A stretch of DNA of 63,144 bases, filler included, from Rozella allomycis CSF55 (Eukaryota), in NCBI GenBank assembly GCA_000442015.1. It is 12 parts of 12 records of this genome, joined end to end, with 100 filler letters (N's around TTAATTAATTAA, not from the genome) between each part and the next. Parts side by side here need not be neighbours in the genome. Positions count along the whole stretch, not along the records: positions 53,456 to 58,095 come from KE560370.1; 11 more parts are not named here. One strand, given 5' to 3'. The position numbers and the translations under genes were made by a program. This document shows, in pieces, positions 1 through 63,144 of this stretch. Numbering within the stretch: position 1 is the first letter of the stretch; each line of letters starts with the position of its first letter. Below the pieces are notes generated by a model. It searched no databases and was not told where the DNA came from. It saw nothing but the letters and a program-made list of their open reading frames with translations.

Positions 1-715
1 CTAGTAACGATTGGCGGCAAGACCCTGTTCTTCATTAAGATACCTTGGGTGCGTTCGGTCGAGAGTAGGTAATGATATTTCGAGGCTATTTTGTTTACGG
101 ATATAAAATTTTTGTAGGCCTCTGATTCCTTCATTTAATTTATTGTCAATATTTACAGCTTTTTGTGATTGCTGTAGGTGATCGTACTCGTCAATCACCT
201 TTAGAACATGTTCATTCTGTCAAAATACACAAGTTTTAATACCTTTTGCTTTATGCACTCAAAATATCTCTTTCTGTCGGAAAAACAAAAAACTCTTGTG
301 CGGTAATAATGACCCTTCCAACTATTATTGTAAATCTAAGAAGTTACACTTTCTGGATCTTTAGAGCCATACTGTAGTAAATCCCTGCGTGTTCTTCCTC
401 GTATTTGTCTGTCAATTTAACTTCAAACCTACACCTCTCTCTATAACCTTTGTATATTTTTTGAATAATTGTAGCATTATAACTTTCTAATATAATTTAC
501 GCTTTATTCTTACCTTAAGAAGAGGAAATTACACTTTTCGACATATTTTTTCCATGCTCTCTGAATTATTAATGCAGAATGGTTCTCTTTGGTCCTGTTG
601 TTTTCCGCCTCTCTATCATTCACAATAGAATACATAATTACTTCCAAAAAGAAAAATAACTGTTTAGATAATCATCTTTGTAAACTTGTAGCAGTTCCAC
701 GACTTGCAATCCCAT
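1..715 (-). CDS. SPATA17: IQ-motif protein, SPATA17-like (4 introns)
   Basis: Manual splicing gives MGLQVVELL...EAENNRTKENHSALIIQRAWKKY...NATIIQKIYKGYRER...YYSMALKIQKVWKGHYYRTRVF...; three IQ motifs spaced as in SPATA17; GT-AG introns of 26-31 nt; stop at 1-3. Confidence 0.65.
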
Positions 716-815
716 TGGCGTTGTCAAGGAAGTCTGATTTCATGATTGACGCTTCAAATTAACTAGACTAGATAAGAATGATCTAAAAAGGCAAATTTTG
801 AGGCTGACACTTTCA

Positions 816-3320
816 ATGATGACTTTCAAAATCGAATTGATAATGCTACCACTATTGTGTTTTATAGCCACAATAATTTATTTAAAAATTGATTATAATA
901 CACCAGATGAAAAATTTAAATTAGACAACTCTTATTTTAATACAAATAGTACCTTTGACTCGCAAGGATGCATCGCAATTGGATATGATGAATTAAAACT
1001 TTCGATAATCGAGAAGTTGTTTAAACAACAATGTGGTCAAATATTAAATATCAATGAGGCTTTCTATGAAAAAAGGTACGCTCAACTAAAGATGAGAACT
1101 ACAATTCTTGCCCCAAGATTAATTGTCAAATTTCAAACTAAATCATTGGGAAACTACAACCTTGTAATATTTGACAAAAAGGACCTAGATTTTCTCCAAG
1201 ACTTCTGCTCCGATCGCAGCAATGTGTATCCTTGGACGTTACACTACATATTTATATCTTCAAGGAAAATAGACAAAAGCAAACTATGCACTGAAAGATT
1301 TGTTGACTGTACTGATCGTTTTTTTGAGAAAATTAATCTAGAAGATGTAGAACACAATGACACATTAATATATATAAATTCAGACTTGACTTCCCGTTCA
1401 GGTATTCAAAATATGCTTTCGCAACTTTCACTTCAGTACGTCGAGGTCAATGTTCTTTTGCTGAAACCTTATGATAAACTTAAGGAAGATTTTCCATTCA
1501 CAAAATATTTTTTCCACGTTCCAAGAATTTTAGACGACTTGCTTTCATTAGTTGGATATCACAAGACTATAATCATAATAGATAGCGAAGAAACATTGAT
1601 TTCTAATTTTATCGTTTCCTATTGCAAGTACGATCCTACATCAATATGTTATCACGATGATGAAAACCATGTAGTCAAATCTCTATCTTTCTTGGCGTTT
1701 TCAAATTTCCATTTCTTTAGATGGTATTCTAACATTTTAACTTTCGATGATATTCAAATCGGACCTTACCAGTTATTTGATGGTTGGTATAGGTTCTTCA
1801 CTACTGAAAAGTTGAAGATATTTTTGAAAATTCGGCTCGGAAAAGTTATGTATGTCTTTGTTGAAACTTGCAATGAGTATGTTTGGTTAAGAGGTATAGG
1901 TTTGAGAGCAAATGATTATGAACCTAAATGCTCGGCCAAAGGAAGTTTTCTAAAAGTAAATTTGAACAAAGGAATAATATATATTGAGCTTCCGAAGACG
2001 AGAATTTTATTTTTTTGGCAAGAATGTCACAATTCGTTTTCCATTCGTTTACGATCAGAGGAAAGCTTCCATGGTTTGCTTCATGACATTATAACAATAA
2101 AAGACTATAAGCAAACATATGCTTCGTATTTGATAGAACATCTGCAACTTTTGTCATCAGGAAAAATGAAGTATCATTTGAGCATGGAAGGCCCATTTTT
2201 CGGACATAGCAGTTTCTCTGTAGTTAATCTAAATACATTCATGTGTCTTAAAGATAATTTAGAATATTTTATTGATATAAAAACAAACAATATCCCATCG
2301 GCTAACCAAGAAACAGGACTCTCAATAGCTCAACTTTTTGCACTTAAGAGTATTGAAGGAAATAACTCTTTGCCGTCAAAAAAATTGAAAAGAATTGTTT
2401 ACAGGCATGAATGGCCTCCAAATTTAAATAGGAACGAGCAAGCTCTTTATTTACATGAACAACCTTGGGAATTCGACGCTCTACCTTACAAATGGATCAA
2501 GTCTTTTATAAATGACAAGAGATTGCACATAATTGTTCCCAGTGATTATAATAAAGGTTCTTTTCTTCGAGCCGGATTGGGGCCCAATCAAGTGAGTTCA
2601 ATTTCTTTAGGAACTAGTCCGCTAAAGTTTAGGATTCCTATTTTATCTGATTCAAATTTAAATCAAATGCATGAGAATAAATTTGTATTTTTCTTTAATG
2701 GGGGTCTTCTAGCAAGAAAGGGAATTGATATCCTATTACAAGCGTATATTGAAACTTTCAACAGCACATCAAAGACTAAATTAATAATTCATAGCAGCTA
2801 TGGTGATTCTTTTCATAGAAGAGAAATCCAAAAAGCAAAGTCAAATCCGAACTTCCCAGAACTAGTTTTCATTGAAAAAGACTTGACTTTTTATGAATTG
2901 CTTGAATTATATAAATCTTCAAATGTGTACATTAGTCCATATAGGTCTGAAGGATTCGGTTTAACAATTTTGGAAGCAATACAGTCTGGAAAACCTGTGA
3001 TAATTTCAAACTATAGTGCGCCTATTGAATTCGCATGGCGATCTAAGAGTACAATACTTGTAGGGGGTTTTGAAGAAGATTGTTTATGTTCTCCTTGTGG
3101 CTACAAGTCAGTTTTTGGTTTAAGAACTGAAAAATGTCCAAAGTGGTTTAAGCCAGATATAAATGACATATCTAAAATAATGAAAGAATTATATGTAAAG
3201 TTTGAAAACAATTCAACCGAGTATTTTAATGTGACTAATGCTAGACTCTCTGTAGAGCATCTCACGTGGGCAAACAGAGCAAAAAAGTTGCATGAAATCA
3301 TAAAAAATAAACTTGAATAA
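816..3320 (+). CDS. GT-B (GT4/Glycos_transf_1) glycosyltransferase with N-terminal membrane anchor, intronless
   Basis: C-terminal FFFNGGLLARKGIDILL...YISPYRSEGFGLTILEAIQSGKPVI (ExFGLxxxEA motif) preceded by RHEWPP...QPWEF; hydrophobic N-terminal segment; first ATG at 816. Confidence 0.85.
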   Translation: MMTFKIELIMLPLLCFIATIIYLKIDYNTPDEKFKLDNSYFNTNSTFDSQGCIAIGYDELKLSIIEKLFKQQCGQILNINEAFYEKRYAQLKMRTTILAPRLIVKFQTKSLGNYNLVIFDKKDLDFLQDFCSDRSNVYPWTLHYIFISSRKIDKSKLCTERFVDCTDRFFEKINLEDVEHNDTLIYINSDLTSRSGIQNMLSQLSLQYVEVNVLLLKPYDKLKEDFPFTKYFFHVPRILDDLLSLVGYHKTIIIIDSEETLISNFIVSYCKYDPTSICYHDDENHVVKSLSFLAFSNFHFFRWYSNILTFDDIQIGPYQLFDGWYRFFTTEKLKIFLKIRLGKVMYVFVETCNEYVWLRGIGLRANDYEPKCSAKGSFLKVNLNKGIIYIELPKTRILFFWQECHNSFSIRLRSEESFHGLLHDIITIKDYKQTYASYLIEHLQLLSSGKMKYHLSMEGPFFGHSSFSVVNLNTFMCLKDNLEYFIDIKTNNIPSANQETGLSIAQLFALKSIEGNNSLPSKKLKRIVYRHEWPPNLNRNEQALYLHEQPWEFDALPYKWIKSFINDKRLHIIVPSDYNKGSFLRAGLGPNQVSSISLGTSPLKFRIPILSDSNLNQMHENKFVFFFNGGLLARKGIDILLQAYIETFNSTSKTKLIIHSSYGDSFHRREIQKAKSNPNFPELVFIEKDLTFYELLELYKSSNVYISPYRSEGFGLTILEAIQSGKPVIISNYSAPIEFAWRSKSTILVGGFEEDCLCSPCGYKSVFGLRTEKCPKWFKPDINDISKIMKELYVKFENNSTEYFNVTNARLSVEHLTWANRAKKLHEIIKNKLE

Positions 3321-3825
3321 CCTTTGACAAAATTTTATGTTTATAAATTATCAAAATCTAAACAAATAATGAATGAAGATTACCTGAATTCGAATTATAA
3401 TCTCGGGCTAAATGGACTATTATTAATATTGGACTTTGGACTGCAAATATCACAAGATTTGATTTCACCATCGTTTCTGAGTGTTGTATGTGCATCTATG
3501 TAAAATGTAACGTATCCGTAATACAGCGCCCATATAACTATTATTTTTGTTAACATTGCATCCTTGGTAATTAAAATGACGAATACAATTCAATTCAAAG
3601 CTAATCCTTTCTATCGGACCATATATGAGCAGCGTTATTTGTTGATCATGGGAATTCTTCACTTAACCTTAACTGGGCTAGGAAGATCTCTTGTTGCTGT
3701 AATATGATAGAAAAGCTAATATAGATAAAATTAAATGCATGTTATAACAATATATGCTCCAATGACAATTTAATAACTTCAATATTAATACTCCAATCAA
3801 TAAGTAAAGAACTATAAAGTAGATT

Positions 3826-3925
3826 NNNNNNNNNNNNNNNNNNNNNNNNNNNNNNNNNNNNNNNNNNNNTTAATTAATTAANNNNNNNNNNNNNNNNNNN
3901 NNNNNNNNNNNNNNNNNNNNNNNNN
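3826..3925. other. Artificial contig spacer (1 of 11)
   Basis: N-run/TTAATTAATTAA/N-run, 100 nt, with stops in all frames. Others at 10109-10208, 37134-37233, 43618-43717, 45187-45286, 47048-47147, 51709-51808, 53356-53455, 58096-58195, 59760-59859 and 60996-61095. Confidence 0.98.
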
Positions 3926-6720
3926 AAGATGCGGGTTGGACGGCTGGTGAAGGCTGTTGGACAGTTCCATGCGAATGTGGAGCGGGATGACCAGAAGAGG
4001 CAGGAGAGGATGGCGCGGGAGCGTATCCAGGCGCTCAAGGCGGATGATGAGGAGGCGTATTTGAAGCTTGTGAGTCAGCAAAAGGATACGCGGATATCGT
4101 TCCTGTTGAAGCAGACGGATGAGCATTTAGCGTCGTTGACGCAGTTGGTGAGGGAGCAGCAGAATGAGTTGGGAGAGATTGAAGAGGAAAAGGAGGAGGA
4201 GTATTTGGGCGATGAGAGTAGGGCTAATTATTATGGAACGGCGCATCGAGTGCAGGAGAATGTTGTTGAGCAGCCGAGTATATTGATTGGGGGTAGACTG
4301 AAGGATTACCAGTTGAAGGGGCTGCAGTGGATGGTGTCGTTGTATAATAACCATTTGAATGGGATCTTGGCGGATCAGATGGGATTGGTAAGGGGATGAG
4401 GGGTGAATAGAATAGGGGAAAACGATACAGACGATTAGTTTGATAGCTTATTTGATGGAGGTGAAGAGACAGAATGGACCGTTTTTGATTATTGTTCCGC
4501 TTTCAACGATGACTAATTGGAGTTTGGAGTTTCAAAAATGGGCGCCTAGTATTAAAAAGGTTGATTATAAAGGATCGCCTAATGTGAGAAAGGGGCTGCA
4601 GGGGGAGATAAGAAAGATGAATCCGAATGTGATAATAACGACGTTTGAGTATATAATAAAGGATAGACAGTTTCTGTCAAGGATTAAGTGGTTGTATATG
4701 ATAGTGGATGAGGGACATAGGATGAAGAATGCGCAGAGCAAGTTGTCGTCGACTATTGGACAATACTATTCAACAAAGTATAGATTGATATTGACTGGGA
4801 CTCCACTGCAGAACAATTTACCAGAATTGTGGAGTTTGTTGAATTTTGTGTTACCGAAAGTGTTTAGTTCGATAAAGTCGTTTGATGAATGGTTTAATGC
4901 GCCGTTTGAGAATACAGGGGAGAGATTGGAGTTGAATGAAGAAGAGACGTTGTTGATTATTAGAAGATTGCATAAAGTTTTGAGACCATTTCTGTTGAGA
5001 AGATTGAAAAAGGATGTTGAATCAGAGTTGCCTGATAAAGTTGAGAGAATAATAAAATGTAAATTGTCGGCGTTGCAGATTAATTTGTATGAGAGTATTA
5101 AACAGAAATCCAGTTTGGAAAAGAAAGTGTAATTTAATTTTGAGAGTTTAAAAGTGGATTTAGGAAGTTGAATAATACGATTATGCAGTTGAGAAAGATT
5201 TGCAATCATCCGTTTGTGTTTAATGAAGTTGAGAGCCAAATGAACCCACACAAAGTTAACAATGAATTGTTGTACAGAACGAGTGGTAAATAATCTTTTA
5301 ATATAAGAAAAGGAAAGTTTGAGTTGTTGAGAAGAATATTGCCAAAGTTTCAAGCCAGCAATCATAAAGTATTGATATTTTTCCAAATGACGCAAATTAT
5401 GACTATAATGGAAGATTTGTTGAATATGATTGGAATTAAATATTTGAGATTGGATGGATCAACTAAATCTGAAGATAGAACGAAATGTTTAGAATTGTTT
5501 AATAAAAGTGATGAATTCAGTGTATTTCTATTATCAACGAGAGCTGGTGGATTAGGTAATTGAGTTGTTAAAGTGTTAACAATAGGTAATTGAGTTGTTG
5601 AAGTGTTAAAAGGTTTAAATTTACAATCTTCTGATACTGTTATAATATTTGATTCAGATTGGAATCCACACCAAGATTTACAAGCACAAGATAGAGCGCA
5701 TAGAATTGGACAAACAAAACAAGTGAGAATATTTAGACTTGTGACATCCAATTCAATTGAAGAAGTTATTTTAGCTAAAGCGCAATACAAATTAAACTTA
5801 GATGGGAAGATTATTCAAGCTGGAAAATTTGATAATAAATCTACAAATGAAGAAAGAGAAGCAATGCTAAGATCTTTACTTGACTCTGAAAGAAACAATA
5901 ACAATTCTGAAGACATTTTTGATGATGATGAATTAAATGATATTATAGCAAGAAATGATTCTGAATTAGATTTATTCAAAAGAATCGATAAAGAAAGAAA
6001 TGAATTTGATAAACAAACTTGGAATTTCAATGGTGATAAACCAAGGTACACTATCAATTGTTTAAACAAAATAGATTAATTGGTCAAGATGAATTGCCTC
6101 AAGTATTGTTAAACATTCCTGAAGAACAACCTCAAACTAATGATCTATTAGATTACAACAATGGAAGAAGAAAGAGAAAGACAATCAGCTATGATGAAAA
6201 CAACGATGATCCCTTTGATTCCAATCCAACTGAATCTGCTATAGAATCACAACAAGGTAGTTACGTTATTGACACACCACAAGGTATTGAATCACAACAA
6301 GGGTTAGACAATGAATTTCAACCATCAAAAGTTGCTTCTGATTTTAATAATCCACGAGACTTATTCTACGCTATAAACGCTGATCTCTACGCTTCAATCG
6401 ATTCATTCTCGTAACTAATTCTCTCTTACTCAAATAGTGGCCATCGTCGTATCGATCCTTTTATTATTCTTCCAAACGCTTCTGATTATCCAGATTACTA
6501 TGAAATCATCAAAAATCCTATCTGTTTATCCGACATTAAATACAAGGCCGACAATAACTTGTACTCTTCTTTTGATTCTCTCAAATCTGATCTCTGTCTC
6601 TTGTTTGACAATGCTCAAATTTACAATCAAGATGGCTCCATTATATTTGATGATTCTGTTGCACTAAAGAATATTGTCTTGAAATACTTTCCCACAAAAC
6701 TCAAGTTGAAAATTAAATAA
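3926..6720 (+). CDS. SNF2: SWI/SNF-RSC ATPase SNF2/STH1/BRM family, 5'-truncated
   Basis: HSA/post-HSA ([17 protein letters not shown]), [54 protein letters not shown], SnAC and a C-terminal bromodomain ([12 protein letters not shown]...NAQIYN). Introns at 4388-4415, 5129-5154, 5286-5312, 5556-5612, 6046-6074 and 6411-6437. Confidence 0.95.
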
Positions 6721-6841
6721 ACGATTGAATCAATATTTTAAAATGAATATTATTTTGATGAATTTATTCCTTGCATATTTCAAGCACCAAATATTTTCAT
6801 TTGTTAATCTCCTTGGTGATTTCCCTCTCCGATCACCTAAA

Positions 6842-8270
<1,429 letters not shown>

Positions 8271-8838
8271 ATTGTGTTTATTATTTTATACCCACAAGTG
8301 TGGATTTCTGGAATTTCATAGATTATATTTTGATGAGGGGATGGTTGGTTTGTGCAAAGCAGGAAGGAGAGACCTTTGGCCCCTCCCCTGGGAAAGGATG
8401 GAGTGAAACATTGCACATAGTGCTACGGCGTACAGCTTGTTGTAAACAAGCCCATTTTTTAAACGGTTGTGAATAGAATAAGAGCATGGCTTTAATATCA
8501 TCCATTACATAGTGATGGTAAGAGTGTTAAATTTCAAAATTATTCCCATGTGTTTTAAAAACATTCTACTGTGAACAAAAGTTTTATATGACAGGCGCGA
8601 AAGTGGTTCCTAGTCATGTATTTCGAGCCACTATTAGTAACCTGTCTCTTTTTCTCACAAGCCTCAGGGAGATTTAAACAGTGATTGATTTAAACCTGCA
8701 AAGGGTTATCACTCCCACTTGTTGATTATTAGGTAAAAAGTTCGCTCGTCCAGTGGCTTTAAAAAAATTTTCTTTAGGATTCCACGTTTATGGCTATATA
8801 CAAAAACATTTGAGATCTAAAGTCTATATGCTATATTT

Positions 8839-9738
8839 CTACTCTTTTATTGATAGAATCAATTCTTCTTCAACCCGCTGTATTTCATTGTTGATAAACT
8901 TCAGTCTTTGATTAACGTTGTTCTTTGGCAAAGATTTTAGAACTTTCGTGTATTGAGTATCAGGATTTAATTCTGGAGTATATTTTGGAGGACTGATTAT
9001 TCCAAAGTTTTCTTCAAAGTGATTCATTCCCAAGTTGCCAAATTTATCGGCGCTCATGGGTTTCGCGGCACCATTATCTCTAATTAAGTCATGCAAATGG
9101 CGGATTTCGCTATTTAGTTTCAGTCTTTTAAGGTAAATATAATTCATCTTACATTTTTTGATTTAGCAAGTCATTTTCGTCAGCCTTTTGGTACATTATT
9201 TCTTGCATTTCGTTACACTTTAAAAGAACGCGTTCCTTTTCTTCTTTTTCATATTCAATAGATTTCTTTAATTTTTCATTTTCTTTGAAACAAAGATTAC
9301 CATATATTACCTTCCGTCAGTGACTCTATGCGTGTCTTTTTATGGTCGAGGCTATTGATATCCGATTCTAATCTACTAAATGCCTTTTCTATTTGCGAAA
9401 TCTTTTTTTCATAACGCTGAAAACAGATTGAAAATCTTTAAACCTGGAATATTTTCTGCAAGGTTTGGTATAGCTCTGCTTGCTTCCTCTTGATTGATTC
9501 CTCAAAGTCCCTCTAATATAATTCATTAAGATAGCGTACTTTTGGCTTTTATTAAGTTTTCTAGTAACCGATGAGGCATTTTTGATGGAATCGTCTATTT
9601 TCTTAACACGTTGCTTGTATTCATCAAAATCTTTAGCCAAGTTGCAAGAGTATGTCTTTTGTATAGTATCATCTGCTTGCTTACTTGCATTACTTTATTG
9701 CAATCCTCTATACATTGTTGCAAGTTCTTCAAAGTCAT
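8839..9738 (-). CDS. Coiled-coil protein of unknown function (about 5 introns)
   Basis: Short ORFs join through 27-29 nt GT-AG introns into one K/E-rich heptad protein; start uncertain. Confidence 0.5.
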
Positions 9739-10066
9739 ACCACCGAGGAAGTAAACAATGCCAAGCAGGCAGATTAAAAAACCATATTCTATTAAGGTTT
9801 TAAACAGCGGTTTCGGAAAATGGTTTACAAAATTCAAGAATTTGGAAGCTGCTAAATTGGCTTGCTCAATAGAAAATAAAGATGCATAGCCTGCATGATG
9901 TGCTCAGGGTAATCTTAATAAATTCAATTTTATTCTTTAAAAAATATATAAGAGCCCACAAAATTATTGTTCCCAGCCCACGCACTGTAGCTTACGTGTG
10001 AAAATGTGGCGAAAAATGAAAATTGATCTTTCTAGCACACTTTTGACAGTCCCCCGGTTGGCACTT

Positions 10067-10108
10067 TATAAAGTAATTTAAAGAAAACTAATAAATAAAC
10101 ACTTTTAG
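10067..10108 (-). mobile_element. End of a Copia LTR at the contig break (same family as 62514-62685)
   Basis: tataaagtaatttaaagaaaactaataaataaacacttttag is nearly identical to the start of the LTR at 62514. Confidence 0.75.
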
Positions 10109-10208
10109 NNNNNNNNNNNNNNNNNNNNNNNNNNNNNNNNNNNNNNNNNNNNTTAATTAATTAANNNNNNNNNNNNNNNNNNNNNNNNNNNNNNNNNNNN
10201 NNNNNNNN

Positions 10209-11032
10209 TACCTGGTACTCACAATTCTTGCGCTTACAAAAATAAGACTTCAAACAATTCTAAACAAGATTCATTATATCTCTTTATGATCTCAAAGTGC
10301 GCTAAACGTTTTATTTATACCCAAAGCTGGGATATTTATTCGCAATTGAACAACGGGATTAGGTCTTTCGATCTTAGGATATCATTGCTGAAAGAAAAAT
10401 CAGAATATATTCCAATGGTTTCACATGCTGCAAAATTGCACCCTCTGGAAAGTATTCTCCACGAATTTATGTCCTTTCTGAATAGTCAAAAGACTGAAGT
10501 AATAGTAATATACATGAAAGGCGATTGGAATTATGAGCCACAGAATTGGATATCAGTAGCAAGCTTGGTGTTGAGAATTTTTAATGGAATCCTGGTCGAG
10601 CGAAAGAATTCATTATTTTCATTAAAACAATTGCGTCAAATTGGACAGCGAGTCTACCTTGTATGCTCCGAGCTTTCCTATCTCATCAAAGATACCTGTT
10701 TTCATGCGGATGAAATTTACATTGATCGTTGGTACAACACTTCATCTATTAACAATTTACGCAAATTTCTATCCAGGGACCTTAATTGCAATCGCTCGTT
10801 AGCTCAATTTTTCATAATTGGGGCTTTTCAAACTCCAAAACCCAAATCCCTGCTAAAGTCTTACGCTACCTTTAATAGAATTAACTTGAAGTTAATGGCA
10901 AAAGAGTCGAATAGAATACTACTAGAAGTTTTAAACTTTCAGCCCAAGACAAGAACTCCGCAATCCTTTCACGTAGATTTTCCTGACAAATCATTAATAA
11001 AAGCTATAATCTTGCTAAATTATAAAAATTAG
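10209..11032 (+). CDS. PI-PLC X-domain (PLCXD-type) phosphodiesterase, 5'-truncated
   Basis: In-frame PGTHNSCAY at 10211, TQSWDIYSQLNNGIRSFDLR, second His in VSHA, EVIVI, DF near the C-terminus. Confidence 0.85.
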
Positions 11033-11107
11033 AGTGTGTTAATAAATCTAGTTGTAAATATATTCATCAAGCTTTGGTTTGAATTTAGATTTTTCATTAT
11101 ATTGGAA

Positions 11108-12819
11108 ATGCATCAGTTCTTTATTCCGATAACAACGATAGCACTAATATTAATCAACTTGGGCAATTGTGTTCAAATGATTCTATGGATATCACTATGG
11201 TCCATATGGGAAAACGATTGGAAAGAACTGAACCAAACATTTTATTCCTTTATCATGAAAAAGAATCTTCCATACTCTTCCATGTTTTTAACGGCGTGTA
11301 TCTTTATATTTCTGTATCAACTATACTTGCTTGTTCGCTTTATTTCAACCTTGACTTCTAAAATGCATAAAGATGTAAATTATGATGAAGAATTGCCATT
11401 GCTACGTAATAAGTGTATTGAATGCAAGCGGTATTTGGAGGGCGGGTCAAAAATCGGTTCTGAAGAAAGAATTCTAACTGACATCGCAGTTCCCTGGATT
11501 CACAGTTTCATGACAATACTAATAATGATAATCTCAATATTAATATTCATACTTTATGACAAATTGTGGTCTTATCACATAAGCTGGGTTTGGTTGGTTA
11601 TGGTTTCTGTTCTTCCAATATTGCAACCGTTCCTGGTTATACTGTGTTTATTTCTTAGTATGTACAGCGTCCAAAAATGTTTAAAAACACTCAAAAAGAA
11701 AAATACGACTAAAAGGTTGTTTTTCTGGGCACAAGAGTTCGCCATTTCATACACCACACTCCATGGTGTCCTTTATTTACTAATTAGTATATTTAACATC
11801 TTTATTATATTGTTTTTATTCTTAGTCCCATTCTTCTTTCCTTCACCTCATCTAGTTGATGACAATTTTAAACTCCCGCCAAAACCCGTACTCATTGCAC
11901 ATCGCGGAAGTCCTTTAGAGGCACCTGAAAATTCAATACTATCGTACGAAGTGGCATTGAACAAAAGTAATTTGCTGGGTGTGGAAACAGATTTGAACAT
12001 ATCGATGGATAAGGTATAAAAGTGTATCATATTATTTCAAAAGGTTGTGTATCTACTGCATGATAATACTTTTAGGAGAACAACGAACATAGAGACAATA
12101 TTCCCCGATAGAATAGATGATCCAGCATATTCTTTTGATTGGAAAGAAATTAGAAAGCTGTCACTCAAGATGGGTGACACTGTGACAAATGAAAAAATCC
12201 CTAATTTCGATTCCCTTTTAAAGTTGGTAAAGAAATACCCTAGCAAAAAGTTAATTTTCGATGTAAATTATCCACCAAAGGGGAATATTCTGTCCAAAAC
12301 GCTTCGAGATAAATTGTTTGAAAGTATAGTTCGTAGTAATTTGACAGACCAAGTAATAGTTTACTTTATTTTTAGTAGGTGATATTTTTGAACCTGAAAG
12401 TACCACGCAAATTTAAGGGAAACATAACTGATCATATTAATGCGAAAGATGCAGGGCGACTAATATCTGTTAATGAAATCATAGCTGGAAACATAACATT
12501 CTTAAATATTCCATTGGGAGTACCACATTCATATATCCAGAGTATTCAACGGTATAATCAAAGAGTGCAAACAGAAGCCAACTCTCACACAAGGCCGATA
12601 CATTTAAATGTTTACGTCGTTTCACATCCATTATTCTTTTCTCAAGTTTGGCTTTTAGGAATTGATTCTGTCACAACAAATTGCGTGGAAAAAATGAATG
12701 CTATGTCGAGGCCGATATGGTACATGAAGAGAAAATATTACATTGCTACGGTTTTTCCAATCAATGCATTGTCGGCGATTCTTTTGTTGGTATATCTCAT
12801 TCAAATTTTTAAGCAATAA
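11108..12819 (+). CDS. Multi-pass membrane glycerophosphodiester phosphodiesterase (GDPD5/GDE2-like)
   Basis: Several TM helices, then IAHRGSPLEAPENS, GVETD, LLHDNTFRRTTN, GIDSVTTN and a C-terminal TM; two short GT-AG introns near 12014 and 12353. Confidence 0.85.
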
Positions 12820-12860
12820 AGTTTTCAAGTTTTCTGCTGGTATTTTTTCATTTTTCGTAA

Positions 12861-25630: not shown

Positions 25631-25927
25631 TTATTTACTCCATGGAGGTTTATTTTCATCATTCAAAAACTCCAATTCTTCTTTCGTAGAAACCCTGCCT
25701 AAATATCCGTTTCGATGAGGAAACCGCCCAAACTTTTCTATAACTTTGCGATGCTGAATGGCGTGATCCAAGCACACGTTAAAAAACGTTTTAAACTCTC
25801 CATTCTCCTGCTCGAGTCCCAGTTTTGTAAACAGATCCACAGCAATGTTTTGCATTTCAATATCTTCTGAATGTTCGAATGGCAGGTACATGAACATTTT
25901 GTGGAATGGAGTGGGTAGATCTTTGTC
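25631..25927 (-). repeat. 3' part of a second DUF924 copy (likely allele)
   Basis: Near-identical to 25955-26251; n at 25928. Confidence 0.8.
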
Positions 25928-25954
25928 NTATGTTAAAAAAGTTTAAATCGCTAT

Positions 25955-26572
25955 TTATTTACTCCATTGAGGTTTATTTTCATCATTCAAAAACTCCAAT
26001 TCCTCTTTCGTAGAAACCCTGCCCAAATATGCGTTTCGATGAGGAAACCGCCCAAACTTTTCAATAACTTTGCGATGCTGAATGGCGTGATCCAAGCACA
26101 CGTTAAAAAACGTTTTAAACTCTCCATTCTCCTGCTCGAGTCCCAGTTTTGTAAACAGATCCACAGCAATGTTTTGCATTTCAATATCTTCTGAATGTTC
26201 GAATGGCAGGTACATGAACATTTTGTGGAATGGAGTGGGTAGATCTTTGTCTGACTTTAAATTGACCGCCTTTTGGGCGAGTTGGAGGGCTAATGAATCG
26301 AAGGAGAATGCTTTGGCCGTGTTTCTGTAAATGTTTCTTGGAAACTGATCGAGAAGAATGATAATTGCTAAAATGTCGAGAGGCTTTGTGTATGCTTGAA
26401 GTGAATTTGAAGCATCCGGTTTTGAGAATGATAACAAGTCTTGTTTGAAGAGGCTGGCTATTTGGTCGTCGAATTCCTTGTTGGAAGCGAACCAAGATTG
26501 TGATATGCTGGGAATGTTTTTGAGGTCTTTGAACCAAAAGGTGAGAATTTTTTGTGTTAACTCTTTTGACAT
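25955..26572 (-). CDS. DUF924 family protein, intronless
   Basis: ILTFWF...WF...IILLDQFPRNIYR...FMYLPFEHSED...IEKFGRFPHRNAYLGRVSTKEE. Confidence 0.92.
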   Translation of the reverse strand: MSKELTQKILTFWFKDLKNIPSISQSWFASNKEFDDQIASLFKQDLLSFSKPDASNSLQAYTKPLDILAIIILLDQFPRNIYRNTAKAFSFDSLALQLAQKAVNLKSDKDLPTPFHKMFMYLPFEHSEDIEMQNIAVDLFTKLGLEQENGEFKTFFNVCLDHAIQHRKVIEKFGRFPHRNAYLGRVSTKEELEFLNDENKPQWSK

Positions 26573-26578
26573 TTGAGN

Positions 26579-26824
26579 GTAAATGTTTCTTGGAAACTGA
26601 TCGAGAAGAATGATAATTGCTAAAATGTCGAGAGGCTTTGTGTATGCTTGAAGTGAATTTGAAGCTTCCGGTTTTGAAAATGATAACAAGTCTTGTTTGA
26701 AAAGCATTGCTATTTGGTCGTCGAATTCCTTGTTGGAAGCGAACCAAGATTGTGAAATACTGGGAATGTTTTTGAGGTTTTTGAACCAAAAGGTGAGAAT
26801 TTTTTGTGTTAACTCTTTTGACAT
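26579..26824 (-). repeat. 5' part of a second DUF924 copy (likely allele)
   Basis: Near-identical to 26327-26572; n at 26578. Confidence 0.8.
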
Positions 26825-26945
26825 TTAAGAATTCTCCAACGTACAATTTTGTCACTTAATTTTTTTACATAATTAAAAAACATTTCACAATAATTTTTAC
26901 ATTTATTTTTGAACAACCTTTTTCGATTGTACAGACCCTTGTCGA

Positions 26946-29081
26946 ATGATTCCCAATAAACCACCCGAGCTTGTCGAGACAGCGAAGCCTGTGCATGTGA
27001 AAAACAAGCAGCCTGCGGCTATACAAGTGACAGCTGAGCAAATTTTGCGAGAAGCCAAGGAGCGGCAGGAGGCTTTGGAGCGACGCCCTAAGCAGCGTAT
27101 GATAGATGGCGAAGAGTTGTATGAGATGCGGTATTTGCAGAGAAAAGCGTTTGAGGACAAGTTGAAGGCGAACCGTATGGCTATAGGGCTGTGGTTGAAG
27201 TATGCGCGGTGGGAGGAGGACCAGCGAGAGTTGGTTCGTGCGAGATCGGTGTATGATAGATGTTTGCAGATGGATGCGCGCAGTGTGACTGCGTGGATAA
27301 AGTATACGGAGATGGAGATGCGGTTTAAGAATATAAACCATGCGAGGAATTTGTATGATAGGGCGGTGGCAGTGTTGCCTAGAGTTGATCAACTGTGGTA
27401 CAAGTATGCGTATATGGAGGAGATGCTTGGGAATGTGAATGGCGCTAGACAAGTGTTTGAACGTTGGATGGAATGGGAGCCAGATGAAAATGCATGGAAC
27501 GCTTATATTAAATTTGAAAGGAGATATGAAGAGATTGAAAAAGCAAGAAAAGTTTTTGAAAGGTAAAAAGAAATAAAAGATTTGATAGATTTGTGTTTGT
27601 GCATGCGAAACCAAAGAACTGGATTAAATATGCGAGGTTTGAAGAAGAGAATAGAAATTTTGAGGGTGCTAGGAATGTTTTTGAAAGGGCAGTTGAATAT
27701 TATGGAGATGAATTTATGGATGTAAAGTTGATTGTAGAATTTGCGAAATTTGAGAGTAGAATGAAAGAGATTGACAGAGCCAGGGTTATCTTCAAGTATG
27801 CGTTGGAAAAAGTGAATAAAGAAAAGGCAGAAAGTTTGTATAAAAAATATTCTCAATTTGAAAAACAATTTGGAAATAGAATTGAAATAGAAAAAGTAAC
27901 GTTGGACAAGAGAAGATTGGAATATGAAGAATTATTGAAAGAGAATGAAAAGAATTACGATGTTTGGTTTGACTATGCGAGATTAGAAGAGGCGAATAAA
28001 GATAGTGTGAAGATTAGAGAAATTTATGAACGAGCGATTTCACAAATTCCACCAACAGCTGAAAAGAAGCATTGGAGACGCTACATTTTCCTTTGGATTA
28101 ATTACGCCATTTATGAAGAAATAGAAAACAAAGATTTTGATAAAGCAAAAGAAATTTATCAAACTTGTTTAAAATTAATTCCTCACAAACAATTCACTTT
28201 TGCCAAAGTTTGGATTTTGTTTTCTAAATTTTTAATTAGAAGAAAAGATTTCATCTCAGCAAGAAAAAATCTTGGCTTAGCAATTGGTAAATTTCTTAAT
28301 CTATTTCTGAAATTTAGGGATCTGTCCAAAAGATAAAATTTTTAAAGCTTACATTGAATTAGAATTGAAAATGAGAGAATTCGATCGTTGTAGAATTTTA
28401 TATGAAAAATACATTCAATGGAATCCAGCAAATTCTTACGCTTGGATTAAATACGCTGAATTAGAAAAACTTTTAGGTGACAATGATAGATCTAGATCTA
28501 TTTTCACCCTGGCAATCTCTCAAAAAATTTTAGATCGTCCAGATGTTGTTTGGAAATCTTTTATTGACTTTGAAATTGAAAATGAAGAATTTGATAACGT
28601 TAGATCTCTCTATGAAAGATTATTATCGGAAACTGAACATGTCAAAGTTTGGATCTCTTTCGCTAATTTTGAAAAAGAAATTTCTCAATTTGAAAATGCT
28701 AGAAATATTTATGAAAGAGCTTATTCCTCTCTCAAAGATCAAGCTTTAGATGAACAAGTAAATCTTTATTTTCTCTTTCATTTTTAGCGTTTAATTTTAT
28801 TGGAGGCTTGGAAAGAATTTGAAAATTTCGTAGATCCAAATTCTGAATTTTCTCAATCTGTTCAATCTAAATTTCCTAAAAAAGTTAAAAAGAGAAGAAA
28901 AGTTGTCACCGATGATGGCCTGGATGCTGGCTATGAAGAATACTACCACTACATCTTTCCTGACGACAGAAAAGAAATGCCTCATCTTAAATTACTTGAA
29001 ATGGCCCACAAGTGGAAGAAAGAGAAAAATGTTGAAAAGCCAAAAGTGGAAGTTGAAGGAGTTAACAATGTGGAAAACTAA
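26946..29081 (+). CDS. CLF1: Pre-mRNA splicing factor CLF1/Crooked neck (HAT repeats)
   Basis: VKNKQPAAIQVTAEQILREA, ARNLYDRAVAVLPRVDQLWYKY, KKHWRRYIFLWINYA, PHKQFTFAK, EEYYHYIFPDD, LKLLEMAHKWK; 3 introns. Confidence 0.96.
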
Positions 29082-29167
29082 TCTAAATATTATCTTTAAA
29101 TCACTTTTATTTATCATCTTTGTTCTATTTACACTTTTTCATTTCATTTCTTCTTGAACATCTTCTC

Positions 29168-29878
29168 TCACTTCTTTATCAACCTCAACTTCCAATAGTC
29201 GTCACAAGGAGGATCTGGTTCCATTGGATCACTCGTTAGCCCAGAACAATTGAACGTTCCCTTGTCACATCTATAAACATCCCATGAAATTCTAATCTTG
29301 GCAATAAACATATCCTTGTCCATCACGGGCTTTCTATTCTCCCTATCCAAATTCATCCTCATCTTTTTCTTTTCTACTTCCAATCTTCTATTGTTCAGAT
29401 TCCCAATCTCTCTTTCAACTCTTTTCAATTCAGTTTTCAATTCGATTCGAAGTTCGTCATTAAGTTTGTTAAATTCTGTCGTCTCTTGTTCAATCATAGA
29501 ATCGTCCCTGTGATACTTTACCTTGTATCTCTCCACTCTAACACTTCTCAACTGACTCAATATTCTTAACTTTCTTATATCCCTCAGAATATCTATTCTC
29601 CTCTTGTTTACAATCTTGAATTCTCTTTTAATATCTTCCTCTTCAAGTTTCAAAGCAGCTTCTTTTTCCCTAAATACTGCTTGAATCTTATTCCATTCTT
29701 CAATCTGCTTATCAACAGTCTCTGAAAATAGCTTCATCCTCAACCGCCTCTCTTTCGCGCTCTTGCGAACCTTCCTTCTCCATTTAATAGTCTGCCTCCG
29801 CTTCCTAATTCTATATTCTTCCGTTTCCATACAACTCAATCTTAAAAAGAGAGAATGCCTAGAGCAAGGTTTCGCCAA
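29168..29878 (-). CDS. PDCD7: PDCD7 / U11-59K-like protein (minor spliceosome component)
   Basis: Basic coiled coil with QIEEW, LSQLRSVR and C-terminal IRISWDVY...PDPPCDDYW, matching the PDCD7 pattern IRxxWDxY...PPxPSxDxW; start uncertain. Confidence 0.65.
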   Translation of the reverse strand: MAKPCSRHSLFLRLSCMETEEYRIRKRRQTIKWRRKVRKSAKERRLRMKLFSETVDKQIEEWNKIQAVFREKEAALKLEEEDIKREFKIVNKRRIDILRDIRKLRILSQLRSVRVERYKVKYHRDDSMIEQETTEFNKLNDELRIELKTELKRVEREIGNLNNRRLEVEKKKMRMNLDRENRKPVMDKDMFIAKIRISWDVYRCDKGTFNCSGLTSDPMEPDPPCDDYWKLRLIKK

Positions 29879-30455
29879 ATTTATAAAGAAATTTCAAAAT
29901 GGTACTCGCTTCCTCAAACCCTAACTCTAGACACAACACACAATCCTTCTTGTACAAAAAACAAACGCAAAAAATTCTAAAACGTTTACAGATCATGAAA
30001 CAGTCGCAAAAGCCATGGAACGTAACCACTTTCCCTGTACTAGAAAATAGAGGTTGTGAAAATGTACGAGTACAGGCTCAAAGATATAAATCCTTATGTC
30101 AAAAATATCACATACGATGTACGCGATTTACACAACTATATCGATCACCTCGAAGAATGCTGCGCTCTAGTGTAACACGGTTTATTGCTCATGGTGTAGA
30201 TTCAGCCAGGAATTGAAGGCTTATATTCCGCATGATAAGGAATGGATAAAGGCTAAAGTTTACAATCATCTCAGGAAAATCGCCAATGAATAGTTTGGGC
30301 ATCGCCAATGAATAAATTATACTATTTTCAAATGATAAATTGTTGTTTTATATGTCAAATATTTAACACGTTTTATGGTATTCTTAATTTATATCATGAA
30401 AAGCGTGCATCCCGTTTGGGAAATTTAGTGCCAACCCTTCTTTACCAATTTGAGA

Positions 30456-31442
30456 ATGCATTCATTGAAAATTTCACTCATTGGACTTTCCTTGCTATTT
30501 TCATGCATTCTTACCGTTCCATTCGACTATCGAGGACGTGGGTCCCTTACCAGCCCTCTAAGACTCTTTGATCGCGATACCTACAGGACATTCGACAATG
30601 AATGGGACGATGGCTATCAATCAGACAGAGAAAGCGAAGCATTAACACCTCCAAGGAACACTCCTCAAACTGAATCAACCGAAGCCAGTGAAGTCGAATG
30701 GATGCCTGAACCTCCAACAGGTGAAAGAACACTCGCAGCATCTCTTGAATCTCTCATCCGTTCAAACAATGTATTGCAATCTTACTTGGAAGCACATGGA
30801 TTAGAAGATTTTCCACGTCGCATGGCTGCCAGCATCTATGATTTGACCCGCCGCCAAGGTGTACATCCAATGCTGGCTATTGTTGAATTTTTCGCTAACA
30901 GCGGGTTCGTATATCTTGTAACGCTGTGCACGGTTTCTTCATTTTCTCTATTGTCTAGTGTCGGGGCTTTCAATGCTGTTGCTGCCGTCAGAGGAACATC
31001 CAATTTTGCAGGCGCATCGTACAATGGAGCTGTAGCAGCTGGAGCCGCGCTAGGGTCACGAACTGTTGCACACTCTTTGTCTCGTTTGGTTACTTTCTAT
31101 TCCAAAGAACTTATTGAAAAATTGCCTCTAAAAACAAGAGTAGTCTTTTCTCAGGCTTTTGATCTTTTAACACAGATTGGTGCAGCCGTTTCTACTGGCG
31201 TCGCTGTAGATTATAACCGACTCCTCTTCCTTACATTCTTTTCGTTTCTATATGAATCTTCTGTCAAGGCAGCCACCTTTTCAATGTCAAGCGAAGGATG
31301 GCAACGAATGATTCGAATGCTTTTGACTTCTGCCTTTATTTCCACTACTCTTGCGTTCACATTGAATGAAGATGTTCTCTCTACTTTAATAATGTCGCTC
31401 TTGGGTTTGGGGGCTTCAGCACCGATCTATTCAAGTCTTTAA
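30456..31442 (+). CDS. Signal-peptide protein with acidic linker and Ala/Gly-rich hydrophobic helices, intronless
   Basis: MHSLKISLIGLSLLFSCILT signal; several hydrophobic segments in the C-terminal half; no family recognised. Confidence 0.7.
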   Translation: MHSLKISLIGLSLLFSCILTVPFDYRGRGSLTSPLRLFDRDTYRTFDNEWDDGYQSDRESEALTPPRNTPQTESTEASEVEWMPEPPTGERTLAASLESLIRSNNVLQSYLEAHGLEDFPRRMAASIYDLTRRQGVHPMLAIVEFFANSGFVYLVTLCTVSSFSLLSSVGAFNAVAAVRGTSNFAGASYNGAVAAGAALGSRTVAHSLSRLVTFYSKELIEKLPLKTRVVFSQAFDLLTQIGAAVSTGVAVDYNRLLFLTFFSFLYESSVKAATFSMSSEGWQRMIRMLLTSAFISTTLAFTLNEDVLSTLIMSLLGLGASAPIYSSL

Positions 31443-31614
31443 TAAATTGAAATGATTTAAATCGGTTTTTCATTTGCTAGGGATTTTTACAAACACCAGG
31501 GTTACTAATCTCTAACAATGCTCATGCTTTCAATTTTTTTAGAAATAGTTGCCTAAATTGAGCAAGAGCCAAGAGACCCAGAAAATCAATAAAAAATTAT
31601 TAAGATGACGTTTA

Positions 31615-32313
31615 TCAATTTATATTTGACGCAACAGGAATGAATAGTGTCAACGGCATTCCTTGGCCTATTTCCAGTGCATAGTCCTGCATGTCTGCCT
31701 GAACCAAATCCCTTATCAATGCAGAAAAGCTTTCACCATGTAATTTCATGGCTTCATAGGTTACTGCATTTCTAGCTCGAAGAACTTTCTCCGGGTCGTT
31801 TATCCAGTAGTCATGGTTCAATTGATCCAATAAAACCACATCCTTAACAGATACCATTTGATGATGCTCTTTTTGCTTCACAATTTGCCAACTTACAGTC
31901 TTCGATGTTATGTCTTTATTTAAGACAGCAACCATATCTTTCGACAAACTAACATGAAAGCGCTGAGGATTAGTAAAATTAATATATTCGGATAATTCAT
32001 TGAAATAATTAATTGGGCGTACCTCCAAAGGTAACGGTTGTCCTTCCAATCTTGCGGACCTACCGTATGGAACAAAACGATTCGGTTGAATGACATTGTC
32101 AGCGAAATGAGAAACAAACACCTCTGCTAAGTTGGTGAGCTGGTCATAACCCTTCACAACACATAATCCTGACCGCGGATCTAAATCATCTCCCACTATT
32201 TCAAGAAAATGATAATCTTTACAATTTTGGCGTGAAATTACATCATAAAACTCCTCATTTACCTCGTCGTCGTAAAGAGGCGCGAAAACATAGAAGTTGC
32301 CGGGAACTAACAT
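31615..32313 (-). CDS. Hypothetical protein (last exon; possibly spliced to exons up to about 32810)
   Basis: 232-aa open frame of globular composition; upstream exons unresolved. Confidence 0.55.
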   Translation of the reverse strand: MLVPGNFYVFAPLYDDEVNEEFYDVISRQNCKDYHFLEIVGDDLDPRSGLCVVKGYDQLTNLAEVFVSHFADNVIQPNRFVPYGRSARLEGQPLPLEVRPINYFNELSEYINFTNPQRFHVSLSKDMVAVLNKDITSKTVSWQIVKQKEHHQMVSVKDVVLLDQLNHDYWINDPEKVLRARNAVTYEAMKLHGESFSALIRDLVQADMQDYALEIGQGMPLTLFIPVASNIN

Positions 32314-33088
32314 AAATTTAAATATATATGTGGCTATGACAAAGGTTTTCAGTCAGGTTCCTTTGATCCAGAAATTGGCATCCACATGGCTCATTCCTAC
32401 GCTTTTGAGGGGTTTAAAGAATAATTTAATCACTGAATAAATTCTTTTTAACTTATTAAAAGATGTAAGCGAAACCACATTTGAGTGGAATGAAGTTGGA
32501 AAATAGGTACAAATGGATTATTAAAGCACTGGATACATTGAAATGAACTTGTATTTTCCTTACCACTCGCCCGGGTTCTACCTGTTTTCGATTTCTTTAA
32601 TCCAATTCAAGAATCTGTCTAAGCATTCCAACCTCTTTGGGACTTTCTTATTCATCATTGTTTCCTCATTTTTGTTAAGGACATGAAAACTGTCTTCCTG
32701 CAAAGAAAGGAGCCCATTAACCTTTCTCCTTAAACGATTTAAACACCTATCTATGATAGATAAGATATCTTCATTTTGATCCATGGAATATGGTCCATAT
32801 ACATCCATATTATATGGATGACTAGACCTTGATATCGTTAGACACGGCAGCAAATTTTCAAAGCAAATTTTGATTATTTGTATTAGTAAGATCCTTTAAT
32901 ATCTTCTTTGTTGCCGATATCTTTAGCATCAAAAAACTTGCCTTACCTGTACTAACATGACTATTATATGGTTCCTTTGTATCTGCCACTATTGGATTCA
33001 ATTTAGCCAAGTGGTTAGATTAAGAAGATGACTCTATGGTATAAGTCCCGTCTATTCATAACCATCGACTGTGCCACTATCCGCCACC

Positions 33089-34486
33089 ATGTCAAATACA
33101 TCATTATACACGATACTGGCCTTACCAGTTACTACCAGTCAAGAAGAAATTAAAAGAACTTATAGAAAATTAGCACTTCAACTGCACCCAGATAAAAATC
33201 CCGACCCTGAAGCTGCTGGAAGAGTAAGTTAATATATACCACGTTAGTTCTAGTTTAGAGATGTAAATAAAGCTTACAAAATTCTATCGCATAAAAAGAA
33301 GCGAAAAATATATGATAAGTATGGGGAAACGGGGTTGGCCTTGTTAGAGGCATACGGTCATAATTCAATATTTCTTGACATACTGTCAAGTCAGGCCAAA
33401 GTTTATTCCATTTTGGGGTTTATATCCTTAACTATAGCATTTGTATTTGCATTTTTGATAATGGTTGGCCTGAAATACAACCACGCTGATATTTATAGAT
33501 GGCGACATTGCGTTATACCGCTCTTCTTGATAAAAATTAACATAATAATTGGACTTTACTATAAAAAATTTGGATTAAAAAGGGATGAAGATCATGAGCA
33601 TAGTGAAGGAGAACATGAACAACCCTTGCATACTAAAATTGTGAAATTTATTGTGTCAATATGCAAAATATTATTGCTTGGATTTTTTGAGGCAATGCTG
33701 GCATTAAAAGCAGAAAATACTAGGCGGATTTCTTGGATAGTATTGTGGGTACCATTCTTGGCATTCGAGTGCATTGACTTTTTCCAGAAACTTTCTAAAT
33801 TGTCAGACATTGAAGCGGCCTATGACAAACTGAAACGAGAAAAGGGAATTTTGCCATCAAAAAAGGCGAGATTCTACGCCGTCTTTTCATTGTACAAATT
33901 TAACAATTTGAGATTATTTACAATAATATTAATTCTTTGGAAAATTGACAATATTGTACATATGACATGGACTACCGCATTCTTACCTCTACTTATAATG
34001 GCATTTGTCATTCCCCTATGGTTCCTAATTTGGGACTTGGCAAAATTTGCTCGAATGAAAAAGCAACCAGACGGAAATTCTGAAAATAGATCATTCGTAA
34101 TTTTAAAACTTATTTTAGACGTCTTTGTGGTCATGGTTATCTATTTGACGGCTGCATTATTCTTGGTATGTCTTTCGTCTCCTGATTTCAACTTTTTCTA
34201 TGTTTGTATTCCATCATTTATTGTTCTCAGCATTCTATTTCTATGTAGTTGCTGTTGTTTACCTATTCTTTTCAGCTTGCCTAGAACAGCACCCGATGAA
34301 GAAACCGGAATTCAAGCCTTTATTAAAGAAATTATAGAAGCCCCAAATAGAAAAAGAATTCTTGACGTTCCATGTAATGTGACGAGAATATCTCCTACTC
34401 CTTTACATCGTAATTCAACTAGGCGAAAAAGGGAAAGAGCTCTGCCACCAATACCTACCAGGACGACTTCTGTACAAAGACACTGA
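33089..34486 (+). CDS. J-domain + TMEM185-like multi-pass membrane protein
   Basis: GCCACCATG start; LYTILAL...[26 protein letters not shown]...YDKYG; repeated W----P-- TM motifs; CSCCC string; 1 intron. Confidence 0.85.
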
Positions 34487-34573
34487 AAAGACTGAATGTT
34501 TCAGTTTTAGCTCAAATGTAATAAAAATAATGCAATAATTAAATAAACTTACAGATTTTATTGTGGATGTAGT

Positions 34574-35842
34574 TTAATATTCCTCGTAGGCGGTAAAGAT
34601 CAATGCAGAAAACGCATGAATTTCATCAACATCAGAAATATTCTAAACATTATACTATCAATCACGTACATGTGTGTAGACATTGTCACTTGTGTTCATC
34701 AAATGTTTAAATTGATGGCAAATGACTGGAATTACATGAGCTAATGGAAGACTTGGCTCGTTGTTTTCATGTGATGTTGATTTCCGAAAATGTGGGTATA
34801 AAGATTCTGTAAACAAACCAAACGACGAATTCAACGTGTTGGTGAACGTTGGATGAAAATCAGGGCTATCCGATGTATTTTAACAATTTACTGTGATAAA
34901 ATATCTCTTGTTTCATTAAGCAAGCCTTTTAAATGTTTTGTTAAATGAATTGAATCAAGGGACCCCAAACCGTTCTGCAACACTAAAGTCTCTTCAGATT
35001 CTTTTGGCAGAAAGCATTCGCTATTTTCTTTAACGTGTAAGCTTACTTTTCCCAAGACTTGATTTCAATTGCATCGCGCACGTTTTGTATCAATTCGCAT
35101 ATTTTAATAAAGGGCAACATGGTCTTTAAAGATATCCTATGGCAATCAAGTAGCACAAATTACCCATCAAGATTCTTTTCTACCTCTGATTGAATTCTAG
35201 TGTAAAGTTTCAATGAAACAACATTTATTATGTACCAACTAAACGTCAAGTAAAATCTCTCCGTTTCTAAATCTGTGGCAATCTTTTCTCTTTCATTGAC
35301 AACTTGATGAACATAATTCATCCTAGCCAAGATTGACAACTGAATATGTTCAAACACATGCAAAATATTCACAACGTACACAGCGGTAATGGTTCTTGCA
35401 AAGCCGACAACCTTTAATTGATTCCACAACTCAAGCTTCCTCAATTTTTCATCAGCCATTAAAACTTTTGTCTTTGACAATTCATGCAACTGTGCGGTTA
35501 TTTCTTCAACTGCGGATGAATAAGATTTAAGCTTTTCCTCCAAGTTAGGTAATAGAGAGCATGTCGTGTAGTTACAATCTCTAACATACTGATTAAAGCA
35601 TTTTAATATTCTATTCTTTAATTAAAAAAGTTCATAGTTTACAATTCATTGTTTCGGTTTCGCTGTGCCCTCTCTTGCTGCAATTCAAGCAGTCGCCTTT
35701 TAATGAGTCTAAAAAGCCAAGTAAATGCCAATATAAATGCTATACTTATTGTAGCTGTTGTTTTTAAAAATATCTTAAAACGGCCTTTTGATTCTGTTTT
35801 CGTCATAGACAGCTGTGAATGTGAATTTTCGGGGGCTGTCAT
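34574..35842 (-). CDS. PEX3: Peroxin PEX3
   Basis: N-terminal TM, FNQYVRDCNYTTCSLLP, KLELWNQLKVVGFARTITAVY, IQLSILAR, LLNETRDIL, FSALIF; 4 introns. Confidence 0.88.
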
Positions 35843-36784
35843 TATGCTGGAAGGACAATTATTTATGCATTTTCTATCTAACGATGCTATTAATAAACTT
35901 CATTGGCCAAAACAAGGTGTTTATAGCATATTATTAAGATCACTTACCCAAAATATTTTGACCCTTGGTCAGTGTAGCACTGAACGTCTTGGTCATTTAT
36001 ATTTACATAAAATAGGCTTATAAATAATTTTCTTCGAACTTAGACCNACATATTATTAAGTTCACTTACCCAAAATAGGTTGATTCCTTGGTTAGTGTAA
36101 CATTGAACGTCTTGGTCAATTATATTTACATAAAATAGGCTTATAAATAATTTTCTTCGAACTTAGACATTCCTAATGTTAAGATTATCTAGACACTGAT
36201 CTGAAAGAGTCTAGCCTCTTATTGAACTTAATCGCCAGATTTGAGGTTGACTGATAAATACGATATGAGCCAAATCAGACGATGTAGTCAAACATTGGCC
36301 ATTAAAAACAGTTTACGTTATCGATCAGTGTTTCATCAATAATGATTTATTACACAGAACGGTAGTTATATAGCAAAGGTGCCAGGTTATCCACAGTGTA
36401 GGAACTGTTGATAAGCTGGATCTTTGATATATACCTTGATGAATCATCTACAAAGGTCACTTCTCCTTGTATCACTCAGTCTGTTGCACACACTCTGACA
36501 CAAGTGTCAAATATATAACATGAAGGTGTTCTATCCAAGTTCTTGGTAGAGTGGTATCCAGCCGACGGAGTGGTTCAAGGAGAAGTGAGTTAAAATATAT
36601 AAAATGTATAGGAGTAAATGTCACAAAAATATCACACACCTTTGTGGCCGAGTCATCTATAAATATCTGAAATTTCAAAAAAAGATCACAGAACAACAAC
36701 TTGGAAACTTTGACGATCATTTAAATTTGAGTGATATATTCTTATATTTATTTAATAATACAGATAAAATATATAAATTAAAGG

Positions 36785-37133
36785 TTATTCGCCAAAAACG
36801 GGGCGGTACAGAATAGAGGTGGTATATTTTCTGTTGTATCTACTAGTAATACCAAGGGCCATGACACCATCTCTTATTGATTGTGCATACATGTGGTACA
36901 AAGTTACATGATTAGGATTTGGAAGGGTTGAATAATCTGTTTCGCACACTGGAGTTGCATTTAAAAGAACATTAGTTAGTTGAGGGGGTAGTCCAAGAGG
37001 AGATGTAAGAAATCTAGAATCGTTGCTTTCTTGAAGTAGGAAATCTGGAATCTTATTCGAATATGCTCCGTCGCCGTAAACACCTGAAGGCGTTTGGGTT
37101 CCATCTAGGTAAAGATAAAATTTAGATCATACC
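36785..37133 (-). CDS. AMPK/SNF1 beta subunit, C-terminal ASC domain (5'-truncated)
   Basis: Hand translation gives PLGLPPQLTNVLLN...LPNPNHVTLYHMYAQSIRDGVMALGITSRYNRKYTTSILYRP. Confidence 0.88.
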
Positions 37134-37233
37134 NNNNNNNNNNNNNNNNNNNNNNNNNNNNNNNNNNNNNNNNNNNNTTAATTAATTAANNNNNNNNNNN
37201 NNNNNNNNNNNNNNNNNNNNNNNNNNNNNNNNN

Positions 37234-38759
37234 GGAAGACTCCCTGGGTGAGTTTAAATATAGATCGAGAGTTTTACAAATGAATATTGAAAAACGTTAT
37301 ATTAATAAAACAAAAAATGTTAATTACATTTGATCCTGAATCAGTAGTACAAATAAATCTTGCTTCATGGAGTCTGACGTTGTAAGTTTGCGCCAAAATT
37401 CTACACCAATGAGTCTTAATGTTGATTGCATCTTTTTCATTTTCTTCCAAAGGCGATAATGCCACTCTACGACTGTAATAGATCCAGTTATTGTCGATGT
37501 AGTGAATGGTAAACCCAAGGTATGGAATTTGTACATTATCAGTCCAAATATCAAGGGTCACCGGGAGAGCCAGTAAATCATGCGATACTCAACATCGCAG
37601 GCGAATAATGTCGCCCAAAGCTTTTTCAACGCGTTCAAATATCATTATATTATTTCGAGAAGGTGTGGTCGGACAGGGAATCAAACCAAATTGTCCGCGA
37701 AGTTAAACTTGTGGATGGGTCTCACCAATTCGCAGTGCAGTGGCCACAATAGTCTCAAACCCAGTGCCCGAAACCAATTCAAACGGGCGATTATCAAGAA
37801 CGCAGCAGCGTAAACACGCCTCAGTCATCTGTCGTTTTAAAGCTTGTGCTGGTTTTGATTTGCTCAGAAAACGGGTAATTTGTCTCTGCGGGCCCTTAAC
37901 ACATTGGTACATTGATGGTTATTAAATGACGATGATCCCAAATTCTTGATACCATTATNCAACATGTGGATGGGTCTCACCAATTCGCAGTGCCGTGGCC
38001 ACAATAGTCTCAAACCCAGTGCCCGAAACCAATTCAAACGGGCGATTATCAAGAACGCAGCAGCACAAACAAACCTCAGTCATCTGTCGTTTTAAAGCTT
38101 GTGTTGGTTTTGATTTGCTCAGAAAACTGGTAATTTTTCGCTGCGGGGCCCTTAACACATTGGCACATTGATGGTTATTAAATGACGATGATCCCAAATT
38201 CTTGATACCATTATGCCAACGATATACGGCTTTACATTTAATGCACATACAATATCCCGATCGCGAAGAGGTGCCATCTACGTTGACATATTCAACAATT
38301 TTGAATTTTTTCCAAACATCTGCTGTAAAGGACTTGTCTGGCTCCACAAGAATTAGATCACCGTTTGTTACCTTTGCGTCTATCTCCTTCATTGTCAGTT
38401 TTGGTAACTCCAATTGTTCGTTTTCGGATGTCGATATGTCATCGCTGTCAAAGGACCCGTCAGATGAATCTGTACCTGCAGGCAGCTGAAGCACTTTGGC
38501 TGAAGGTTTAGTCGGTCTATCGTGTCTACGCACTTTAGCCTCGTAAGATAATACTCGTTTCTTCGACGTTGTTCTCATTTACGAAATATATAAAAAATAA
38601 AAAAACGTGGGTGATCAAAACAGGGGTTTTTATTAACTTTTGCTACCGGTCCCACACTCAAAATCTAAAACGGTCACCCACCGGCAACCGGCAAATGGGT
38701 CAATGGATTGCCGGTTGGGTCAAAAAACCCACCAGTGGCTACATCCATGCAGGGTCCTG
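37234..38759 (-). mobile_element. hAT DNA transposon, 5' part (transposase ATG at 38578)
   Basis: BED finger (VWKKF...CIKC...H-C), DNRPFELVSGTGF, TLDIWTD...YLGFTIHYID; candidate terminus CAGGACCCTG at 38759 with subterminal CCGG/ACCC repeats; internal duplication at n 37959. Confidence 0.88.
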
Positions 38760-38806
38760 ATGGACGATTGAACCAATAAGTCTAATAAAAGAAACCTCAA
38801 AATGTA

Positions 38807-38892
38807 TCCGTCCACCCGGAATTGAACCAGGGACATCATGATTACTATTTGACATCTACAGTCACGCGCTCTACCAACTGAGCTATGGACGG
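38807..38892 (-). tRNA. tRNA-Tyr (GUA) with a short intron of about 13 nt
   Basis: CCGTCCA/TGGACGG acceptor stem, TAGCTCAGTTGGTAGAGC, CTGTAG anticodon loop interrupted by an intron, GGTTCAA T-loop. Confidence 0.93.
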
Positions 38893-38897
38893 TTGCN

Positions 38898-40520
38898 GGA
38901 CAGAGTAAAGTCTAGGTATTACATTTTGAGATCTTTGTCTACGGCGCCATTAATTTTTCATCCACACGTAATGTTTAGGAAAGTCCACATATGTTAGCTG
39001 TGTTGCAAATTCATCGTGCTAAAAGACGTTAAAATATTCAGTAAGTTTAGTGCAGCGTCCTCTCTCCAAAATATTTTCTAAAGATTCCGAGTCCTGAAAT
39101 GTGACAAATTGATTATCTTCTAAGTGCACCGGTAAGCGATATATTGCATAAGAATGACCATGTAAATTAAACTCAAAAATGCGGCATGCAGCTTCGCAGG
39201 CTGATGCATATCTTGCGTCAAGATAATTGGAGATTTCATCAAATCGCTACTGCTAAACTCGATCTATCATGTCCCTTGTGCATATTTGTTTTAAATACTT
39301 TACGGACTTTACGGATGAACATAGCTCAATCTTTGTATGGCATTGATATTTCATAAGAAGGCAAGAGTTGTACGGTACAATCCATTGATTATTAATGCTC
39401 ACCTCCCGGCGGTTTANTTACTAACGGACTTTACGGATGAACTTATCTTAATGTTTGTATGGCATTGATATTTCATAAGAAAGTAAGGGTTGTACGGTAC
39501 AATCCATTGATTATTAATGCTCACCTCCGGCGGTTTATAACCTTCTTAATCTCATGATTGCTTTGGCGACGTCGATAAATTGGGTAGCCATTATCACATT
39601 TTGATGTACGTGGTGCGAATGGTTTGGGATAAGCTTTGGTACATGTGGGTGGTCTGTGTTGATTGGTTTGACTCATGCATGGAGATCGGGGGTTAATGTG
39701 GCCGCACGGGCCATGAACACCATATGAGTCGCAACTAAATCATATAACTCCGGTTGGGTTTCCCTATCTGGTATTTCGGCTGAAACAAATTTATCAAAAT
39801 CAATTGGATCGCGTGGTTTGGATGATTCATCTGAAATAAGTAAAATGTGAGCATGCGGTAACCCTCTCTTTTGAAATTCTACAACATACATAAAGGCAAT
39901 TACTTTTCCAAAAATATTGTTTCTTGTGAGGTCCTGAATGATCAATTTAAGTTCTTAATTAAATACACGGGCGACAATGTCAGGGCGATCTTGCGCTGTC
40001 TGGTNAAAACAAATTTATCAAAGTCAATTGGATCGCGTGGTTTGGATGATTCATCTGAAATAAGTAAAATGTGAGCATGCGGTAACCCTCTCTTTTGAAA
40101 TTCTACAACATACATAAAGGCAATTACTTTTCCAAAAATATTGTTTCTTGTGAGGTCCTGAATGATCAATTTAAGTTCTTAATTAAATACACGGGCGACA
40201 ATGTCAGGGCGATCTTGCGCTGTCTGGTTTAACATTAGGTTGTCCTTAATTTCAGGCCAGGAAGGGTTACATGTGACAGTGATAAACAAATCTGGTTTTC
40301 CAAACTCACGTACTATTGCCATTGAATCCTGGTATAATTGCAGCATAGCTCTAGGACCTGCGGTAAAGCTCGATGGTAACACGATTCGTCTTCCTACACG
40401 TTCATTANTTTGATGGTAACACGATTCGTCCTCCTACACGTGCATTATCATTTGCAAAAGCATCGTAAAGGCCTTGGTAAAGTTCAGATCTTATTTGGCG
40501 CTGATGAGTTCTAAAAAATT
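38898..40520 (-). mobile_element. Helitron Rep-domain remnant
   Basis: LPSSFTAGPR...YQDSMAIVREFGKPDLFITVTCNPSW...DRPDIVARVF and HUH motif VEFQKRGLPHAHILL; frameshifted. Confidence 0.92.
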
Positions 40521-40529
40521 ATTTTTTTA

Positions 40530-42600
40530 TTAAGTGGACTATTATTCGGAGTGAAATATAGCGAAAGAGGTAAATTGATGAGATCTTCATACTGCAAAGA
40601 AGAAATATCTATATTAAAGTTATATTCATTTGCCACTTTGAATAGGCCTTTAAAGAAGTTGCTTGAATACTTTTCTACTTCTTTTCGATCCTTAAAAGAA
40701 AAAATAGATAAATATTAAAGATCACATGTCCATGAACTACATATATTATTTAAATAATCTATTAGAATATCTTTTCGAGAATTGTTACAATTAATAAAAA
40801 TGTTTTTATACCAATTAATATTGAAGATGTCTATAAACATGCTTATATACAAATATCCAATAAACCCAAACCTCCCAAACTTTTGGATAAACACGCATTT
40901 TTATAACCTATTTTTCCATTCTTATTATTCCATAGAAATTTTCAAATCATTTTCTTGTATTCAATAAGAAACTCATTTGGCAAAGAAATTACTCGCAATA
41001 GATATAATAATTTTGGCAGAATACATGAATTTAGAAATAAAACCTTTCCTTTTAGGGACAAAGATTTTTGCAAAGATAAAGAGTTTTTGTTTTAGCCAAT
41101 TTATTATTTAAGAAATTTGTAATATAATTTTCATTATTTAGATTTAGAGGGAAACCTAGAGAAATTAAAGTTTCATCCTCTTTTATTTCGGTAAAATTAA
41201 AATTACAATCATCGAAAATATTTTTGGAATCATTTGAAAATAGCAACAATTTAGATTTTGGAACACTCAGTTTGGCACCAGAAGCCTTTTCGTGGTTCCT
41301 AAATCCTTTCATTAAAATTTTTAGATCGTTTGAATTAGAAATGAAACAGAAAATATCATCAGCTAAAGAAAATGCCCTTAAATATGAAGATCTAATATTA
41401 AATCCCTTAATGTATTTATCAATAAATCTTAGCAATTGTTCAATCATGAAAAGGTTTAAATGTGGAGACAATGAATCACCTTGTAATAAACCTCTCTCAA
41501 CTGTTGATAGGAATCCATTAATGCTCAGTTTCCCCTTTAAATCTCCTAAATACATTTTAATAAAATCAATAAATCTATTCGAAAAAAATAAAATTGTTTT
41601 AAACATTGACAAAGATAGTCATGATCCACTCTATCATAAGCCTTGTTTTGATCAAACATTAAAAGTGCACCATTCACTTTTCTTCCAGGCTTTCTTGATC
41701 TAACCAAATGTAAACACTCAGAAAGAATCGACACATTATCATATCCATGTCGTCCAGTAACAAATCCAACTTGGGACTCCCCAATTAAAGATGGCATGTA
41801 ATATTAATCTAGCATCAATCAATTTTGAAAACAATCTCTTATCACAATTAATTAGCGAAATCGGCCTACAATTTTTTAATGACATATTGATCATGCTTTT
41901 CTGGGCATGTTTGTCAAAGTCGGATTTGGGTCGGACAGCTCTGGTCGGCGGATCCAAATTCGAATTTTCATTCTTTTTATGAACAAGAGAGAAAATACTT
42001 TCATTGATTGATTTTGGCTTCTCATTTTTGACTAAAATTTCATTAAATAGATCAATAAGAATTCTTGGATACAATTTCCANACAATTTTTTAATGACATA
42101 TTGATCATGCTTTTCTGGGCATGTTTGTCAAAGTCGGATTTGGGTCGGACAGCTCTGGTCGGCGGATCCAAATTCGAATTTTCATTCTTTTTATGAACAA
42201 GAGAGAAAATACTTTCATTGATTGATTTTGGCTTCTCATTTTTGACTAAAATTTCATTAAATAGATCAATAAGAATTCTTGGATACAATTTCCAAATTAC
42301 TTTATAGATTAAATAAGTTAATCCATCATAACCAGGAGAAGAATCATCTCACAGATCGTATCAAAGAATCCATTTTGTCGTACCATTGACAATTTGGACC
42401 CACATGGATCTGATGGTCTTAAGGATCTATAAATAACTCATAGATCTGACAGTTAATGGATTACTGATAATCAAAATGAATATTATAAAAATAACATTCT
42501 CATCGTACTTTTCTTTCCTATCTTTCTTAAACATCTCTTTCTTTACCTTACATGATACCAGAATTAAGTCGTTCTTCTAGCCTTGAACGACACATTTCTT
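40530..42600 (-). mobile_element. Non-LTR retrotransposon (L1/Tx1-like) RT remnant
   Basis: RPISLINCDKRL, QVGFVTGR, DQNKAYDRVDH, GLLQGDSLSP, LADD; frameshifts; boundaries approximate. Confidence 0.88.
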
Positions 42601-43717
42601 CAAAAGTGACACTTCCCATCAGATTCTGTACATGATCATCATCAATATATTTATCAATACAATATAATAATCTTGTTTGATTAATATCCACCCGTTTCCC
42701 GTAAAAATTCTGGTGATCTTTTACGGTAATTTCCGAAACGTTTTACCGTAGGATCCTCCAAAGAATCAAAAACCCAGGCAGTTCATCCGGTTTTTCGTAA
42801 ATTTTCTAGGTAATTTTGAAACCGATTTTTACCTAAACTTTCTTTCGAAAAAATCGACATTAGGAAATTTGAATTTTTTTTATATTTTAAATATATACAG
42901 CTATTTTGAATAATCGTATTTATTAAGGATGAGGGATCCACATCGTCAAAATCACCAAGGAGTCGAACCTTGCCTCAACCTGAAAACCCCAGAAAATTCG
43001 GAAACATGGATGGGGATCGAACCATGCACCTAGACGTCCGTAAGCATCATGGTTAGTTACTAGGGAATTGAATTTGAACCCTCTTTCTAGAAATATCGAA
43101 AACATGTCACCACATGGTTTGTTACCTACGCATAAAGCTATCTCAGATAAATTCGCGTAATGTAAATGTAGAAAAAGATTACTTATTCAGTCGTATAAAA
43201 AGTTTAACCTGTTANAGATAAAGAAAGAACGAAAGAGGTAGATCGTCAAAAATGACGGACCGGATGACAGACAAAAATTCAGAAAACCCTACAGAAGCTC
43301 AGAACGCGGTTGAGTTGAGACATGAACATCCGTTTGATGATGATGATATGATCCAACCTGATTCAAATGATCATTCACAGAGACTTCGAGATGAACTCAA
43401 CAATTGGCAAAACGTACGAGAGCAAGCTATTCGAGAATTAGTGGACTCCAATACTGCTTGCTCTTGTCNATTGCAAATCAGACTTCCGAGTCGATTGGGG
43501 CTAGAGCGGATGCTTATGTGAGAGCAGTCGTTGATAAAGACGTTTTGGATTCTATTGCAGTTATGGATACCAAGTAAACATGTCTCGCAGACTCTCGCTT
43601 GATTGAAGAATCGAATGNNNNNNNNNNNNNNNNNNNNNNNNNNNNNNNNNNNNNNNNNNNNTTAATTAATTAANNNNNNNNNNNNNNNNNNNNNNNNNNN
43701 NNNNNNNNNNNNNNNNN

Positions 43718-44581
43718 AGACCAAAAGCCAAGAGATCCAAATTTGGACTGGAAATCAAACTAATATACTAAGTAATGTTATAAATTTATTATTTTAGATT
43801 GCACAAAACGCGCAGTGTTAAATGAAGTTGACGCTCAGGCAAAACGATCCGAAAAAGAAATCATTCAATACTTTGAAAATTACTTTGGAATCTGCATTTA
43901 CAGTAAACGTATATGAACTGATCATTAAGTCTTTGGGGAGATCACAAAGGTGTGTTCGTTCCTCCTATAACGGCCATGGCCTTTAAAGAAACCCATTTTA
44001 CTTATCGTCATATTGACATGGGTCATGGGTTTGCTTGGCTGCTGCCAAGTCGGAGACAACACGCCAAAATATGGCTTCTATGGCCGTCCTTAAAAAATAA
44101 TACGGGAAAATATTCATCCTATACTTGTACAGAAGCAGAAATGATAAGGTATTTCTTCTTTTTTTCATTGTTTTAGATATCTTACGTATAAAAGTAACGT
44201 TAAAGTGGTTGTGCAACATCCGCATACTATTTTAACAATGAAACCTTTTACTACTCATGTCGTATTGACGGTGTTTCCATTGGGGGGTAACCCGAATAAC
44301 GTTTCAATTCTGATTGGTCCTAACTTTATTTATGAGCATGAATATAATATTGTGGATCAGTAAATAATATAATCAAACGTTTTAGATATGTTAAACTTGG
44401 CTCTGGTTGGGCAAGATCATCTAGAGATGCTGTTGATGCTATACTTCAGTACGTGGAGTATTTTAGTACGTCTGCAAGTAACAAGAATAATCTTAAAGTA
44501 TAAAATTTATATTTATTTTAGAAGAAATGGAAAGATTTAAAAGTCAAGTTTTGGAAAATGGGAATATATCAAAACAACTAA
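43718..44581 (+). CDS. Divergent JmjC/cupin 2OG-Fe(II) dioxygenase-like protein (5'-truncated, about 5 introns)
   Basis: Spliced product has TYRHIDMG---AW...KIWLLWP...VVVQHPHTILTMKPFTTHVVLT...SILIGPNF, i.e. the HxD...K...H JmjC layout. Confidence 0.6.
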
Positions 44582-45286
44582 TAAATTCCATATTGGAAAC
44601 TCATTCAACATGCATACTATACTGTCCCTGTGTATTGAATATATATATATTACGCTTGATAAATATTTGGTATTGCGTTCAAGTTAGCTTCCAATTCCGA
44701 AAATTCCAGAAAATGGCAGCGTCAATCTGGGGCGAGATCAGACGCTGGTGCTAAATACCCTTAAGTACACAACCGTACAGCGGGCAATAATTAAATGTAT
44801 TTTCTAGGTTCAATTGCTGGACTCTTCTTCGTGAGTTCGTTTATTCGTCCATATAAGCTTAGCCACTTTCTTCCACAGTTTTTCATCTACCTTGATATCA
44901 CATTTAGCAGTCTAGAATGACTCGCCGTTGCCAATCTGAGAACCTAGACCCTTATTCATGATTAAGAAAAAGCGATCTTCTAAAGCTACATATGACCACT
45001 GTGTTAGACTTGATGGTCTAGCGTTGAACCTTGAATATGTCTTTACTTATGCTCCTTCGGTGAACATCCCAACTTCGTTTCCTACTTCGGTTGCGAGTGA
45101 TTTTTTGTGCGAGAGCCTCACCAGAATCATCAGAGTGTGGGTATTTGGACAACGAAAAGGCCTGCTGACTTGTCATTGACGCAATTNNNNNNNNNNNNNN
45201 NNNNNNNNNNNNNNNNNNNNNNNNNNNNNNTTAATTAATTAANNNNNNNNNNNNNNNNNNNNNNNNNNNNNNNNNNNNNNNNNNNN

Positions 45287-46519
45287 GTGCATCTCAAAAT
45301 CGTTGTTCCGGACCACCTTACGAAAGGAGTTTTTTCATTCGCTGAGGATGCAATAAATGCGGTATTGGCCGCGCGCCACGGGCAGGAGGGTTGTGCTGGT
45401 GTTGTCAACTTTTTGACTATGTTAATCTCTTATAGGAAACTCTTTATAACTAATGCGGCTATAATTTATGACAACGCAGTCCTGGATCGTGATGTACGTA
45501 CACAGGACATATTCAAAGCCTTGCCATTTTGTACAAAAGAATTTCGTCATTGGAGTCAAAATGATTGTAAACGGCAATATCAGGCACTGCGTGAACATCC
45601 GTCGTTCAATTTTGAAAATATTCAAAATGAAAAGCTTTCCGAGTTACTCTCCCAGTTGCGAGAATTTGGTGCCATAGTACATAAAACACAAATCGATGAA
45701 AATGCGAAAGTGTTGCAGAGATTGGAACGGATCGAGAAGAAGTTGGCCATAGATCAAACATCAAGCAGTGAGACTCATTTCAATCCATGGACGCCCTTGA
45801 AAACCAAGTCGCGACCATCGTCCCCGGTTGTAGCGCGGGTTCCCTTGCCGTCATTGGAGTCGCCACGGAAATCAGAGTCTCCAAAACGACGCCGATTCAA
45901 ACCAAATCCAAACAATCCACGACGCACATGCTTGGAGATTTTGAATTTAGGTACAGATGACAATCAACTTTCGACAAAGTCCAATTCACAATTTACAAAA
46001 CCTGCGGCGCCCACAGCGCAAGCGACGTTACGCCAGGATAAGAAAGTTGATAGCAATGCCTCACCTCAAAGCGGATGGTCAGGTAAAGTCCCTTTGCTCT
46101 CTGATCCCATCCTACAATCTGGTCCACAAAAGTGTACAACGGTTAAAGATATGTGGAATGCGTATGCGTATGGTTCTGACAGTTATCCTCCCTGGCGCAA
46201 ATTGGAGGAGATGTATGGTGCTAAATGGAGACGTAGCGGAACGTCACGCACGACGTGGTCGCGCATGATAAAAGGAATTATTATGCTTGAAGTTATTTTC
46301 TTTGAGCATGGCGACAAAATGCTGGCATTTGTGGAAACCGAATTAAACATTCAAACATTGACTCAGTTGAATAAAGTGGTTAATGACTGGCATGACTGGC
46401 CAAATTCTATAAAATCTATTCGCGATGAAAGTAAAAGACTCAAAGAAAAGTCGAAACATATCATTGAATGGCTTTTGGTTAGAGCTGGGGGACTGAACAC
46501 CTCCAAAAGTCAGACATAG
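45287..46519 (+). CDS. GCR1_C-domain protein; 3' half of a CryptonF/Ndc10-like gene
   Basis: TTVKDMWNAYAYG---PPWRKLEEMYGAKWRR---RTTWSR (GCR1_C); N-terminal FLTMLISYRKLFITNAA...HPSF resembles the end of the Crypton/Ndc10 domain; intronless; truncated by the contig start. Confidence 0.75.
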   Translation: MHLKIVVPDHLTKGVFSFAEDAINAVLAARHGQEGCAGVVNFLTMLISYRKLFITNAAIIYDNAVLDRDVRTQDIFKALPFCTKEFRHWSQNDCKRQYQALREHPSFNFENIQNEKLSELLSQLREFGAIVHKTQIDENAKVLQRLERIEKKLAIDQTSSSETHFNPWTPLKTKSRPSSPVVARVPLPSLESPRKSESPKRRRFKPNPNNPRRTCLEILNLGTDDNQLSTKSNSQFTKPAAPTAQATLRQDKKVDSNASPQSGWSGKVPLLSDPILQSGPQKCTTVKDMWNAYAYGSDSYPPWRKLEEMYGAKWRRSGTSRTTWSRMIKGIIMLEVIFFEHGDKMLAFVETELNIQTLTQLNKVVNDWHDWPNSIKSIRDESKRLKEKSKHIIEWLLVRAGGLNTSKSQT

Positions 46520-47483
46520 TGTATGCTTTGTCGTTTCCATTCATACTCATTAAACGTTTTTTACATATTTATATTTTTTTAAATAAAAATGGTTGGTATA
46601 AAAAAACTTTTACCTCGTTGACTTCAAACATGCCTAATCACTAAACGGCAACACATTTTTATGGAATTCATGTTATGTCATTTCATTTGTGCATACACCG
46701 CGCATCAAACTGTGCATTTCAAAGTTAAGGTTACTTAACAGAGTTTCCATGCAATTTCAAAATTTATGTTCAAAATGCGTGCCTATAAACCAATTTTTAT
46801 GCAATGTCCAAAATTCATTTATAAAGCGTTTATACAGAGTACTACACGTCGTGTCCACGTTTTAGCTTATCTTCAACTCATGGTTGTAAACTCCAGGCAG
46901 TACCAGTCTTGCTGCCTTAGGAGTACTTGATTTTGTTCAAGTCTATAAATGCCCAAACATGCGTATAATCCACTTTCTAAATCTAAGTATAGGTATTTTT
47001 ACATTATTTTTGCTATTTTAAAATGGTCCGTTTCATGTGACCCCTGTNNNNNNNNNNNNNNNNNNNNNNNNNNNNNNNNNNNNNNNNNNNNTTAATTAAT
47101 TAANNNNNNNNNNNNNNNNNNNNNNNNNNNNNNNNNNNNNNNNNNNNCCAATGATTTTAATTGACCATACTGATTAGTAAATATCATAGACAAAGAATTG
47201 CTTGTTAATATTTTCATTCTCAACCCCTGTCCAATTTCATTTTGGTAAGATAACCAAATTAAAGGAAATAGAGAAACATATTATCCGCTGTGGCGAAACT
47301 AATAATTTTACCAATGATATAACAAAAATCAGCAATATAACAGCGAAAAGACTTTTGAGAATGACTTCAAGGACACTTTTCTCCATCGCTTATCCCACAG
47401 AAGCTTTGAATATCTAATTGAACAAATAGTGACTGTGAAGCAGATGCTGCCTCAAAACTGTAACGTATGCACCACTTGCCAGA

Positions 47484-48540
47484 TTAGGAATGTTTGTGGC
47501 GCTTTTTTAGAAGGGCCGCAAGAATTCTTCCGTCTTCTATATTTTCCATTATTTTAGATACCGTCTCTAAAAAAACTGAATGCATTCCACTTTTAGTAGA
47601 TGATCCTTCTATAAGAGACCAACAGGCGGGAAGCAGTTGATTTCCGCCTTTACCATAAATTTCCTCTTTTGATATATTTAGTATACAAGATTTACCTCCC
47701 GGTGCTGANCTGAACAAATACTGACTGTGAAGCAGATCCTGCCTCCAACTGTAACGTATGCACCACTTGCCAGCTCAGAAATGTTTGTGGCGCTTTTTTA
47801 GAAGGGCCGCAAGGATTCTTCCGTCTTCTATATTTTGCATTGTTTTAGATACCGTCTCTATAAAAACTGAATACATTCCACGTTTAGTAGATGATCCGTC
47901 TATAAGCGACCAACAGGTGGGAAGCAGTTGATTTCCGCCTTTACCATACATTTCCTGTTTTGTTGTATTTAGTATACAAGATTTACCTCCCGGCGCTGAA
48001 CGACGCAATATGTCTTTAAAGTTTTTGCTCACATTGATGATAAAAGGGAGGTCTGTTTGGGGTTCAATGTTGCAGCAATTTTTGGTAGACGTAGATTCCC
48101 CCACAGTTTCTAAAATTATAAGTCAGTTGGCAAAATTAGTAACGCTGGCTGACGTGAAGCTTCTTTGTTCAAGAAAAGGCTGTGATCTTTTCAATGCCCC
48201 TGAATATGCTCAAATTGCAGTGTTAAGCTCTTTGATATAATTGACCGTTTTCAATACCTCGCTTCTGGCAAACGCATTGACATCGACCTATATGAATGTA
48301 TGCGTGGAGCTCAGTGACAATGGACAAAGAGTCTGGCAGGTCTACCTCTTAACCAATTGTACCGGAAGCAAGGTTGGGACGATTGTGCACTGAATTGGCA
48401 GCAATACCATCTGAACGCTGGATTAAATGTTGTTCAACTCTAGCGGCAAAANTTTGAACGCTCTCAATACCTCGCTTCTGACAAACGCATTGACATCGAC
48501 CTATATGAATGTATGCGTGGAGCTCAGTGACTATGGATGC
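47484..48540 (-). CDS. Hypothetical protein fragments present as two divergent overlapping copies
   Basis: ORFs 47484-47717 and 47775-48104 are homologous across n 47709; 48245-48320 is repeated after n 48452; may be a pseudogene. Confidence 0.35.
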
Positions 48541-48618
48541 TATTTTAAAGTGGCAATACTATCTTTTGAGTTTCCAATGAATACTCTTCATAGTCATAAA
48601 TGGCATCATTATTATGGA

Positions 48619-48696
48619 TGTTAAACCAAATGAAAAAAATGGACGTACCAGGGTAACGAAAAAATATATTTACGAAATTTATCTTTCGACTTATCA
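48619..48696 (-). repeat. 3' LTR, 78 bp
   Basis: Direct repeat of 50793-50869, with about 7 substitutions and 1 indel by hand alignment. Confidence 0.88.
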
Positions 48697-50792
48697 TTAT
48701 TATTCTTTCTTTGATTTTCGTCATTAAATATATTAATGCTAATTTGATCATCACGTTGATCCTCAATTTGATTGAAATGTTCGTTCTTTTCATTTCGTAT
48801 TGAGTTCCCATTTTCTTAAATCTCACTTTCAACCATCTCATCAAGTTCTACGAATCGGGCTGTAATTCGCTTCTCAATAAATTCTAAGCTGCGACTTGTG
48901 AATATTTTATACGTTTCCAATTCGAGAACTTTGTACCCTTTTGACTCATTGTCATTGCCAGGGAGAACACATCTCTTTGTATTTGGCTTCAATTTTGCTA
49001 TCACGGATAAAGGTAGCTTCGTAAAGCAATTCGCCGCAAATGAGACACATCTTTGCTTCATAAAATGCCACATAAAGAATTTTTGTTTTCCCCAAGACTG
49101 CTTTTTTATGGATTGCGATTTTGAAGATAAACAACTGACTGAACCATTTCATCCCAGTACTCTATTAGTATTCCACTCTAGATAAGGAGGCATGGTTCTG
49201 TTTTTTCTCTCAGCCACACCATTTTGTTGTGGACAATAATCAACAGTATACTGTCTCATTATGCCATGTTTGTTCCACAACTTTATCCATCTTTGACTTC
49301 TAATTTCTTTCGCATTGTCACTTATAATTTTCTTAGTTTGTATATTTATTGAATTTGTAAACTGCTTTTGAAAATTCTCAAATACTTCAAATGCATCACT
49401 CTTATTTTTTAAGGTGTAAACATGACACATCCTTGAATAATCATCAATAAATGTAATGAAGTATTTTTGCTCGTTATCCGAATCTTGGAATGGTCCACAA
49501 ATGTCCATATGTATCCACTCCAAAATTGCTGCTGCTCTACTTTCTTTCTTTGGAAACTTTCCATGAGCCATTTTTCCTTGGATACAAATTTTACATTTTT
49601 CATCACAACCCATCTTATCAATTTTTGTCAATCCCTCTACATTTTCAAATTTACTAAGCTCTTTTAATCTTTCTACATTTATATGACCAAATCTCTCATG
49701 CCAGATATTTACCATCTTTTCACTTACCATATTCTCTTTCCTTTGATTTGCCTTTACTAACATCATCGCCTTATTTATCTTAATGTTATTAATATTAATT
49801 TCATGTTCCTCTTTGCCATTCCCTTTTTTAAAACCATTTATCATCAAAAAACTCCGCTGTACAATTTCGCTGTTTTGTAAATTCTGAAAACTAAAAACAA
49901 CTTGGCATTAAGTTGAGGGACATGTAGTACATTTTCGAAAAATTCTTTGATGATATCACCTCTTCCAGCTGCTTTCACTAACCTTGAGTTTGCTGTCTGG
50001 ACATCAACATTGTTGACCGTCGAATAATTTATCATATTAGATTTTTCTTAGGTAAAATGCGCTGACGCACCAGCACTCACGACAAAAAAATTTGAATGAT
50101 CATTTTTTCTCTATATTGATGCTTGTAATGTCCGGCCTTCTTACAGTTGTAACATACTACATCAACCTTATTAACTTTTTTTTCTCTGGCTTGCTTTTAT
50201 TCATACATGTCAGTCAATTTCCTATCATGTTCTAAAACAAAACTATTAACGGTTTCACATCCCATGTCTATAAAATCACTGCGGGTTTCTAACCTCGTAA
50301 TTAAGCTCATGAATTTTCGTGGCAAACAATTCAAGAACAGAATGTTCCTTATGACTGGATCCAGCTCAACTTCATTCTCCTTCATTATTCTTGACGCTAT
50401 CTCAAATTCCACAATAGATTGCTCCACTGACTTACCTCATAACTTTATCAACGATTTCACTGCCTGCACTAGTGCACTTCCGCTATTCTTTCCATGCGCC
50501 TTTTCCAGTGCTGGCCGAGCTGCTCCGGATGACTTTGACTTCCTGGTGTGCTCCAGCTGCGTCGCGGACACGAAGAGATTATTGTCGCAAGTTCTTCAAG
50601 ATCTTGTTCAATTTCTTCTTTTGTAAAGACTCCATTCTCTTTCTTTTGTTCTTCTTCGATGTTATTCTCCATCGGTTTACACACAACTTGCCATAGTTTC
50701 TTGCTTACCAGAATGGCTCTTGCATAAAGTAACCAGGACGAGTAGTTGTCAATATTGAGCGTCGGTATTTTATTTCAGCGGGGCCCATAACT

Positions 50793-50869
50793 TGTTAAAC
50801 TAAATGATAAACTGGACGTACCAGGGAAAAGAAAAAATGTATTTACGAAATTTATCTTCCGACTTATCA
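50793..50869 (-). repeat. 5' LTR, 77 bp
   Basis: Direct repeat of 48619-48696; adjacent to the PBS. Confidence 0.88.
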
Positions 50870-50959
50870 TGAAATTCAACAATGGATTCGAAAGATAGTA
50901 GAAGTTGAGGCATCGTGTATTTTGCATTTGTAGAAAATTATAGGTCAATAAGAAAAGGT

Positions 50960-51708
50960 CTAGACTCGTCTATTTTGATTTTAAGTCAACACATTGGGAG
51001 CGTGGAAGTAGGCCTAGTTGTTCCCAAAAACTTTGTTATATGGCTCGCGGAAGCGGCTTGCAGTGATGTTATATTTTCCTGGAATAATTTTTATATGGAT
51101 TTGTTTGTCTTGATGGAACTCTAGGATGTAATGATATTTCGTCTAAAAGTGTTTACTTCTCGGTGTTATCATACGGTTTTCTGCAATCTTGATGGTTGCC
51201 TCGTTGTCGCTCAGAATTGGCGTAGGGTTGTCTTGTTTGATCCTTTCATGGAGATACTGCAAGGATTAGATGTTAGCATGTAAAAATAGGATAAAAGTTG
51301 AGTTACTCCTAAATCCTACTTTCTGTAATAGGTGAATCATTCTCTTTGTTCTATGTGTTCTTAATTTAAGGTTTGGAATTGAATCTGCTTCCATTATCAG
51401 TGATTTCAAATTTTCTCTAAAGCATCTTTTTGATTTCATTCAGATTGTCAAAATTTCCAGGCCAAATAAAAGTGTCATCTGTTGAAGTAACATTAGCATA
51501 GATCAGTCCAGACTCCTTTTCAACCTATAAAGTTCACACATGATAATAAACCCTTGTCTTATCTTCTACTTTCTTTCTATCTCAATACGTTATCAGCAAA
51601 TGACAGAGAAGAAAACAGTAGACAGCAAACAATTCCCAGCAATCGAAGATACCAGCACCACATATCAAATGCACAAGGCCAATATCAAGACCCTGACAAG
51701 TAAGCAAG
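50960..51708 (-). mobile_element. Heavily decayed Copia RT-RNase H remnant
   Basis: Hand translation gives STDDTFI...EIKKML*RKFEITDNG (RT) and ILSDNEATIKIAEN...PRSKHF*TKYHYILE (Copia RNase H). Confidence 0.7.
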
Positions 51709-51931
51709 NNNNNNNNNNNNNNNNNNNNNNNNNNNNNNNNNNNNNNNNNNNNTTAATTAATTAANNNNNNNNNNNNNNNNNNNNNNNNNNNNNNNNNNNN
51801 NNNNNNNNGAATACGAAGAGTATTTAGCTCTGAGACAATTTTATGGAATTTTTATTTTAATTGTAAGATTTGAGTGTTCAATTGTCAATTTGAAGTTATA
51901 TTATTTTCAAACGGTAGCATCGTGGCTTGGT

Positions 51932-53355
51932 ATGTCTGAAGAAAAAATTGACGAACAAGAAAACTTTTCTGAAGAGGAGTATTCTGGAGAAGAGGAAGAA
52001 TTTCATACATTTGAGGAGGAGAAGACTGGAGATTCTAATTTAAGTGCCGCTGAGAAAAAGAGAAAGTATAAGGAATTAAAAGAATCTAGAAAAAAGCATA
52101 AGCCAAATTATGAAGAAATATCTAAGGCTAAAAAATTATGGGAAATTGCCAGGAATACCAAAGTAGATGAAAAAGAAAGAGATGAAGCTATGAGTGAACT
52201 TGTGTCCACTATTAAAGGAAAACTTGGTGATGTAAAAAGATATTTTTCCTGTAAATAAGATAAGTTTGAAAAGAGACGCTTCAAGAATTATACAAACATG
52301 TCTAAAGCAAGGGACGGCAGAACAGAGATTACTTATTGCATCAGAATTGAAAGGCAGTTACGTTAGTCTCTCTATGAATATGTATAGCAAGTTTATTGTC
52401 ACTAAAGTTTTAAATTATTGGTAAACTTTTGATGTTGTAATTGTAGCCCTTCTATGAGAAATGACATTGTAAATGAATTTCGTGGACAAATTGTAAAGTT
52501 GATAAAACATAAAGATGCCAGCAGCGTTATCGATGAAATTTTTCAAGTTTATGCTAATGCTTCACAGAAATTAACTTTGATTGAAGAATTTTTTGGATCT
52601 CAATTCATTATTTTGAAAAAGATTGATAAATCTTTAACTGTAGAGAAACTGTTTGAAAAAGAGCCTAACAAAAGAGATGTCATAATAAAACATATGGGAA
52701 CCACTTTGCAAAGCATCGTGAATAAAGGATCTCTCCAATTCGCCTTGGTTCATCGAGTTCTCCATGATTTTCTTCTCTATGCCACTCCTTCTGAAGCAAA
52801 GGACTTGATTGAAANCTTGATTGAAATGTTGAAAGAAATTGTGCTAGCTGAACTTGTCCACACTAAGGAGGGAATGTTTGTGGCCCTCTGCGTTTTAGCC
52901 CAAAGCGAGGCCAAACAGCGCAAGTCAATTGTCAAAGGCCTTAAACAACATTTGGAGAAAATTTTGCTCGATGAATTTGGCGCTATATTTGTAGTTGGTG
53001 TTTTTTATCTCATGGACGATACAGTCCTAGTCTCCAAAGCTATCCTTTTGGTATTTTCATCTTTAACATTTCATTTAGGATTATTTTCATAAATTGGATG
53101 ATTTTATTGTTAATGAAAATGCCAGAAAAATCATTTTGTATTTGTTATGTGGATCAAGTCCAAAATGTTTTTCTCCTTTTGTCATTCAAACCCTGGAAAA
53201 AGTTTCCAAATTTTCCAAATCCAAAAAGGATCTGAAGCAAAAAGAAAAAGAACTTTTAGACTTTTCTAAGCCCTACTTGGTCGATTATTTTAACAAAAAA
53301 GGTGAAAGTTTGTTGACTAAGGATTCAATTTCATCTTTTATTGCTCAGAATATTC
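51932..53355 (+). CDS. PUF6: Pumilio-repeat nucleolar protein PUF6/PUM3, 3'-truncated
   Basis: AKKLWE, KRDASRIIQTCLKQG, YSKFIVTKVLNY, KLIKHKDASSVI, LVHTKEG, KQRKSIVK, MDDTVLVSKAIL. Confidence 0.9.
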
Positions 53356-53455
53356 NNNNNNNNNNNNNNNNNNNNNNNNNNNNNNNNNNNNNNNNNNNNT
53401 TAATTAATTAANNNNNNNNNNNNNNNNNNNNNNNNNNNNNNNNNNNNNNNNNNNN

Positions 53456-54389
53456 AATTTTAAAATTACATTTCGACATTCCAAAAGAATTTTTTATATT
53501 TGAGAGGAGCCACGTCTCTGGTTTAGCGCCAAGAGTTCCAATAGAAGAAAATTGACAAATCAATTGATCTGTTCTCTTTACGTTCTCCAGGTACTTTGAA
53601 AGCAATTTAGAAAGTTTAAAGTGCCCATAGGAATTTAATAGATTGTTTTTATGCCTTCCTGGAATAGATGGTATCAGCCTTGACAAATTAATAATAAAAG
53701 GAGTGTTTTTACTTTTATCGAGCTAAAGTCATATTGCATAATCTTTTCTGCGTATGACTTGAAAGCAAAGGGGTAGCCTTGAAAATAATCTTCCAAGTCT
53801 AATTGAAAGGGTGATTTCTTTGATAAATCGCTTGGTTTCTTTAGACTCAATTGAGGAGTAATAAAAACCATCTGTGTTTTATTTCTTTGAAAATAAATTT
53901 ATGCTTATTACTTCCAATCACTTTCAATTAAGTTCGCCGTGTGGATGATTACAGTTAGTTTATCATTATGATCGAAAATGAACATGGTCTATTTTCTTAG
54001 TACAATTTTGATACTTTGGTATGATGACACCCATAATTAAACATTAGATGCGGTTCTATAAATTTTATATATGAATCATATTCCCCTGAGGAACCTTTCT
54101 GTCCATATACTATAACTCCTTCAACTGAATTCTCTAACTGATTGTATAACCAATCCACATCAACCATAAAATTGATTTGTATCATAAATTTGGGATTTAT
54201 CTGTTTGAAAATTAGTTTCAAGTTAATTGAAGATTCATTTCTCATTGGAGGACCATCCAGAACGTCGATCCATCCAACACGACAACCATCTGGTAAAATA
54301 GTACACCCGGGATGTTTTAGAGTCTTAGCTTTCTTTAAAACGTGATCTTCATCTCCACTGGATAGTATTTCTATAATTTCGTTTTCCAT
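53456..54389 (-). CDS. TDP1: Tyrosyl-DNA phosphodiesterase 1, 3'-truncated
   Basis: NFMVDVDW, YGCHHTK|TM, IHTANLIESDW-NKTQ, FQLDLEDY, DFSSIK|SRLIPSIPG, CQFSSIGTLG. Confidence 0.92.
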
Positions 54390-54465
54390 GAAAAGCCACT
54401 GCTGAATGAAGGCAAGAAAGTTCAATTAATAAGAAATTTCATTAACAATTGCTAATTAAAGAAAA

Positions 54466-55486
54466 TTAATTTATTATCTCATTAAATTTTGTGCATTTAA
54501 AATCATTCCAGATCTTTGAAAAACACATTACACTTTCTGGCTTCTTGAATGTCCAGTAATGGTCAAAAGCAATAAAAGTTCCAGCTAAATATTGCACAAA
54601 CATTATTACTGCAAAATAAATGATTAAACAAATCAAATGAGCAATCATGCTGGTAAAAATACAACTTCAAATCGTTCGATTGCATACTTTCATATAAAAA
54701 GAAAGAAATATTGATTCCCAGAACTGCAAAAGGGTACCAAAAAATTAGAAAGTGATAATTACATACCAGGTTGTGTCATACATTCCTTGAGACTTTTGCA
54801 ATATTTCATTAGACTCATCGGGATACTCGTTTCCAAAGAAAATAAGTTGTGATAGTCCAAGCAACCCCATTCCCCTGAAGTCTGTAGCGGGATCTTTTCC
54901 TTGAAATCCCAAACTTTTCCAGTGACTTCCAATTCTTTGATACTCTTCGCTAAAATGAATGTCCCAAAGTAATTTCAACATCTCTTCGTGCTCCGCATTT
55001 CCAGACTGAAATTTGGTGTTTGCCGTGTCGTTAATTTTTTTCATTAGGCTTTCAAACAAAGATAATTTGTGAGTGGCATCCAAAAGGGATTTTCTGGTAC
55101 CGATCTAACATCAAATAAGGAGCCAAATTACACTTAAACTCTTTGCTATCGAAAATTCTCGTATGATATTTTCATCCCAGTTAGAAACACATTTACTGTT
55201 TAGCGATATTTTCAATAATCAAGAAGCTACAATGTTACTTGAAATATTTTTGAACGCGGTAAATAGTTTTCTTTTAAAAAGAAATAGGTAAATTACCTAA
55301 CACGAGTATTTCATTTGGTGTTGCAACATTTTTCGAAGTGCTTAGATATCTGTCCACAAAATGTTGCCGAGAAATGAGATAGATCAAAAAGCGGACCTTT
55401 GATATGATTCCGTCCAAATACGTGTGAAATCTGAATAAGTAAAACACATAAATGAAATCCAATATTGCAAAAAAATTTTCGATCAT
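54466..55486 (-). CDS. ELMOD: ELMO/CED-12 domain protein (ELMOD)
   Basis: HEEMLKLLW...WKSLGFQGKDPATDFRGMGLLGL...W|YPFAVLGINIS...FDHYW---PESVMCF; 5 introns, two apparently GT-TG. Confidence 0.9.
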
Positions 55487-55511
55487 GAAAAAGAAATTTC
55501 TCAAGTGAGAT

Positions 55512-56248
55512 TTATTCGCCATACATAAGTTCTTTGTATCCTGGAGGAATAACTTCTTGGCCTTGTTCTATGCCGTATTTTTTATTCAGTTCAAAAAGCC
55601 GTTCGTACAAAAAGTATTGTGACTAACAATTAAACTTGATTTTTGAATTACCTCAAATTGAACAAAAATTTCTCGGTGATTAGACCAAGCATGCCCGAAA
55701 ATGCGAAGTATTCTTCTTGAGATGTTCTCTAAATGAGGTTTCACATTAGGGTCTAATCCTGACCTAGATGTAAAGAAATTTAAATCGGTTACCTTTTTGG
55801 GAATATTTTACTTGAAATAAGAGTTGAGACTGCTTGATCAACTGTGTGTACAACATAATCAAGCGCGCTGCACTAATAAAAACTTTATCAACGCTATACT
55901 TCTTTAGGGATGGGATGTGAAGCGCATAGATATAGCCAATCATTTATCTTCATTACTGGGCAAGTTTGACTAGAACATTCTTCCTGTAGCATCACTAGTA
56001 AATTAGTAAGTTCAATGCATATCTGCCTTAGTTGTTCATAAATCCAGTCCATAGCATTATATTTTTCAGGCAATTCAATGATATCACTTATATTTGAAGG
56101 ATCTGACTGTATTCTAAGCTTGATATATTGATGTGGCTGTAGGTTAGTCGTTCCACTTTTATCATCGCACTTGTATAAATCCTTTTATTCTAGTATTTTA
56201 AGGCTATACTTCTAAAGTAGTCCCTATTTTAGACTTGCGTTGGTCCAT
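55512..56248 (-). CDS. MOB4: MOB4/phocein (fungal Mob3), STRIPAK subunit; 4 introns
   Basis: Hand splicing gives WIYEQLRQICIEL...ECSSQTCPVM...WLYLCASHPIPKE|CSALDYVVHTVD...FPKR...RRILRIFGHAWSNHREIF. Confidence 0.9.
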
Positions 56249-56343
56249 AATTGGAATTTTGTGGATTTTTCAATTCCCAAAAGAATATTTTATGACATCT
56301 GAAAAGGCTAAACTTAATTTTGAAATATCTCAATTACATAGTG

Positions 56344-57279
56344 ATGACAAAACAAAGTTTTTGCTTTGATGATATTCCAGATTTATCAGGAAAGGTAGCG
56401 ATTGTTACCGGTGGAAACACTGGAATAGGGTTTGTGACCGTACGGGAATTAGCCAGAAAGAATTGTCACGTTTTTCTTGGAAGTAGAAGCAAAGAAAAGG
56501 CTGATATTGCAATTCAAAAAATAAAGGAGGTGATTCCAAACGCGAATGTCGAGTTTCTTGGGATGGATCTACTTAGCTTGGAATCAGTCGATGCAGCAGT
56601 GCATGACTTTAAAGCAAAAGGTTTACCTCTCCACATATTGATTAATAATGCCGGCATTATGGCATGTCCATTTTCACTTTCAAAGGATGGTATTGAATCT
56701 CAATTCGCTACAAATCATGTTGCACATTTTAGGCTTACGACGGGTTTACTACCCATCTTGGAAGCTAGCAGACCTTCCAGAATAGTTAACGTCAGTTCTA
56801 TGGCGCATAAGTGGGCAGACTCATTTGATCTTAATGAATTAAATAATGAAAAGAAATATTCAAAATGGACAGCTTACGGTGTTTCGAAATTGTCAAACAT
56901 ATATTTTACTAGAGAACTATCACGACGGTTGGAGGAAAAAGGTGTAAATGATTTGTATGTCAATTGTGTGCATCCAGGGGTGGTTAATACAGAACTTACA
57001 AGACATAATTCTTTCTTCGGGTTGACCAAATTCTTTGCATCTTTATTCTTTATATCGCCTGATCAAGGCGCGATGACTCAACTTTATGTTGCCACAAATC
57101 AGGATATTGAAAGGAACAATTACAAGGGCCAGTATTTTGTAAAGAACTTGAATTTAAATAATTAGATACCAATAGCTAAACATTCTCAGACAACTAAACA
57201 AGGCGATGATAAGGAAAAGGCCAAACACTTATGGAACTTTACTGAAAACCTAATTGCTGACAAATATAAGCCAAAATAA
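56344..57279 (+). CDS. Short-chain dehydrogenase/reductase (RDH12/WWOX-like)
   Basis: VTGGNTGIG, LINNAG, FATNHVAHF, VNVSS, YGVSK, VHPGVV; 1 intron. Confidence 0.93.
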
Positions 57280-57303
57280 AAAAATTCCAAAATGTAAATC
57301 TCT

Positions 57304-58095
57304 TTATTTATTCTTTTTAAGCCATTCGTCTATTGCTATATATTTTATAAAGAATACGACAAATGCGACCATGGACATGTACGCCGTTATCTGCAACATT
57401 AAATCTGATCTTTGAATTGCCATTTCTGGGGAAATGATATCGTCTTTGTGGCTATTCTGGATAATGTAACCAAAAATTCCTGCGAAACATGCCGATAGTC
57501 CGGAGAAGACACCAGTGAAAAGGGATTGGGCAGTAGTTTTCAATTCTGGGGGTGCTAACTTTAGGGCTAATTGGACACCAGCAGCCTATTTTAAACCAAG
57601 ATCAAAATTACATGCATGAATCCAAAATTTAGGCCTTTAAATAATTCATAAGCGATTGGAGCAAATTGCACTAGTTCAAAATTCCTTGGAAGGAAAGCGT
57701 AGCAGCTAATTCTTAAGACCATTGCAACTTGGGCAAACAAAAGCATGTAACGAACTCCAAACTTTTGAAGCAACGGTTTGGCGTAGAAAAATACAACGAT
57801 TTCAAAAAACACACCGCTCACAGTTGAAAATCCAGTTGCCCATCTACTTTTAGATGATCGAATATTATTACTGAGGTGCCTTGAAACTTGTTCTTTGAAT
57901 TGGCTCTAAGAAGTGAGTCATAATGGCCCTTGCTAGACCATTCATGAAAACAACCAGTAGTAAGAACATATAGTTTCCATTCGTCAATAGTCGTAAAGTG
58001 GGTGACTTCTTTGAAGCATTGGATGAATTTTCTGAGCTTGAATCGTCCTTATCATTAATCTTTGCGGATTTTAAAGTGTCCATTGTAACATTCTC
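57304..58095 (-). CDS. MFS transporter (MFSD6-like), C-terminal half
   Basis: Six hydrophobic segments; FFEIVVFFY, RISCY, ELFKGLNFG, APPELKTTAQSL; 2 introns; 5'-truncated. Confidence 0.8.
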
Positions 58096-58195
58096 NNNNN
58101 NNNNNNNNNNNNNNNNNNNNNNNNNNNNNNNNNNNNNNNTTAATTAATTAANNNNNNNNNNNNNNNNNNNNNNNNNNNNNNNNNNNNNNNNNNNN

Positions 58196-59759
58196 AGGGT
58201 CAAAGCAGAGACGGAGCATCATGAAACAGGCCCTATGCATCGAAATACCGTTAGTAGTAATATCAAAACCTAAAAAATCAAGTTCTGTGACATGGAAATA
58301 ACACTTTTCTAATTTTGCAAAAAGATGATGTTCTCTCAATTTTTGCAGAACTATTTTAACATGTTGAGCATGTTCTTCTGAATTTTTGGAAAAAATTAAA
58401 ATATCATCCAAATAGATAACAACAAACTGATCTAATAAATCATGAAAATTATTATTCATCATATTTTAAAAAATTGATGGTCCGTTACATAATCCAAACG
58501 GCATTACTTGGTATTCAAATTGACCGTACTTTGTACGAAATGCTGTTTTCCATTGATCTGATTTCTTTACTCTTATTNATTGATCTGATTTCTTTACTCT
58601 TATTAAATTATAGGCACCTCTTAAATCCAATTTTGTGAATACTTTGAACCTTTTAAATTATCTATTAAATTTTGAATAAGTGGTATTGGATATCAATTTT
58701 TGCGGTAATATTATTCAATTTCCTATATTCTACAACAAGTCTCAGAGATCCGTCTTTCTTTTTTACAAACATAATTGGTGAAGCTGAAGGAGATTTACTC
58801 GGAACAATAAATTTCTTTTTAAATTCTCATCTAAATAAATCTTTAAAGCTTTTGACTCATCTTGTGATAAATTGTATATTGGACCAAACGGTGGTTTAGT
58901 GTCTTTTAATAAATCAATTGTAATATCAAATTCTGAATGCTCTGGTAGTTGAGATGCTCTTAATACACTAAATGCATCAAGATATTCATGATCAATTTCT
59001 TGGAGCTTTGAACGAAAATCAATATCCGTTTTTAAGATAGAATGTATAGAATGAATGAATTTCTTTGTTTTATGCATTTGATTAGAATCGTTAGACTTAT
59101 CATTTTTACAATGAGTTTCCAGATTGATATTCATGGTTCGATGTTTCCAGTCAATATTTGGATTGTTTTAAACTAATAGTATTGAAGTGTGGACTTTTAA
59201 TTAATCTAAAAGAGTGATGATATGCTTGCTCATTCATAATAAATTTTAAATGCTCGCATTGTCGATCAATATTCAACGGTTGTCCATCGATGGTTTCAAC
59301 TGCCTCACTATGCGACATAACGGAAGATGGAATATTGTAGTATTGAACGACATCTTTGTCAATAAACGAAGTTGAGGCGCCTGAATCAATAAGAACATGA
59401 GTACAAATATCATTCATAATACAAATAGGAAAAACAAGATGGTACGAAGATAAATTGTTCTCTAGAGTACCGTTAGAATTAGCAGTACAATGCTTAGCTA
59501 AATGTCCTTTTGCTCTGCAACGGAAACACCGTCCTTCTCTCTTACATTTTTCACGTCCTTCCACTGATAGTTTAGAGAATCTGTTGAGTGTTCCGTCAAT
59601 TGTCATTGGTTCTGATGTTGAGGTTTCAATTGTTTCAAGATTATTCTGATACTCTTCACTCATTTTCGATGTTTTTTGAAAAGAATACATTTTGTTTCTG
59701 AATTTTCTTTCCTCAATCAAATGTCGCGGACGATCTTGGATTAATATCGGTACAATTTG
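58196..59759 (-). mobile_element. Ty3/Gypsy (Tf2-like) gag-PR-RT remnant
   Basis: [60 protein letters not shown]. Confidence 0.92.
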
Positions 59760-59859
59760 NNNNNNNNNNNNNNNNNNNNNNNNNNNNNNNNNNNNNNNNN
59801 NNNTTAATTAATTAANNNNNNNNNNNNNNNNNNNNNNNNNNNNNNNNNNNNNNNNNNNN

Positions 59860-60995
59860 CCTCAAGCAAAAGACATTGGAGAAGTATTGCATACAGATTG
59901 GTGTGGGCCAATGCAAGTGGAAACGAAAAGTGGAAAGAGGTATGTGCATGGTGTCATTTATAATTTTTTTAAGAATGTGTTTGATAAGATTGTTGAAGGG
60001 AAAAGCTGAAGCTAAAGTTACATTAAGAGAAATCATTACATTTATTGAAGCTTAGTCAGGACGGAAGGTCAAACTGTTAGAAGCGATAGAGGGGGAAGTG
60101 TGTTGATGGGGAATTCAAGAAATATTTTAGAGAAAAGGGGATCATACATCATTTGACAGACAAATACACACCGGAAATGAATGGAACGCTGAACTGAAAC
60201 ATGGTTTATTGATGGATGCGGCACGTTGTTTGTTGAGGCGAGCAGGATTACCAGACACGTGCTGGGGAGAGATGGTGAATATTATGTGCAAAATCGGTCA
60301 CCAACCAGCAAACTAGGAAACATAACACCCGTGGAAGCATTTACAGGCACGAAACCCTCGGTGGCACATTTAGGAACAATAGGGACAACATGTTTCGTCT
60401 ATATTCCGATTCTCCGAAAATGAAAAGACAAAAATTAGACGAGCACACAGAGGTGCACATTTTAGTTGGTTATGACTTATCCGAAAGAAATTTTAGATTA
60501 CGAGTTGGAAAGACAAGTAGAGTAATTGTATCGATCCATGTTCAATTTACTAATAATCATCAAGAACTAAACAATATGAAGCACACNAGTTATGACGTAT
60601 CCGAAAGAAATTATAGATTACGAGCTGGAAAGACAAGTAGAGTAATTGTATCGACTCATGTTCAATTTACTAATAATCATCAAGAACTAAACAATATGAA
60701 GCACACAAGTTTAGAAGAAGATTTATTGAACAATGAAATTGATGCCGAAATTATTATGAATCAAAAAACATCAACAAATAAATTGTATAATTGTAAAGAA
60801 GAATTGAACAAATTATTGGTTAATTCAAATATTCATAGACATAATAAGAATACTGAGGAGAATACGAATGTTGAAAACGAAACCATTCAACCCAGGTAAC
60901 GAAATTTACGAAATTTAGAGCGGAAAGACTATGCCGAATTATTTAACTTCAAAGACGTGGCATTACTAAGTACAGGTAGAACTAACGAAATTCCA
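59860..60995 (+). mobile_element. Copia integrase remnant
   Basis: VLHTDWCGPM, SDRGG, YTPEMNG, QNRSPT, KLDEH...LVGY; stops and frameshifts. Confidence 0.82.
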
Positions 60996-61095
60996 NNNNN
61001 NNNNNNNNNNNNNNNNNNNNNNNNNNNNNNNNNNNNNNNTTAATTAATTAANNNNNNNNNNNNNNNNNNNNNNNNNNNNNNNNNNNNNNNNNNNN

Positions 61096-62685
61096 CACGG
61101 TGTGGTGACATGTGTGACGTCGCACCCGAATCCACGATCCATTCAACATATTCATTCTCACTGTCACTAATCATCATGGTTCGTTCTTCCTCATCTTCTC
61201 GCATAATCATCGCGATCTCACTCGTCGCTTGATGAATCTTTATCCGCCATATTGGCTTGCTCCTTTGTTTTTGCTTCTCGCCTCGCCTTCCCATTTTCTT
61301 TGGCAGTCAACTTTTTCCAAAGTGGGCAATCAAACTTACGATGTCCTGTTTCATCGCATACGTAGCATCTTCCAGTGTACCACCTCGGTTCTTCGTCCTT
61401 TTGGCTTTCCCGCCTAAAATTCATTGTCTTCACTTGCTTCGTAATCATTGCTACATCTTCTTCCTCCTTGGTTTCTAGTTGATTCATTGTTGTTTGACCT
61501 GCTTTCCATGCCTTTCTCAACTCAGTCGTTCTTGCTTGTGCTTCTTCCCGTTGTGCAATTTGAGATAGGAGGTTCGTTACACAATGAAAGTTGTCTCCAT
61601 CGTCTTCGTTTTCAAACTTCCATTCCAGGTAAAGTTTCTCTTGGTTCTGAGGTAGTAACGTTTGATTCAGCATATTCACAAGTTCATAATCCATCGCCTT
61701 ACCTCCCACATTCTTGCATTCATTGTATACTTCGTCGTATCTTCTTAGGTAATCCGTCAATGGTTTATTCTCTTCTTGATAGAGGTTGTTGATCTTTATT
61801 CGCAGCGAGTTTTGTAGTTGTAGGTCTCGTCTCCCATATTGGTTCTTAAAGAAGGTAACAATCTCACTTGGGTGTCTTATAGTTGGCAAGCNCGTTCTTG
61901 CTTGTGCTTCTTCCCGTTGTGCAATTTGAGATAGGAGGTTCGTTACACAATGAAAGTTGTCTCCATCGTCTTCGTTTTCAAACTTCCATTCCAGGTAAAG
62001 TTTCTCTTGGTTCTGAGGTAGTAACGTTTGATTCAGCATATTCACAAGTTCATAATCCATCGCCTTACCTCCCACATTCTTGCATTCATTGTATACTTCG
62101 TCGTATCTTCTTAGGTAATCCGTCAATGGTTTATTCTCTTCTTGATAGAGGTTGTTGATCTTTATTCGCAGCGAGTTTTGTAGTTGTAGGTCTCGTCTCC
62201 CATATTGGTTCTTAAAGAAGGTAACAATCTCACTTGGGTGTCTTATAGTTGGCAAGCTATCCTTCTCAAAGTGTGTAAGTGTCAATTGTAGCATTGACGC
62301 TATTTGCCTAGCCATCCTCTCACTCCAGTCTCCTTGCTTCATCGCGGTCTCTCTCCCTGAAACCAACCAATCTTCCATTCCTGCTGCCTCAAACGCAGTC
62401 CTCACGTCTTGGTTCCACCTGAACCAACTTCCCTGACCTTCTAACTTCACGAAGGTCTTTTTCCCCAACAGTCTCTCCAGCATAGCTATATTTTCACTTC
62501 CTGGGCTCATAACTCTAAAGTAATTTAAACGAAAACTAATAAATAAACACTTTTAGAGCAGTGAAAAACTTTTTTATTTTATTCAAGGGTCGCATTTATA
62601 CCCCGACCCTGGCTTCTCACTTCTTTCCCGAAATTTCCTTCACACCCTTATTTTTAGGCTTTGCGGCTGTGTTATACCCATAACA
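61096..62685 (-). mobile_element. Copia element 5' part: LTR, PBS, gag, protease
   Basis: Candidate LTR 62514-62685 starting TGTTATGGG; PBS GTTATGAGCCC overlapping the gag ATG at 62510; CYVCDETGHRKFDC; WIVDSGATSHM; duplicated segment across n 61892. Confidence 0.9.
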
Positions 62686-62875
62686 TCGATATTTTTGCTA
62701 GATCTCTTGACTACCTCACTAAATAATAGGCCGGAAGTGAGAGCAGCCGGATTGCTAACTCTTCCACTTCCAACACAGTTCTCCTCAGAACTCCCTCCAT
62801 CCGAGGCTGATTCCCAAAGAATTAAGATCAGAGTGTTTATGAAAAGCGGAAATGCAATTTATAAATAAATCTATT

Positions 62876-63144: not shown

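Follow-up and report, generated by a model that had tools for sequence, protein, structure and literature searches.

A tandemly duplicated tiny intron and a candidate zero-length exon in an SNF2/STH1-type gene of Rozella allomycis

The window analysed here is a stretch of 63,144 nucleotides from Rozella allomycis CSF55, composed of contigs chained by N44-TTAATTAATTAA-N44 linkers, which lie at 3826-3925 and at nine other places and contain stops in all frames; because of these linkers, genes on the two sides of one are not physically linked. The contig at 3926-10108 begins inside a gene for an SNF2/STH1-type chromatin-remodelling ATPase, which occupies 3929-6720 on the plus strand (CDS 3929-6717 plus the stop codon) and whose 5' end is missing. 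The gene product is 100% identical to P0001, an 865 aa SNF2-related domain-containing protein of R. allomycis CSF55, and in a protein database search a 238-residue exon of the gene likewise matched P0001 with 100% identity. The precomputed Pfam domains of P0001 include SNF2_N (PF00176), Helicase_C (PF00271), and a bromodomain (PF00439), and it is on this combination that the assignment to the STH1/SNF2-type remodellers is based. When P0001 was threaded on the DNA, it was recovered letter for letter after removal of six GT-AG introns, all on the plus strand, five of which are 28 nt (4388-4415), 26 nt (5129-5154), 27 nt (5286-5312), 29 nt (6046-6074), and 27 nt (6411-6437) in length. The sixth is an intervening sequence of 57 nt at 5556-5612, which the public gene model takes as one intron and which is the subject of this analysis.

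The base composition of the gene changes steeply along its length, with an asymmetry between the strands. In the SNF2 coding sequence (3929-6717) the fraction of G at third codon positions goes from 0.64 to 0.01 and that of C from 0.03 to 0.28, and the introns of the gene run parallel to this trend, with 0-1 C in the first four and 4-6 C in the last two. Because the introns show the same trend as the codons, the gradient looks mutational, not a matter of codon choice. The GC skew is approximately +0.5 over 1.5 kb and then negative; it is also positive at 26251-27900 and negative at 29101-29850, and strand-asymmetric composition is found at 16951-17400 and 49501-49800 as well.

The 57-nt intervening sequence had been described in an initial annotation of the DNA as two near-identical GT...AG units, and the exact strings are present on the plus strand: unit 1 is 30 nt in length (5556-5585), begins with GTAATT and ends with AATAG, and unit 2 is 27 nt in length (5586-5612), begins with GTAATT and ends with AAAAG. 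Reading of 5584-5587 bears out the further claim that the units abut at AG/GT (the slash marks the splice junction) without an exon between them, so that the 3' splice site of unit 1 touches the 5' splice site of unit 2, and this internal AG/GT is the candidate zero-length exon. An AG/GT is also found at the boundary of exon 1 with unit 1 (5554-5557) and at the boundary of unit 2 with exon 2 (5611-5614), the two forming a 4-nt direct repeat that flanks the whole. Exon 1 ends with ...GGATTAG at 5555 and exon 2 starts with GTTTAAAT at 5613. The units differ from one another in a single A/G substitution, at unit position 15, and in their tails, that of unit 2 being altered and 3 nt shorter (...TTAAAAG vs ...TTAACAATAG in unit 1). 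The 5' splice-site context, TAG/GTAATTGAG, is the same at the outer and the internal site, with nine bases identical, and the 3' ends of the units, TAG/G for unit 1 and AAG/G for unit 2, are those usual for Rozella introns. Tandem Repeats Finder reports the repeat at 5553-5609, with a period of 30, 1.9 copies, 96% matches, and a score of 107. In the 63-kb window, the unit's first 24 nt are present at these two places and nowhere else (with 0 and 1 mismatch), and none of 100 shuffles gave two matches of this 24-nt start. The region 5536-5632 has an unremarkable predicted RNA fold (-11.5 kcal/mol, z +0.71, with 143 of 200 shuffles folding as well), and no Rfam match was obtained in 5300-5900 at E values up to 1.

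Read in the frame of the exon, both units run G/GT AAT TGA, which places an in-frame TGA at 5561-5563 in unit 1 and at 5591-5593 in unit 2, so that retention of either unit would stop translation. The motif that the units interrupt is invariant: P0001 runs uninterrupted across it, which requires removal of 5556-5612, and the motif is uninterrupted in the DNA of all 80 related metagenome loci (at most 62% protein identity). With a TGA in frame in each unit and an invariant motif interrupted, the 57 nt must leave the mRNA, in agreement with the initial annotation, which had held that both units have to go. The absence of an intron at this site in all 80 loci indicates that those more distant fungi do not share it, and these metagenome relatives, to which the comparison at the DNA level extended, are, at 62% identity or less, too distant to date the duplication; P0002, a protein of 79% identity, was compared at the protein level only.

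The units were considered next to the other introns of the window. Nineteen introns in three genes, each checked by annotation or by homology, are 24-29 nt in length, with a mean of 26.7 and an sd of 1.0; the SNF2 gene contributes its five other introns to this set, of 26-29 nt. A larger set of 54 introns spans 24-31 nt with none longer than 31 nt, its predicted part having been pre-selected to 24-32 nt. The range of 25-32 nt given earlier for the other introns is therefore borne out by the 24-31 nt seen in the sets examined here. A length-blind gene finder, with no length prior and with introns of up to 250 nt allowed, returned 177 introns; 44 of them fall at 26-30 nt, and each of the remaining lengths is represented at most three times. 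As this finder over-predicts long introns by joining unrelated ORFs, nothing but the location of its peak is used here. The codon-only gene finder mis-modelled the SNF2 gene, and ORF-bridging scans were too noisy. The survey covered 63 kb, and real introns longer than 31 nt are possible elsewhere in the genome. In the literature, two R. allomycis introns in S23 are given as "~30 nt" (PMC6349667), and fungal median intron lengths range from 29 to 197 bp in one study (PMC8042348).

The 57-nt whole is about twice the usual length and lies outside the 24-31 nt class, whereas the units, at 30 and 27 nt, lie inside it. In a profile of 47 introns, A occupies position +3 in 46 cases and position +4 in 35, a donor profile that was partly imposed by a scoring bonus. 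The units fit a GTA(A) donor and a (T/A)AG acceptor, both beginning with GTAATT and ending with TAG or AAG. A branch-site consensus was not found in the 54-intron set: a loose NTRAH motif is absent from 15 of the 54, and where it occurs its distance to the 3' end scatters over 3-16 nt. Judged by its length and its ends, each unit is an ordinary Rozella intron. Pairs of the form GT..AG/GT..AG with parts of 22-33 + 22-33 nt number 137 in the window, and eight of these are flanked on either side by an ORF of 40 codons or more; among the eight, similar halves are found only in SNF2, and two others are an exon plus an intron according to the CDKL alignment.

Two kinase genes provide further evidence on introns of this size. 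The neighbouring CDKL kinase gene (6842-8060) has eight introns of 27, 27, 26, 26, 27, 27, 26, and 26 nt, and the alignment of its product with a Spizellomyces CDKL (P0126) covers 330 residues at 72.5% identity; the single gap in it lies away from the junctions. Two of its 26-nt introns (7271-7343) enclose a 21-nt micro-exon at 7297-7317 that encodes VIHRDIK of the kinase catalytic loop. Alignment with chytrid CDKL proteins confirms this exon, which indicates that tiny introns placed almost back to back are processed in this genome. The 27-nt CDKL introns at 7010-7036, 7089-7115, and 7414-7440 contain no in-frame stop, and their retention would add nine residues, which suggests that introns of 3n length without stops are tolerated here. 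In a second kinase gene, on the minus strand at 20313-18887, introns of 26, 28, 27, 27, 24, and 26 nt restore what we take to be the conserved kinase motifs, DFG among them. The public model of this gene, P0241 (20313-17890, minus strand), threads with introns of 47, 49, 63, 36, 30, 32, 35, and 332 nt. Conserved kinase motifs are lost with these introns, and the 332-nt one at the end of the series crosses an N-join duplication. From this comparison the public annotation seems to mishandle tiny introns, and published intron statistics for the R. allomycis genome may be biased upward.

With two complete units side by side, the 57 nt could be removed as a whole or unit by unit, beginning with either unit. 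Four reactions are possible in all, and since every route gives the same mRNA, the duplication would be close to neutral. The feature by which a recursive site is recognized in sequence, an internal AG/GT inside a segment wholly absent from the annotated protein, is found here. The intron duplication itself is genuine, and on balance we lean toward sequential removal, by recursive splicing via a zero-length exon, as its commonest route. In such a sequence of events, the first 5' splice site would pair with the nearest branch site and AG at a spacing of approximately 27 nt, and the removal of unit 1 would place the GT of unit 2 directly after exon 1 (...TTAG) and recreate the same 5' splice site. 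Unit 2 would then be excised, which would amount to recursive splicing through a zero-length exon. The sequential route is favoured because nine bases are identical between the two 5' sites and because the spacing to the nearest partner is that of all checked introns; the CDKL micro-exon, in showing that tiny introns nearly back to back are processed, favours it as well. Where splicing is co-transcriptional and intron-defined, commitment should fall first on whichever complete unit emerges first, which likewise favours the sequential route. We infer the two steps and their order from the DNA, in which the duplication, the need for removal, and the narrow length class can be read directly.

A serious rival, which we regard as possible rather than probable, is that the 57 nt leave in one step, with the 5' site at 5556 joined to the branch site and AG of unit 2 and the internal AG/GT ignored or rarely used. 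This is how the public annotation has the segment, as a single 57-nt intron, and spliceosomes of other fungi routinely handle introns of 40-400 nt. In Encephalitozoon cuniculi, a related microsporidian, a 76-nt intron is approximately 80% spliced compared with less than 20% for introns of approximately 25 nt (PMC6349667), which suggests that greater intron length is not necessarily an obstacle in this clade and lends weight to removal in one step. The lack of a branch-site consensus in the Rozella introns also counts against the sequential reading. Skipping is likewise among the several isoforms described for Saccharomyces cerevisiae two-intron constructs, in which an exon lies between the introns, and natural intron pairs of that yeast gave more than one isoform in 37 of 100 cases (PMC8496845). 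What speaks for the internal sites being used in Rozella nonetheless is that they exactly duplicate the outer sites, which have to function, and that the spacing to the nearest partner is the one used by every other intron; none of the 19 checked introns exceeds 29 nt, and none of the 54 exceeds 31 nt, with the reservation that the predicted part of the latter was pre-selected for length.

A stricter version of sequential removal is that the spliceosome acts as a length ruler tuned to approximately 26-30 nt, such that the 57 nt would be obligatorily spliced twice via the zero-length exon. We hold this to be doubtful. If it were true, the SNF2 locus would be the smallest natural recursive-splicing site known, and genomes with tiny introns could gain an intron by duplicating an old one with the protein unchanged.

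Use of an internal AG, at 5594 or 5603, as the acceptor, with a resulting in-frame insertion of 3-6 residues in the helicase motif, or else a decaying, mis-spliced pseudogene, is very improbable: removal of 5556-5594 (39 nt) or 5556-5603 (48 nt) would leave the frame open, and the codon-only gene finder picked the 39-nt form, but none of the 80 relatives has the motif interrupted, an 865-codon frame with five other intact introns gives no sign of decay, and an intron of 39 or 48 nt falls outside the 24-31 nt class.

The last matter to be weighed is the assembly itself. No N-join lies at the site, as had been claimed, the nearest runs of N being at 3882-3925 and 10109-10152. The initial annotation had named reads with a single unit, that is, an assembly error, as the outcome that would overturn it, and the rebuilt contigs of runs X2, X3, and X4 all carry both units. 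Record 1 of X2 spans them at 3927-5862 with a depth of 267, 0 differences, and 0 gaps, and may be the source of the window sequence itself; record 18 of X4 spans them at 5285-5862 with a depth of 1222 and 0 differences, and record 12 of X3 at 5548-6523 with a depth of 4.4 and 0 differences. The three runs come from three studies, possibly of one isolate, and the comparison is one of rebuilt contigs. A form with a deletion of 27 or 30 nt at the site was not among the differences listed for contigs from four runs, and contigs can lose rare variants. The duplicated intron is not an assembly error. That the genome has a single unit and that the duplication arose in assembly or sequencing is thus scarcely credible and largely refuted: the assembly is rich in false tandem duplications, 16 of its 20 single-N positions in the window lying in or close to the middle of a two-copy repeat, but there is no N at the tandem intron, the junction of unit 1 with unit 2 is present with 0 differences in separately rebuilt contigs of X2, X3, and X4, two of them at depths of 267 and 1222, and, because the units differ, a k=31 graph would need junction words in the reads to join alleles head to tail.

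The single-N positions that coincide with two-copy repeats are 17774, 18498, 24591, 25928, 26578, 36047, 37959, 39417, 40005, 40408, 42081, 47709, 52815, 58578, 60587, and 61892, and the repeats at these 16 of 20 positions have periods of 12-425 nt and 75-100% matches. They look like overlapping contig ends that were joined by an N and left unmerged, that is, false duplications, and such joins can break or duplicate exons. Two further joints in the contigs, 5559->5607 and 5559->5631, were considered as alleles of the tandem intron and rejected, given that their source contigs carry 12-18 mismatches and that the loose ends encode a different SNF2-family motif; the contigs behind them are read, from their sequence, as probable paralogues or as another organism. 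Second contigs in X2 and X4, whose share of the summed depth is between about a quarter and a third, contain clusters of 2-7 differences and small indels, at 5233-5245, 6222-6278, 6693-6757, 7321-7385, and 7920-7947, and may represent a second haplotype or a diverged copy. No variant second contig over the tandem intron is listed in X2 or X4.

As to origin, a tandem duplication between AGGT repeats flanking one intron of approximately 27-30 nt is well supported by the sequence as the probable source of the pair. The suggestion that the second unit was born by duplication of an intron agrees with the 96% matches between the units and with the presence of AGGT at all three junctions. The flanks of the ancestral intron are ...TTAG/GTAATT and ...AAAG/GTTTAA, and the 4-nt AGGT repeats at 5554-5557 and 5611-5614 may have served as the microhomology for the event. 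One intron length was probably duplicated by slippage or unequal exchange involving the AGGT tetranucleotides at either end of the intron, and about three events of divergence now separate the units. The survival of an intact internal AG/GT is not evidence of selection: with approximately 3 differences in 57 nt and approximately 6 key bases, the probability that it would survive by chance is approximately 0.7.

The narrow intron length of tiny-intron genomes may reflect a limit of the machinery, or mutation and selection that keep introns short. The SNF2 locus is a natural construct that separates these two ideas, in that it offers two sets of signals at the normal spacing and an outer pair at double that spacing. 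The mRNA is the same from all routes, and the pathway would be readable from RNA intermediates. The value of the observation at present is moderate, this being one locus in 63 kb and recursion being already known in fungi.

Several known systems resemble the Rozella site in part. The ratchet points of Drosophila and of vertebrates subdivide very long introns, of tens of kb. Recursion through a zero-nucleotide exon is known in Drosophila (10.1101/006163) and in vertebrates (Duff 2015 and Sibley 2015, as cited in 10.1101/224170). These sites are like the one described here in that an AG/GT lies inside the intervening sequence and the upstream exon would abut a regenerated 5' site. They differ in that they were shown by RNA data and are not copies of flanking half-introns, whereas the Rozella site is 57 nt in length, consists of duplicate halves, and is known from DNA.

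Two fungal systems are closer. In Cryptococcus neoformans, the 375-nt intron of BOT1 splits into 210+165 nt around a zero-length exon (10.1101/224170), and in Schizosaccharomyces pombe a 336-nt intron of SPNCRNA.445 and one more intron are described as undergoing zero-length-exon recursion (10.1101/226894). In each case what had been annotated as one intron is two introns around a zero-length exon, and the Rozella 57 nt are annotated as one intron too. The halves of the yeast cases are 165-210 nt in length and were proven by spliceosome profiling, with no duplication reported in the portions of those papers available to us, compared with halves of 27-30 nt in Rozella, where the site is a candidate.

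The stwintrons of filamentous fungi consist of two U2-type introns for which consecutive splicing is needed (PMC8469720), and the complex intervening sequence in Rozella is also made up of two introns. A stwintron has one intron nested in the donor, branch site, or acceptor of the other, so that the order of splicing is forced, whereas the Rozella units lie side by side and are complete. An identity with stwintrons was therefore rejected: each unit has its own GT, its own AG, and a typical length, and the removal of one leaves the other complete.

In terms of origin, the nearest comparator is the model of Rogers, in which an intron is born by tandem duplication of an AGGT-containing segment, as described for ATP2A1 (PMC3265369) and for a potato RdRp (PMC4974935). 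Both that model and the Rozella pair involve a short, intragenic, AGGT-bounded duplication, the redundant copy of which is spliced out with the protein unchanged. The AGGT repeats expected at the ends of the units are found at 5554-5557, 5584-5587, and 5611-5614. The other expected feature, a new intron that copies exon sequence, is absent, as the units match nothing else in the window, the flanking exons included. In the Rogers model, duplication of an exon segment creates a first intron, whereas in Rozella an existing intron would have been duplicated beside its parent, which would add a variant to intron gain by tandem duplication, that of an intron copying itself in place. Among the literature matches listed, none described the tandem duplication of an entire spliceosomal intron, weak evidence that no such case has been published. 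In fungi, flies, and vertebrates, zero-length-exon recursion as such has already been documented, and the new points offered by the Rozella SNF2 gene would be the origin, by duplication of a whole intron in place, and the scale, with halves of 27-30 nt in a genome in which all introns are tiny.

Follow-up and report, generated by a model that had tools for sequence, protein, structure and literature searches.

A predicted GT-TG intron in TDP1 of Rozella allomycis and a putative class of introns with TG acceptors

The third intron of the DNA-repair gene TDP1 of Rozella allomycis, a fungus-like parasite, departs, at the DNA level, from the AG rule for U2-type introns in ending with TTG. Judged on sequence, by far the most probable explanation overall is that the U2-type spliceosome removes a real intron at a UG 3' end, as a productive splice. 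The case appears to belong to a wider pattern, as a gene model with unconstrained intron ends predicts a class of introns ending in TG, and less surely in CG, amounting to about 3% of Rozella introns. TG and CG acceptors as such are already known from Micromonas and human. We found no report on non-AG ends in Rozella in the literature searched, which left most subscription papers outside its scope; the main text of PMC7072748 contains neither GT-TG introns nor Rozella, and the supplementary species tables of PMC7072748 and PMC8476143 may bear on the matter.

The TG-ending intron of TDP1

The window, i.e. the whole stretch of 63,144 nucleotides that was analyzed, consists of contigs joined throughout by N-TTAATTAATTAA-N linkers, and hence neighbors across a linker are not necessarily adjacent in the genome. 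Pfam identifies the gene as TDP1, which has a single copy lying in two contig pieces, C22 (the KE560370.1 part of the window) and C194 (Table 1). A loose end of a contig from the DNA run X8 at 53458 equals the first bases of C194, and the two halves are thus one gene, in which both HxK motifs are present. Public proteins identical or near-identical to it are EPZ37024.1, from a 4640-base contig, and RKP22072.1. Exon 1 returned no homolog in a word-indexed search, and exon 3 by itself matched no solved structure.

Table 1. TDP1 and predicted TG-ending introns; positions are those of the window unless a contig is named
Feature	Position	Strand	Remarks
Contig C22	53456-58095		carries TDP1 5' part
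TDP1 exon 1	54015..54389	-	ends in first catalytic motif HHTK
TDP1 intron 1	53989..54014	-	26 nt, GT-AG, skips an internal AG
TDP1 exon 2	53912..53988	-	
TDP1 intron 2	53885..53911	-	27 nt, GT-AG
TDP1 exon 3	53713..53884	-	ends YDFSSIK
TDP1 intron 3 (predicted TG intron)	53684..53712	-	29 nt, GTAAAA donor, TTG end, phase 0; model posterior 0.85
TG acceptor dinucleotide of intron 3	53684..53685	-	unchanged in X1, X2, X8 contigs
Positions 23-25 of intron 3 (T, A, A)	53688..53690	-	A24 or A25 the putative branch nucleotide; commonest A23 absent
AG nearest to intron 3	53679..53680	-	would make a 34-nt intron, out of frame, beyond usual lengths
AG closing the 119-nt in-frame intron of public models	53594..53595	-	use would delete 30 conserved residues
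TDP1 exon 4	53456..53683	-	cut by contig end; gene runs on into C194
Second TDP1 GT-TG intron (predicted)	C194:2897-2870		28 nt, ends TTG, splits second catalytic motif PHSK/IYCR
ELMOD gene GT-TG intron (predicted)	54738..54766	-	29 nt; unchanged in X1, X2, X8
ELMOD candidate GT-TG intron	54582..54609	-	28 nt, skips AG at 25 nt; less certain
GT-TG intron (predicted)	13921..13949	+	posterior 0.83; model only
GT-TG intron (predicted, weak)	25141..25166	-	posterior 0.52; AG follows at 28 nt

The original prediction placed, on the minus strand, a GT donor after DFSSIK and a TTG end 29 nt further on, before SRLIPSIPG, and the sequence at 53712-53684 reads exactly so. Unspliced RNA stops at a TGA as predicted, after 12 further codons, and the nearest AG, 5 nt beyond the TG, indeed lies in the wrong frame, its use giving a frame shift and a truncated product (137.9 bits against the profile described below); it is the sole AG ending found 20-44 nt from the donor. 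Equally, removal of the 29 nt restores both the frame and the conserved spacing, with YDFSS..IPGR spanning 17 residues after splicing, the same as in 38 of 44 homologs. The donor GTAAAAAC is not of the U12 type, for which the motif is RTATCCTTT, and its GTAAAA start fits the U2-type consensus of Rozella.

For scoring the possible cuts a TDP1 profile was built from 44 of 93 non-Rozella homologs, namely those 380-700 aa long, and applied to all in-frame ends 20-122 nt from the intron 3 donor plus alternative donors. Among the in-frame cuts tested, that of 29 nt at TTG has the top score (241.1 bits), followed by ends at 26 nt (236.7 bits) and 32 nt (234.0 bits) from the same donor. The GC-AG cuts reach 211.0-222.6 bits, the 119-nt GT-AG cut that follows from the two public models 166.7 bits, and the unspliced form 137.2 bits. 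The margin over the neighboring in-frame ends is small (4-7 bits) and homology therefore places TDP1 intron ends to about one codon only. Beyond homology, the assignment of TG as the exact end would be supplied by the terminal G, as only the 29-nt end has a final G among the near in-frame ends within the usual length range, together with the class pattern discussed below. The Pfam TDP1 profile stays in exact register over the intron, exon 3 ending at profile position 191 and the second residue of exon 4 falling on 193. We hold it very probable that the 29-nt TG cut is real and used.

Alternatively, splicing may follow the public models, taking out a 119-nt GT-AG intron and leaving the protein 30 residues short, or may use a different canonical cut (a GC-AG intron with a length of 26, 29 or 59 nt). 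All these cuts are canonical and in frame, and the 119-nt cut is implied by RKP22072.1 and EPZ37024.1 alike; but against the 44 homologs they score 18-74 bits lower, and introns above 33 nt make up only five of 1165 predicted by a model that covered lengths of 18-60 nt. Moreover, both public TDP1 models drop the first catalytic HHTK motif (54015-54110) across a plain 26-nt GT-AG intron, and are thus unreliable here, as is the Rozella annotation of tiny introns in these two entries; we accordingly rate such canonical splicing as quite improbable. Still less credible is that the stretch stays unspliced and that a translational frameshift or U-to-A RNA editing rescues the protein. In the downstream frame the intron has no stop, but read-through would add ~10 residues where the spacing is fixed in 38 of the 44 homologs, and the donor, length and composition resemble those of other Rozella introns. 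We know of no U-to-A editing of mRNA.

The acceptor was checked in Logan contigs (not raw reads), which drop rare variants, from four public runs, all of DNA and from at most three samples, one of them possibly the source of the assembly. Mean word depth is 370 in X1, 214 in X2, 116 in X8 and 10 in X5; the verdict rests on the first three, X5 being set aside for one unplaced difference in its covering contig. At 53684-53686 the contigs of X1, X2 and X8 have no substitution or inserted base, which largely answers the concern, voiced with the original prediction, that a TAG might have been misread as TTG. X2 has a contig identical over 53456-53697 and contigs of both alleles over 53668-53800. 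A second haplotype, present in X8 and one X2 contig, carries 35 differences in 983 nt (~3.5%), and its residue changes agree with RKP22072.1; two changes fall within intron 3 and none at its GT or TTG. Over 837 exon nt the changes between haplotypes comprise 12 that are synonymous and 13 that are non-synonymous, with no stop; taking three quarters of sites to be non-synonymous gives a rough non-synonymous to synonymous ratio of ~0.35. Over the 82 nt of the three introns there are 8 changes, all away from the end dinucleotides, and the sole indel lies in intron 2. This pattern looks like that of a working gene: the single copy, the two HxK motifs, haplotype changes without a stop and unchanged intron ends together suggest that TDP1 is alive. 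In the assembly single Ns often stand beside short local duplications (e.g. L017:2675-2566) and look like assembly artifacts.

Further TG introns are predicted close by. In the second TDP1 case, on C194, the TG cut scores 148.7 bits versus 142.3 for the next cut and aligns without gaps to PHIKTY-type motifs. Two more lie in an ELMOD gene that adjoins TDP1. In the one at 54738..54766 a GT-AC cut 4 nt along would yield the same protein, and there is no canonical in-frame cut near. In the other, the 28-nt TG cut scores 200.9 bits versus 193.4 for the 25-nt AG cut, and the extra residue left by the latter is absent in 19 of 20 homologs, the remaining one being truncated; a 28-nt GC-AG alternative fits the spacing too. 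Position 23 is T in TDP1 intron 3, the second TDP1 TG intron and both ELMOD cases, a departure from the A23 pattern described below that counts against the explanation proposed. The same region also carries two insertions. One, in the second haplotype (X8, X2), lies at 55121-55130 in the 5' part of the ELMOD gene, its loose ends being mutual reverse complements over ~19 nt and overlapping by 8-10 nt, which would suit a DNA transposon or MITE flanked by a target duplication; the other, of 259 nt, lies at 54440-54443 in the short ELMOD-TDP1 spacer of one haplotype (X8, with a loose end also in X1).

A predicted class of non-AG introns

The wider search used a two-strand gene model combining a dicodon exon model, GT or GC donors, intron lengths of 18-60 nt and 16 free intron ends. 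Its EM training set of 679 kb, or 5.7% of the assembly, comprised the window, contigs C500 (210 kb) and C861 (400 kb), and six small contigs. Starting from equal non-AG priors it converged on 1124 AG, 35 TG, 10 AA and 9 CG ends, with 0-2 for each of the others. At posterior >0.5 there are 1165 introns (1113 AG, 33 TG, 8 CG, 8 AA, 2 TA and 1 GT), two of the 33 TG calls having been known beforehand. Lengths are narrowly distributed, with 1144 introns (98%) at 26-31 nt, two shorter, five above 33 nt and none of 34 nt. With equal priors held fixed, TG leads at all three settings (11, 15 and 23 calls) with CG next (4, 6 and 8). Admitting TG gains 110 log-likelihood units, versus at most 24 for any other end alone; on top of TG, CG adds 20.5 and AA 10.1 units, and the rest little. 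As arbitrary ends or donors gain 10-16 units, the contributions of CG and AA are near the noise of the model, and the AA ends (8 calls, one of them above 0.9) were treated as noise. When 35 known introns were given each of seven ends, 26-34 of the 35 were recovered, and thus the model is not blind to ends other than TG. It is not exhaustive, since it missed both ELMOD cases, that gene not having been called. One further control, in which AG replaced the ends of all 59 non-AG calls and the model then made no non-AG call, was left out as circular.

A test based on stop codons only, with neither a codon nor an acceptor model, compared GTAW donors with control motifs. TG rescues the frame in 72 of 325 cases behind GTAW versus 542 of 3319 controls (p = 0.006, the lowest of the 15 non-AG ends), and with longer flanks in 38 of 219 versus 239 of 2069 (p = 0.011); corrected for 15 ends the value is ~0.09, which is not significant. 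In the same test CG is significant in one of two settings. A composition-only test of ends behind GTAA found no TG excess (99 observed versus 104 expected).

Registers against protein families were examined for the 35 of 41 TG or CG calls with flanks of at least 20 aa, of which ten match one Pfam family on both sides. The register is exact in six of eight TG cases (both TDP1 introns, AMP deaminase, PGAP2IP, Sac1 and Atg4) and one of two CG cases (DUF846); TG calls in FHA and HMGL are out by 1 and 6, respectively, and a CG call in CK2-beta by 4. A further predicted GT-TG intron lies just before motif VI of the splicing helicase Prp28/DDX23 (L028:1394-1420; C500:21394-21420), where the TG cut is exact versus solved structures (746, a split codon, 748). 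Counting that of Prp28, seven TG introns in all bring back the exact homologous register. The TG calls are found on C500, C861, C194 and three window contigs, i.e. they are spread and not confined to one low-GC region, and by eye those listed look unrelated to one another, unlike the copies of a single repeat family expected of IE-B introners. Hence, where the original prediction treated the TG acceptor as a single oddity, the data point to a predicted class (33 TG among 1165 introns) and a second case in the same gene.

These patterns bear on two other explanations of the TDP1 acceptor. One is that an AG decayed to TG with poor or no splicing, leaving TDP1 as mutational load in the form of a weak or dead allele. 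In its favor, structural work in yeast describes U at -2 as causing a strong second-step defect (10.1101/212811), and short introns of microsporidia are described as inefficiently spliced (PMC13644364). Against it stand the two TG introns in a single-copy TDP1 with intact catalytic motifs, the TG common to both haplotypes with their synonymous excess, and the TG cases in Prp28, AMP deaminase, Sac1 and Atg4. Furthermore, the non-AG ends (TG 33, CG 8, AA 8, and none for GG, AT or AC) are unlike the haplotype mutation spectrum, which favors AA and GG. We hence regard decay as unlikely, if somewhat less so than the alternatives weighed above, while a partial inefficiency in the splicing of TG introns is quite possible. 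A sequencing or assembly error, with a true TAG or a lost A, can draw on the single Ns beside local duplications in the assembly and on its differences from X1 at a few positions; but the acceptor at 53684-53686 is without change in X1, X2 and X8, and errors would not yield a class specific to TG and CG, leaving this explanation with a negligible chance. The original reading, in which a GT donor pairs with a TG acceptor, has the best support from homology, register and DNA contigs; the original interpretation as a whole holds in part.

The window also holds mobile-element remnants (41052-42348, 45290-46519, 48545-50774, 59860-60995 and 61218-62552), among them reverse transcriptase, copia-like integrase, gag and a GC-richer ORF with a GCR1_C domain. 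A CG call at 60896-60922, which lies in a mobile-element region, is doubtful. An apparently locally duplicated gene at 25631-26855 (-) codes for a DUF924 protein, a family that Pfam describes as bacterial; horizontal transfer or an assembly repeat are possible origins.

Distance, branch site and the splicing machinery

The 990 confident AG introns have A at +3 in 966 and at +4 in 699. In 721 of them (73%) and in 23 of the 33 TG introns an A stands at position 23, counted from the 5' end, versus a background of 32% within introns, and this holds in each AG-intron length class from 26 to 31 nt (54-85%); the test is partly circular, as the model learns A-richness near the 3' end. Where A23 is missing, A24 is more frequent (126/232 versus 195/504). 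The branch consensus forms CTAA, CTGA and TACTAAC are not enriched in Rozella introns, and TTAA and YTRAY are so slightly. The first AG at 26 nt or beyond is used by 981 of the 990 AG introns, and an AG at 20-25 nt is skipped in 179. A TG is skipped on the way to the AG in 17 of 489 introns. All 41 TG or CG calls use the first TG or CG at 26 nt or beyond, and 38 of them lack any AG between 26 and 31 nt. A comparison of TG introns with AG introns whose used site had been taken out shows no difference in AG depletion at 26-35 nt (at 26-31 nt, 3 observed versus 1.9 expected), a test that is uninformative because the comparison set is itself AG-poor. An AG within range is thus almost always the one chosen. 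The view that TG is preferred over a nearby AG in TDP1 calls for a different wording: that AG would give a 34-nt intron, a length out of range and found in none of the 1165 introns. TG rather looks like a fallback within the length window than a competitor that beats AG. Separately, two longer introns consist of two mini-intron-sized units joined at AG/GT, one of 57 nt in an SNF2-type gene (5556-5612, +), which is a near-tandem duplication, and one of 56 nt in Prp8 (L090:1939-1884, -); these could be removed in two steps.

We propose that the branch would be placed at a fixed distance (~23 nt) from the donor by a ruler acting from the 5' end, with A23 as the putative branch nucleotide. The first suitable NG at least 3 nt past the branch (3-8 nt) would then be docked, with AG favored, and UG would be accepted when no AG lies within ~8 nt. 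G(-1) would be kept as it pairs with the intron G(+1), and the contact of A(-2) with the branch A would be relaxed. In the P complex of yeast the partner of G(-1) is G(+1) and that of A(-2) is the branch A, while the conserved loop of Prp18 sits on -3/-4 (10.1101/212811); by analogy, a 3' end at which G is kept and A relaxed fits this geometry. We consider this ruler mechanism reasonably likely.

The major spliceosome is present in Rozella, with normal U2 branch-pairing and U6 ACAGAGA sequences. U2AF1, SF1, Slu7, Fyv6/FAM192A, U2, U6, and the alpha-finger and beta-hairpin of Prp8 all look ordinary. A lost factor (U2AF1, SF1, Slu7, Prp18 or Fyv6) or changed U2, U6 or Prp8 regions were therefore rejected as the cause of the TG ends: all are present and ordinary except for a loop of Prp18. 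A HAT-repeat protein of the Syf1/CRNKL1 splicing-factor type, encoded at 26913-29154 (+), has ordinary GT-AG mini-introns.

Prp18 itself is encoded at C1022:45244-45721 (L087:1561-1752). With yeast as the sole comparison, the first half of its conserved loop is kept, and in the second half TSVGIHAR aligns to MGPINLNER with one inserted residue. To our knowledge the GIH of this loop is near-invariant elsewhere. The same changed loop is found in the public Rozella protein. The search for Prp18 homologs for the loop comparison returned only Rozella's own; scans of metagenomes yielded either no match or five matches that do not read as Prp18. The loop is described as the most conserved part of the protein (PMC5873924). 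That its remodeling is the cause of the relaxed 3' site is speculative and, in our estimate, doubtful; we present the change as a lead to a candidate cause, not as a result. Similarly tentative is the proposal that Rozella has a natural low-fidelity second step, in which a remodeled Prp18 loop would allow ligation 3-8 nt past a branch A at 23 and acceptance of UG or CG.

Comparison with known systems and implications

Earlier work gives Rozella introns a length of roughly 30 nt (PMC6349667) and reports their density (PMC8476143). The closest parallel is the green alga Micromonas, where 34 short AT-rich introns of BOC1 have a TG or CG end, EST data supporting most of them, and IE-B/IE-D introners also show GT-TG ends (PMC3879977). 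The two share short AT-rich introns, the lack of a discernible branch motif and a TG/CG minority. However, the BOC1 introns all lie within a single low-GC region of a chromosome and are RNA-supported, whereas the Rozella cases extend over several contigs and are known from DNA alone; no ruler or factor change is described for BOC1 in the sections of PMC3879977 consulted. In human, TG 3' sites of U2-type introns occur in 36 genes, never as the sole site and always with an AG (PMC2374985), indicating that the major spliceosome can ligate at UG. By contrast, the Rozella TG appears obligate, at ~3% of introns, and is not a TG-AG tandem of the human type, the nearest AG in TDP1 being out of frame and 38 of the 41 TG or CG calls having no AG at 26-31 nt.

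When S. cerevisiae is deprived of Prp18 or its loop, BG 3' sites come into use, including branch-proximal ones; deletion of the loop (S187-I211) relaxes -2 and -1, and Prp18 is regarded as a ruler for the minimum distance from branch to 3' site, which is 10 nt, and 7 nt without it (PMC10711555). Rozella would resemble this state in its predicted UG or CG and branch-proximal ends. The yeast prp18 condition, though, is an error state of mutants, in which minor isoforms, and GG ends as well, appear. Rozella retains a Prp18 altered in the second half of the loop, has a putative distance of 3-8 nt, and shows no GG end at posterior >0.5. Among lineages with tiny introns, myxobolids and Dicyema have a conserved A whose distance to the AG rises with intron length (PMC13644364), and Stentor a conserved A at position 10-11 (PMC9505925), with U2 and U2AF conserved in these lineages with ultra-short introns (PMC13644364, PMC9505925). 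Their 5'-anchored A recalls A23 of Rozella, whereas a non-AG class is not mentioned in the parts of these two papers used here.

The 3' AG is among the most fixed of eukaryotic gene signals, and the human TG sites occur only beside one. Rozella, which stands next to fungi and microsporidia, would thus offer a natural system for studying the choice of the 3' site by distance versus sequence, and for asking if the Prp18 loop governs the minimum branch distance as well as the check at -2. Genes of this kind are miscut in public Rozella gene models, as in TDP1 without its 30 conserved residues, and miscut models can lead astray those who claim that genes were lost or reduced near the fungal base. 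If the proposed low-fidelity second step is true, several hundred obligate non-AG introns in housekeeping genes, including Prp28, would rely on it, and Rozella would represent in nature what the prp18 loop-deletion mutant is in yeast.

Follow-up and report, generated by a model that had tools for sequence, protein, structure and literature searches.

Few signals of U2-type splicing are as invariant as the 3' AG. Rozella allomycis, an organism with standard stop codons that is related to Microsporidia and to fungi, carries in the gene for an ELMO-domain protein (ELMOD) a 29-nt segment that resembles a mini-intron of this genome but ends in TG. The locus raises the question of whether TG can serve as the productive 3' end of a U2-type intron or whether the gene is spliced in another way or broken.

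Candidate TG introns in two adjacent genes

The window, i.e. the whole stretch of DNA analyzed, comprises 63,144 nt in which 12 contigs are chained via N44-TTAATTAATTAA-N44 linkers (e.g. 53356-53455), so features are not readable across the linkers. Single Ns occur at 18 positions within contigs. The candidate TG introns are carried by one contig of 4,640 nt (53456-58095). Its minus strand holds TDP1 (incomplete, since the contig ends within it), ELMOD, a Mob1 gene and an MFS-like gene, and its plus strand a short-chain dehydrogenase gene. The features considered here are:

54466..55522, minus strand: ELMOD gene, according to our own exon model
55522-55297, 55270-55239, 55212-55132, 55104-54767, 54737-54610, 54584-54466, minus strand: ELMOD exons, the last including the stop codon
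55296-55271 (26 nt), 55131-55105 (27 nt), 54609-54585 (25 nt), minus strand: ELMOD canonical introns
55213..55238, minus strand: possible ELMOD intron 2, 26 nt, GTAACA...TTG
54738..54766, minus strand: putative ELMOD intron 4, 29 nt, GTATGT...TTG
54724..54737, minus strand: stretch between the ELMOD TG and the next AG, 14 nt, encoding the start of YPFA
53456..54386, minus strand: TDP1 gene, 5' part only, the contig end cutting off the rest
54386-54015, 53988-53912, 53884-53713, 53683-53456, minus strand: TDP1 exons
54014-53989 (26 nt), 53911-53885 (27 nt), minus strand: TDP1 canonical introns
53684..53712, minus strand: putative TDP1 intron 3, 29 nt, GTAAAA...TTG, with the next AG 5 nt downstream and out of frame

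Outside R. allomycis the best protein matches reach 45-47% identity, and closer protein relatives were not found, a search for near proteins yielding the deposited R. allomycis model alone. None of 146 pattern matches in metagenome contigs was a relative.

Predicted removal of exactly 29 nt restores the ELMO domain

On the minus strand 54738-54766 reads as the first-pass annotation had described it, being 29 nt long with a GTATGT start, an internal CTAAT and a TTTTTTG end. It is preceded by ...ACCTG and followed by GTACCCTTTTGCA. A 5-nt direct repeat, TGGTA, is found at both ends of the segment, so that six cut placements lead to one identical mRNA and the boundary is ambiguous; among these six, GT..TG is the sole placement starting with GT. 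A second GT-starting placement of the same length had been proposed and is indeed available as the seventh overall. It runs from a GTAATT donor at 54762 to an AC end at 54734 and encodes the identical protein, with TAT instead of TAC as the Tyr codon.

Splicing to the next AG has the consequences that had been predicted for it. With the first donor the resulting intron is 43 nt long and shifts the frame, so that the protein ends 9 residues past the junction; with the second donor it is 39 nt long and in frame, and a stop follows 18 codons on. Use of this AG would also delete the start of YPFA, as it removes 54724..54737.

Homology places the exon junction at the same site. The Pfam profile ELMO_CED12 (PF04727) aligns with the upstream exon over positions 2-100 (E 4.4e-29) and with the downstream exon over positions 97-152, and a W is found at profile position 97 in both exons. 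In tblastn searches with seven homologues the HSPs abut at this W, the two HSPs of P0037 overlapping at W-F, and in the three homologues that have the W it is directly followed by Y/F/R-P/S-F/M-A/S. We built a profile from 45 homologues and scored the possible isoforms against it. The TG-spliced isoform obtained 216.7 bits in a single contiguous match to profile positions 35-302, compared with 144.7 bits for the isoform with the deposited 76-nt GT-AG intron, 144.6 bits for the unspliced form and 143.8 bits for splicing to the next AG. The PF04727 match and the score of the whole TG isoform identify ELMOD as an ELMO/CED-12 domain protein. Among the predicted transcripts only the exact 29-nt removal at 54738-54766 joins the W to YPFA, and the comparison shows that this exact removal is needed.

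TDP1 carries a second candidate TG intron and is under selection

The exons of TDP1 match Pfam PF06087 (tyrosyl-DNA phosphodiesterase) over profile positions 15-105, 130-193 and 193-262, the latter two ranges corresponding to the exons on either side of intron 3. The last exon additionally matches the solved TDP1 structure 1jy1_A (E 7.5e-9); a PDB search with the middle exon as query gave no match. Of 18 aligned homologues 17 span the junction, and 29-nt removal alone is gap-free relative to 13 of these. It also scores highest, with 239.1 bits (TG end) compared with 234.5 bits for removal of 26 nt (AT end) and 231.8 bits for removal of 32 nt (CA end). The best GT-AG alternative, an intron of 119 nt like the deposited one, reaches 163.8 bits, splicing to the next AG (34 nt, frameshift) 137.7 bits and the unspliced form 136.2 bits.

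An in-frame AG end is not available for ELMOD intron 4 or for TDP1 intron 3. Profile scores and the gap-free alignment indicate that both introns need a non-AG end, of which TG scores best, and such an end would be unavoidable if the conserved proteins are made.

Sequencing run X2 contains a second haplotype over 53668-54060 that is ~5% diverged. TG is present in both haplotypes. Comparison of the two gives 13 differences in 248 exon sites of TDP1, 8 synonymous and 5 non-synonymous, and 8 in 82 intron sites in addition to one indel. Only 18% of the possible exon changes are synonymous, hence the probability of at least 8 of 13 under neutrality is 6e-4, and pN/pS is ~0.14. This synonymous excess shows selection on TDP1 and, with TG in both haplotypes, suggests that the gene was kept functional while carrying TG. 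TDP1 thus looks functional rather than decaying, as judged from its 5' part, and no further lesion was found in this part or in ELMOD. The X2 haplotype also has a 1-nt deletion at 53894 within a canonical intron (27 nt vs 26 nt), and four of its amino-acid changes are common to the deposited protein RKP22072.1.

The TG bases are present in three DNA data sets

We compared contigs from three DNA runs belonging to three studies (X1, X2 and X5, with ELMOD depths of about 435, 220 and 9.6, respectively) and they show no difference at 54738/9, 53684/5 or 55213/4. The only nearby changes are those at 53698 and 53702, within the putative TDP1 intron. Since TG is common to the contigs of all three runs, the TGs are not errors of this assembly. 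Neither did these contigs contain a DNA form that lacks the TG-intron segments, with the reservation that contigs can miss rare forms. Elsewhere the assembly differs from the reads by G>A at 55751 in all three runs, and, in X1 and X2, by a synonymous C>T at 54994 and by a G>A at 55025 that changes Thr to Met.

Deposited gene models avoid the TG ends

The deposited ELMO domain-containing protein of R. allomycis CSF55, EPZ37025.1 (107 aa), shows 98% identity with the large ELMOD exon. It reads ...TTWY and continues with a non-homologous tail, as its 76-nt GT-AG intron skips the conserved YPFAVLGINIS. In a similar manner the TDP1 models EPZ37024.1 and RKP22072.1 go directly from ...SSIK or ...GSIK to Y(L/V)ENVK, thereby skipping the conserved PGRH segment and an open HHTK exon. 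Because this skipped HHTK exon is open and canonically spliced, the TDP1 models look like prediction errors, not RNA-based models. All three deposited proteins look like GT-AG-constrained predictions, and the ELMOD and TDP1 models are probably mis-spliced, their truncation or loss of motifs probably resulting from the enforcement of GT-AG. With models bound to GT-AG, comparative work on the Rozella lineage may undercount intact genes.

A third GT-TG intron in ELMOD is possible

The segment 55213-55238 is a weaker case. In-frame removals of 20-38 nt at ELMOD intron 2 score 215.8-218.1 bits and none of them has an AG end. A 151-nt GT-AG intron (55296-55146) is in frame as well and scores 211.9 bits, ~6 bits lower. 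With this alternative a TG intron is not required here, and a GT-TG intron at 55213-55238 is possible. Of the three TG acceptors among about 80 introns counted in the first-pass annotation, two are thus required by homology and the third has an in-frame GT-AG alternative. As all of them come from two neighboring genes of a single 4.6-kb contig, the figure of 3 in 80 cannot be extrapolated genome-wide.

The TG candidates resemble canonical mini-introns of the window in donor and length

Canonical introns in the window have the consensus GTAA(A/T)...(T/A)AG with an AT-rich interior. We used 56 strict GT..AG introns for comparison, of which 11 are 26 nt long, 14 are 27 nt, 8 are 28 nt, 3 are 29 nt and 5 are 30 nt. 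The range of 26-30 nt therefore covers 41 of the 56, and the TG introns with 29, 29 and 26 nt fit into it. The modal length of 29 nt that had been assumed is slightly too high, the canonical peak being at 26-28 nt. A GTA start, a TTG end and a length of 26 or 29 nt are common to all three candidates, and their donors GTATGT, GTAAAA and GTAACA agree with the donor consensus of the window. They resemble the canonical mini-introns of R. allomycis in GTA-type donor, length of 26-29 nt and AT-rich interior and differ from them by T instead of A at position -2. Branch-point distances carry little information, since a YTRAY motif is found in only 15 of the 56 canonical introns.

Counting from 20 nt behind the donor, no other AG or TG precedes the terminal TG in any of the three candidates. 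An unused TG is found within the last 12 nt of 29 of the 56 canonical introns. The rule 'first AG at >=25 nt' fits 51 of the 56 introns and its AG-or-TG version 43, because in 8 introns a TG at >=25 nt precedes the AG supported by the reading frame. Seven of these eight exceptions are 32-34 nt long. Weak donors or low flank scores are found in several of the eight, and most are weaker predictions. TG is not generally equivalent to AG in the window.

We searched the rest of the window with an ad hoc, noisy gene finder, which predicted 107 GT-AG introns. When non-AG ends were allowed in its dynamic programming, it made 57, 26, 15 and 12 non-AG calls at penalties of 4, 6, 8 and 10, respectively. 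Among the calls inspected, the one at 6705 was rejected because a gene ends there and a new start follows, those at 18584 and 18446 as repeat units, and the one at 25166 due to a canonical two-intron path. A stricter scan that linked ORFs ended with 70 noisy donor groups lacking an AG option. Eight breaks between adjacent same-strand fragments contain stop codons or long gaps, and no bridging mini-intron was seen in them. Overall, these noisy ab initio scans of the window yielded no convincing non-AG intron outside the 53456-58095 contig.

A probable GT-TG intron and its rivals

For the ELMOD segment we favor a real GT-TG intron, removed by the spliceosome, and consider this reading probable. 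The interpretation of ELMOD 54738-54766 and TDP1 53684-53712 as U2-type mini-introns with a TG (TTG) as productive 3' site is well supported. We infer that the spliceosome carries out the removal and that it cuts at GT..TG rather than at the other repeat placements, and the share of RNA using TG is inferred likewise.

The main rival is a spliceosome that uses AG only, either the nearby AGs or those of the long deposited GT-AG introns. The TGs would then be inactivating TAG-to-TTG mutations, and ELMOD and TDP1 truncated or decaying genes in a parasite that loses genes. Such decay would agree with the AGs 14 nt (ELMOD) and 5 nt (TDP1) downstream of the TGs, with the GT-AG introns in each of EPZ37025.1, EPZ37024.1 and RKP22072.1, and with the clustering of the TG cases on one contig. 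It would also be in line with human AG-to-TG mutants, in which, according to Szafranski et al. 2007 (PMC2374985), neighboring AGs rather than the TG are activated. However, the segments that would be skipped or frameshifted retain an open correct reading frame and contribute 72-75 bits of homology (GINIS in ELMOD, PGRH in TDP1), and neither gene has another lesion. Every lesion would moreover need the identical A-to-T change at position -2. The low pN/pS of TDP1 between two TG-bearing haplotypes argues against decay, and the deposited TDP1 models lose weight as witnesses because they also skip the open HHTK exon. We therefore consider AG-only splicing of broken genes unlikely. Somewhat less likely still is a TG-AG tandem in which most transcripts are AG-spliced and unproductive and a minor, regulated or leaky TG fraction provides the protein. 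The layout, with an AG at 14, 5 and 17 nt behind the TG of 54738-54766, 53684-53712 and 55213-55238, respectively, is that of human tandems (PMC2374985), but AG use would create introns of 43 nt and 34 nt, outside the 26-30 nt peak.

Two further explanations concern the way in which the ELMOD segment is removed. It could be cut elsewhere, as GT..AC from the GTAATT donor at 54762 or at another position in the TGGTA repeat, which would yield the identical protein and, in the former case, employ a donor common in the window. The last intron base, G, is important for the second catalytic step of splicing. This G is retained in all three TG cases and the TDP1 intron ends with TG without any such ambiguity, which makes a different cut in ELMOD very improbable. 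The TGGTA repeat at both segment ends would also suit explanations without splicing, be it that the ribosome bypasses the segment from the first TGG to the second, that a TA-bounded element is excised from the DNA, or that the assembly is wrong. Short end repeats are likewise known from the T4 gene 60 bypass and the TA-bounded internal eliminated sequences of ciliates, to which the segment size of 29 nt would also correspond. In contrast to these systems, the other Rozella TG introns are free of such repeats, and R. allomycis is related to fungi and has standard stop codons. The three DNA runs contain no joined form without the segment and have identical TGs, and we regard removal without splicing as the least credible of all explanations, with hardly any chance of being correct.

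Relation to known non-AG introns

We compared the candidates with other introns that lack a 3' AG. U12-type introns have the donor consensus (A/G)TATCCTT and a TCCTTAAC branch box. Some of them, AT-AC introns and others, likewise tolerate non-AG 3' ends. The Rozella introns differ from them by the donors GTATGT, GTAAAA and GTAACA and by the lack of a TCCTTAAC-like branch box, as judged by eye against the consensus motifs. By the same comparison with the U12 consensus GTATGT and GTAAAA look U2-like, in agreement with the U2 type that had been assigned to the donors.

Another parallel comes from human genes. In the one systematic human study, by Szafranski et al. 2007, TG 3' sites are verified in 36 genes, always as alternatives beside an AG that is at most 28 nt away and never as the sole 3' site (PMC2374985). 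Like these tandems, the Rozella introns start with GT, end with TG preceded by a pyrimidine (position -3), and have an AG no farther than 28 nt away (PMC2374985). They are unlike the human tandems, whose introns are long and whose TG is only an alternative, in their length of 26-29 nt and in the prediction that the TG isoform alone encodes the conserved protein of ELMOD and TDP1 (PMC2374985). As the TG-AG tandem layout is known from human genes, the Rozella case is not clearly a new mechanism (PMC2374985). Of the suggested undescribed splicing variant, the unavoidable non-AG end of two introns thus holds and the novelty of the mechanism does not clearly follow. The Rozella GT-TG introns would represent a variant of a known rare class in which the TG isoform is predicted to be the sole encoder of the conserved protein.

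A literature search covering sources other than the genome paper (James et al. 2013) and supplementary files found no report of non-AG introns in Rozella. R. allomycis RNA-seq from T. Y. James and the genomes of two further Rozella species are acknowledged as unpublished in PMC13393502.

A possible distance-based choice of the 3' site

Introns with TG as sole productive end would indicate a different choice of the 3' site. In the mechanism we propose, a usual GTA-type 5' site would be combined with a 3' cut at the first (A/T)G that gives the preferred intron length of ~26-29 nt. The AG 5-17 nt downstream may aid early recognition, as is proposed for human TG-AG tandems. That the 3' site of the 26-29 nt introns is chosen mainly by its distance from the 5' site or branch point, with UG accepted as the sole productive site, is a tentative and rather doubtful extension of the sequence pattern. 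If true, a few percent of introns genome-wide would be GT-TG introns invisible to GT-AG-bound annotation, and R. allomycis would belong to the first lineage with TG as a constitutive 3' splice site. With its closeness to Microsporidia and its very short introns, this lineage would provide a natural variant for studying the second catalytic step.

Other features of the window

Likely retrotransposon pieces are located at 58805-59756 and 61221-62552 on the minus strand. In this retrotransposon-like sequence two long ORFs abut with a 1-nt frame break at ~59165, and a 444-aa ORF contains a gag domain together with a zinc knuckle. On the plus strand, 45287-46516 is a 410-aa ORF that has a GCR1_C DNA-binding domain and may also belong to a mobile element. 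Near-identical repeat units, tandem or dispersed within contigs, are found at 17579-17610 and 18004-18035, at 18419-18446 and 18555-18584, at 39840 and 40064, and at 25827 and 26151. Finally, 25958-26824 on the minus strand is a DUF924 gene (243 bits) with an N inside one intron, and according to Pfam this family is bacterial.
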